Shown here: piece after piece, positions 1 to 64,000 of the stretch
How the letters are laid out: each line of letters begins with the position of its first letter
How positions within the stretch are numbered: position 1 is the first letter of the stretch
DNA from: Botryllus schlosseri
Taxonomy: Eukaryota
Reading direction: 5' to 3'
DNA: 64,000 nucleotides
NCBI GenBank assembly: GCA_051294905.1
Contig: CM119372.1
Coordinates: forward strand, 33,234,001-33,298,000
Program-made: the position numbers and the translations under genes
Notes under the pieces: generated by a model
Seen by the model: the letters and a program-made list of their open reading frames with translations, nothing else
Told to the model about the DNA's origin: nothing
Databases searched by the model: none

Positions 1-732
1 TTCGATACCTGCTCTGCTCCCACTACATGGAATCCCAACTACATGGAATCCAACATCATATAAGCTCACAAACTGTTTATATTGGGTTACTGGAAAACGA
101 CAATTGCAAATTTCAAGTAAAACATTAATTAAAGAACTCTTATTATTTAATTTAACAAAGTTAAGGATTAAGTGAAAATTCGATCACAAAATTATAAAAA
201 TATGAAATAAATGTGTCGCTAGTTTTAACTAACTAACATGACAAACATTCCAATTGAGGTGCATACGAGAAATTTGAAAGAAACGTGTCAAAGGAATTTG
301 ACAAAGGACAACCGCTAAGACAATTAAAAACAGACATAAGCAATCATAAGTAGGAACTACCATTGCAAGACGTAAAACGATGCATCGGCTGTACCGCATC
401 ATGTTAAGAGCGCGTATTTGTCTTTGGCAATAAACTTTGGTTGCAACAACAGGTTTCTTCTCAGTCCTTGTTTTGCCTGAAGCACATAAAAACAATGTCA
501 GCAAATTGTATGTAGATACACTCTTCATAGCACATGAAATATGTATCAGAACTTCACTATATATTTCCACTTGCATTAATTGTAATATGTCTTGTAAATC
601 GCTACTTCTATTTGTACTTGAGTGAAAATTTATGACGATACTATGACTACTGCGTCTATTTGAGTGTGGAGAGCTTCTGAACTAGCGATACAGAGTATGC
701 GTCAGCCAATCAAATCAACTTGTGGAAACACC

Positions 733-1217
733 CAGGGCTGTAATTGCAATGAGTCGAGTTGCGATTTCTGGTGACTCAAGTCTTTTTCTCAAAATTTGGA
801 AATGACTCGACTCGAGTCAATCTATGTAATGACTCGGACAAGTCATATGAATCGAGACTCGGACGGCTAAGACCGATAACACACTAGTGTAACCACACTA
901 TTGGTATTTCGTCTAATGGTAGCAGTACTTGAAAATGCGACCAGAAACTGTTAAAGGTGAGAAAAATCAGTAGCCTATATTATAAATGTGAACCGTTGAT
1001 ATCACCGAACAGAGTTATAAAAACTGGATTAAACAAGAATTTAGCTGGAAACTGAGCAGTCAACGCAGTGGTTGAACTTAGTCATAACACGATGACTCGG
1101 ACTCGACCCTATACTCGCCAACTTGGACTTGACTCGGTGGGTAATTGGAAATGACTCGACTTGACTCGAGTCAAAACTATATAAGTGAGATTGACTTGTG
1201 ACTTGGCTACAACCCTG
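733..1217. mobile_element. hAT-type MITE, GACTCGAGTC-rich family
   Basis: TIR CAGGG(C/T)TGTA...TACAACCCTG; 8-bp TSD GAAACACC (725-732) / GAAACATC (1218-1225); subterminal GACTCGAGTC/GACTTG repeats. Confidence 0.8.
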
Positions 1218-1434
1218 GAAACATCTAAAGTACATACTTGAGTACTTTTCAGAAATTATACTTTCACATCAATTAGTTTGGACAAGACTTGTAAATCACT
1301 GCTTGTACCAGAGTGGAAATACATGGCGTTACTACTACTTCTACTCCATTGATGACACAACAAATACTTCTACTTGAGTGCTGAAAACAACTACGTTTTT
1401 GACCATCTCTGTTCAGAAGCATGCACCTACGACT

Positions 1435-1943
1435 CAGGGTTGTAACCAAGTCACAAGTCAATCTCAATTTTATAGTTTTGACTCGAGTCAATTTGAGTCA
1501 TTTTCAATTCACCACCGAGTCAAGTCCGAGTCCAAGTCATTGTGTTGACGCTCAAGTTTCCAGTTAAAGCCTTGTTAACCCACTTGTTATAACTGTGTTT
1601 GGTGATATCGAATGGTTCTCAATTCTCATTCAAAATATAGCCTACTAATTTTCCTCACTTTTAGCAGTTTCTGGTCGCATTTTCGAATACAAGTACCAAT
1701 AGATGAATTCCCAATAGTGTGGTCACTTTACTATACTTCGAAATTGCAATGAAATGTTGGTCTCGAGTCATATGACTTGGTTCGAGTCATGCGCAATGAC
1801 TCGAGTCCGAGTCGAGTCAATATACAGATTGACTCGAGTAGAGTCAAATCATTTCCTAATTTTGCGAAAATGACTCGAGTCAAGTCAAGTCATAAGAAAA
1901 TCGGGTCACGAGTCGAGTCATGACTCGATTCATTACAACCCTG
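1435..1943. mobile_element. hAT-type MITE, GACTCGAGTC-rich family (inverted relative to 733-1217)
   Basis: TIR CAGGGTTGTAA...TTACAACCCTG; perfect 8-bp TSD CTACGACT (1427-1434, 1944-1951). Confidence 0.9.
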
Positions 1944-2447
1944 CTACGACTACATACAATAAGCCTCGACATTTCGACTGTGTCCATTTTTTGAAACTAC
2001 TCACCCCAGTAGCCTACTTTTTCGAACTTCACTTTCTACTTATACTTGAAAGGTAGTTTGATGTCTTGTAAATCGCTATTGATACTGAAGTACTAACTAC
2101 GACTACTCCGAGTCTCCGACCATCTTTGTTTGGAAGCGACCACCTAGAATAACTAGGGCTGGCCAGTGGCCACAATGATTCTAGTACTTGAATCTGAATT
2201 GAGTATTAATTCCAATGATTCGAGTCGAGTAAGTGAAAGTAAATTTCGTGTACGAATATAGAATCGAAATTCTAATTCTCAGTAAAGTATTATATATTTT
2301 CAGTATTCGAAACTATATAATACTTTACCGAGAATTCGAATTTCGATTCTATATATCACACACTGTGCAATCCTTATATTAATGAAGATTTCAAGGTGTT
2401 CGATAAGCCCGGTACCCCAAATTTACCAAGAGATCAATTCATTAGGG

Positions 2448-3849
2448 CAGCGGTTCTCAACCGGGGGTCCGCGAGACCTCTAAATGTCAAAATGGTTGAT
2501 ATACTAATTCTTATTTTATTTTTTAATTTGAGAAAAGAATGAGGCAGTTTCTCACCACAACTGCTAAAACCTCATGAATCATATCATCATAATAATCGTC
2601 TGACATGAACTATCGTAGTGTGGAAACTCATTTTCCTTGCCAATTTTCCAATAACCTGCTGATACAAACATATTGCTGTTTAGAGACGTTCAGTTTGGGT
2701 TTGTGGGAAAAATAAAAATATGGAGATATTTACGTGAATCAGGGTGACTTCGTAATTTCTGCGAAACCTTCTGAATTTGAAGTTGTCAGTCTCATCAAAT
2801 TAGTGAACAGTCGTTTAAAATAAATATTTTCGATTTTTTTAAAAATTTGTCCCAATGCAGGGATTGAAACCTCGCCACGAAATCCATTGTATCCTGTGAT
2901 ATACATAACCACTATTTGAACAGCTTCTTGGAGGTACATTACTTTAATATACAATTGCATAGTATATTCATATTGAAATGAACCCGAATATTTTTGGCTG
3001 ACACTCGTGATAAATCGGACAATGATATACCTGCTCTTAAAGTTCGGCTATCAGATTCGGTGCATTCTTACTGCGGATGCCCTATTGACAAGGCTGGTTT
3101 TTTGATGAACAAGGAGTGTTTCGTTGCTATCAAAGCATTACGCTCCAATCCTGAAATTCATATCACCAGTTTTATTGGTATGCAGCCTTGTCTTGTTAAT
3201 GTTCAATTGTTCATGGTCGAAAATGTTTGATCGTAAATATACATGTAAAACGAACAGAACAAGTTATTTCTCAGGTTGGAAAACTTGGATCCATTGTTTG
3301 GCGCACAACATTTGTCTATACGTTTAGATTAGGATTTCACTTTGGCGGTAGAAACTCTCTGCGGGCCGTATGTTGCCCGTCCCTGCGCTAAATGCTGGAC
3401 GTGATATATTCATTAAATATATGTTTCTTCATTTTGGTGTCATAAATGTTGCGATCACACCATAAGTATCGTCAGAAGCGTTGTGCGTTAATATTCCATT
3501 AGCCTCCATCTATCTTTGTGGAAATGATTTTCGGCACTCCTCGTTTATGTCATAACGAAGACGCGGATTTACAAGACACGGCCACCGGGCCACGTACTTC
3601 AAGAAATACAGCAGCAAAATTAGCTTTGGAATAATAAAAATCTACCAACTTCCACATAAATAGTATGATGTTATTTTCAATAAAAATCATTATTTCGCTG
3701 TTTATCATAAGCCTACAGTTCATATTTGCACAAGATGGATGAAGGTTGCACCATGATAGATCTAAAATTGAACTAAAACTTGAGGGGGTCCGCGAGCGCC
3801 CGTGACGGTCAAAAGGGGTCCGCGAAGCCAAAAAGGTTGAGAACCACTG
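2448..3849 (-). mobile_element. Non-autonomous hAT (Charlie/Buster-like) element; paralog of 16493-24058
   Basis: TIR CAG(C/T)GGTTCTCAACC; perfect 8-bp TSD CATTAGGG (2440-2447, 3850-3857); reverse complement aligns with 16493-17654 and 23122-24058. Confidence 0.9.
2994..3167 (+). mobile_element. Short Penelope-like element (PLE) RT N-terminal fragment
   Basis: LKVRLSDSVHSY...KECFVAIKALRSNPEIHIT resembles the segment just before the PDKG motif of Penelope/Neptune RTs; truncated before that motif. Confidence 0.5.
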
Positions 3850-3989
3850 CATTAGGGGTTAGTATAGGTGACAAGATAGCGTGGTTGTTCAACTGTGTGG
3901 CCTATTTTATCTCGATATTGAATTCATGCGGCCAGCGGCCTCGGAATTTGAAAGTGGCGCGCGACCCGTTTTGAGTTGGCGACCCCTGG

Positions 3990-4118
3990 CATAAGCGGTG
4001 TCTTACAAAAGGCCAGGAGTGTGCCGTGCTATAAGTCGACGGTTACGGAATCAAAAATAAGAAATATCGGCGTGGTGTAAATGACCATTGTAGTCGACAA
4101 AAACCGTGATTACCACAA
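3990..4118 (+). mobile_element. 3' fragment of tRNA-derived SINE family B
   Basis: Aligns with 40383-40500 and with the reverse complement of 33522-33600 (GGTGTAAATGACCATTGTAGTCGAC tail). Confidence 0.65.
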
Positions 4119-4313
4119 ATGACATTAGGATTGTGTACATCGTAAGTGCCGATAATGCATGTCTTCTCGCTTTGACGAACTACGCGTAAGCTCCACTGTC
4201 GCCTTGTGAACCACTAATTATACTGGAGTAGATGTTAACAGCGTTGCTACTACTTCTACTCAAGTGCAAACAATGATTACTTTGATCACCCCACCAACTA
4301 TTGAGTATGCAAC

Positions 4314-4565
4314 GGTCTGTGGACATACGGGCATGCGACACATGAGCATGCGAGTTAAATTACGGGTTAGGGTTGAATTTAAGCTTGGGTTAGGGTAGGG
4401 CTTGGGGTCGAGATATATAGCGGTTAATTTCAGTGTTATGTTTCGGGTTAGGGTTAGTTTTGGGGTTATGAAGTCACATACTGAAGTGACGCATGCTAAA
4501 CTGTTCCATGCTCATGCTCAACTGTCGTTTTCCATTGTGTCGCATGCTCATATGTCGGGCAATCG
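4314..4565. repeat. Small non-autonomous element with inverted subterminal repeats and GGGTTA-like interior
   Basis: GACATACGGGCATGCGACA ... TGTCGCATGCTCATATGTC inverted ends; internal degenerate GGGTTAGGGTT. Confidence 0.5.
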
Positions 4566-5101
4566 TATGCAACACATCGACCAAATCTACTTTTTAAAAG
4601 TAATTAATATTTCAGAACTTCATTTTCGACTTCCATTTCAAATAGATTTGACACACCTTGTAGCTTGTTACATCTACGTGTGTATAAATTCATGACATTA
4701 CTTCAACTTCAGTACAAAAGATGATTACTTTGACCACCTCTGGTTTCTATATAGTCTGTTCAATGTTTTTTACCTTCGATTGCTTTCTGAGTTTTTCCCG
4801 AGCATGGCGCAGCACCGATTTTGTAGAGTAAAAGCAACGCTTGTTCTAGGTCACAGTAGTTTTTCCAAACGATCTCGGCCCCAGTCTAGAAGGCATTCTT
4901 CGTACAGCCTGCTTGACGTTGTTGCCATCAATTGAAGACATTGTCGATCTAGAAAATTTAAATGATTAGAATAGGTTTAGTGAAGGCATTTGTCAAGAAC
5001 TGAAGCCAGGTATCCATAACATCCTGTTGAAAAAACAAAAACAATGGTGTACAAGTACAAACTTGGCACATGAGTACTCGAATCTAAATCGAGTATTAAT
5101 T

Positions 5102-5498
5102 CGATTACCAGTAAACTCAGCCCATTGAACCCAGCCTACGGTAAACTCGGCCTTCAGATGTGAACTCGGCCTAAACCTAAGCCTCTCCAACCCTAATCTT
5201 GGGATGCACCTAATTCACGATGTGCGATCTGATCCTTGACGTTCTGCACTCTTCGTCAACATTATACAGCTCCGTACGTTCAATATAACATTTTATACAT
5301 CCGACATACGATACCGCCCCCAGTGGGAATAACATTCATGCGACATATCCGCCACCACCAATTCGCCATTGCCTTCAATTAATAATACGATTCACGACAT
5401 TTATAATAATTTGTATTGACAAAGTCACCATCTGCCCAGTTCACCGAAGGCCGAGTTCAATAGGCCGAATTCGTCATGGGCCGAGTTCACTGGTCACC
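5102..5498. repeat. Small non-autonomous element with inverted tandem AACTCGGCC subterminal repeats
   Basis: Four (A/G)AACTCGGCC-like units on the left mirrored by four GGCCGAGTTC-like units on the right. Confidence 0.55.
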
Positions 5499-8400
5499 AT
5501 TAATTCTATTGATTCGAGCCAACTAGATGACTTTTTCAAGTAGGCCTTCTGAAATTATACGCTCTTTGCCACCAAGAGTACAGTTATCAATAAAATTATA
5601 TCTTTGATACCATTTTCCAATGTGGAAGTAGCATACAAAATACGTAGTACAAAGCTATTCACTTTAGTGGAAATGACATATCTGTGAAGTCATGATTAAC
5701 CCACAGCATAGTCACAAAGTGCAATGAAATAGGTATCGGTCGAAAATATACCAAATTATCTGTAATTTAGTGTGATGTAAAACTAGCATTGCATCATTGT
5801 ATGTTCTTAGTAGAAACATAAAAGATACGTTTTCAACTTTCCATAATACTGTTATGAGTATAACATCATAATGAGTGATTATCGAATACTTGACACTTAA
5901 CACCAGATTCAGAATCAATCACTCTTCACTCAGGTGCTCGATTTTGCCAAGCCCTACTAATCAGAACAGAAGTGATGCAGCCAACCTGAGATATCTATGG
6001 AAATCATGTATACCAGATTAGCGTTACTGTGAATTATGGCACACTTGGATTCAACGAAACATCAGGTCGTAGAGTTACAATATCAAAATATCATGCAGCA
6101 ATTTTGAGCACCACTGGCGAAATCCTGAACGGGAACCACCGTCACAGTCTCACAGAGTCTATTTGCGCATCATTTATGACACTTTTTTCAGGCTAATAAA
6201 TCGCTGATTAATGAACATGAACAATCATAAATCATCACTCCAACTTACATGATTCATCTTCTTAATCCATGGACAATGCACGACTGGGATGCGTTGCTCC
6301 GAAGTTGTAAAGTACTATATAACATTGCCTGTTCCATATTTAGACTCCTGCTAAAAATGAAGCGATGTTGTATACGCAGACCCATATATGCCCCTGCCTC
6401 ATCCGCATTAAGAGTCCATTGATAATAAGGGTCAATAGTGTGCTTTCTTATTCATGACAACATGACCATCAGCAATCAGTCTTCCCTAGGGCCCATCTAC
6501 TTTGTGAATGTCGCTGTAATGTAGGCAATGTTATTGCCGTGCAATATATTTTGTGAATGTCGGCATAATGTCTCCGTGCAATATACTTATTGGAAGGTAA
6601 TGGGCGAAATATCAAGATAAATGTCAACTCAAGGTCCGAGAAGAAGTGAAAATTCAAATGGAATAATTATCTACTTTCACCAATTTTAAACTTTCATAAT
6701 ACATGACAAGGAACGCGCAAGATATCCAATGAGCTATAAATGCGACTATAATTTTTACGACTACTATTTCTTACCAGGGATTTCAAGATATCGTATAGAT
6801 AAGCTATATGTAAATTATAAGTTATCGTTATATTGCAAGTTATAAGTAAGCATTTTAAGTATGTTGCACGGCGACATTGCCGACATTGCGACAACCCGTC
6901 TGCCCCATGAACATGTTAAAATCCATGTAGTATATAATTGGTTTAGCATTGGGGTATCATTAAATTAGGCTGAGGTTAAAGTTGGGTTAACTATAATGAT
7001 TGTTCCTAGAATACCCTAACATTAAACTAATAATAAAGCCATACATTTTGACATGTTCACCGAAAACCTCGACTAGTTTCAATGGTTATAATGTTGTTGT
7101 GGACACAACACAAAATTACAACGAATACGATAATAAATATGCCAGTCAATAGGATGCAAATATTCATTACCATAGGTGCAACAATAGTTTTCAGCCACAA
7201 ATTCAGCAATCTCACATTCCGTAAAGGAACATCCTATAATACACTTTCAAATTATGTAGCTATATAAACCAAGGCTATAATACATTCCTCGATGCTGCAT
7301 CTGGTTTGCTGCATGGATCTTGCAGTCTTTGGAAATTCTTTTCAAACTTTTCATAGTATATACCGTACACATCAAACAGAAGTTGGATATTACAACAACA
7401 TGAAACCCACTGTGCTGCAAATCGAACTTCAATGATTGCACATAATTAAATATTATCATGATCATGCTCATCGCTATATATAGTATTTCAAGTACTGCAT
7501 ATGTTTACGATTAGCGGCGAGTCGATTAGTTTCGTTCGTACATGATAAACCGCGGCGCAGACGTGCCACTAGAATCATAGTGAAATTCATGACGGTTATC
7601 GCAGTTAATGATGACCGAGGCTGTTGCTGTTCAATAAATATAGCACTCAAATACCAAGCTTCCCCGCTCTCTGCCTTTCTAGTACTTATGACAGCGACAA
7701 TATCAATAATAATCAATAGCACGCACAATCCATCCACGCCGTTAAGTATCCTATTCTAAACTAAACCATCCCTGTGATAAACCCTTCACTCCGCCATTAC
7801 TACAAAACCTGTTCTTTCAAATTCAAACTGAATCACGCGCGCGCATGCTCGCCAGACAGAAGAACGCAGTCTTTATTGGTTTTATGGTTGAATGAATTTC
7901 AAGCAACAGGCGTGCTCGGCTCGACACTCGAGACTCGACAGGTATCGGAATGCCTCATATCACTGAGCTATATGCATTATCGCTGGCCTCTTGCGCAGTA
8001 CGGCCTCAATTATCGATAATAGCCGGGCAGACTGAGTAGTTCCGTGATTGGAATAGTCATCACCATACCATTATAACGGATGTCAAGTTTTCATTTCGGA
8101 AGATTTCACATGCATTGGGTATACGGTATATTTGAAATAACATATATTTTGCCTTGATGTGGACATTTCGATCCAGTAATGTCACAATAAAATAGCTGTA
8201 TGTCTCAATATCGTACATTATATCTATAACAATGTGCAACCGCGATCATCGATAGCCGGGCTTCTGAAGTTCCGCGCGATAGAAAATCATCGCCATATCA
8301 TCAATCAACATTCTCGTATTCACTCCAATAGATTACAAATGGTGAAATGTATCATGACATTCATGAGTGTATTCAGAAAACTATTTTGCATTGATTGCAC

Positions 8401-8722
8401 AATGCACACTTGAATTCATAGAAAGTAGGGACATCCTGACGAACTCCTGTGTAGGTGGCATCCAGGCATCACACCATTATGACATCCACTGGAATGGTCA
8501 ATGGTGACTGGCACAGGAGCATTCTAAAATTCACTTCCTCTGGTAGTCACCTGGAGTTACATAAATTGACGTCCAATGTTGGGCATACTGAGCAAGTCCT
8601 CCGCAACTGAGGGTGGGAGGTGGGACGAGTGGGAACAATTGTGGACATACCAGTAACTCCACGGGATATCGGGTGTTTGCTGGGTGGCTACTTCAATGCG
8701 GTGAACATCAGTTGTATTAGAA

Positions 8723-9441
8723 CAGGGCCGGCCAACCCGTGGCCCGCGGGCCACATGTGGCCCGCGAGAAGGTTTTGAGTGGCCCGCGAGGTAATTTCCG
8801 AAATTTCTAATATCATCAAAAATGGATTGCACAGATTTTGAGCTTGCAAGGACAACCAAAAATTTGATTAGTCCGGCCGCAATACTTGAGATGTGATGAC
8901 TACAATATCAGTTCCGACGCATTGACAGATCCATCAGCCATTCACATATTGATACATCTTCGTACACTACAATAAAGCAGAATAATTTGCGATAGATTTA
9001 TCAAAGGTAAAAATTTTCTACAAGCTTGGCGCAATATGTTGACTCTCGATTTCTTGTTTTTAATATTGTTGCCCTTTTGTGAAAATGGAAGAACACCTAA
9101 TGTATCAGATTGAGTCTAACTATATTCGCGATTACGAGACAAAGTGTCGTTCAACATTTGCGACCTTGCGTTTGCACTCGCAGTAAGACCGTCCACCGTG
9201 AAACCTAGGCACGAAATAATTGACGCATGTTGGTCACAGCTTTCGATAGCGATATGTCCATGCGCCGAATAGCCCAGTCCTTGCAAACTTAGCGATATAC
9301 AGCAGGCCCGCAATATAGTCAAGTGACAATATTATTGACCTAAGAACTTCAAAATTTTTTCGCGCTTCGCGCGGATAGTGGCCCGCGCAAAAGTTCATCA
9401 ATCGAATATGGCCCTTTGACCGAAAAGGTTGGCCAGCCCTG
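8723..9441. mobile_element. hAT-type MITE (GGCCCGCG subterminal family)
   Basis: TIR CAGGGC(C/T)GGCCAACC; perfect 8-bp TSD TATTAGAA (8715-8722, 9442-9449). Confidence 0.9.
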
Positions 9442-9709
9442 TATTAGAACGTCACTTTGTCTTGCTAATGTTCATGTTCGAAAATGTTTGCGCCTAAATG
9501 CCAGTAGACGGCGACGCGGGCCTCATCATCACGTAAGACCGAAAACTGTCGGCGGGCCGTATGTTGCCCGCCCCTGGGCTTGCTGATCATAAAATTTGAT
9601 AAAACGGGTATCAATCAAAAGCTACCGTTGTACTGATTACAAAGATATGAATTTTATTCTGCTCGTGGTCCTGGACCCCCCAAATCAGTCTCGAATGTTG
9701 CATTGTAAC

Positions 9710-12426
9710 TTATTATTATATTCTTTATTCACAGTAAAACTGGTAGATACACACATAATCCGGGGAGCAACCTGCCCCCAAAGGAAAATGGCGAGATTGG
9801 AGTAAATTTTTAAAATTTCAGTAATACATTCAAATTGTTATTCCTATGCAATACACGGAGAAGTCAGATTACAGAATTGCAGCAGATGAAGAATTGGCAA
9901 GGGTTACAGAGCAGAGGTAGAGATGATTGAAGATGAAGAATCGAAATTACAGAAATTATGCTGTGATTCACAAGCGTAATTTTAGTCCAGTGGTGCATTC
10001 AAGGCCTTCCGAAGAATGTGCACAGTGCCCAATAATGTGATCTTTTGGATCATGTCGAATCGAACGTTACCCGGAATTTGTTGGATATGTCTCATGAGTT
10101 TTTTGCTCACGACCCCTGTAGCACCAATGACTATCGGTACAATGTTTATTTTGCATCGCCACATTTTCTCACATTCCATTTTGAGGTCTGCGTATTTGGA
10201 GTATTTTTCTGATTCTTTTTGCAGTAGGTTGTGATCAGCTGGGACAGCCAGTTCAATGAATAAGCATTCTCTTTTCTTTTTTAGTTTGACGATTATATCC
10301 GGGCGGTTGCTCCTGATTTCGCGGTCAGTTATAACTGGTACATCCCACAGAATTTTTACTTGTTCGTTTTCTGTCACTGGTGCTGGGCTGTAATCGTACC
10401 AATTTTTTGTCGAAGTGGTGATGTTAAAATGTTTGCATAATTCAAGATGAATGTAGTGACCAATCCTATTGTGTCTCCATGTGTATTCGGTAGCTGCAAG
10501 TGCACCACAGCCGGACATGAGATGTGCTACAGTTTCATTTTGGTTGTGGCACATTCTGCATTTGCCGTCCGTGTTTTGCTTCAGAATTCTTTTGCGATAG
10601 TATTTTGTAGGAAGCGATTGGTCTTGTGCTGCGAAAATGAATCCTTCGCTTGCCGGTTTCAGGCCAGAGCTGGATAGCCAGGTCCATGAAAGCTCGTCTA
10701 CATGGGGCTGTGAAGTTAACTTCTTGTGCTGTCCATGAAGAGGCATCGACTCCCATATCGTTTCTCTCATTTTCAGCGTTGCATTTTTGTATCGGACTCG
10801 TGCTGCTTTTGCTATTGTTGTGGGTTTAGCAACAGTGTTTTCTGCAGTGTACAGGTTAGCTGTTTCCAAGTTGACTTCTCTGGCGTACTTGTCGTGACGA
10901 TAGCTCAGAGATTTTGTTTTGCGCTGTTTGTCTTCCTGTGCAATGAGTTTGCAGTAAATGTTATCGCTGTTGTTGATGTACTGTGACAAGCCGATGATTT
11001 CTGTTTTGAAGGTTTGTTCAATTTCTTGTAGTCCTCGACCACCTTTTTTTCTGGGGATGTACAGTCTTTGTGTATCAGATTTTGGGTGATGCATGTGGTG
11101 CATTGTCATCAGTTTTCTCGTCTTTGTGTCCAATTTTTTAATTTCATCTTTACGCCAGTTCACCACACCAAAGCTATATCTCAAGACAGGCACTGCAAGA
11201 CTGTTTATGGCATTGATTTTGTTTTTGGAATTGAGTTCAGTTTTGAGAATTGACTTGAGCCTGCTGATGTATTCTTTTTTTAGACTTGATTTCATTGCAG
11301 CATGTTTAATGTTGTCGCTTTCACAGATCCCTAGATATTTATAGTGATCTTCGGCATTCAATTCTGTTATGGTTTCGTCCATTTTGAAGTTCATGTCGCC
11401 AGTGCTGGTGGCTCTTCCGCGTCGTATGGTAAGTTTTGAGCATTTATCCAAGCCAAATTTCATTTTTATATCTTCCGAAAACTCATGAACAATTTTCATT
11501 TGGTTATTCAGGTCCGTGTCGGATTTCGCATACAGTTTCAGATCATCCATGAACAAAAGGTGATGAATCTTTTGACCTTCAGAATTTGCTGCTTTTTTCA
11601 TCACGTATCCTGTTTCATTTTTTCTCAGCAACTCACTGAGTGGAGCTAAGCTGAGGCAGAATAGAAGTGGTGAGAATGAGTCGCCTTGAAGATACCATTG
11701 CATATCTGAATTGTACAGGTTTCTGTTTCACCTTGGTCATGTTTGATCAACAGTTTTGTATGCCAATTTTTCATTGAATTTTCAATAAATCTGATGATGA
11801 TCGGATTCATTTTGTACATACGCATTGTTTTCAGTATCCACGTGTGAGGGACTGAATCGAAAGCTTTTTTGTAATCTATCCATGCCATGCTGAGGTTAGT
11901 GTGTCTCCTCTTGCAGTTTTCAAGAATGGTTTTGTCAAGGAGCAGGTGGTCCTTACAGCCAAGGGCGCCTTCCTTGCATCCTTTCTGCTCAGGCGGTAGA
12001 AGATTTTCTAGGTGTTTGTAGCTTCGTTTTGCCAGGATTTTGGTCAGTGTTTTGTACATGGTTGTCAGGCATGTTATTGGCCTGTAGTTCTTGGGGTCCC
12101 TGGTGTTTTCGTTTTTTGGAATAAGATAGGTGATCCCTTGTGTGAACCAGGCTGGGATCTCGTGCGAGCTGGTTGAGGATAAAAGCTCATTGTAGGTCAA
12201 CGCTAGGTAATTATGTGTTGCAGTTAGTTTTTTTAGCCAAAAGTTTTTGATCTGGTCAGGACCAGCTGCTTTCCAGTTCAGTGAACTCTTTAGGGCCTCC
12301 TTGATTTCTTGTTTTGTGATTTCTGACCATTGTTGTTCTGGTGTTTGTAGATGGTCAGTGTGGAGGTCTTGTATCCAATTTGCATTTGAGTTGTGCAATT
12401 TTTTGGTTTCCCATATTTTCTTCCAA
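9710..12426 (-). mobile_element. 5'-truncated R4/Dong-clade non-LTR retrotransposon (RT + CCHC + restriction-like endonuclease)
   Basis: RT motifs YRPITCL, WIDYKKAFDSV, QGDSFSP, LFMDDLKL; CRMC-x7-H-x4-C zinc knuckle; RHN; RPDII...IELAVP...K..KY RLE motif; about 270-nt 3' UTR ending AATAAAGAATA(TAA)3. Confidence 0.92.
9982..12426 (-). pseudogene. RT-RLE polyprotein of the R4-like element, one frameshift near 11690
   Basis: ORFs 11646-12551 and 9982-11703 join as NGIF/QGDSFSP if one C is restored (GGTATCTTC^AAGGCGAC). Confidence 0.88.
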
Positions 12427-15400
12427 TTATTATTATGTATAAAAACATTTAGTGGTGCTTTTCGCATCGAAGGCTTTTTGCACCACGGCGATTTAGATAT
12501 TTTGATCAAAATGATAGCATGAAATGTCATGAAAATACAAGATGAGTACATAGCTAAATGCGACGCTTTGACTCTCGTATGAAGTCCAGTAGATCGGCAA
12601 TAATGTTGATGTCCGTTAAAAGGTTATATAGCTGGAACGGTACGTTCTTTGTCTGCGCGATACGTTGTAGTTTTCTTCTTATCTCGGTCAGATGTGAGCA
12701 GGTCATAATATAGTGTTCGACCGTTTCTAATTCACCGCAATGCTCGCACAATGGTGATTCCGAGCAGCCAATGTGGTGGAGATGTGCATTGAGTCCGCAG
12801 TGACCGGTGCGTAGTCGAAACAACGTAGCTTCGCTGCGTCTTGGTGGGACTGATGGTAATTTCACCTCCAGATTTGGTCGGAAGATTTTGTAATGGCTTC
12901 CTGTTTCTGAATCGAGATATTCCCGGTTCCAAATAGCTTTGCATTTATGTAAAGCGATTTTCTTCGCATCGTCTATAGGGATGTCATGAATTGTGATGGC
13001 ACGGTGTGACGACGTCGCCTCCTTGGCCAGACGATCGGCTACTTCATTGCCGGGAATTCCTGCGTGACCCGGAATCCATATGAGCGTGATTAATTTTCCT
13101 TCACTCGTCAACCTGTTGAGAACATTAACGATTTGATTAACGATAAAATGTCCATCTGTTCGATAGTTAGCTATACAGTCTAGTGCACTAAGGCAATCGC
13201 TGAGAACAACAGCTCGGGTAACGTTATTCGTTTCGATCCAATGAAGAGCGGATAATATTGCATATGATTCTACTGAAAATGACGACAGGCCTCCTTGGCA
13301 TTTATGGGATATTGTTACAATAATGATCTTTTACGAATATCGCATAACCAGTGGCATCCGTGGTCTTCGATCCGTCTGTGAAAACATGTAAATGGTTTGG
13401 GTATGAGCCCATTAGTTCAGTATAGGCTACGTCCACAATGTATTGGAATGAGTGACGATTGATAATTCGTGATAATGACAAATCAACCTGTAAATCTGCG
13501 ATTGTCCAAGGCGCTGCTCGAACGAGTTCCTTGCCGCGAATACACTGGTCGTCGAGTGGGTTTGATCTTGTTAGGAAGTTGAACGTACAATATCTGTTTC
13601 TTAATAGGCAGTATGTGTCTTCCCACGTTGTCTGGAGTAATTCAGAGTTTGGGTGGTTCGACTTAGGTAAAGTTTCATATCGGTATTTCAAACAAAGAAA
13701 CTGGTGTCTTATGTGTATTGGCATCTCGTTGCACGACGCTTCTATCGAACATATCGGAGTGCTTTTCATCGCACCACAGCACACCCGTAATGCCTTATTA
13801 GTGATTGCCGCGATTTTCTTGAGGTACGTTACAGGCGCGAAGAAATACGCCTCCATTCCATAATCGATCACGGATTTTACTAGAGTTCTGTACAAAGTTA
13901 GAAGTACATGTTTCGAGGCCCCCCATTTTGTTCCAGACATCAGTTTCAGGAAATTTATCCGTTTTTCGCATTTTTGAGCAATGTAGTCAATATGATACTT
14001 ATAGTTTAGTCTTTTGTCAAATATTATTCCAAGGTATTTGTAAGTATCCGCACAAGTGACCACGTGATCTCTCATACGTAGATTGGGAAGAATTACTTTC
14101 CTTTTCCGGGTGAAAAGCATTGCGACGGTTTTTTGACTGGCGATTTCAAATCCCCAATTCCTACACCATTGGTGTACTGATTCTAGTGATATCTGTATCT
14201 CAGAAGCGATAGCTTCAATGTTTAGGTCACTTTGCCATAATGCAATGTCGTCGGCGTATAATCGGCAGTGTGAAGTCACAGTGGCGGGGAGGTCGTTAAT
14301 CATTACCGCGAAGAGTAGAGGACTGAGGACGCTTCCCTGGGCGATTCCGTTTTCCGTAATAAACGATTCTGATAGTGTAGTACCGAGCCGTACTTGAAAC
14401 GACCTGTCAGTGAGAAACTGGTTCAACCAATTCAAGATCTTACCTCGGACTCCTAATAGAAATAGTTTGTGAATAACTGCTTGTCGCCAAACCGTGTCGT
14501 ATGCTTTCTTAATGTCGATGAACACTGCAATTGTGGAACGTCCGTTGTGAATTGCTTTGTAGACTTCATCATGCAGAGCGATTACATGATCGAGACACCT
14601 CCGACCACGTCGAAATCCACATTGAGAGGTGTGAAGTAAATCGTTGGTTTCCAAAAACCAAGATAGACGATGAGCGATCATAGATTCCATGACTTTACTG
14701 AAATGGCTCGTTAGCGCGATTGGGCGGTATGAATTTGTAAGGGATGGGTCTTTATTTCCCTTCAATATAGGAACTACTGTGGATTGTTTCCAAGTCCGAG
14801 GAACTTGTCCAGAGTTCCAAGACTGGTTTATAATGTCTAACATGCTTGTCAAGCCAGAGGTTGGCAAGTGCTTAAACATAGTATAGTTGATCATATCATT
14901 GCCAGGAGAAGAGCTTTTTTTGGATTTGATGGCTTTAGTTAACTCATTTATCGTGAAGGGACAGTCAAATTGGTGGTTGCTATCGTCATTGATTAAATGT
15001 CCAATGGTTAGCTGTTGTCTCCGAAGTCTGAGTTCCTCTGAAAGTTGAGAGTTACTACTAACGCTTTCGAAAGCTTGGGCTATTGCATCTGCCTTTTCCT
15101 TCTCTGACTTTACAGTAGCCTACTTGTACCCACCTGTAGATCAGGGATTGCACCAGTTGTTCGTTTTCCGGATATGGATCGTGCAATATTCCAGACCTGC
15201 CGGAGGTTCGCCTTATCGCCGAGTGATTCACAGAACGCTTTCCATGATGACTTTTTTGCTTCCAATATTGTTCTCCGACAGAGTGAGCGAAGACGTTTGA
15301 ACTCAATAATATGTTTGATGCCGAAAGTACGTTTCATCTTGAGGAAAGCGGCTTTCTTCCTTCTGACGGCCCGATCGCATTCTTCATTCCACCAGGGAAC

Positions 15401-15790
15401 TGGGTTCTTTTTATGATTACGTTTCATTGGTATAGATATACTAGCCGCCTGGAATATTTTCTGTGTGAAGTTATCACATGCCTCATTAATGTTCGCCGAA
15501 TTATATTGTATCGGGTAGGACATTTCAGCGTTTTGCGTGAATGTCTCCCAATCTGCTTTGTTCATATTCCATCTAGGTGGACGTTGTACAGAATTAACGA
15601 TCCGCATCGCATAGGATATGTGAATAACGGCGTGGTCACTGTCGATCAGGTCGTTCGTAACGCTGACAGTGCACCTGTTTGCGATATCAGTCGAAGCAAT
15701 CGAGAGATCAATCAGTGACCATCTTCGTATTGCGTTTGTTGCGATGTTAATGTGGGTGGGGTTTGTTACGTTCAAGGCAATTAAAGGGTT
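12427..15790 (-). mobile_element. 5'-truncated I-group (I/Nimb-like) LINE: APE C-terminus, RT, RNase H, CCHC, 3' UTR stem-loop, (TAA)3 tail
   Basis: IDLSIAS...SDH (APE end), YRPIALTS, QGSVLSP, YADD, FTDGSK...E...SD...WIPGHAGIPGNEVAD (RNase H), CEHC...H...C; stop at 12554. Confidence 0.92.
12554..15790 (-). pseudogene. ORF2 (APE-RT-RNaseH) of I-group LINE, frameshifts near 15120 and 13325
   Basis: ORFs 15110-15958, 13302-14894 and 12554-13111 are colinear; the intervening frames stay open (ATVKSEKEKADAIA...SPGNDMI; VTISHKC...SVESYAI...SDCLSAL). Confidence 0.88.
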
Positions 15791-16586
15791 ATTGTAACGT
15801 AGTTTGGTATTGTGACGCAACAAGGCCGTCTGGGAGCAGGTGAGAAGCAGCGCAAACCGCAAACGTATTAGCCATTCTTGCACAACCGATTGAGCATTGC
15901 CCCTCTCACTCTCTTGCGCATTTGCTCCTGAGCTGCTCATACGGCATCGTTGCGTCACAATACCAAATTTTGTTACAATTCAACATTCGAGGCTGATTTT
16001 TTTGTGGCGGGGGGGGGGGGGGGGGACCACGAGCGCAGAATAAAATCTATGTTTTCGTAATTAGTACAACGGTAGCTTTCGGTTGATAGCTTGATACCCG
16101 TTTTATCAAATTTAATGCTCGGCAAGCCGGTCAAAAATCACCGTCAAATTGCCTTTGACCAAATGGAAAGTGTGACGTAAACCAATTGCACTGAGCCGTG
16201 AGATTTGCTTGTGTCCACATCATAAAAGACGATGTTCGGACAATACTGAGAATGTACATTACCCAGAATGGACAATATCGAGAATGGACATTAGCGAGAA
16301 TGGACAATCCCGAGAATGGACATTACCGAGAATGGAGACCACCGAGAATGGACATTACTGAGAACGCAATATATGCAATGCAGGCATGTTATGCATATGA
16401 ACAGGTCGTGTGTGTGCATCACGGCGTTACCACATTCAGTATCGATTCTCAGGTATAACTTTCTCGACAACGTCCGTTATATTAAGCTAGATCAGTGGTT
16501 CTCAACCTTTTTGCCTTCGCGGACTCCTTTTGGACGGTGACGGACCCCGCGGACCCCCTCAAGTTTTAGTCTAATTTACCTCAATT

Positions 16587-17597
16587 CAGTGTTGGGATGA
16601 CTCGAGTCATGACTTGACTCGAGTCAGACTCGAGTCAACTTTTTCGTATGACTTGACTTGACTCGAGTCACTTTGCAAAAATGACTTGACTTGACTTGAC
16701 TCTACACTTCAAAAATGTGGATTGACTCGTGACTCGGAGCAAAATTTTCGAGTCAATTTCAAGTCATCAATAAGCAAACTGTGTCGACTAAATCCTTGTA
16801 TCATGTCTACGTTCAGATTATTCGCGATACGGCGCTGACACTTGTGAGAGCAACTAGGCCATGGAAAACTGAACTAGGCATTCACTTATTGTAGGCCTAC
16901 ATTTCACTGGTCCTCCATCGTTACATCACAAATAAATTGACCGCAAACGAAATGATCACGGCTTACGTTGTCGTAGTAGTAGTAGAGTAATAGAAACGTA
17001 TCTCTGTTTCTTAGTCGACTCAACGCTTACATTGGGCAGTGCTCACCTTTACCAAACCTCCTCTATGATTTAAATCGAATGAATATAGTTTATGCGCTTA
17101 TACTCTCACGGAGTTGCGTAGATGGGTACCATATCAATTTGTTCAAACTTCTCGAAGCTTCGTATTCGATACTCTATTTTGGCTGATAATAACAGACTGT
17201 AGCATGTAACTATAGTTAATCACGTATTTTATTAGCAGTTTTACGAGTGCGTGTGCGATACATCGCCTTTTTGCTTGTATATTTAACTTTATATTCGTTA
17301 TTTGATTCAAGCTAAATGGCCAATTAATCTGTCTTTCACGCAGCTGGCAAAATGTCAGGACTTTGAATCACGACTCATACGTCGAAAATTCAATTTGACT
17401 TGAATTGTGACTTGACTCGTAACTTGACTTGACTTGACTCGACTTGACTCGAGTCACCTCCAAAAATCGAGTGACTTGACTTGACTCGAGTCACCTTCGA
17501 AAATCGATTGACTTGACTTGACTTGACTCGAGTCAAAATCTGCAATGACTCGAGATGACTCGTGACTCGAAGATATAGTGACTTGATCCCAACACTG
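16587..17597. mobile_element. hAT-type MITE, GACTTGACTCGAGTC family
   Basis: TIR CAGTGTTGGGAT; perfect TSD CCTCAATT (16579-16586, 17598-17605). Confidence 0.92.
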
Positions 17598-17654
17598 CCT
17601 CAATTATCGTGCAACCGTCGTCTGTGTTATGCAAATATCAACTCAAGGCTATAG

Positions 17655-18927
17655 CAGAGTTGGGATCAAGCCACTACCTTCGAGTCACGAGTCATTTCGA
17701 GTCATTGCACATTTGGACTCGAGTCAAGTCAAGTCAATCGATTTTCGAAGGTGACTCGAGTCAAGTCAAGTCACTCGATTTCTGGAGGTGACTCGAGTCA
17801 AGTCGAGTCAAGTCAAGTCAAGTCAAGTCACGAGTCAAGTAACAATTCAAGTCAAGTTGCCTTTTCGAAGTATGAGGCGTGATTGCGTGATTGCATTTTG
17901 CTAGCTGCCTGAAATACCGATTGAGTCGAAATACAAGCAATTACTACTAAATAAATACAGTCCATCCTCAAGATTACCGGACCACGACTGACCTATCGAT
18001 CTCGCTTCCCCTGACATGCCGCCCTATTTCTTGTCGCTTCCTTTTTCTATACTATCTTCTTTACTTTCATTCAGTGTGCATGCCTCCTCTTTACATCGCC
18101 TAGGCCAAGGTGGGTGTCCGATTCCATAGACAACTCCTAGTCGCTTCGACATCTTCCTTTCTTTTCATTGTATCGCATTTTTTGTGGTGTATTGAACTGA
18201 TAAAATTGCTAATAAACCAATGATGATGATGATGACTAGTCATTGATTTTGAACCGATGAACGGATATAGAGTTTAATATGCATACCAGAAGGTGCTGTA
18301 TCGCTCACATATAGCCTACATAGAACTGCTAAAATACGTAAGTAAATGCATAGCCTCAGGTTATAGTTACCAGCCAAAATAGAGAATAGAGGAACGAATT
18401 GATAAGATGCAATACATTACGCATTTACAAATTGATATGATACAATTCGAGCCTGTGCCAATGGTTGAGGACTATATATAAATTATATTAGAATTCAATT
18501 TCAATAAAACAAGAGGTTTGGTTAAGGTAAGAACAGATAACAAAAATAGACATTTTGCTATTAAATTCCTTTACTATACTAATTTACGACAACGTAAGCT
18601 GTACGCTTCGACCACTTCGTTCGCGGTCGATTTATTTGTAATAGGACAATGGAGGCTCAGTAAAACGAACGATCATTTAATGATTGGTCGCTCTCACGGG
18701 TTGCAGCAGCGTTTCGCGAACAATCCGAACATATGCAAGATACAGTGATTTTTATTGACACTGATTAGATGATTACTTGGTGACTTGAAATTGACTCGTG
18801 AATTTTGCTCCGAGTCACGAGTCAATCCACATTTCTGATACGCCGAGTCAAGTCAAGTCATTTTAGCAAAGTGACTTGAGTCAAGTCAAGTCATACGAAA
18901 AAGGTGACTCGAGTCATCCCAACACTG
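17655..18927. mobile_element. hAT-type MITE, same family, inverted relative to 16587-17597
   Basis: TIR CAG(A/T)GTTGGGAT; perfect TSD GGCTATAG (17647-17654, 18928-18935). Confidence 0.92.
17923..18236 (+). mobile_element. 3' end of CR1/L2-group LINE
   Basis: SKYKQLLLNKY ORF2 C-terminus, pyrimidine-rich UTR, AATAAA, (TGA)n tail; homologous to 26980-27243 and 59590-59950. Confidence 0.7.
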
Positions 18928-18947
18928 GGCTATAGTGATAAAGAACA

Positions 18948-19314
18948 TTATTATTATTATATTCTTTATTCATAGTAAGAAACTGGTCAATACACACATA
19001 ATCCGGGGAGCAACCTGCACCCAAAGGAAAATGGCGAGATTGGAGTAAATTTTTTAAAATTTCAGTAATGCAGTCAAATTGTTATTCCTATGCAATACAT
19101 CGAGTCTAAGTCAGATTACAGAATTGCAGTAGATGAAGAATTGGCAAGGGTTACAGAGCAGAGGTAGAGATGATTGAAAATGAAGAATCGAAATTACAGA
19201 AATGATGCTGTGATTTACTAGTATAATTTTAGTCCAGTGGTGCATTCAACGCCTTCCGAAGAATATGCACAGTGCCCAATAACGTGATCTTTTGGATCAT
19301 GTCGAATCGAACGT
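18948..19314 (-). mobile_element. Extreme 3' fragment of the same R4/Dong-like element (last ~30 codons + 3' UTR + (TAA)4)
   Basis: Near-identical by eye to 9710-10067. Confidence 0.93.
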
Positions 19315-20099
19315 AAACGTAAACGATGAAAAGATAGTGACGCTTTTCACATTCAAGCCTTTTGCGTCACACCATAGCATGCATATGAGAAATGCACAAA
19401 GTTATCATGCAAGAAATATTAGAATGATGGAAAAATAAATCGTCGACAGAGGCATACACAAGCATATATGAGTGATCAGTAGGCACACAACAAATTCGGA
19501 AACATAACCGCTACGAATTCAGAGATATAAACATTTAAATACCGCGCCTTGTTTCCTTGACATATTGAATGACATGGTCCAACATGCATTCACTAGTTAA
19601 TAGGTCTACTGTATTAAAAAGACTGTCATTATTTAATAGCGTTTCAGATTTGCACGTTGCCGTACATACTTCAAACATTTCATTAGATAATGATCGACGG
19701 TTTCGGGCAACGAACATTGTTTACATAGAGGAGAATCATTGTATCCAATCTTATGCAGGTGGTAGTTGAGCCGACAATGGCCTGATCTCAACCGAAACAG
19801 AATGATTTGCTCTTTTCTCGATGCTAAACTTGGTAATCTCTTGTAAATCGTGTCTTTGATGAGCTTGTACTGACTTCCGGTGTCGCTTGTCCTGTACAGT
19901 TGATCCCAGTTGTTTCTGCACGAATTCCTAAGGAGCGAGTACGCATCTCCTGCGGAGACGAAGTCCATTTGATGACGGGGCGGTGTTTCTGATTCTGTAG
20001 CGCTTCTTGCAAATTGGTCGGCGATTTCATTGTGTTGAATACCACAGTGTGCTGGAATCCACACAAGTGATATTGTGACCTCGCGTTGTTTCAATGGGG

Positions 20100-22566
20100 C
20101 TGTTCCACTTCATTTTGAACACGCGGTGGTGACAAAGGTAACTCGACCCAAATCTGTTTTGTTGCTATATACTAGGCTTACCATACGTCCTCTTTTAAGA
20201 GGATTTGTCCTCTTTTTTGACTTTTTTGAAAGTGTCCTCGGAGGACGCCCTTTTGTCCTCTTTTTTGAGATTTTGTCCTCTTTTTTCGGATTTAGAGCAG
20301 ATTTAGAGAAAATTGCGAGTGATATGCCACATATTAGCACAGACGTGAAGCTCCGACGGGTGAAAAACGGTGATTTTAGCTCTGAGCGAAAAGAAGATCT
20401 TTTTTTTTTTGTTTTTTTTTTTGTTTTTTTAGTCATCCACCTGGCGATGTGGAGTAAAAAACGTTATTTTGAGATCTGAGCGAAAAGATGACCTTTTTTT
20501 TTTTTTTTAGTTAACCAGTCACAAAGTGGGAAAAATTCACCGGTTTTTGAGAATTCTACTCCGATTTTGGAAGTTGCAAATTTATGAAAAAGTGTCCTCT
20601 TTTTAGATTTCCAAAATATGGTAAGCCTACTATATACTTTACTATGGGACTGGACTAAACATGGACCTAATTTCGTCTCTGGACGTAGAACGAGGATGGT
20701 GAAAGTATCCATATCAACTTAAATCAACCATATGGATATCAAAGAGCTGTTAGCCGACGAAAATGATGGTATTTCTTGGGGTCTTGTCCTCGTGATGGAA
20801 GTGCTGAAATTATGATTCAATCCTTATCACCAACTACGATGGTTCTATCATTATTATTTTCGACATTTAGCGACCAAAACTACACCAGATTGGACTGGAT
20901 TCAACACAAACCCTTTCTAGATATATTATGACCTTAACCAAATAGCTGTCTGGTTGAAAGACTTCATGTCATTCCAATATCTTCCTATTCTGTAATCTCA
21001 TCACTATCTGTTGGTGTTCTTAAATGATAAAATACCACTAATACCGACTAGATCTCATCCTCTCTGATAATTGACAATTATAAACGATGTACCAGTTGTG
21101 TTGTTGCAGTTATTTTGTTGAATAAAATAGAACAGATATCAACTGAAGTCGCAAAGCATATATAGTCTATAAAGCAGAGGTTCTCGAATATTTTTTTGCC
21201 CGACCCGAAAATAAATTGTATGGTAAGCACATGAACATTGGATTATAATATTCTAAGCAGCGTATTTATGCATACTCATTATTACACAATTACATAATTC
21301 TTAAGAAGAAGGAATGTCAACCCGCTATTTGAGAAACCCATGTATGGGACTGCTTTAAGACAAAAAGCAAAATACTATGGTGTAAGCCAAATTTATGCAA
21401 ATAGCACCACCATATCCAAGAATTGTAAAACACAAGAATGAGCTGGTGAGCCTTATGGTCATTTTTGATCATTCAGATTTTACTTGGAAATCTTTAAGGT
21501 TGTAGCAAAGTTAGTTGTGCTACTAACATAATATGTATCAGATAATAACAGTCCATGTAGTGAGAAACCGACAATAGTTCTGTTTTGTTGGAGTCAATTG
21601 AGATACCGTAGTTGTCTTACAACTGAGCCTAATTCCAAAGTCTTTCAGTTGGAAGTACAAAAATGACGCCATGCTTTCAATATCCAACAGTGATAAGTGT
21701 TCAGGATTTATAATTGGAATGATGGTTACCTTTCACTATCAACTATAGAGTATGCTTCTTTCAATAATGGGTGAATCACTATATATTCAGCTATCCCATT
21801 TTCCAAATTGTTGAATTGTCAGAACAAGATGCCGTGACTGATGACTCGTACGGTCTATTCTTTTGCAACAGCTTTTGACACTGACGTCTCTTCTGCAACC
21901 TCTTTCATTGAAAACAGAACAGATGACGCTGCCATTGCTGAAGTTTCATCAGCTTCATTGTAATCCAAACGCATGATTTTTCATGTTGTAGGACCTCACA
22001 GCAGCAAATGTACGATGTACATAACATAATTTTCCATAACACACAGCACTCATAGGGGAACTGATTTATTGCAGGGGAAGCAGGATGAATCATGTTGGTG
22101 AAATGATATTATGCAGACAACTTTTCCAGGAGAGGACCAGGCATCCATACCTCCTCTTCGTAAACGGAACCCATCCTCCCAATAATTTTCTGTTTCTAAT
22201 TGATGCATCTTCTGAGATCAAATGACCGTCATCCTTACACAATAAGGCATATAACACTCGCCATATCATACGACTCTCGGGAAATTAACAGTGAATGTAC
22301 CGGTAAGCTGCCATCTGCCAGGGTGCCAATGTCCATCACGAGGACAAGACGCCGAAAAATAGCGTCATTTTCGTCAGCTAACAGCTCTTTGATATCCATA
22401 TGGATGATTTATATTGATATGGATACTTTCACCATCCTCGTTGTACGCCAAGAGACGAAATTCGGTCCTTGTTGAGTCCATTCCCATAGTAAAGCATATA
22501 ACAACAAAACAGATTTGGGTCGAGTTACCTTTGTCGCCACCACGTGTTCAAAATGAAGTGGAACAG
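20100..22566 (-). mobile_element. Decayed DNA transposon with ~235-bp TIRs inserted in the RNase H domain of LINE 2
   Basis: Left TIR 20100-20799 (minus the nested MITE) is the reverse complement of 22332-22566 (CTGTTCCACTTCATTTTGAACACG...); LINE reading frame resumes on both sides; no clear TSD. Confidence 0.85.
20173..20629. mobile_element. hAT-type MITE, TAGG(C/G)TTACCATA / GTCCTC family
   Basis: TIR TAGGCTTACCATA; perfect TSD CTATATAC (20165-20172, 20630-20637); relatives at about 35320-35623, 39402-39814, 41941-42194. Confidence 0.92.
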
Positions 22567-24539
22567 TGTATCTTCTCGACTATCTCGGTGATAAGGAGAG
22601 GAGCTGCGAAATTGAAATTTGCTATACATGTTAATGCGCTCAAGCAATCACTGAGTATTGCCACTCTACTGTGGGTATTATTCAGCACCCAAGATAGGGA
22701 ATCTGAAATAGCGATTAGTTCGGCCGGAGAATACTGAAAAATAGGGCGGCAATGAATTTGCAGACGTAGTAATATTTGGAATATGATAAGAGTATCCACA
22801 CCCTGTCGCAGTCTTGGATCCATCTGTGAAAATCTGAGTGTAGCCTTGATATGTAGAGAATATATGATCGAATGATACTGATTTTCTGACATCGGGGGGA
22901 TGTATCTTGCGTATTGAGTGGCACAAAGAAAGGTCCACATTTGATGTTAAAATTGTCCATGGAAGAGTCGTCGAGATTTCGCTTCCACAAATCCGTAGGT
23001 GGTCGATATCAGCAAACCTAGACAGGATATTAACGGTGACGAACCGTCTATTTAGCAGACTGTATGTTTCTTCCCAAGAGCTTTCGAGTATATCATTGGC
23101 CAGATTGTCCTGTAAAGAACAGCAAAATGACCGTGCATGAAAATAACATCATACTATATATGTATAAATATGGGTAGATTTTTATTATTTCGAAGGGACT
23201 TCTGCAGCTGAATTTCTTATTTCTTGAAATAGCCTATGTGGTCGTGTCTTGAAAATTGACGCCTTCGATTTGATATGAACGAGTAGCCTACCGATAATCC
23301 ATTTCCACAAAGGTAGGTTGCTGTTATGTTCGTGCATTTTACGTTGGTATCGTTTGTTTCTTATCTGTCTAGGATTAGTAATTACCGCCAATCATTATTT
23401 CCTCGTGTGTCGTTCTTCGTATTTATACCCTGTGTTCTGTTGTCTCGTGGTCTTTCATTTAACTGCACTCTGGATCGTGTCACTGCCGTAAAGTTATACT
23501 GCTGATAATATACTGATTTCTTATTGCAACCTCGTCGCATTGAGTTATTGTTCAAACAAGATCAAGAGCATAACAGTTGCAGTAAATGTAATATTACCGC
23601 GTGACGACGACCGACGAGACCTTTGAGCAAGATCACAACATATATGGCACCAAAATGGAGAAACAGATTTTTCAATGAAGTAATAACGTCCAGTCTAGTC
23701 ATTTCTATGTATAGCAGCTCATCTTCAAGATATTCTGGAATAGTAGTTATATCACAAGAGAAAATGGTTGCTAAGGTTTTAATCCTTTTTTCGAGACAGA
23801 CTGGAAAAAGCAATATGTTTGTATCAGTAGGCTATTGGCAATTTGGCAATTAAAATGAGTTTACGAAGTAGGGTATTTAATCTCATATACGACCATTCTG
23901 ATGATTTACTCATTGAAGCATTAGCAGTTTTGAAGCGAAACTGCTTCGTGATTTTCCTAATTTAAAAAGTTACAAATTCGTTATCAGTCATTTTGCAAAT
24001 TTAGAGGTTTCGCGGACCCCCTGAAAATGCTTAACTAGCCCCCGGCTGAGAACCACTGAGCTAGATTCTTGGCATTGGCCGTTCTCGGTAATGTCCATTC
24101 TCGGTAATGTTCATTCTCGGTGCAGCAATTAACGGTTCATTGTATCTGGTGATCTGTATAAAAGTATAGCTAACCAATCGCATTGGTGCTCGGCTATACA
24201 ATACTTATCTGGAGATAGCCTGTTGCTGTTGGTGAGGTTCTTCGTAACAGATATATATATTCTCAATACAATGGTTTATTCAGAACGTTGCCGTAGTTTG
24301 CGTATAGAGTCTCATAATCAAAGTAATCTCTAACACGTGTTACATACACTTTTATACGAGTCCATAGCTCAGTGGTCTCGAGTCATCACAAGAAGTAGTT
24401 TCTTATGCGAGACTATAGAGTATGTCATACTCTATAGGGAGACACAACAGAATATCATGGACGTATGAACACAGCGGAATAGCTGAGTCTCATCTTGAAA
24501 GTGACTTAAGTAAGACTAATTAAGGAAAAGCCATTAGAT

Positions 24540-25401
24540 CAGTGGTCGGGAACCTATGGTTCGCGAGCCATATATTGCTCTTTTGGGTATAAGATATGGC
24601 TCTTTGCCAAATTTTAGTTTGTACTGAATTGATCAATATTGCAGCGACTTGTTGGTAAATTTTCATCACGACCAGGATAATTATTCTCGTAGCGTAATAG
24701 ACATGTCTTTGAGAGGTACAGACAATGACGTCTTCAGGTTTATGGGGTCGGACCCACCTCTTTTAATCATTATATGTACCCGACTCGAAATCTTGAATTG
24801 GGCGATACGTTGATAAAAATCAAAGAGCATAGCAGACATGGCAACGCAGTTTTCAAATACACACTGTCTTCCTGATCTACGGCGCGAAATGAACTGCTGT
24901 GGATGTGACATTCACAATTACAAACTCGAATTACAGACAACGCCATAGCTATAATCCACGTTGATTGGTAAGCTCTGTGTAGTGCCGGCGATAAAATGTA
25001 GGTGTGTAGCGCAATGTTATGTTACCGCCGAATACTTCGTTTATAATTGAGAACTATCTAGATTTTCGGAATAGGTGTGATAGTCATATTCTATAAATAT
25101 CAGTTATTATAAATATCAAGCTACTTTCGAATTGCGTTATCAATGGTGAGGCTTGACCCGTCTGCGCCTTACCTCTCGTTTCGAGCTATATTTCGAACAA
25201 TAAATACCTGTCCTTACAGAGAAAATATGGCGCACATGACACGAGGAATCCCATGTAGTAAGTTCGAATTGGTGCTGCGATGACGTCACGAATTTTCAAT
25301 TGTGACGTAACAGTTGATTGGAATGTATGGCTCTTTGGGAGTTGAGATGGAAAAAATAGGGCCAATATGGCTCTTCGGCCAAAAAAGGTTCCCGACCTCT
25401 G
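24540..25401. mobile_element. hAT-type MITE (CAGTGGTCGGGAACC family)
   Basis: TIR CAG(T/A)GGTCGGGAACC; perfect TSD CATTAGAT (24532-24539, 25402-25409); paralog 44379-47388. Confidence 0.9.
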
Positions 25402-25552
25402 CATTAGATAATACGACCATGAATGACAATAATAATTTACTATGTCGAGTACAAATTTGGTACAGAAAGGTGATGTCCATCTCGGTATTAGCATTCCCGG
25501 TAATAGTATGGAACCATATAGGACACTGATTAAACATATGTGTATTGTATTA

Positions 25553-25766
25553 CAGAGGTGGTCAAAGTAGTCACCGTGGCTACTCAAGTAGAAGTAGAAG
25601 TAATGCCGGAATTTCATTCTACGCTTATTTTTGTCTAGAAAACTGAAAACTGTCAAGTAGAAGTAGAAGTAGTCTAAAATCATAACTATTTAAAAAGTAG
25701 TTTGAGTAGGCAAAATCTACTTCAAGTACTTCAAAAAGTAGAAGTACTTCGTTACTGACCACCTCT
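25553..25766. mobile_element. Short MITE of the AGTAGAAGT family
   Basis: CAGAGGTGGTCA...TGACCACCTCT termini shared with 31000-33223 and 57625-58878. Confidence 0.7.
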
Positions 25767-26406
25767 ATCAGTGTTGGGATGACTCAAGTCACCCTTTTTG
25801 TATGAAATGACTTGACTTAACTTGACTCGATTACGCTTCAGAAATGTGGATCATGTCGTGACTCGAAGCAAAATTTCCGAGTCAATTTCAAGTCAGCAAG
25901 TAATCGATGTCGACTTAATCGCAGAGTATCTTGTATAAATACGGATTGTTATTAACGATGCGCTGGTGGGCGGGCGGGCGGACCCGTAGGTATACTATAA
26001 TTATAGATAACTAACCTACGTAGGTTAGTTATCTATACTATAATGACTTCATCACGCGGTGTTATTTCGGGACCTCCTGTCTACTATATCATACTATATC
26101 AAAAGATAGTGAAATCGCCTAAACGTACAGAAAAATTGCTATTTATTCACTGGCGATTAATTTGACCATGTTGATGGCATGTACATTTTGGGGTTCAGAT
26201 TGGCAGGACAGGAACATTCGGCGCCAGCCATCTAGGGACCTATGGACATATTATACATGTATCTATAGATCGAAGTTTTCGGGCAGTCCTATTCGGTCAA
26301 GGTTTAATCGATGCCGATGGTTCTGGCACACTTCCTGGGGTCACATGTTACAGCTGGTCTGAAACTTTATATGTCTTGGTACGTCAAGTCGCGGTAATGG
26401 CCGACG

Positions 26407-26745
26407 CCGATCAAGATAGCGTAATGGTTAAGCGTCCGGCTTCTTGATCGGTAGGTCGTGGGTTCGATTTCCGGCCGGGTCAGACCAAAGACCTGATTAG
26501 TGATTAGTAACACTGGTATCCATGGCTTCCCTGCTTGACGCTCATGCATTACTGGGATAGCATGGAGGGGTGGTGCACGACTTAGAAAGCCGTAAAGGCT
26601 ATATCTGCACTTCCTTGTCCAGCGGCATATGCACATCATGCACTCATGGTATGCATATGCGCAGATCGTGTGTATGTATATCATGAGTCGGTGTATATGC
26701 CGCAAAAACATCAAGGACAAAAATAAACTACGTCCTTTCCTTTCC
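26407..26745 (+). mobile_element. tRNA-derived SINE with Meta/MESC-like central domain and (CCTTT)n tail
   Basis: A box TAGCGTAATGG, B box GGTTCGATTTC, then GGTCAGACCAAAGAC...TGGTATCCATGGCTTCCCTGCTTGACGCTCA; absent from the paralogous host repeat near 43320-43345. Confidence 0.75.
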
Positions 26746-26979
26746 GAAACGCCCATTTTTTATAAATCATTCGTATTTTTTTTCTTGGAGGAAGGTACCC
26801 AATACCCAAGATATATCGAAAGGTTGATTCAAGCGCAGCGCGAAAATATTTTGAAAAGTTGCATAAATTTCCGAAAAAATACTCTATAATTTATGTTAAT
26901 TCACGAAATTCACGAATTTTGGGCCCCCTCCGAGCTCGCCCCCTCCCCCCAATTGGCGGGTTTGGGGTGCGGCAGTTAC

Positions 26980-27243
26980 GATCCTTATCTCGCCTTCCGT
27001 GACTACGTGCCACCCCATTTTTGTCACTTGCTTTTTCTATACTATCTTCTTTTACTTTTCATTCAGTGTGCAATGTGCATGCCTCCTCTTTACATCGTTT
27101 AGCTAGGCCAAGGTGGGTGTCCGATTTCAAAGACTACTCCAATTCGTTTCGATACCTTTCTATCTTTTCATTGTATCGCAAAAATGATGATTTGTGGTGT
27201 ATTGAACTGATGAAAGTTGCTAATAAACCGAACTGAACTGAAC
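26980..27243 (+). mobile_element. 3' UTR of CR1/L2-group LINE
   Basis: Aligns to 17990-18220; AATAAA then (GAACT)n tail. Confidence 0.7.
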
Positions 27244-27944
27244 ATTGGCCAGATTGACCGTGAATGCAGGATATGGCAACAACGTTTGTGTTTGAGCTCC
27301 CCTGTCACGGGTTCTTGAGATCGGAAAACAACAAAACGTTCTTCCCTCTTCAGCTTGCATGCTTCGTATCGTTGTTGACTTGACTTGACATGCGGTCGTT
27401 GTGGCTTGTGGCAAATACTTATTGCACGATTGTGTCGAATCGTGGCTGTGTAATGTGCATCTATACGGAAGCGAAGGATAACGATCACATGCAGTAAGTG
27501 GCGATGATAACAAGTGAACAGTCCTTTTTACAGTTTCGACTGTCCACTGTCCAGTGTATATAGATACTTTGCATTGCAATTGCATTGCATTGCATGCAGG
27601 CAGAGGCAGGCAGAGCGTGATCGCCTGATCGATACTGCTCAATGTTCTGTTCGTATAAAATTTCAGGTTTGAAGTTTAACTCTAGCATTTGTTAGAGTAC
27701 TGCCCAGTGCCCATATTCTGTACGCTTCGTCAACTAGCTATATATATATATTTCTTATTTTAAGCAACACTTGACTGCCAGTGTTTACCCAAAGTTTCGT
27801 CGAAGGCCTGATCATGTTTTATGCCTAATGTAAAGTGTAAATTGCGAGCATTTGATAGCTCATTTCAAAAATCTTCAGTAAAAATATTTTTTCAAATGGC
27901 TGCGCCTTTCTTGCTTGAGAACATACCATAATTTGCAGAGAGCA

Positions 27945-28302
27945 GCAAGGCTATAATGTCTCGAGTCATGACTGTACTCAAGTCGTAATTTTTTGTCGTA
28001 TTGAGTCACTTTGTGTATTGACACGACTTGTACTCGAGTCAAATACGCATGACTCGAGAGATTTGATATGACTTTCAGTCTCGTCGAGGCATTCAATATC
28101 ACCCAAAAGTGAGTTTAACCTGACTTTAACACGATAATGAACACGCTCGAGTCTCAACACTATGACTCATATTGGACCCTTTGCTCCATGACTTGGACTT
28201 GAATTGGTTGTGAATTGAAAATGACCGGACTTGACTCTAGTGAAAACTACAAACGCAAGATTGACTTCTGAGTCGGAACCTTGTGACTTGGTTACAGCCC
28301 TG
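27945..28302. mobile_element. Degraded GACTCGAGTC-family MITE 200 bp upstream of PLBD1
   Basis: Right end TGTGACTTGGTTACAGCCCTG matches the family TIR; TSD not recognisable. Confidence 0.55.
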
Positions 28303-28452
28303 TAAGAGTGGAAGTTCCAGCATTAGTTTGGCAAAAATAGGCAGATGAAATGATGGATGGAATGAAGAAACGATCAGAAATGGTATCACTATGAATATGC
28401 TGTGCTAATGAGCAATTCTTGTATATGGTTTTGAAAAACACCTTATTCGACC

Positions 28453-28467
28453 GTTCCATTTTTTCAG
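28453..28467 (+). promoter_or_regulatory. Candidate splice acceptor in the 5' UTR of PLBD1
   Basis: Polypyrimidine tract TTCCATTTTTTCAG ending 34 nt before the ATG; CTAAT branch-like motif near 28405. Confidence 0.5.
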
Positions 28468-28501
28468 AAATTTTTGTAATCATAAGCACAAGCCATATAA
28501 T

Positions 28502-30094
28502 ATGCATTTGGTCTTATTACTGCTGGTGACTGTTGCCGGCTCATTTGCATCAGCCATAGATGGGTCAGTATTTCTGATGGACGGTCAATATCATTTTAAA
28601 CAAGGTCGAGTGAACGGGGCTATTGCCTACGGCGTTTACAATGACAGCATCCAAGAAACAGGCTGGGGTGTGCTGGATATCAAAGCTACTTCGGTAGGCG
28701 GAAAGTACACTGGAGACCAGATAATGTACGCTTCTGGTATGTTGGAAGGCGCATTGACGTCTGTAAGGATTTACCAGCAATACCAAAACTTGCGTGGGTT
28801 TCTGTACGATCGTAGGCCCAGTAACACCTATGAAAAGACATGTCAATTTTTTGAAGACCAGGAAGTTTGGATGCGCAGCATGATCGCAAGTCACCCTAAC
28901 GATAAATTTTGGAAATCCGTCGGATTCATGGATAGTCAGCTCAAAGGTCTTTACGCCGGATATAACCTCACAGGGACCCACTCAATGGAGATGTGCAAGT
29001 TCCAAATTCTCAGCGGTACCGGCGACATGATCGACCTGTTGAATGTATTCAAACGAAGGAATTTAAGAAGTTTTCTTGAAATGCTGCGAATTAATTTACG
29101 AGACTTTGAGCAGCGAAATGGCCATTGCTCGGCGCTCGTGAAAATCACGCCAGGATACGAAAATATTTTCATGGGCCATTCCAGTTGGTTTATATACAGC
29201 GCAATGCTGCGAATATACAAACACTACGACGTACGAGTGTTTGGTGATGATGATGTAACTACAAAGTCATCATTCTCAAGTTACCCTGGATTTCTCAATT
29301 CCTTGGATGATTTTTATGTGCTCGGCAGTGAAATGGTGATGCTTCAAACCACCAACAATATCTTCAACACTTCTCTTTACGACTTAGTCGTACCGCAATC
29401 GGTTCCTGCTTGGTACCGCGTACGTGTCGCGAATCTGCTCGCCAAAGATGGTCAAGAATGGGGCGATATTATCAAGAAACATAATTCCGGCACATATAAC
29501 AACCAGTACATGGTTATAGACCTGAAAAAATTCCATCCCAACGTGGGGCTGGACAATGGAGCTCTCTATGTCGTCGAACAAATACCTGGATTAGTCGAGT
29601 CACATGATCAAACTGCAATACTCCGAGAAGGATATTGGGCGTCATACAATGTCCCGTTTTATGAGGACATATTCAGGATTAGCGGTTATAAGGCAGTTTC
29701 GCAAAGCGACCCACAGCAAACGCATGCTTTAGCTCCGCGGGCTGAAATATTCAGACGCGATCAAAGCACGGTTATTGATATCGAAACCATGAAGCAGATC
29801 ATGCGTTATAACAATTATAAAACAGATAAATACTCCTACTCAGATTCGTGCAACTCCATTTGCTGCCGGGCCGATTTGAAATCTTCTGGTGCCTCGCTGT
29901 CCGGGTGTTATGACTCGAAGGTGACTGATTATTACCACGCGATGAACTTCACTTCTCAAGCCGTCAGCGGCCCTACTGTCGGTGGGCAAAGTCAAATTCC
30001 CGCATTTGTATGGAAAAGCGATATGCCCTACCACGATGGCATGCCAGATGTGTACAACTTCCCTTTTGTTACCATGTCGCCTAAGCAATTATAA
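28502..30094 (+). CDS. PLBD1: Phospholipase B-like 1 (lysosomal Ntn-hydrolase), 530 aa, uninterrupted CDS
   Basis: Hydrophobic signal peptide; TGWGVLDI, GHCSALVK (nucleophile Cys209), HSSWFIYSAMLRIYKHY, FSSYPGFLNSLDDFY, NSGTYNNQYM, VEQIPG, GYWASYNVPF, PRAEIFRRDQ, MRYNNY, ICCRADL, GCYDSKV, all typical of PLBD1. Confidence 0.93.
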   Translation: MHLVLLLLVTVAGSFASAIDGSVFLMDGQYHFKQGRVNGAIAYGVYNDSIQETGWGVLDIKATSVGGKYTGDQIMYASGMLEGALTSVRIYQQYQNLRGFLYDRRPSNTYEKTCQFFEDQEVWMRSMIASHPNDKFWKSVGFMDSQLKGLYAGYNLTGTHSMEMCKFQILSGTGDMIDLLNVFKRRNLRSFLEMLRINLRDFEQRNGHCSALVKITPGYENIFMGHSSWFIYSAMLRIYKHYDVRVFGDDDVTTKSSFSSYPGFLNSLDDFYVLGSEMVMLQTTNNIFNTSLYDLVVPQSVPAWYRVRVANLLAKDGQEWGDIIKKHNSGTYNNQYMVIDLKKFHPNVGLDNGALYVVEQIPGLVESHDQTAILREGYWASYNVPFYEDIFRISGYKAVSQSDPQQTHALAPRAEIFRRDQSTVIDIETMKQIMRYNNYKTDKYSYSDSCNSICCRADLKSSGASLSGCYDSKVTDYYHAMNFTSQAVSGPTVGGQSQIPAFVWKSDMPYHDGMPDVYNFPFVTMSPKQL

Positions 30095-30308
30095 TTTCCC
30101 TTCTGTACTACCAATGAAATTTATTACCTTGTTATATTGCCTGTGTAACTGTCAATTCTTCACTGAGCAGTGAGCATTACCTGTTTAGGTGCCTCATGAC
30201 ATTCCGACTATGTGAATATCTGAATCAACAATATTGTATTATGTGATGAACTTCGTATCAAACTATTCATATATACATGTCTTATTTGCTTCGATTTTGC
30301 CACATAAC

Positions 30309-30314
30309 AATAAA
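30309..30314 (+). terminator. Candidate polyadenylation signal of PLBD1
   Basis: AATAAA about 215 nt after the stop codon. Confidence 0.5.
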
Positions 30315-30999
30315 CATATCATGGATGCAAAATTGAGTTTGAATGAGAATTTATTATAAGGAGTTGCTATGGTGATTATCTGTCAGAGGGGTTTAATAAC
30401 GAAGTAGACTATTTCTACTTTTCCAGAAGTCCAATTCTTACTTTATTTGTGATTCGTATGCAGGGTTCTGATAAACTTTTCAACGACATTGGATGCTGAT
30501 ACAATTGTTCATGAAATGTGATGAGTTACTGGCCTTCTTCAGAGATTGCCAAGCACAAAAACCCGAATATGCTAATTAACTGGTGACGAAATACCTAAAT
30601 GAGTGTAATCCCCCCAATCAGTGATGAACTTAAATCACTGCTTTTTAGTGGCAAGTTATTTCGAGTCGTAGTCAATTTTGACCGGAGTCAAAACGAATGA
30701 AATCAAAAATTTCACACAAATTTATCAGAGAGACTCGAGGTGATTCGAGTTGTCGCATGTTTTCCGTTTTCGAGTCAGTTTCAATTCACCGAAAATTTAT
30801 TACATTTTGACCAAGTCAATGCGGCATTGAACAGAGAAGGCGTTTCTTGGTTGAAGTATTGTTTCACACCGAACATAGTTGATGCTTGTAAGCAAGAATG
30901 AATTACGACGTTGTAACTCGGGACAAACCAGCGTATGAATTAAATTGTGTGTATTAAACACTACATTTTGAAGAGACTCCCACAACTATGCATTATACA

Positions 31000-33223
31000 C
31001 AGACGTGGTCAAAGTAGTCAAGAAGGCTTCTCAAGTAGAAGTAGAAGTAGTGACGAAAAAATCTACTCAAGTAGGGGTAGAAGTACTTCTTTCCTAGGCA
31101 ACCTAAAACTACTTGAAGTAGAAGTAGAATTGACGGACTTTAAATCTACTCAAGTAAGTAAGTAGTTGTGAAAACGATCGTAATTCGTTCGCATGGACTG
31201 TCAAAAGCTGCAAATGGCGCTATGCGGAAAGTGTAGAGAGCTTGATTCATATTGATGCATCCCAGGAGGTGTCAATTTTTGACAGAATAAGCAGTCGTCC
31301 ACATCATGGCATGTAAATGATAGTATTGATATGGAAATCCGATACTAGGGTAGAGTGGGGCAACGCGTCTACCCTAAGCGGGAAACGTCATAATATCCAC
31401 CAAACTAGTCAAAACGAATTGAATTTCGGAATTTGCACGCGAGATATCGTCCCCACTGTACCATAATCATCTGGAAAGTCCAAGTATCAATTATCATATG
31501 TAAAATTATCATTCATTCATGTCCATCAATTTGACGTTCTGCTACATGGGTGGGGTAAAACGCCTCCATTTGCGTTTCACCCCGTTATACCCTACTAAAT
31601 ACCTCATGGCACTCAGTAACCGATGAATATTTAATCCATATACATACCTATATAAGCTTCTCCGCCTCATCATGGCGCATCTATTCTTTTGAAAACAAAT
31701 TCCATCCAGAAATCTAACTGATTATAATAAGTCAAAAAACAAAGTCGGAATTTCTTGAAATGTATCTTGTTTAGTCAGAGGGATAGCCAATATTTGCCAG
31801 CCGAATAGCAATTTCAATAGAAATGGCGTTCTCCAAGAAGGCATTCTTGAGGAACCCATATTTACTGGACTTTAAGGGGTGGGGCGTTTTACCCCACGGT
31901 AGGGGTAGGCGTTTTAGCCTCGAGGTAGCCATTGTGTGCCGACTAGCTACCAGGCGGTTATTATGTGAATTCGCCTCTGGACTGTGGCTTAAATCCAACT
32001 ACGCGCTGGTAAATCATAAATAAGACCGGAAAACTATCTGCAGCATCCGTTAAATATGACATTTCACTTGATTGTAAAAGGCTCTCTTTTGGTAAGAATA
32101 TGTGTTAAAGTCATAAATTCTCATAAAACGTTACAAATCTTCATAAGGGCGTGGAAATCAAAGTGGCAGTTTCGTCTGACCATTAGGCGATATTTGCAAT
32201 ACTGTGACGCATTCTAAGCTAGCTTTGTTCTAATATATTGATGGTAGGCGTTTTACCTCGCCGGTGCGTCTTACCCCACTCTACCCTAATCCTTTGTTTA
32301 CTCGAACACCCCGTTTTAGAAAATATCATGGCATGGCGCCCTCCCCCATGTTATAAGGCCCCTAGTTTAGTCAGAGAGCAATACGGAGAAGTTGTGTCGC
32401 ATACGGCTTTAACACTTTGCGCGATTAATATACGTTAATTAAAAATATGGCAGATCGTAAAAATGCCATATACTGTATAACTTTTTTTCGGAAAATATAA
32501 GGCTTTGCTACACTTGCTTTTATACTTTACCATGTATGTTCTCCAGAGAAAAGAATTGAAACTATAATTAGAACTCAACGTATAATACTCGTAAAGGAAA
32601 GAAAAATACAGGCTACTACTTCTAAAAAGCGGAAAATATATTTCATGACTTTTGTCCAGAAAGTTTCAACGGTGGTATGCTAAAACTGGTCTAACATTAA
32701 ATAAAGTCAAAATCCACTTTTCCGGTTTAGGACACGTCATGGGCTGCTAGGTATAATAGGTAATTGCTAGATTGCGAAATGGTAGTTCCAAACGTTATGG
32801 GAGCCATATTTACTGTGATCAAATATTTGATACTGGCGACAATGCGGTGTGAACGGAACGACGCAACCCGGTATCTAAATTATATTCAGCGATACTTTCG
32901 CTAAAACATATTAGTCGCTCCATATCTACTGTGCGCGAAGCGAAACGAAAATTCTGGGTATTACATGACTTTTATGAAAATTGAATGTTGGTGCTGCGTG
33001 AAAACAGCCCCGAAATTCCTTAGGCTATCTTTTTATTGGGGATTAAACCATACTTCTACTTGACAAACTGAAAGTGGCGAAAAGTAAGTAAGTAGTTCAC
33101 AAAATATTACGAAGTAGAAGTAGAAGTGACGAAAAAAGATCTACTTGAGTAAGTACCAGAAGTAGAGGAAAACTACTTGAGTACTTCGGAAAAGTAGAAG
33201 TACTTCGTTACTGACCACCTCTG
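31000..33223 (+). mobile_element. Non-autonomous hAT element, AGTAGAAGT family, with nested insert
   Basis: TIR CAGA(C/G)GTGGTCA; perfect TSD ATTATACA (30992-30999, 33224-33231); colinear with 57625-58878. Confidence 0.92.
31348..32286. mobile_element. Tc1/mariner-pogo-type non-autonomous element
   Basis: TIR GGGTAGAGTGGGG; TA duplication; empty site GATACTAACCCTTTG in the paralog near 57966. Confidence 0.85.
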
Positions 33224-33521
33224 ATTATACAACTATCACATGCATTATTGAAAGGGTATTACGAAGTTGCACAAAGCACAGTGCACCTACACACTGATAA
33301 CGATATCAAAGGTTGCTGTATGGACTGTGGACCCCAAACGAATATTCCGCAACTGAAATGATATATTGAAAAAAATATAGCAAACATATTCGAGTTCATA
33401 GAATGGATTATTGTGTTCAATATCAGAACTAATCCATTTCATGACAAATGGACGTAACTCATCTGTTGAATTACATAAATGTGAACGTTTTCTTTCTAAA
33501 TGTTTTCTTTTTGTGGTATTC

Positions 33522-33702
33522 ATGGTGTCAGTCGACTACAATGGTCATCTACACCAGGCAAATAATTCTTATGTTTTGATTCCGTAGCTGCCGACTTGTG
33601 GCCCGGCCCACTTCCAGGAATTCTGGAGTCGACCCCTGTCGGACTCGAACCCGCAACCCATTGATGTTGCAGCTGAGCATTATACCACTGCGGTATCTCG
33701 CC
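33522..33702 (-). mobile_element. tRNA-derived SINE family B (internally deleted copy)
   Basis: Minus strand GGCGAGATACCGCAGTGGTATAA...CTGCAAC...GGTTCGAGTCC head, then body and tail shared with 3990-4118 and 40300-40515. Confidence 0.75.
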
Positions 33703-33894
33703 ACATCTTTCTAAATGCTAACCTATTATGGGAAAACTTGGCTAATTGAAGTTTGTTAGTTTGCTAATTTAAGGCACGAATTTGATTCACTTGGTAGGTT
33801 AATTAGAATTCTTTGAATTCGTTTCTCATTACAGCGTGTTCCATGAATGGGATTTCCAAATAACCTAAAAAATTCGGATGGTTTTGGCATAGGA

Positions 33895-34208
33895 CAGGGG
33901 GGGGGGGCAACTTTTTCGGTCGGCATGCCGGATATGGGTAAATGATGTCCTTGGTGGGCCGGATTACAGAATATATACATTCATCGCGTATTTATATCCA
34001 CCTACATACAAGGGAAAAAATCGTAATTTATGTGAACTGTACGGGGAGGTACAGGGAAGTAGTTTCATGTCCATCTTTATCAGGCTGGCAAACTTGGATT
34101 CATTCTGTGACGCATCAAATTCACCAATACAGAATAAAATTTCACTTTCAGGATAGAAACTCTCCGCGGGCCGGATCCGGCCCGCTGGTCGTATGTTGCC
34201 CGTCCGTG
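33895..34208. mobile_element. hAT-type MITE (GGCCGGAT family)
   Basis: Perfect TSD GCATAGGA (33887-33894, 34209-34216); right half also present at 3230-3386. Confidence 0.8.
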
Positions 34209-34324
34209 GCATAGGACATGTCAATAATCAATAATCGTTGAGATATATTTCATCTGAACAAGACACACACAAAGTACAATGCGATGTAATGAACAGATAT
34301 GAGGAGGTCGAACGACGCGCAGAT

Positions 34325-34590
34325 GTGGTCTTTATTCAGACTGACATCCACCTCGGCCTAGAGTGCCCGCCGCCGTCACAATTCTTTTCGATGTTGATCT
34401 TTTTGAAGACGTGGCTCTTTCTAGTTTATTCCATTCCTTGTGAGTGCTGTCTTTCTTCGGGTCTTTCGCAGAGCTTTTTTTGTCGGCGACGGCTGGGGAG
34501 GAGGAGCCCATCAGATAAACCGCTGACGGGAATCGAACCGTGACCGTCCAATTATAGTACTCTTATCGTCACCAGTACGCTATCTCCTCC
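34325..34590 (-). mobile_element. Probable tRNA-derived SINE (third family)
   Basis: Minus strand A box TAGCGTACTGG, B box GGTTCGATTCC, non-tRNA body ending near AATAAA. Confidence 0.55.
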
Positions 34591-35635
34591 ACATGTTGGC
34601 GATTAGGACCAGAATAGCACTTTTTCATCTCCCCAAACACTGGCCTTGGACCCCGTTAGGGTGTTCGGCCTCACTTCTTGGCAAGGGTGTCAAGCTCAAT
34701 TGACGTCGCGGGCCGGACTCAAATATTCAGATCACTTGCGGGCCGCATCAGTAAAATGATTCCAAAATATTAGGCCTACTTCAAAATCCATACCCTTGTT
34801 TTTCATTTGAGTACTTTGCCATCACACCTAGATACACAATAGTATATTCCGGAAAATAGGGGTTCTATTCGAGCTTTATTCGCAAACAATGGAATTGGCA
34901 ATAATATACGATGATTTCGCGACTAAATACAGTTACAAACCGATATAACAATAACAGTGTGTCTCCAACTATTATGATAGTATATAAGTTGGCATATTTC
35001 TATGTTCCCTTTGTTTCAGTCGTATACTATAGCTCTAGCTGACGTCATAACGCTGCGTATGCGTTGAGAGGAATAGAAAAGATTTTGCGGTAAACGCGGA
35101 CGTTGATATTTAGTTCAATATTATCATTATCATATCACGATTCAGGTTTCTCTTGGCGCTTTGAGTCAGAACTAATAATGTAGCAGTACGACCATAGATA
35201 TTTCAATTATGTTTGCGCGTAACTATTATGTACCCCATATAACCTGTATGTACGGGTTTCGCATTGGCGTTTTCGCTTCTGTGAATATAACTAGTTGTGG
35301 TAAATATTTAGGGAGTTTGTAGTTGGTTGACTAAAAAAAGGTCATTTTCCGACTCGACTCCAGAAATATACACTTTTTTGTATTCTTCGTTGGTTGTCTA
35401 AAAAAAGAAGAAAATGTCAACTTTCTTTCTCAACTCCCGAAATACCCACCGGAACGTTAATTGAGTACAAATATTTCCTATATCACAGTTGAATTTTAAA
35501 ATTAATTTAATCAAAATTCTCAAAAAAGCGGACAAATTCTCAAAAAAGAGGACATTTAGGCGTCCTCCGAGGACACGTTCAAAAATGTCAAAAAAGAGGA
35601 CATATGGTAAATTGGTAACCCTACCTAATGGTTTC

Positions 35636-38142
35636 CAGTGACGTGCAGTCAAATGAGGCAAGTGAGGCGATGCCTCACCTGTCGTCAGGGTGAGTAAGAG
35701 AAAATTGTTAAAATCCTCAATGATTATTGATCTTTTCCATCGATGTTAATAAATAACTAACTTTGAACACTTTTTCACCCAACATCATCAATTTGCATAA
35801 TTATTATTATTCAAAAATACAACGCGAAAGGTGAGGTGCGAGGCACAGTTGAGGCACGGTCGGGTTGTGCCTCACCTGCATCAATGCAATTCATCATAAA
35901 CAGCTCGGAACTCATAATAACTCGTATCAATCGAATGCTATCGTCGCACTGATTCTGAAAAGCTATCTTTTAACAGTGTCAGAGCACCAGAACTAGGGTT
36001 GGGCCTTTGGGATCAAATTTGAAATCCCGGGATCGGGATTTCGCGGGATTTGCGCTTCTCAATCCCGGGATTTCCCGGGATCAGCAAATTAGTAAAATAC
36101 ACATACAAGCTGCACACACAACATTTATTCCTTGTAGTATTGACGCAAAAACATGCTCCCGTGAATATGAATGAAACCCAGCGACCGTAGGCCACTGGGA
36201 TAATGAGCGTTTAAATTCATGTACCGCCTGTTTCGTGTAGAAGTTGATTCGTCAAACGTCCAATGCTGCGTTTCATTTCCATAAGCTCTTCTTCCACACA
36301 CTTACGGACTTATTTGCTGTGCTTGATCACCAAGTCACGAACCCGTCTGCGACATTTTGACAAGTCATAGCCATAAGCCTCGAATGCCCGACGAATTCGC
36401 TCACTTTGGGTAATTGAATAAATGTTAACTCGTACACAGTAGTTAACTGGCTAAGAAGTTCATCGAGGCGAAGCTTATGCGATTTATTTATAGGAATCGA
36501 TCTTCCTCATCTTTATTTTTGACTGATCTTCCTTTGACGTGTTCGATTGAATCATGCATGATTTAATTACTATCATTTGTACGGACCTTAAATGCGTTAT
36601 TTGTCCCTTTGTGCTAGACACTGAAGCTTTCAAAACGTGTTGACACAAGTTGCATTTGGCTTTTTATGTAGATTTATGAAACAAACAGTTTCGCCAAACA
36701 TGTGATTTTCTCTTTGCATTGACATCTTCGAAATTCGCCACTATTCGACCAGTATTTCACCTCCACAGCACACCGTCCTTGTGACTTTCCTATACTCAGT
36801 TACACTGCTACGATTCGTAGACTACGACTGATTGTATAGTTCATTGTTATGCCATAGCTGGCTTTGATATCAAATAATTGTGAATTGTTTTAGACAATCA
36901 GCAGAGTTTGTGACAATTGCTTTATTACCAAAATAAGAGATATGGCGTTACGTAAGCCTTGGATAATGCTCTACACAAATCCCGTGATTCCATTGGGATT
37001 AATCCCGGGATCGGAATTGCTTCAAATCCCGGGATCCCGGGATCGGGACTTTCCGGGGTCCCAACGCTAACCAGAACCCCCTCATAATCACCAAGGAATA
37101 TGACATTCGGCTTTATTATAGAAAATGCCATCGTAGAGAAACATTAGCCAGGTGAGGCACAAATGAATCTGCCTCATGCACTATTCGCTAACAATCGGAC
37201 AATCGCAGCACAGCGAAACGCGCTATCGATTTCGGAAACCAACAGTCTTCTAGAAATTGTATAAGTAGCGACGGCCAATACGTAGTGCGAAGCAAATACG
37301 CCCCCTTGCTGATGTTATGCATTTTCCATCCATAGCTATACGTAAATCGTGGTATGTGATAGCTCCTTACATGAAGCCTGAGTTGTCGTTGTTTGTGGCC
37401 CTTATGGTGTTTTCGACTGCAATAGTCATTTACACCAGTAGATATTCTATGTTTGATTCCATATCTGCCAACTTGTAGCACGGTCCACTTCTAGGTTTTT
37501 GTAAGATACCGCTGACAATCTTACATGGAACAGATGGCGAGGAGTAGCCTATAGATAGCCTGCGTCTGAAGATGGCTAATGTGATAAGAAACAGGACGCT
37601 AATTCAATCAGATAACCTTGTAGGTTTTATATATTTGCGAATCTTAATCCACGGAAATCAGCATCCCCAGACCCCAATCAAAATCTTGAATCTAACCCTG
37701 GTTTTCCACAGTCTGAATGATGGGCTGAATGTTCGATGTTAGTGAGCGACATATTTAGTTTGCTAATACAGTTCTATTTCAATCTTGAAAAAAAAGGAGT
37801 TTGAACGAGCAAATAGCTATAGAGACTAATAGACCGAAATTAGGACCTTAAATAACGTATTTTTTAATATTTTCCGGTGAGCAATCTGTATTATTAAATT
37901 ACTGAATATTTCACTAAAGGAAAAAAATTGAATATGTATTGCAGAATGTAGAATAGAAACGACTAACAGGGTGCAGAGAAAACGCTGTCGCCTGGTCGCT
38001 TCTCTTGCTACTGATGTGTTCACATATTTGTGTATATCAGGTATTTCACCTGTATGGGTCTGTGCGTGTGTGTGTGTGTGGGAGTGGGGGTGGGGGTGGG
38101 GGTCAGTGCCTCACCAGCCACGAACCTCACTGCACGTCACTG
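35636..38142. mobile_element. Non-autonomous hAT element (TGAGGCA subterminal repeats)
   Basis: TIR CAGTGACGTGCAGT; TSD ATGGTTTC (35628-35635) / ATGGTTAC (38143-38150). Confidence 0.85.
35994..37069. mobile_element. hAT-type MITE, ATCCCGGGAT family, nested
   Basis: TIR TAG(G/C)GTTGGG; perfect TSD ACCAGAAC (35986-35993, 37070-37077). Confidence 0.88.
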
Positions 38143-39401
38143 ATGGTTACTATAGAACTCAAAACACGGCTTTCGGGTGGTTATGATGTAGGGTTACCAT
38201 ATTTATGTTAAGCAAATTCCTGGCACTCTTCAGCGCTCACTAGCGGATTTTAAAATGAGGTAAACCACATTTTCTATCAATATGACGTCACACCAGCAAA
38301 GCTTTGCCTATCGGCCATAGTCTTGGGTTACCATATTTTTGTGGCCCAACATCCGGACACTTTTTAGCGCCTACTAGCGGGTTTTACAATGAGGTCTGAA
38401 CACATTGTCTGTCAATATAACGCCACACTGGCAAAATCGACTGTATACAGGAATGGAGTGGCACATAGGTCATGAATTGTGCCATCAGTAATGTGAGCTC
38501 TGGTGATTGCTTTGCTAGGGTCTGTAATAGATTTCTTCACGGACCCGATGAAATCGTCTGGCCGGCCGTGTCTGGCTTGTTGGGATTGTGTTTGACAGCC
38601 CTGCATAGTACTAGGTCGGTGCGAATATCTGGTTGTGTGCTTTAACCAGGTCCGAAACAACATTTTTTCAGACCCCTTCCGCCCAAAAAAGCACTGATCT
38701 TGGGCCCACCATTGGGTAATCGATGTAATTTCTTGAGCTCTTACTATATGCATTTGGTTGTTAAATCTTTTGAATGGATTCTGTCAATACTATTGATTCT
38801 GCCATATATTAGCCGGATGCTATAAAATGCACCAGCAGGTTGCACAGCTGGTGATTTCCAACCTTTTATGATCGCGACCTCATTTCCAATTTGAAAATGT
38901 TCCATGTCCCTGCCCAAAATTTGATAAGCTGATTACTAAAAAAATTCAGCTTGCCCTGACTTACTCAAGGCCTATTTTGGAAGCTGATTACGTCCAACTT
39001 CATCTTCGCGATCCCCAGATAAAGGCAAACGACCCCAAGATTCGTAACCCCTGTCTGTGACTGAAGCATCCAATTGGCCTTAACCAACTCAAGGAATATA
39101 CCGTCAGCTCTTAGCTTGTAATTGCGATTACAATTAGACCTATTTCAGTAAATGATGGTTGTTTATATTTATTTTTGATTTCATTTTTTTGCGAGGGCGC
39201 TGCCTGGTCCCCATATTAATATCAATATAAGTTGCATTACCTCGATTGATATATCATACCGTATTTGGTCGATTAGGCCCCTTCCTATCTGTTCATTACA
39301 TCGCATTGTAATTGTGCGTCTTGAGCACAAATGTAAACATAGACGCGTACGATTACTAATAATCGCGCAAAGCGCAAAGACAAAATTCGACTCAGATAAA
39401 T

Positions 39402-39814
39402 TAGTGTTACCATATTTTGGAATCGGGAACGGAGGACACTTTTACCATATCAGAAAAGTTAGTTGATCAAGAGTAAAAACAGCGGATTTTGCTATTTTCG
39501 CTGGTGTGGAGTTGACTAAAAAAACGGTCATCACTTTCGTTCGACTCACGATTACACACTTTTTACTTGAATTTAGTGGTGTCGACTAGATAAAAAAAGG
39601 TCGTCACTTTCGATCGACTACCGGATTATCCACTCGAACGTCCGTATTTGCTATTTAGCGTCATTTACGCCCATTACAGTCGAATCGGCCCTTATCCTAG
39701 CTGTAAAGGAGGATGCATTACTAAAAAGGACATTTAGGCGTCCTCGGAAGACATTTTCAAAAACCTCGAAAAAGAGGACAAATCCTCCTAAAGGGAGGAC
39801 GTATGGTAACCCTA
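39402..39814. mobile_element. MITE, TAGGGTTACCATA family
   Basis: TAGTGTTACCATA...TATGGTAACCCTA; reverse-complement similarity to 20173-20629. Confidence 0.75.
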
Positions 39815-39929
39815 AATAAATAATCTGCACACAAATATTATATTTTAGGTGGATTTACAAAGTAGTCTTCGACTCGTCCAAGCTTATCCCCAATTCGGGG
39901 GCTTGGGGCGCGGCAGTTAAGGTCTTGCC

Positions 39930-40130
39930 GGTGATATCTATTGTTTTACGCCAAAATTCGTCTGCATATCATGGGCTACCAAATTCCAGGCATTCACGTC
40001 AGTAGGCCGACCTGAAGTGTGGGACAGCATCTCGCTGGTCGCCGACAGTAGTCGAGCATGTTCAGTTGTTCACATTCAAGTTGAAATACAAGCAATTTCT
40101 ACTGAATCAATACTTGCTGGCCTCAAGACT
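39930..40130 (+). mobile_element. Decayed CR1/L2-group LINE ORF2 C-terminus
   Basis: FKLKYKQFLLNQY; matches the reverse complement of 59840-59950. Confidence 0.65.
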
Positions 40131-40299
40131 TCGAAATACGCTTTTGCGTTACTCATTGCTATACTATAATGAATAAGTTTTGGTCGATAATATTGCTGTT
40201 CTGCGTATGGTACGTAGCAAGATATATTCCATACTTATTTTTGAAATATTGTAGAATGTATAGATCATTGCGGTAGTCGACAGAAACAACACGGAGGCC

Positions 40300-40515
40300 G
40301 TGGCGGGTTAGAGTCTGACCGAGGTCGACTCCAGAATTCCTGTTGGATGTTTATCTAGGCTCCGCCTCGCCATCTCATCCGGGTAAGCGGTGTCTTACAA
40401 AAGCTTGAAAGTGGGCCGTGCTACAAGTCAGCAGCCCCAGAATAAAAATGAAAAATATCGGCCTGGTGTAAATGACCATAGCAGTCGACAAACACCACGA
40501 ATAACACACACACAA
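40300..40515 (+). mobile_element. SINE family B copy with I-group-like 3' stem-loop and (CA)n tail
   Basis: Degenerate B box GGTTAGAGTC, GTCGACTCCAGAATTCC body, TGGTGTAAATGACC...GTCGACAAACACCA tail. Confidence 0.7.
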
Positions 40516-40765
40516 AAGCAGAGGCAGTGTATAGTGTCTGCGTCTGCAATCAGGGAAATTGCCAGCTGATATACTGCTGTACCCTTTGATAGAACTCAAT
40601 ACGATCGGTTCCTAGGCTTTTATTAACATAAAAGTAAGATAGTATATCTGAATCCAACAAGTCTGTAAAACAGAGTTAACGCAGATACAATGAACAGAAG
40701 CGACGCCACAGCCAAGTGACCCATCTGGTACAGAATGAAATGAAAAGTCACGCAAAGGTAATCAG

Positions 40766-41652
40766 TAGGGCAAGTTTTCGTTGCACTAAAATCGCGGGAA
40801 AGTTGTATTTAATTTTACCAAAAGTTGCAGTAAAAAGTTGCATTTATAATTTTTGTTGAATTATTAGGGTATGAGATACTTGAAAGGTTACTTTGTATAA
40901 CCTAATTACTGCAGAGCTGTCAAATTTGTTACTTTATGGCCATTTATCGCACGGTCTGGCGGAACTGCCAAAAATTACATTTTTTCCGGCACATCGTAAG
41001 AAAATTGCGCAATGCTGGAATAATTTTCCCCCAAAAAAGCCAAACAGCATAGCGATAGCCCCTTCCCCTAAAACAAGTCAAATAACACACCCCAAACCCC
41101 CTAGGTCTGCAAACTTGATCCAAGGCATTACAGAAAAACTCAGTCTGGTTGACTTTAACAAAGGCAATAGCCTGAAAAAGGTACGTGACTCAGTGAAAAT
41201 GTAATTTTCGGCAGTCTCGCCTGGTCGCTCGTGCAATGGGAAACTGTTTCAAATTTAAACGACAGAATACATGAAGCGATCTATTTACATATTGTTCGGG
41301 CACGGTCGTGCTTGGCAGGGGTAGTTGAATTTCCTGCTTGCAAGCCATTGTGTCAGAGATAACAGTGAGATGCAGCTAACCCACCATACAGCGTTTGTTT
41401 TGCAAATCAAAGAGATAAAACCAAATTTGAAATAGTTTACAGCATGTTTTTAAATAACTCTGATACATTTTAACGCAATATTTGATAAAAGTTGCCGTAA
41501 AAATTGGCAAGAAAAATAGGGAAAAGTTGCAAAAAGTTGCACTATAAAATCCCTCCAAACAGCTTAAAACATCATAGTAAATAGATTCCGAGTATCCAGG
41601 AAGCTGTCGGAAGCTGTAAAAAAAGTTGCAAAGGTTGCAAAAACTTGCCCTA
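40766..41652. mobile_element. hAT-type MITE (AAGTTGCA subterminal repeats)
   Basis: TIR TAGGGCAAGTTTT; perfect TSD GTAATCAG (40758-40765, 41653-41660). Confidence 0.9.
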
Positions 41653-41940
41653 GTAATCAGAAAGCAATCAGCATTAACACCCACCCAGTGGTCAGAAGGA
41701 ACTGAATCACCACACATACTTTGATGGTCTTGAGCAGTGGTTCCCAACCTTTTTGAATGTTGGAGCCGCATTTCAAACTTCAGAGTACGTATGGAGCCAC
41801 ATGAAAACACTCGAGTGGGCTAATTATAACGAAAATTCAACGAAGCTAATTCAAAAGGATGCACAATTGCATATGCATATAGACTTCTATAGGTTCTAAA
41901 TTAGTTATTTTCGCATTAATAGACGCAGATTGACCAGTGC

Positions 41941-42194
41941 TAGGGATACCATACGTCCTCCTCCAGGAGAATTTGTCCTCCTTTTTCAGGTTTTTGAAAA
42001 TGTCCTCCGAGGACGCCTAACTCCTGACGATAAATAGCAAAGATCGTGGTTCGATCGAGAGTGACGACCTTTAGTCAACTCACCAAATTTTACAGCAAAA
42101 ATCGCGAAATCGACTGTTTTCAGTCTTGGTCAACCAACTTTCCTGATTTCGTAAAAGTGTCCTCCTTTCCCGATTACAAAATATGGTCACCTTG
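41941..42194. mobile_element. MITE, TAGGGTTACCATA family
   Basis: Degenerate TIRs; TSD ACCAGTGC / ACGAGTGC. Confidence 0.75.
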
Positions 42195-42609
42195 ACGAGT
42201 GCTACACGTTGAAATATAGTGAGAATGCATATCATTACTACAACATACTACTATGTCGGTATATGATAGCTCTTCAAACATTCCAGCACCTATGCACAAG
42301 TTTGTGGGGGATTATACGCTGAGCAATATTGGACTTGACTATGAGCTGTTATTTTGCTGCAGGCATATATAGAACTTTTTAGTAATCAGCCTATCAATTT
42401 TCGAGCTGATCCACGTAACATTTTCAAATCAGAAAATGAGGTCGTTACCATAAAAGGTTTGAAACCAGCGGATGTGCACCCTGCTAGTGTGTTTTATTGT
42501 AATATATGGAAGAACCAGCATTATTGACAGAATTCATTTACAAAGTTTTATAACCAGGTGCATATAGTTATAGTAGGCCCCCAAGAAATTGCATCGATTA
42601 CCCTATGGT

Positions 42610-44109
42610 CAATGTTCCCTCTAAGCTGCGCACGTGCGCAAATGCGCAGTGCTGAAGCGGTCTCTCCGCACAGAAAATCTAAGTTGCGCACAAAAAATCA
42701 GAAGTGATGTTTTTTTTAAAGTCGTTGCGTACTGTTGTCCGAGGGACCACGCAGGGGCGCAAACTCGTGAAAAATTAGAGGGAACATTGCCAGGGGCAAA
42801 TAGTGTTATCGCTGAAGTCTTACACCGAGGTACAAGTGCGGCCTGCAAAGGTAAATATCGCGCTCCGTGAAGAAATGAGACTTTGCAATCACGGGCGCCT
42901 AACGAAAAATCTTTTATTTTAGTATGGTCTCGTACGCGTGAGCGATATTGATATCATCTCAATAGCGCATTATTTTCTGGGAATGGCGAAATAACATGGT
43001 TTAACAAAGTTATAGATAACAATGGGCTAGCTCGAAGATAATCTGCGAGAAACTAGCGCATAGTCTTCTCCGCGTGTCATGAACATTTCGTAAGATTTCT
43101 TCAGGACCTTAACTGCCGCACCCCAAACCCTCAATTAGGGGGACGAGATCGAAAGGAGACCAAAATTATTTCGTGAATTATAGAATTAACATAAATCATG
43201 GTGTATTTTTTTGGAACTTTTTCAAAATATTTTTCGCGCCGCGCGCGAATTAATTTTGTCAAATATCTTGATTATTGGATACCCTTCCAATAACAAAAAA
43301 TACGCGTGATTAAGAGAAATGGGCATTTGGGCGTCGGCCATTACCTCGCCACGACACACCAAGACATATGAAATTATAGGCTATGTGACATGCGACTCCG
43401 AGAAGTGCGCCAAAACGATGACCGGCGAGAAAACCTTGGCTGAAAAGGACTGCCCTATATGCTGACCGAAAACTTCGATTCATACATATAAGTTTAAGTG
43501 TTCATAGGCGCGTAAATGGCTGGCACTGAATGTTCATGTGCTGGCGATCCGAGTCCCACAATAAGACAAATGTCATGTCTATAGGGAACATTATTTACCA
43601 GTAGAAAAATACCAATTTTAAATCGTGTCCGTGTTTTAGTTCAGTACGTTTGAGTGATTTCAATGTCTCTTGACATAGCCGAAAGGAGGTCACGAAATAG
43701 CATCATGCAACGAAGTCATTACACCTACGGGTGTGCCCGAAGATGTTTAATTAATATTTAGAGGACCTACCTTTTTTAACACACCTCACTCGATCAGCTT
43801 TACCGGTAAATCTGATTATGTGAGCAGAGAGAGGATAAAAATGGATAGCAATAGATATAGGCAATTCTCGATCATATTGACCGATTCAATCATGAACCAT
43901 ATAAAATTTTCGCGCTTTGCGCGTTCAGGCGACACAGCCACCAAACCTGCCCCGATGTAGATGATAAGTATCGGCAAAAAGCACAGAGCCCGATAGGGGG
44001 GTTATGTTTATTACCTTATGTGGGGGGCTGGTTGCGCACTATTGTCCAAGGGCCTGCGCAGTGAGTTAACGTGTTTGCGCAGACTCGTGAAAAATTAGAG
44101 GGAACATTG
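42610..44109 (+). mobile_element. Composite hAT-type element with one left and two right TIRs
   Basis: CAATGTTCCCTCTAA at 42610; TTAGAGGGAACATTG ending at 42789 and at 44109; perfect TSD CCTATGGT (42602-42609, 44110-44117). Confidence 0.85.
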
Positions 44110-45100
44110 CCTATGGTGGGCCCAAGATCAGAGCTTTTCTGGGCGGAAGGGGGCTGAAAACATGTTGTTTCGGACTTGGATATAACACACAACCAGATAA
44201 CCGCACCGACCTAACAACATAGCAGGGCTGTCAAACAGGACCGGCGGACCAGATACGGTCCACTAGACGATTTCATCCGGCCCGCGAAGAAAGCTGTTGT
44301 AGGCCCGCAACCAATCACCAGCGCTTACATTAGAGATGGCCCAATTCAGAATCTATGTTACACTTCACTCCTCTATATTAGTGGTCGGGAACCTATGGCT
44401 CGCGAGCCATATATAACTCTTTTGGGTATTAGATATGACTCTTTGCGAAATTTTAATTTTTGTGCTCAATTTATCAATATTGCAGCAACTTGTTATTAAA
44501 TCTTCCGCCTGTATCACAATGCAGTTTTCAAATACGCATTGGTGAGAAATGAACTGCAGTGGAAGTGACATTCACAATTACAATTTCAAATTACAAACAA
44601 CGCCATAGCTATCCACATTCTTGATTGATAACGTATAGCTTTGTAGCCGCTGTTATCGAGTAGGCGTGAGGCGCATCGTCGTGTTACTGCTGAATACTTT
44701 GAGAATTGAGAAGTCGAATCGGAATCAGTGCGACAATTACATTCGATTGATATCAGTTATTACAAATTCTACGATAGTTACGATGAATTGCGCTACCACA
44801 GGGAAGGCCTGGCTGGCTCGGCCGTGCCTCACCTATGCCTCACCTCTCTTATCACGCTTTATTTTCAAACAATAAATAGGCAAGTTGCGTTATTTTTATC
44901 GTAAAAAAATTCAAAATCTAGCACACATAGGTGAGGCACTGCCTCCCCTGACCCCATTCACTGACGCATCACACATTCCAGGAGGTATACAATATGCATA
45001 CTGCTGTATAGTGAGTGACCATGTTTGGCTCCACATATACGTATGTCATCATGGGTCCTAGCATTTAGAAATAGTATCTAGAGGAAATTACGATCTAGTA

Positions 45101-45397
45101 CAGTGGTTCCCAACCTTTTTTTAGACATGCCCCCTTTGTGATGGTGAAAAATTTCGCGCCCCCCTTATCGTCATATCACAAAATCCAACCGGGGTCCTAG
45201 CAACCCCAACAGATTGTTTGATGGCATGGAAGGGTATGACTGTTGATGAAAGAATTCAAAAATATGAAATTCGGTCTATATATAGAGAAACACGCGTGAA
45301 TTTGAGGTAAATCGCGCAAAGCGCGAAAAAAAGTTCAGTGTACTGCTTCTTCGCGCCCCCTTCAGATGCTTTCACGCCCCCAGGTTGGGAACCACTG
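45101..45397. mobile_element. hAT (Charlie/Buster-like) MITE
   Basis: TIR CAGTGGTTCCCAACCT; perfect TSD ATCTAGTA (45093-45100, 45398-45405). Confidence 0.92.
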
Positions 45398-45654
45398 ATC
45401 TAGTATAACTGACGAAAGTCTCAAATTTTGTATGAAGCTTAACCTCAACAATTGAAAGCTATCAGGAATACCATGCAACACCGAAAACCGCATAAACTGT
45501 AAAATGCGTGTAAAAATTATAGATTCATAATTTTACTGTTGTCTGCGTCTGTTGGAAATCTATATGTTAATTGTCTTAAGCATAGAAAAATATCATATGC
45601 ATCTCAGTGCAATACCATTAAAAATATATAACTTACAAAAGATCTATGTAGCTT

Positions 45655-47129
45655 AGGGTTGTTCAGATTTGAAAAATTGTCAGGAAACTTCGATGCTTGT
45701 GACCCAAATGAAGGTTTAGTACATAAAAACACTTTTATGAGCAATTTTGGTCATCTTCGTCGTGATCTTCTATCCCCGAAAACCCCCCAAAGATCCACGG
45801 GGCAATTCTCCTTACTACTGGATATGCAATGTTAACCACGTTACCGGTTTATAGCTTTTGTGACGTTATCAGTTGTAAACGGCCGTGTAGAGATGATATA
45901 TTGCAATAAAATAGCCATGATTTCAAAATTGTACTTAACTGCAGTCCCATAAAGGCCACATGCACAACGATTTCACTCTGCACAAACTGTCTATCATGAT
46001 CATGGGAATCATGTATTGGTTGCACCATTGACATCGGCTTGTTTTGGATCGTACATTGAAGAAGCGCCGTTGGGTTGCAATTCGTGACCAAATACTGATA
46101 TTCCCAGCTAGTTTTCAGCCATAAGATATTATTCAGAGGTATGTAATGTCAGTAATACTTTTCTCAACTTCAAATCATCTGTAAAATACCGAGTTATCTT
46201 ATTTTATGGTAGACTGCAATTTAGTTGCAGAAGAAAGTCTGAAACAAAGCGGATATGGGTTTTGCGGACCAACCATGAATAAGATTCAGGTCTGCCTACT
46301 ATTTGGTCTGATATTCTGGTCACTATTCGGAAGGATATTTATCTGAGTGTATCTGAGTGTCACTCCAAGTTACCGACTGTAGATGAGGTTCTACTACATC
46401 CGCCATATCTGAAAGAAAATTGCCCCGAAACTACCACAACGCACGACTGTGTCCTTCTAACTGTTGAAGAGGTTGACAATGTATGGAATATGACAAGAAT
46501 ATCTATAAGGCAAGCGCTGAACATTGTGTTGATGCATTGTTTCAGGCATTCTTCTTCAACTAAATTGCAGTCTACCATAAAATAAGATAACTCGGTATTT
46601 TACAGATGATTTGAAGTTGAGAAAAGCATTACTGACATTACATACATTTTAATAATATCTTATGGCTGAAAACTAGCTGGGAATATCAGTATTTGTTGAC
46701 GAATTGCAACCCAACGGCGTTTCTTCAATGTACGATCCTAAACAAGCCGATGTCAATGGTGCAACCGATACATGATTCCCATGAGCATGATAGACAGTTT
46801 GTGCAGAGTGAAATCGTTGTGCATGTGGCCTTTATGGGACTGCAGTCAAGTACAATTTTGAAATCATGGCTATTTTATTGCAATATATCATCTCTACACG
46901 GCCGTTTTCAACTGATAACGACACAAAAGCTATAAACCGGTGACGTGGTCAACATTGCTTATCCAGTAGTAAGGAGAATTGCCCCGTGGATCTTTGGGGG
47001 GGTTTCGGGGATAGAAGATCACGACGAAGATGACCAAAATTGCTCATAAAAGTGTTTTTATGTACTAAACCTTCATTTGGGTCACAAGCATCGAAGTTTC
47101 CTGACAATTTTTCAAATCTGAACAACCCT
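45655..47129. mobile_element. Foldback element with ~595-bp near-identical inverted arms (possibly Mutator-like)
   Basis: 45655-46250 is the reverse complement of 46534-47129 with few mismatches; ~280-bp spacer; flanks share only GTAGCT (degenerate 9-10 bp TSD?). Confidence 0.85.
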
Positions 47130-47656
47130 CCCGTAGCTCAAGTTTCGCATAGGCCTACTCATCACTCAAATAAGGCAACCAGCATGATTAGTAGCCTACG
47201 AATTTTTACAGATAAAATACGGTGCAAACGACGAAACCCATGTAGTGATTTCGAATTTGCGCTACGATGACGTCACGATCTTTTGATTGTGACGTAGTAT
47301 TTGAATGACATGCATGGCTCTTTGGGAGTTAAAATGGAAAATATAGGGTCAATTTGGCTCTTTGGACCAAAAAGGTTCCCGACCACTGGTCTATACAGTC
47401 GATAGGCGAAGCTTTGCTAATGTGACGTCAGATTGACTGACAATGTATTCATACCCCATTGTAAACCCGCTAGTGGGCGCTAAAGACTGGGGAATTTGAG
47501 CCACAAAAGTAGATTAACCCTGATGTACAGAAATTGACTATAACTATTCAATATTCATAGAAATAGACAACAACTGTCGTCTATCATAGTTTTGTGACAT
47601 ATGTCGAGAGCAATCAGAGCCACAAGAAGGCAACCTTGAAGCTGCGGTTGGGAATC

Positions 47657-47983
<327 letters not shown>

Positions 47984-50900
47984 ACTTTCCATAGAAAATT
48001 AATTTCGGTACTATACGCGATACTCGAACGAGCCGGATTAGGTAACGGCAAGCGCAAGACTTATATGTTTATGCTTGTCAGCTTTCTGCGCATCACGCAA
48101 CAACCACGCGATATTCTACTTTATTTTACTACACGAAAAATGAGCAGGGGGGAAGATCCTGAAAAACATTTAGACATGAAAACTACTAATTCGCTCTTCT
48201 TCGCTGCTCACCGTTTGACTACAAGTCAGATACCAGAAGTGACCAGATTTATATTTCTAAATTTAAATCCCGTTATTAATTTTAGATATAAATTCTAGCT
48301 CCAATCAAAATCCGGAATTCATTTCGTAGCTCGTGCACGCAGCAATGAGTAATATTTTCCAACAGCCACAATAAAATTTGAAAATTCCAAATCCAGGCTC
48401 ATCGCTGTCTCAATTGATCGGATTGAATATTGTGTATGGAATCCCAAATTCAATCGCGTCGTAAATAAAGTCTTCTGCGGGTGTCCTTTTGCCCATACTC
48501 TTGTATTTAGCCATTGAATGCAATTTCTTGCAGTAATCACTGAGAATTACCGCGTTATTTACCGGACTGACGATGCTTCTTAGCCGGATCAAGGGAATAG
48601 CGAATGGGATATGAGATAGATGATAATGTCGACAGTAAGCCCACGCGTCCGCAATTGAACCTGTGCCTGCACTATATGATCGATCGGGAGCATCAAACTA
48701 CGGAGCGGTGTTCATAATCTGAGAAGGGGGCAATTATATGTGTCTACAACATCATTGATCGGATTGCACTCTCGAAGTTCATCCAATGATCGTAAAGTGG
48801 GAGCTAATTAAAGAGTCTGGCTTTGGTGTATCGATCAGCAAAATTACGTTGTTTGGGGCGAATATCTCTCGACCTTTTCGTAAGGCCGGGTACAAATATT
48901 GCATGCGCATGACATTGCTATTGTGCGAATGGAGATTAGGCGCAAGGTTAGCATTGGAAAGCGAGCAAATAGCGAGTAGAGTTTTGCGGAAGACATGGAG
49001 GTAGATGACAATTCGCATGCAATCACTGCAAATTCTCAATTAAAAAATATCGAAAACGTACTGCACTTTCAGAAGTGAATAATATTTTTTTTCGGTGGGT
49101 GGAAATCCTCAACAGAGCCCCGCCACATATCTATTGACATGTTGCGAACGGAAATAACGTCACAATGCCTAATACCCACAAATACCGAATCCGTAAATTG
49201 CTTCATAAGTAGTATTCATATTCAAGTAGTAAGCTTCGAGTCGAGCCAAGTATTCGATTACCACTTATTATTACGTCATATTACGTCATAACAGTAACAC
49301 AGCCATGAAGTGTTCAAATATGTACATTTTACGCGGCCACAAAGTATATATTGCCAGTTGAACTTATTCGAACATTATTTTCAATTTGTTGACACTAATA
49401 TGTCATCGCAACTAGCGACATGAAACAATAGTGCTGGTTGATCACTGCTATACCGGAATATTATTTCTATGAACATGAGGAACCTTGCTCTAAATTTTGA
49501 GAATGATATATGCTACCTCGAATTAAGGTTTCAAGGCTCGGTCAAACTCAGCTTGCGTCGCGGCCGGATTCAAACCTTCGGATCGCTCGCGGGCCGCACA
49601 AGTTGAATGATTCCGCAATATTACCCCAAAAACCATGCCCTTGTTTTTCATTTGAATACTTTAGTATCAAGCCTATATACGCAATAGTATATTACATTAT
49701 ATATAGCATAGGGGTTATATTCTAGCTACACCGTTATTCGTTAACAGTGGAATTGACAATAATTCGCATTGAATACAGTTATAAACGGCTAAAACAGTGG
49801 CTCTGACGAATATAAAAGTTGTCATATTTTCGGCTCCTTTTGTTTTAGTCGTATACTGACGTCAGCCCTGCGTGTGCGTTGTGAGGAATACAAGAGCTGA
49901 CCCATATATTTCAGTGTAACTATCATTTCCTCCGTGTAACCTGCATATTATGGTTTCGCATTGGTGTTTTCGCTTCTATATATAACTAGTTTTGGGTCCC
50001 TTCTTCCATAAAACTCTGAACTCTGTATGCACTTCTTTGACTTCTCGGAATTGGGTCTCAACGAGAGTGACTTGTTCCTGATGGTGACTATGGGGTTATC
50101 ATATGTTGAGATGCGAAAAAGAGGTCACTTTTAAAAACTTTGAGAGCTGTAATACTGGAAAAGAAAATGAATAATTTGAAAAGTTTTCGACCAATAGTAC
50201 CTGTGTTGACAAAAAGGTTCATTGAATTGACTTAAGTCCCGAATTGCCTTCATTTTTACGATACGTACGTGGTGTTGACGAAAAAGGTCATCGATTTGAC
50301 TTGATTCCCGGATCACTAGTAACCCCGTTACAAAGCAACATTTGAGGCTGATTTTGGTGGTTCCAGGAGCACGAGCTGAATAGAATTTATATTTTCGCAA
50401 TTGATACCGCGGTAGCTTTCAATTGATACCAATTTAATAAAATTTAACGCTTGGCAAGCCGGCCAAAATTTACCGTCAAATTGCCTTAAGCAAAATCGAA
50501 TGTGTGACGCAGACCAATCGCAGTGAGCCGTGAGATTTGCTGGTGTCCACAACAATGTCGGACACTATGATGCCACCATCACCCATCAATGCAAATGAGA
50601 TCAATATGCTTGACTGCACTCATTTTCAGAATAAAGTGATTTCATGGACACGTGCTATAGTTACACGGACAGTCCAAAATATTGTGACATACTAACGTAC
50701 AAATAATATGAATATAAAATATGAATAAAATAGGCTTCACTGTTCAGTGACCAGTTCAAGGTTTTGTAGTGTCGCTTACAGTACTGCCGATATCGTATTT
50801 GGTTAACGTATATAATCTATATTGTCCTCCCAATTGCCCATCTATTGTATGGTGTGCTATTAGCCCAGATTGCTTAGATACAGCATGTTTAAAATATCAC

Positions 50901-53197
50901 ATTATACCAAGGTATGAACTATTACTGATGTATAGTCAAGTAGCTACGCTTTGAGAATTCAGCATCGGCACACAGTTTCTGTAACCATCATAGTGAGAAG
51001 TCAGCTTGTATATACACGATAGCAATAGTCAATATTTTTGACAATACTCACGATATAAAGCGCTTCAATCAATCAATGAATCAATCAGTTTTATTAATAT
51101 TTTCATCGTTTCAAAACACCACAAAACTGCGATACAATGAAAAGATCGAACAAATTACAATTCCGCGAAAAGCGAATAATCGCTGTCCGCAATCGCAGTT
51201 CCTGAGTGATCTATCGCCACTTTCCATCAAAATTATATTTTCCAAGGACTCTTTCATTATTCATCAATAACCCTCACGACCGTATCATTTCGCAGCATTA
51301 CTGCTCGCCGAGCTCGTCTCTGACACGGAACGAACGCCCTATCGGGTAATATCCATCTTGAGAACGCGGCTAGTCATATTTTTAGATGAAGTTATCAGAT
51401 GATTTAGTGTAGTGTGCTTTGTAATCTAATCCGATACGTTTCGACCTTTGGACTGCGCCGCCGGAAATTATGGATCATTTTTGGGTGAGTCAGCGTTATG
51501 TTACGTTATGTTGGATTGTGCAGGTTGGAATTTTATTTCGACTGCGTTACCCGGAATGAAACCGTCATTGAAACATCCATTACCAGATCGCAGGGCTTTG
51601 TAATATCGACCGGTCGATGCTAAGTGAATTTCGCAGATACAAGCTCACAGACTCTACGATTATACAGCGATTCACGCACACGCATTCGCTATTAGTTACA
51701 GGATGATGCGGTCGAATGCTCACAGAGTCAAGAAGAAAACAAGTGTCAGATTCAGATAGGAAGTGAATTGTACAAGAGCATAGGCAAAGAATGCAAACGA
51801 AATAGGTGCAGTTCCTAAATTTTCACAATGGTTATGATGGACGCTAAATCAGGCCTTCGTGCTGTTATTACCAGTCGGTGTAAATGAGACAGGGACAGAG
51901 GTGATCAAAGTTGTCACCATTGCTACGCAATTACAAGAGGAAATAATATTTTTGAGCCGTGTCAAAACAGCTTCAAGTAGAAGTACAAAATGAAAGTTCT
52001 GAAAGTACTCAGGGAAGTAGTTTTAAAACGTAGATCTGGAGCGGGCTAGCATACTTTTGGCAGATTATCGGTGGTGGCTACTTCCGAAATTACACGACGC
52101 CTCTTCGAGACAAATGCAAAATGAGTAATGACGCTACAAAAAGGTGCAATTTTCGAAAACTATATTTAAAAGCTACTGCGAAGGCTATTTCCCGCGGTGC
52201 TTATGACGATTTCACTCCTAAAAGTGACGTAATTGGGTAATTTTGACTGGAGGGCAGTTCAGGTATAAGTAGACGTCGTCGTCTGAAACACAACCATGAT
52301 AAGGAAGACTAAATAGGCAAAATCTACTTGAGTATACTTCGAACAAGAAGTATTACTGCGTTACTGACAACGTCTGGACAGGACATCCGTACTTTAGACA
52401 TACGATGCTATGTTACGCCTAGGGTTAGGGGCGTGATACACCAGCAGAACCACTATGTACCTTCATGTGATGCATTTATACTCCGATGAGCATGGAGGGG
52501 GATGAGGAATATGTAACTCGACAGACCCTGGTGTGTACAATGTCTACCTTTTACCGGATCTTAATGCGAGCTATACCTTGTATTAGTTAACCGCAATTGC
52601 GACCAGAGATTGCCACTGCCCGGTTGAAGAGCCGGAACAGTATTTCATCGAGTGTTATCGTAGCCAGTCTGGATCCAGATTTTTAATTTGTTATGACAGT
52701 AAGGATTTTCGCATGATTTCCCCACTGACACATGCAAAATTAGCGTGGGTTTGGCAGGATCTTTTCGGACTCTCAATTGGGAATTCATCAGCCAGATTTT
52801 TTAAGAATCTGAATTTCAAATTGCTAGTCGGAGCCGGATGGTTTCTGATTCCGAAATTTGGGAATCCGATCATTTCTGAATGTGACACGGCGCTTTGTAG
52901 CAATGCTGCGGGTCAATCAATGTGTCGGCAAATTGTCGTTTTCATGTAAATACGCATATAGGCTTGCGCAACATGTTCGGATGCTGTGATACAACTTATT
53001 AACTTGTCAAGTCCCCGAAGGGACAAAAATATTGGATCGGTAATTCTCGTTCATCAAAAATTGTCGCTGCCGAAAGACAATCTCACTACCAAAAAACGCC
53101 CCATACGTCCTGAATCGAATAATACAATCAATACCCGATTCTGTTTCGATCGCGTGAATCGTTTTGTCGGTCCCTCTTGATTCATAATACTCCTGAC

Positions 53198-53762
53198 TAG
53201 AGGTCGACCGATATTGATTTTTACAGGCCGATACCGATACTGATATATCGGCCCCCTACAAGGCCGATAACCGATATCATAGGCCGATATTAATATGGAA
53301 GGAGCAGAGAACAATTTCACCAAAAATATTATATATTAGGCAAGATGGCACTTATTCATGCCACAGAAAGCTGAACAACAAACGAGAAAACTGAAATCGA
53401 AAAGAATTGTTGCTTATTTGTGCACATTCGTTAAAAATTGGGATAACCCAAAAAGCAAAACATGATACAGAATTGCAGATCGGTTCAGAAAAGGTAGATT
53501 GTAATGCAGGAAGCATAGTTTCTCCGCATGCTCACCCAGTTAAACTCGTCCTGCAAGGGTAAATCTGTCATATATCACCTTTTGCGTCGTCGATTTCTTG
53601 AGATTGAGAACACGGAGCATTGAATTTCCAATATTTTTGAATTTTTTTTAAATATAAAATATCGGCCACAAAATCGGCCTTAATAGGCCGATGTCGATAA
53701 TCGGGAAAAGCTCTAAATATCGGCCTCGATTTTCGGCCATTTCGATTATCGGTCGACCTCTA
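53198..53762. mobile_element. hAT-type MITE (CCGATA subterminal family)
   Basis: TIR TAGAGGTCGACCGATA; perfect TSD CTCCTGAC (53190-53197, 53763-53770). Confidence 0.92.
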
Positions 53763-53884
53763 CTCCTGACGAAGTAGTTTCAACTGCGCATTTCTTTTCG
53801 CAGCCCTGTGATGTTAAAAAAAGTGGAGTGGATATTGGGTTGGTTGTAGGCTATATACAATTACGATGTTTACAGCGTGTACAG

Positions 53885-54707
53885 CTGGGATGTCAAACTC
53901 AAATTGCATCGCTGAGCGGATTCAAGCCTTAAAATCGATCGCGGGCCGGACCGCAGTCAACTGATTCCAAAATGTTACCTCGTGCTCTTGCTTTTCACTT
54001 TAATGCTTTATTGTCAAGCATATATATACTCTATAGCAAGTCGTAAAACCTTTATTCGCGAGCAATAGAACTGGAAAAAATACGATGATTGTCCGGTTGA
54101 ATGCAATTAGGAACCGATAGAACAGTAGCTCTAACGACGATAGAAGTTGGCGTCTTTATATGCTCCCTTTGCCTTAGTCGTAATCTGGCGGTAGCATTGC
54201 GTATGCATTGTGATGAATACAATATATTTAACTGTAAACGCGGACGTTGGAGTAAGGTTTATTATTATAAAATCGCGATCCGGGGACACAGCAGTGCGAC
54301 CATAGATATTTGAAGTACATATTTGTTTGAATTGCATGTAAAGGTTCCAATTAGCGTTTTCGCTTCTGTGAATAGCTATACTTTTAGGCCCAATTTCCCA
54401 TAAACCTCTGAACTCAGTGTGCACTTTTTGCCTTCTCCAAATTGGGTGTTAATTTCACCTGCTTGTACCTGGTGTGGTAACTAGAGTGGAACTGCAACGC
54501 AGTAGTCGGGTGGTTATAATGTGACCTCTATGAACGATGAACATGCCCGACATTTGCTGTCTTGAAGGAATATTTAATGGAAGTATTTTATGCAAAAAAT
54601 CTTATTATTTATTACAAATGCGCTGGATAATATAAGAGTTTTTCAACCTACTCACAATTGCTTCGCGGTCTGGATGCGGCTCGCGGGCCGTATGTGTGGC
54701 ATCCCTG
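53885..54707 (+). mobile_element. hAT-type MITE (GCGGGCCG family); partial paralogs at about 34683-35300 and 49533-50060
   Basis: Perfect TSD GTGTACAG (53877-53884, 54708-54715); C(T/A)GGGATG termini. Confidence 0.85.
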
Positions 54708-56650
54708 GTGTACAGTATAAATCAGGTCATCGGTAATTTATGGCACAAAAGTTTGCTTTTACGCCCATTCCTATCCTTATGGACATATATCCCAACATGG
54801 ATCTGTCTCCGTGTACCCCATTTTACGTGTTCTTGGAGTGGTAGGCCTACATGAAAACTGAGCCCAATCCATCCCTGGGAGTTGCTGTATATGTTACCTA
54901 CTATAATGAGTTTGAAAGCAGATTTCTGTACGATAAAGGTACCTGATGTACACCGTTTTATTATGTGCCATTTGCCGCAAAGGTATTCCCCTCGGCATCC
55001 CATAAACCCGTCGACATGCGTAAGCTGTTGCAGAAGGGCATGTAACATTGAATGAGACAATACAGAAATAGCCGCTTGAAGTAGTTGAACAGCCACTGAT
55101 TGAATAAAAAAGACATTCGTTATTGCACAGAACGGGTGAAATCGATACGTCAGATGCGGTAATGATAGCAAGCGATGACAGGTCAATTTTTACTACAGCC
55201 ACTGGTGGAGTTCCGTGTTGAATATAAACAAACGTCTATCTCGACAATTCCCTATCCCACAATTGGGTCCATGTCGACTTTTGTCTCCTTTGAGTATTTC
55301 GGCGATTCTCGCTTTTTTCATCATGTTTAAGGGACACTGATCCACCAGTGTTATACTTGTTGGTGATTACGAAGTTTAAGAGTACCGTTATTCATCCAGC
55401 CGGACGTTACGTAATAGGTAGGTTAGTAATAGGCGAGGGCAGGACTTCTCGACTGGGGAACCACTGTCCGAATGCGGATCATTTTATTGTTGAATGCAGG
55501 TTGTTTAAGTATCAGTATTTCTCTAACTTTTTTAACAAAACCAAATCCGTTATCGTTGATTTGCATACACAAAGTGCGATATTATATTATTTCTGTTCAG
55601 CTATTCTGTCAGCGTTTTGAAGCATAATGTAGAATTAGCATCTGCACGATCAGTGTTGGCTTCTGGTTAATGTATAAATCTCGTAATTTCCTTGATACAG
55701 TTATGCGACATCACACCGAATTTATGGCCGTTTTATCCTGCTGAGAGTCATCCGAAAAATATCAACCCGGATTAAATTTGGCAAAATGAAAATAGTTTTG
55801 TTGGAATAACCGGAGCAACTAAACCTATCCTTTCACCAACTTTGTCACTTTCTCAATATAGCTTTGTGGTCCATCTGCAAATGCTTTCGTGGCCCACTAG
55901 TGAGACAAGACCTTTCAGGCCGGAAACAACTGCTCTACGGTATATACAGCAATCGACTTTTCAAATTGCGTCAATCTTTTCACGATATCGTCTGCGATTG
56001 CCAATCAGCGTTATCATACACACATAAGACATGGAAACAGCTCTGGACTAAGTCGTTTATATTGTAAGCTATTCTAAGCGTAATCTCCAGGAGTAATCTT
56101 GGGCTTTCAAAGATTAAAATACAAGTATCCTTATCAGGAGTGAAGGCTTAATTGGTGTCTTCGCGTATACTCAGTCCGCCCAAGTATCGATTAAGTTTAC
56201 GCATTCGAAATTGGTGGCGAGTATAGAATGATGCGTAATGACGTGGATGATATGTTTAAGGTTTGAAATCAGCTGTCCTAGTCAGTTAAGTCACAGGGTC
56301 AGTTATGATGTAAATTCTATACACTTATACTTGTGAATGGAAGTCACAACGGACGGACATCACTATAATCGATTTATTTTTGTTTGAGGCGCTTGGGTCT
56401 TTACTATCAATTTCCATCACTTTTATGGTTGTATTTCCGTCTCTACCCATACATATACTTACACTATAAAAGGTATCTAGAAGGAACTGCATCACTTAAA
56501 GCATTGCATTCTGTCAGCTATTCTTATAGACGCCTTCGACAGACAATCCGACTCGTTGTGTCATGCTAGTCATTAGATAGCAGAACGAATTCAAAATATA
56601 TCACATGCCACAGGGAGATTTCATATGCCTGTTTTAGTACTGATAACCAA

Positions 56651-57619
56651 TAGGGATGGTGAGAACCTCTGAAAGGTTCAGGTTCGTGTGAACGCGAACC
56701 TTTTTGAAAGGTTCTGTGTGAACGCGAACGTGAACCTCATGACATCACGTGACGTCATATTGCTAATTTCAACCCTACATTTCAGTGCAGTGATATATAT
56801 TAATGTACACGATACCTAACGACGACTCGGGCCACACAATGTCACAATGCTGAAGTTTATACTGACTTTTTGAACGTCGCGTAATGTATCAACTGGAGCA
56901 ATCAAATAATATAATAATCCCATAAAATCAATATCTTTCGTCGTTTTGCCAACAATTTCGGCAAGGACTTGCAAGGGAGTATAAGCTTACGCTTTAACGG
57001 TCTAGGCCAGACCGGACAATGTATTCGGCGTCTGAGTGTTGCTACGTTGATATTGGACAGAGTGTAAAACGGGTTTACTATATGAACAAAGTAATACAGC
57101 AGTAACCAACACCCTAATCGATTTGGTTTTTATGACACAATAAACATATGGAATCGAGATGGACCAGGTACGCTTGATAGATTTTTTACATCAGACAACA
57201 TGATCAATTTCATTGATTGGTTGAATAAGCATCATTCGCTGACTCCCTCCGTGTAGCGTATTTTGCTCTTGATATTGTGTGATCGCGGGTCAAGTTCACA
57301 GCAGAGAGTCACTAAATATTCAGAAAGCTGGATATTTCGAGCAAATTTTTTTAACAAAGCAGGTAAAATTTTTGAGATTGACAAGGTGCATGGTCGCTTA
57401 GTGTTGATTTTTTATGCTGCCAGCGCTATGCATAGAGTGGCCCGCAGTTGAAATGCAATAAATTTCAATGAAATATGTTACAATTACGAAAAAATCGTAA
57501 TATATGAAACAGGTTCACAGTGCAGAACATACCAAGGTTCGTTTGTGAACGTGAACCTCTAGATTTTCGAGGTTCACACACAGAACGCGAACGTGAACCT
57601 CACGATCACACCAACCCTA
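56651..57619. mobile_element. hAT-type MITE (GAACGCGAACGTGAACC repeats)
   Basis: TIR TAGGG(A/T)TGGTG; TSD ATAACCAA, whose right copy is split by the 57625-58878 insertion. Confidence 0.82.
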
Positions 57620-57624
57620 ATAAC

Positions 57625-58878
57625 CAGAGGTGGTCAAAGTAGTCAAGAAAGCTATTCAAGTAGAAGTAGAAGTAGAGACGGAAAAATCTACTCAAGTACG
57701 AGTAGAAGTACTTCTTTCATAAGAAACCTAAAACTACTTGAAGTAGAAGTAGAATTGACTGCCTTTAAATCTACTTAAGTAAGTAGGTAGTTTTGAAATC
57801 AGTCTTAATTCGTTCGACTGGACTGTCAAAAGCTGCAAATTGAGATATGCGGAATGTGCAGAGAGCTTGATTCGCATTGATGCATCCCAGAAGGTATCAA
57901 TTTTCGACAGAATAAGCATTTTTTCGCATCATCGGATGCAAATTATGGCATTGATATGAAAATGCGATACTAACCCTTTGTTTACTGCAAGACCCCATAT
58001 TCGAGAATATCATGGCATGGCGCCCCACCCCATATTATAAGGCCCCAAGTTTAGGCGAAAAGCAATACGGAAAAGTTGCATCGGATATGGTTTCAACACT
58101 TTGCGCGATTGATATACGTTGATAACAAATATTGTGGATCGAAAAATTTGTATTTAGTGTAGCTTTATTTTCGGACAATAGAGGCATTACTACACTAGCT
58201 TTCATGACCAAAGAACTGAAAGTATTAAGAACTGAAAGTATGTTACTCAGAATTGAAAGTGAAAAACAAATACCACTTCTAAAAAGCGCAAAATTTATTT
58301 CATGTCTTTTGTCCATAACGCTTCAAAGGTGATCTGCTAAAACAGGTGTAATGTTAAAAAAGTCGGATTTTCCAGATTAGCAGGACACGTCATAGGCTGC
58401 TAGATTACGATATGATAGGCAATTGCTAGATGGCGAAACGGTACTTTCAAACGTTGGTGAGCCATATTTACTGTGATGAAATATTTGATATGGGCGCCAA
58501 TGCGGTGTGAGCGGAACCAAGCAATCCGGTACCTAAATTATATTCACTGATACTTCCGTGAAAACATAATTGTCACTCCAAGACTACTGAGCGCGAAGCG
58601 CAACAAAATTTCTGGGCTTTACTTGACTTTTATGTATAAATGAGTGTACTCCGTGAAAACAGCCCCGAAATTCCTCAGGATATCTTCCGTATTGGGGATT
58701 AAACTACTTCTACTTGACAAAGAGAAAATAGCGAAAAGTAAGTAAGTAGATCACAAAATATTGCGAAGTAGAAGTAGAAGTAGCGAAAATCAGATCTACT
58801 TGAGTAAGTAGCAGAAGTAGAGGTTAACTACTTGAGTACTTCAAAAAAGTAGAAGTACTTCATTACTGACCACCTCTG
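57625..58878 (+). mobile_element. Non-autonomous hAT element, AGTAGAAGT family
   Basis: TIR CAGAGGTGGTCA; perfect TSD CTAATAAC (57617-57624, 58879-58886). Confidence 0.92.
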
Positions 58879-59589
58879 CTAATAACCAATGCATTAGCCC
58901 AAGAATGACTGGTACCAAGCACAGAAGCTTATTAGCATTTCGCATACCGCCGATTTAAAAATAGAACCGTGAAACAAACAAATACACTGATTCAATATTA
59001 TCAAAATCCAATTCGTTGATTTCATGGTTTTTAAGTGACTTGATTGAATAGGATACTACGTCAATCGATCACTGCAAATGTATCTACACTATGCCGCCTT
59101 CTATAAATATGCAATCAATTTCTAAAAAAAACGTTCCATGCTGGACAAGATCACTCATGCTGTTGTACGCAAACGATTCATAAATGCTGCTGCAGTCATT
59201 TATGTCACATGTAGCCGACTCACCGAAGATAAAGTGCTAGGTTTGTCCACTAACATATATAGTGGTTGTCAGTAGCGAACTACTTCTACTTTTTCGGAGT
59301 GCTCAAGGAGACCTATAGCCTACTTGCAACATATGGGGCCTACTTGAGTCGATATTATTTTAGACTATCTCCCATTCTACTGAACAGATTTTCAAACAAA
59401 ACTATACTTACTTTACACTTTGAATTTCGCACAGTTGAAATAATTAATATGGTTTCAATTGCATCATTTATGCGAGTAAAATTGTCATACGTATTTGGCG
59501 AATAATCATTCGAAAATGTGCCAATTTTTAATTACTGGATTATTGTGGGTTGGTATCGAACATGCATCTTGCAATTGAAGTTACCACCT

Positions 59590-59950
59590 TCACTTCAGTT
59601 CATTTCAGTTCATTTCATTATTAAAATTCATCATTTCAAAAACACCATTAGACTGCAGTACATGACGTAGTCTCTGAGATCAGACTCTCAACTGGGCCTA
59701 AGCGACGTACAGAGGAGTCATGTAAACTGAATGAAAAGTACAAGAAGTTACTATAAAAGGAGAAGCGAAAAAATGAGGTGGTATGTGACGGTAGGCGAGA
59801 TCGATATGTCAGGTCTTGGTCCGGTTAAGTAGAAGGCTGACTAGTATTGATTCAGTAGAAATTGCTTGTATTTCGACTTGAATGTGGACAAGGACGTGCT
59901 CGACGACTGACGGATAGCCGTCGAGAAACTATTCCATAGATTAGGTCCGG
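59590..59950 (-). mobile_element. 3' end of CR1/L2-group LINE
   Basis: Minus strand FKSKYKQFLLNQY-stop, UTR homologous to 17960-18220, (TGAAC/TGAAA)n tail. Confidence 0.72.
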
Positions 59951-61984
59951 CACATTTTATAGAGCGATGATATACTGAAAGTTCCGACGAAATTTACGAA
60001 ATTACGTCTACTTGAGTAGCAAGGCTGTTCAATTCTAGCACATCTGCTCATGTCTCAGGAAAGTGTCCACATCTAGAGCACTATTCCGCTGAAGGTGTGG
60101 GCTAATTTAGCTGCTAGTCAAATCATGTGGCTTGCATAGAGAATGTAGAACAGCAAGAGTAAATTGAATGACGCAGGGTTTTTACAGGCATCGCTTTGTC
60201 TAAATGGTTCTAGCAATAACCAACGGCGCGTGACACGACTGAGTCATCGACGCAAGACAGCGGTAGAATCACCGCTTCTGAGTCGCGCCCGGAGAGTCAG
60301 CTCTACTGTCGCTGCAGCAGTCAAGCGATCATCATTTTCTGCTCCGGGAAACGTAAGCATTCGTTAATGTGATGTATGAGAACTTTTTGTTTAGACAAAG
60401 TAAAATATCCTTTGATAACATAATATCGTACCTAAAATACAACTATCTAGCTACCACGCGCTGCCTTGAGCAAAGATATACCATTGGTATCACTAGCTAC
60501 CTTGGATAAATTCATGTGTCAGCAGGCCTGGACATGACAGCATCCGCGCCCCACACTAATATCCACATGAGTAGGCCAATAGGCTTACCTTGAAAATCCG
60601 AGCTGAGTGACACTACCATAACCTCTGAACCATAACCGCGAAATGAAAGCAAAGCAATGGTCGCGATGACGCGTCCTTGAACAAATAGAATAGACCGAAT
60701 GAAGATTTGAGGTTCATCAATTCGAAGAATCAACAGCTTTCGGAGCTCGTTTGTCACGTGGGAGAGTTAGCATTCATATGCTATAATTGAAGGCATGGCT
60801 GGAATGAGGAGATAACGTGCCGCTACTTAAATGTATTACAAGACTTTTGAGGGAAATCGTATGCTTTAGCTTTACTTTCATTAACGTTCTATCTATCCCA
60901 GTATTACGCAGCTATGTGTACCGCTCCATGCAATAGTTCCTTGCGCGTAACAAAAGTTGCTATCATAGAGGAGCTGTGACACTACATCAGGAATATCGCA
61001 TTCTACATTCGTTATTTTTAATCTTGTATTTGATAACATTAAATGGAAATAGTTGGAACCTACATTACGAGACTATGTGAGACCTTGTGACACTGTATAA
61101 TATGCCGGAATGCAAGCGTGTTGACCGAATCATTGTGAATTGAAATCATGACGTCATGAAAATGTGTATTCGCGCATAGTTTAAAAGTTTCTCGGTACTG
61201 GTTATTCAGTATCCCTATTCGAGGTAACATATGCATTTCCTTACCAAATATCTGTCTATATTCTGATTTTAGGTACCACATACTCATTAACCACCGACCC
61301 CCTCAAATACAAAATCGATCCTTAACTCAAATTGGACATACAAAATTGTATATCCGCTTGGGACACCAAGTTAATCTGCGTGACCAATGCATTGTTTACA
61401 TCTCGCTTCACGGCGATATGGGACAGAGTCAGCCGTCACTCCAGCGCGTGTTTAATCAGCGTGTACTCAAAGGTGGTGTGGAAACTCGAAAAATCACGTG
61501 ACTGTCACGCCCAGATACCTTTGGTGACTTTGTTATTGTCGATCCGTCTGCAACAGTAATTGAAGGCAAAGTCGCTATTGCTCTTCGTTGATTTTAACTA
61601 TGTTCCATATGGAGTTGGGTGACAGAATTTCGTATGGTATATTTTGATGCTGTCATCTTGCTCTGTACCAAGTTTCAAGACTATGGCTTTATGACTAGCG
61701 TAGTAATTTTGGTGACGAAGTCGAGTATCTAGTAAATCAGCGCGTACCGACATTATTGTCGACTTTGATAACGGAATTAGTATGCTAATCATTGACCGAC
61801 GATACTGAAACTTACTGCGAAGCTGCAGAACACAACCAAGATATACCATGTCAAATTTCGGCATCCATCTCGGCATGGAACACTTTCAAAACTCACATAT
61901 ACCAATATCAAATTTTGCGAAAATTCCGTTAAGCGGTAGGCTCATTACGACATCAGCGCACGTGAGTAGTATAGTAGATCGCTC

Positions 61985-62300
61985 GTGACCTGCAATGGTG
62001 TCTTATGGGCCCGCTGGTGAGGTGCCGCGAAACTCGTGTTGGTGATGGCACCCTTTTGACCCCCCCTTCCGCTGGTGAGGTGCCATGTGTTCTTATGGGA
62101 TCTCTGATGATGGTACCCTTTCGGGTATAGGCTTCGTCGGTGATGTGCCGCGAAAACTCGTGTTGGTGATGGTACCCTTTCAGACCACCTATCGCTCATG
62201 ATGTGCCATAGTTTCTTACGGGATCTCTGGTGATGTGCTATTGGTTCTTATGGGATCTCTGGTGATGTGTCATTGTTTCTTATGGGATCTCTGGTGAAGT
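61985..62300. repeat. Degenerate minisatellite (~31-bp unit TGATGTGCCATNGTTTCTTATGGGATCTCTGG)
   Basis: Several imperfect units plus an alternating GCCGCGAAACTCGTGTTGGTGATGG variant. Confidence 0.7.
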
Positions 62301-62614
62301 GGTGTTGAATATCAAGTATAGTAAACAGTGACGCCATTACCTAACGTGTATATTCAAAATTATTAAATATGACCGATTCGAGTTAATCCCAACGTTTACG
62401 GTGAGTGCGACTTCAATATATCGTTATTCTTATGGGTGCGGCGGTGATTCGCCTGTCGTGCATATAGGATCTCTGATGACGCCACCCTTTCAGGTATACG
62501 TTGTGTTGACATGTCGTACTTTCAACAAAAAAGACGTGAAAATAGTTTGCTAAATCTAGGAATTACTCACATGGTAATGTTTGAGTAATTAGATTACCCC
62601 AGAGCCGGCGTAGA

Positions 62615-63090
62615 CGGTGATTCGAATACCAACAATAGCCGCGTTCACATATTAACACTCCAAATAGGTGTGAAATAGTTTGCAAACCCTGCGATCGCTG
62701 ACAAGATAATGTCTCGGACATAGCCATCTTTCGCGGCTTTGTGTTACAGGCATACCGATCGCTCACGTGGTGAAAATTTAGTAAGCAGTTTGTCACAGAA
62801 CTCGATTTCACTCGTAAGATTTAATAAGTAACGAATGACAGAACCACCAGTGTCGGTAACTTGAATTGCGACAAATTGTCATTTATTTCTACTCTAACCC
62901 TAATCCTTTGTGAAGTGTACGCTTATTCAAAAAGGTGTGAAATAATTTTAAAATCCTAGGACCGCTCACAGGGTAATGCTTCAGACATAGCGATCGCTCA
63001 TGATTTGGTGTTACAGACATACCGATCGCTCACAAGGTAATATTTCCGCAATAAGTTTGTCACAGAGACGGTGATTCGTAAACCAACAAT
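62615..63090. repeat. Diverged ~270-bp tandem duplication
   Basis: GGTGTGAAATA...GTGTTACAG(G/A)CATACCGATCGCTCAC...GTTTGTCACAGA present at about 62665-62800 and 62933-63067. Confidence 0.65.
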
Positions 63091-64000
63091 TTGACACTTT
63101 CTGGTGGTCGCTATATGTTTTGACACTTTGGAACGTGGTTGACTTTAGTTGTATGATAAGAATAATGCGAATATTCAAGCAATGTGTCAATTTGTCAACT
63201 TGAAATGAAATTTACTACACAGCTCAAGTTGATTCGTATCTGAATGTGTTAATTCGGTACAATTCTAATTATTTCGAGAAATCCATTTACCGCGATCTGT
63301 TGATTCGAACGTAACCTGAATATTACTGACTCCAACTTCAATCGCGTCGAATTATTCACACATTCCACGCCGCTGTTTCACACCTATAGAATCAATACCA
63401 ACTAACTAAACAAGAATCAAGAAATCTCAAGTATACACATATAATAATTGTATTTATTTCTGAGAAATCAAACGCCTAACAAAAACACGCAACTTATCAT
63501 TTGGCCAACTCTAGCATTACCAAAAAATCTAGGTATTGTTGATTGAAAACCCTTGAGTCCTTATTATCAAAAATGTTATAGTGTGGCGTCGGAATCCATT
63601 CGCGAGATGTTCTATAGGTAAATTGAGGTAATCCAAAATGAAATATCTCGACTTTGACATAGTCTAAATTGAAATAAATTGACAAACATGACTACCAACT
63701 TTCCCGCAGCTCCATTTCAATATTATACGCACATTGATTTGAAACAAGTAATGATACCTTACAACTCTATTCGCGATCCGGCTTTTCGTTTGTCAAAGCG
63801 ACATTTTAACATCTTACCATACTCAAAAGAATTATTCACAACATCACCAAGTGTTAAAAATCTAGTTTTCACTTACTTGATTATATCACTGCAACTCACA
63901 AATTTGAATTAATTCATTCTGGTTGTATTCGTATGATCGGTCTTTTTTTTTATTCAATTGTAAAGGTCGTTACTGTTCTGAAGACAAAGTAAGCTATTTA

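Follow-up and report, generated by a model that had tools for sequence, protein, structure and literature searches.

Background

The I factor of Drosophila and other I-group LINEs combine APE, RT and RNase H, and end in a tail of TAA repeats. Chimeric products of retrotransposition are also known: the U6/L1 chimeric retrocopies of mammals form by template switch, and R2-type RTs are able to jump between templates. Elements with a restriction-like endonuclease (RLE) include Dong from Bombyx mori, a member of the R4 lineage (PMC3774820), and the target stated for Dong, DongAg (Anopheles gambiae) and DongBg (Biomphalaria glabrata) is the TAA microsatellite (PMC3812793).

The stretch of Botryllus schlosseri DNA analysed here (64,000 nucleotides, hereafter the window) holds two composites which read, on the minus strand, as a 5'-truncated RNase H-bearing LINE, a 5'-truncated RLE element (here R4) and (TAA)n. 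The original prediction described both as chimeric retro-insertions inside one TSD, with template switching in a single event as one of three candidate mechanisms. Direct reading bears out this layout and its coordinates (Table 1), but in what we consider the best reading the composites belong to a familiar class of nested insertion and were most probably produced by sequential insertion of a Dong-like, TAA-specific element.

Table 1. Positions of the two composites, their parts and the corresponding empty sites in the window
Feature	Position	Strand	Basis and remarks
Uninterrupted host paralogue for composite 2	3690..3715		Insertion point without TAA repeat; compared with composite 2 flanks
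TSD composite 1, downstream copy, 8 bp	9702..9709	-	Read directly on minus strand; matches 15791-15798
R4#1, 5'-truncated Dong/R4-like RLE retrotransposon, 2717 bp	9710..12426	-	Pfam RVT_1, zf-RVT; read directly
LINE1, 5'-truncated I-group LINE	12427..15790	-	End of APE, RT, RNase H, zf-RVT by Pfam and reading
TSD composite 1, upstream copy	15791..15798	-	Read directly
Host inverted repeat, other arm, empty composite 1 target	15951..15990		One ATTGTAAC, TAA repeat absent; read directly
TSD composite 2, downstream copy, 9 bp	18939..18947	-	Read directly on minus strand
R4#2, 367-bp 3' end of older R4 subfamily, ends (TAA)4	18948..19314	-	Read directly
Junction filler, 6 nt, ACGTTT, LINE2/R4#2	19315..19320	-	Compared with family 3' ends and R4 sequence
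LINE2, 3' part	19321..20095	-	End of RNase H, zf-RVT, 3' UTR with hairpin
Nested 2.47-kb TIR element inside LINE2, TIRs ~40 bp	20096..22565		Joint 20095->22566 in X2, X3, X15; TIRs read
LINE2, 5' part, 5'-truncated	22566..23112	-	Sequence read; contig joint
TSD composite 2, upstream copy	23113..23121	-	Read directly

Results and discussion

Two composites, each within one duplication

A single TSD surrounds each composite, GTTACAAT in composite 1 and TGTTCTTTA in composite 2, and the paralogous empty sites, one of them with a single GTTACAAT, are free of TAA, all as originally described. Two further predictions hold: the R4 breakpoints are unequal (2717 bp versus 367 bp) and the LINEs belong to two families, their C-terminal parts being 42% identical over 145 aa, so that the composites represent two events involving two families.

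As every part of the composites is repetitive, repeats might have been misjoined in the assembly, and the contigs of the public runs X1, X2, X3 and X15 neither support nor contradict the junctions: over positions 9000-23500 repeat-derived contigs swamp the stretch, and among the joints listed none skips R4 alone or a whole composite. However, the 8- and 9-bp duplications are exact, lie at the exact outer ends and have matching empty paralogues, and the same LINE-R4 architecture is shared by 9 further loci on other contigs. An artefact of this kind is scarcely credible.

The downstream element is Dong-like

The R4 family is young and high-copy, with at least 1243 candidate copies genome-wide and a full length of ~4.05 kb; 40 of the 41 matches listed for the R4#1 3' UTR, the window itself among them, round to 100% identity. 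Very recent origin and large size set it apart from the Dong elements. A 581-aa R4 ORF matches RVT_1 and zf-RVT in Pfam, and CCHC and RPD...E..(K) motifs can be read toward its C-terminus, while neither APE nor any other Pfam domain above threshold occurs in the 475 aa at the N-terminus of the protein from a full-length copy. Dong, DongAg and DongBg are built in the same manner, as a single long ORF in which RT is followed by CCHC and a restriction-like nuclease, with APE absent, and copies of the window family resemble them further in lying in (TAA)n and ending in TAA repeats. Full-length copies have a common start base immediately after (TAA)n (the 5' end was located in L021), just as the Dong 5' junction construct begins (PMC3774820). 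For annotation, a very active Dong-like family is thus defined in its full length, its ends and its TAA specificity.

R4#1 retains RT, CCHC, a PD-(D/E)xK nuclease, a 272-bp 3' UTR and the TAA-repeat end, its ORF being broken by a 1-bp deletion near 11687 that is private relative to L012 and to the contigs of four runs. R4#2 is 93.4% identical to R4#1 and 97.8-98% identical to its subfamily mates in L014/L015, L017 and L043.

A possible difference from Dong concerns the 5' end. Release by 5' self-cleaving RNA has been shown for Dong, and an HDV-like ribozyme for R4 elements as well. Dong carries such a ribozyme at its 5' end (PMC3774820). An Rfam scan found no ribozyme family at the 5' end of a full-length R4 copy of the window family (L021 1650-2200, E <= 1), this being a class that is easily missed.

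The R4 protein has 702 homologues; the 120 matches listed carry no clade names, and those 40-50% identical among the matches listed come from beetle, coral, killifish, shrimp, psyllid and sea anemone. Relatives of solved structure are R2 proteins only, with a weak match (E = 1e-9). Some HERO families likewise target microsatellites (PMC4640811), so TAA preference alone does not fix the clade. Judged by domain order together with TAA context, the best reading is that R4 is a putative Dong-like, TAA-targeting RLE retrotransposon.

R4 copies land in TAA tracts and in their own tails

Landing sites were read from 28 independent R4-anchored loci (30 fetched, minus the window's own and minus one overlapping pair), in 16 of which the 5' end of the array is visible and hence called resolved. 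TAA-type repeats lie directly upstream in 11 of the 16, and further TAA follows most 3' ends; in the remaining 5 TAA is absent at the 5' junction, which adjoins unrelated DNA. The context of the copies points to an insertion specificity for (TAA)n, with cleavage predicted to be by the nuclease. Since 5 of the 16 resolved arrays have a TAA-free 5' junction, the form of the composite 2 junction is ordinary for the family, whose 5' joins appear often to delete upstream target DNA.

Head-to-tail arrays of 5'-truncated R4 copies, each in the tail of another, are present at 9 of the 28 loci. Re-targeting of own tails into tandem or nested arrays is described as a general property of target-specific RLE elements (PMC4640811), and we see no difference of note between such arrays of repeat-specific LINEs and those of the window family. 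In L014/L015 the array combines R4 subfamilies that are between 94.8% and 100% identical to R4#1, and its copies were therefore acquired on separate occasions.

LINE tails as probable landing sites

LINE1 matches RVT_1 (E = 4.5e-40), RNase_H (1.1e-8) and zf-RVT in Pfam, together with an APE remnant (Exo_endo_phos_2, E = 0.0076, below cut-off) whose match is weak because the copy is 5'-truncated; LINE2 matches RNase_H and zf-RVT. Their 3' UTRs form hairpins, GTGGTGC...GCACCAC in LINE1 and GTGACGC...GCGTCAC in LINE2. On domain content, ORF2 of the I group having APE, RT and a downstream RNase H, both are assigned to putative I-group LINEs, and they resemble the Drosophila I factor in RT, RNase H, a C-terminal zinc-binding motif and (TAA)n family ends, although the window copies are both 5'-truncated and broken and the likeness is one of domains and tail.

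The two LINEs had been thought to differ in their tails, but typical copies of both families end in (TAA)n. The LINE1 family ends TTTTTATACA(TAA)n in 30/30 loci, 24 of them lacking R4, and the LINE2 family ends ...CATCGTTTTTACCAA(TAA)n, also given as TTTTTACCAA(TAA)n, without R4 in 23/30 loci, a further 2/30 having neither tail nor R4. With the window's own counted, R4 follows the tail in 6/30 LINE1 and 5/30 LINE2 loci, that is in 11 of the 60 LINE-anchored loci. At L005, moreover, an R4 copy truncated at R4 position 859 lies behind another LINE tail. In composite 1 the 3' end of the LINE is complete, with ...TTTTTATACA(TAA)3 at the R4#1 junction; under sequential insertion this (TAA)3 would be the landing site of R4#1. 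The complete 3' UTR and repeat tail ascribed to composite 2 is mistaken: LINE2 stops in the window at ...CATCGTTT, so that the final ~10 nt of the family (TTTACCAA) and the (TAA)n tail are missing. What looked like a (GTTTAC)n tail is junction sequence, made up of the 6-nt filler and CGTT microhomology, and by its sequence the filler is a local duplication with that microhomology.

Do these junctions reveal a special coupling of APE-type and RLE-type elements? Of the 16 resolved R4 arrays, 5 begin at an I-LINE tail. In a small comparison sample, made up of the 10 distinct (TAA)>=6 tracts that come first on contig C1, 4 are I-LINE tails; given these figures there is no excess of R4/I-LINE coupling. 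Abutment of I-LINE tails is in essence no more frequent than chance, the outcome which the original prediction had itself named as counting against it. R4 is found at I-LINE tails because Dong-type elements insert in (TAA)n, a known property, and that target preference accounts for what looked like a recurrent APE-RLE chimera. I-group LINE tails form a large share (4 of the 10 sampled) of the landing sites of the Dong-like family. In the passages covered, a literature search returned no mention that Dong inserts into tails belonging to other LINEs, though one could still be in print.

The 11 LINE-R4 junctions also bear on read-through, in which a LINE transcript would run into a downstream R4 and the chimeric RNA would spread by means of the R4 3' end. 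Co-transcripts are conceivable, since in L051 and L053 a full-length R4 copy immediately follows a LINE2 tail. However, propagation predicts shared LINE-R4 junctions, whereas the R4 breakpoint is different in every one of the 11, from which it follows that no composite has propagated; these are recurrent and independent insertions. R4 machinery would furthermore place the chimeric copy in a TAA tract, and the observed sites are TAA-free. We regard read-through as a very improbable origin for the composites.

One event or two?

A single event would require target-primed reverse transcription to begin on R4 RNA and the RT then to switch template to I-LINE RNA, leaving one TSD. The capacity of R2-type RTs for template jumping lends this some plausibility, and in L081 (10 bp), as in composites 1 and 2, a single duplication encloses LINE and R4 alike. 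No clear duplication was apparent on reading the older composites L088, L089 and L072. As in U6/L1 chimeras, copies of two unrelated RNAs lie head to tail in one duplication, with the upstream partner running to its own 3' end or close to it, and the junction of composite 2, which has CGTT microhomology and no TAA, fits an internal template switch as well.

Insertion into a tail, however, yields the same structure: where R4 sits inside the tail of a LINE, both lie within the TSD of the LINE, and R4 itself lacks one. Caution is therefore needed, as a single duplication around two elements is no proof of one event if the downstream element targets the upstream tail. One difference from U6/L1 chimeras is that the downstream partner here is site-specific and its target is the tail of the upstream partner. 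In composite 2, moreover, the acceptor has lost part of its 3' end, which an end-to-end jump should have retained in full. The empty sites are TAA-free and R4 copies elsewhere lie in TAA tracts, so the R4 nuclease would not be expected to have opened the composite sites, which differ from its normal target. R4 is in addition no commoner at LINE tails than their share of TAA tracts.

Relative age provides a separate line of evidence, since parts made in one event should be equally old. We measured it as private substitutions per bp in the LINE part versus the R4 part; LINE counts are upper bounds, as fewer close relatives were sampled than for R4 and unsampled subfamily variants can look private. 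In composite 1 there are 6/1755 private substitutions in the LINE against 0/1772 in R4 (Fisher p = 0.015), with larger differences in L072 (24/1742 versus 1/776, p = 0.0018) and L081 (9/519 versus 1/1343, p = 7e-5), so that by this measure the LINE part predates the R4 part in all three. No difference in private substitutions was found between the parts of L043, L089 and L062, nor in composite 2, where the densities are equal (LINE2 10/775 versus R4#2 6/367, p = 0.60), which would also fit a single event. Altogether the parts are unequal in age in 3 of the 8 composites tested, a further departure from U6/L1 chimeras. The LINE1 RT region has a best non-self match of 97-98%, which means that the assembly contains no source copy that is young enough.

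With R4 in TAA tracts, TAA-tailed LINEs and an older LINE part in three composites, formation in a single event is unsupported and, in our judgement, improbable, if less clearly so for the old composite 2. Among the three mechanisms originally proposed, R4 targeting of I-LINE tails has gained genome-wide evidence, and template switching in one event and read-through have both lost ground.

A proposed sequential history

We propose that an I-group LINE with APE, RT and RNase H first inserted at an ordinary site by target-primed reverse transcription, which would have produced the 8- or 9-bp TSD and a normal (TAA)n tail beside its downstream copy. Later, the Dong/R4-like restriction-like endonuclease would have recognised and cut this (TAA)n tail, and reverse transcription of R4 RNA, primed on the TAA repeats, may have stopped short to give the 5'-truncated copies of 2717 bp and 367 bp. 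The R4 cDNA would then have been joined to the upstream DNA through microhomology: within the TAA tail in composite 1, and in composite 2 by a join that presumably deleted the leftover TAA units along with ~10 nt from the 3' end of the LINE. A LINE-only allele was seen at neither locus, so the order of the LINE and R4 events is deduced rather than observed.

A more elaborate scenario is that the Dong-like element might depend, as a 'tail parasite', on the tails of I-group LINEs and its own TAA tails, with read-through from LINE promoters and release by 5' self-cleaving RNA in copies such as those of L051 and L053, and that the minority of TAA-free junctions (composite 2, L060) might be true one-step template-switch chimeras. 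We consider this rather unlikely.

Finally, the nested 2.47-kb TIR element that splits LINE2 is absent from the original prediction. We count its insertion as evidence on age, together with a private frameshifting lesion near 13320 in LINE1 that is absent from 10/10 relatives.

Structure of the composites

Each of the two composites joins a 5'-truncated I-group LINE bearing RNase H (LINE1 or LINE2) to a 5'-truncated copy of a second, Dong/R4-like restriction-like endonuclease (RLE) element, hereafter R4, and their features are collected in the table below. In LINE1, Pfam detects a reverse transcriptase (RT; RVT_1, E = 4.5e-40) and RNase H, together with a zf-RVT motif; its partner, R4#1, retains the C-terminal half of an RT, a zf-RVT/CCHC motif and an RPD...E...K pattern read here as a putative restriction-like nuclease. 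Composite 2 combines a LINE of another family (42% identity to LINE1 across a 145-aa stretch of the C-terminal part) with only 367 bp of R4 (R4#2). The GTTACAAT and TGTTCTTTA pairs, together with the differing LINE families, confirm the original prediction of two independent composites with one duplication each, and the uninterrupted host paralogues do lack TAA at the insertion point, as had been claimed.

Features of the composites and their surroundings (window positions)
Feature	Position	Strand	Remarks
Composite 1, whole	15798-9702	minus	GTTACAAT at both outer ends (read directly)
Composite 1, LINE1, 5'-truncated	15790-12427	minus	adjoins upstream GTTACAAT
Composite 1, R4#1, 5'-truncated	12426-9710	minus	ends ...AATAAAGAATATAATAATAA, then GTTACAAT
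Composite 1 target, uninterrupted arm of host inverted repeat	15951-15990		one octamer copy, no TAA repeat
Composite 1 host	15800-16050, 9600-9709		inverted-repeat, foldback/MITE-like, with poly-C/poly-G run
Composite 2, flanking duplication TGTTCTTTA	23121-23113 and 18947-18939	minus	same layout as composite 1
Paralogue of composite 2 host	near 3690-3715		uninterrupted, without TAA
Nested element in LINE2	20096-22565		2.47 kb, ~40-bp terminal inverted repeats (ends read directly)
3' UTR hairpins	12452-12486 and 19343-19377	minus	likewise in loci L013, L015, L030, L091, L092, L095, L099, L100

LINE1 lies in one arm of its foldback/MITE-like host. In contigs of three public sequencing runs (X2, X3 and X15), position 20095 is joined directly to 22566; contig depth is very high around 20132-20615, so the nested element includes a high-copy repeat.

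Placement of R4 copies

Thirty R4-anchored loci were taken from the same genome; leaving out the locus in the window and counting two overlapping loci once gives 28 independent ones, and the 5' end of the array was visible in 16. The sequence immediately upstream consists of TAA-type repeats in 11 of these 16; the other five (L021, L023, L025, L027, L029) lack TAA there and abut unrelated DNA or a very small fragment of R4. Most R4 3' ends are followed by further TAA units. Head-to-tail arrays of truncated copies, each in the tail of the preceding one, occur at 9/28 loci, and the array at L014/L015 comprises five copies of different subfamilies (94.8-100% identity to R4#1). Such placement, in TAA tracts and in arrays within its own tails, is the behaviour described for Dong: TAA microsatellites are given as the target of Dong, DongAg and DongBg in a review (PMC3812793), and in PMC3774820 Dong is assigned to the R4 lineage, with its 5' junction after TAA repeats. 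Several R4 copies have in common the sequence family downstream of the TAA tract (L003, L019, L022, L025 and L028; L020 and L024; L007 and L026), indicating that other repeats beginning or ending in TAA/TTA repeats also serve as landing sites.

Tails of the two LINE families

All 30 LINE1-family loci end in ...TTTTTATACA(TAA)n, 24 of them without R4. Among 30 LINE2-family 3' ends from the same genome, 23 read ...CATCGTTTTTACCAA(TAA)n followed by unrelated DNA, two have neither tail nor R4, and in five, counting the window copy, R4 comes next. Both families are thus TAA-tailed, and the different tails attributed to them do not hold. Nor does composite 2 contain the complete LINE2 3' UTR and repeat tail once ascribed to it: the window copy stops at ...CATCGTTT, followed by a 6-nt filler (ACGTTT) and then R4#2 from ACGTTCGATTC, so that what looks like a (GTTTAC)n tail arose at the junction, which has CGTT microhomology, and the true tail is absent.

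In this genome the 3' UTRs of I-group LINE families have in common a hairpin with a 7-bp stem and an A-rich loop of ~20 nt, located some 15-30 nt upstream of the TAA tail. The stem varies between families by compensatory pairs (GTGGTGC/GCACCAC, GTGACGC/GCGTCAC, GTGGCGC/GCGCCAC) and is present in minimum-free-energy folds, with whole-UTR z-scores that are not significant; it is probably an RT recognition element. Three LINE2 copies with identical flanks, ~9.5 kb apart on one contig (L047, L049 and L052; C1, 41.60-41.62 Mb), represent one insertion within a tandem segmental repeat.

Encounters between R4 and LINE tails

R4 directly follows the LINE tail in 6/30 LINE1-family and 5/30 LINE2-family loci, window copies counted. 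The R4 breakpoints at these 11 junctions are all different, two of the copies being full-length. Propagation of a read-through LINE-R4 RNA that borrows the R4 3' end, as had been suggested, is accordingly very improbable, since a composite spread as one RNA would leave common junctions and no junction is shared by any of the 11.

Conversely, an I-LINE tail forms the start of 5/16 resolved R4 arrays (L008, L014/L015 and L030 by tblastn; L013 and L005+L091 by family hairpin and tail). There are only 1478 overlapping matches to (TAA)6 genome-wide; the first 10 separate tracts along C1 comprise four LINE tails whose LINEs carry the same 3' hairpin, two tracts in another repeat and four of other kinds. 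In the 64-kb window the sole (TAA)>=4 tract is the R4#2 tail. Five of 16 arrays against four of 10 tracts, a small sample, suggests that R4 meets LINE tails about as often as their share among targets, and the proposed special, repeated coupling of APE-type and RLE-type elements is not upheld. None of the R4 copies examined at the R4-anchored loci has its own duplication. Among the papers covered by our literature search, we found none stating that elements of the Dong type insert in other LINEs' tails.

One event or two

From sequence comparison, the composites very probably arose in two steps, with a TAA-tailed I-group LINE inserted first and a TAA-specific Dong-like RLE element arriving later in its tail. 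The second element would have landed 5'-truncated, its upstream end being joined by microhomology; in composite 2 this join would have cost the remainder of the LINE2 tail. R4 targeting of I-LINE tails is hence the best supported of the mechanisms put forward, given that R4 sits in TAA tracts and that both LINE families are TAA-tailed.

Structure alone leaves one and two events undecided, and we therefore compared the ages of the parts. A site was scored as private where a copy alone differs from the base common to at least 80% of at least five other copies; L060 was left out because no LINE sites had enough cover.

Private substitutions in the LINE and R4 parts of composites; LINE counts are upper bounds, as fewer close relatives were sampled and some sites may be unsampled subfamily variants
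Composite	LINE	R4	Fisher p
Window composite 1	6/1755	0/1772	0.015
L072	24/1742	1/776	0.0018
L081	9/519	1/1343	7e-5
L062	7/1753	0/466	0.36
L088	32/1022	10/689	0.037
L089	7/539	7/587	1.0
L043	8/775	19/1239	0.43
Window composite 2	10/775	6/367	0.60

Outside its own locus the LINE1 RT region reaches at best 97-98% identity, R4#1 is 99.2-99.9% identical to many copies over 1.77 kb, and a LINE1 source copy of the young age of R4#1 is absent from the assembly. A frameshifting lesion near 13320 is private to LINE1, being absent in 10/10 relatives spanning that site; R4#1 carries a single private deletion, of 1 bp, which breaks its ORF.

Template switching within a single event is unlikely, and would concern mainly the old composite 2. 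A third composite, L081, is likewise enclosed by a single duplication, of 10 bp, and has additional nucleotides where the LINE 5' end is joined, an arrangement compatible with both models. Both empty sites lack TAA, and R4's own machinery would for that reason not have initiated at them; a jump to the LINE RNA end should keep the full 3' end, which composite 2 does not have; and junctions without TAA also occur in 5/16 ordinary R4 arrays. Misassembly is very improbable as well.

The R4 element

Searching the 495-Mb genome with the 272-bp R4 3' UTR gave at least 1243 candidate matches; of the 41 listed, 40 round to 100% identity. Full-length R4 (~4.05 kb) has one defined start base directly after (TAA)n and a single ORF beginning ~70 nt downstream of the element start. 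No APE or other Pfam domain was found above threshold in its N-terminal 475 aa, and Rfam found no 5' ribozyme. The only related solved structures are R2 proteins, a weak match (E = 1e-9). Homologues of 40-50% identity come from beetle, coral, killifish, shrimp, psyllids and sea anemone, none clade-named among the matches listed. Predicted domain order and target fit Dong, the clade name expressing likeness only; some HERO families also target microsatellites, according to PMC4640811. The Dong-like element is of a kind already known, in a new host.

Two R4 copies are interrupted by short insertions, at R4 positions 1588-1600 (L004) and 2095-2104 (L019), flanked by duplicated R4 sequence of 13 bp and 10 bp respectively; one has a tRNA-like end and the other is MITE-like in look. 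Of the words sampled from 8800-16800, a fraction of 0.26-0.34 occurs in contigs from seawater, marine and one hot-spring metagenome, approximately the share of the R4 part in that interval, and two other organisms contain 0.47 and 0.35; these matches are probably host eDNA or related species with the same very young R4 family.
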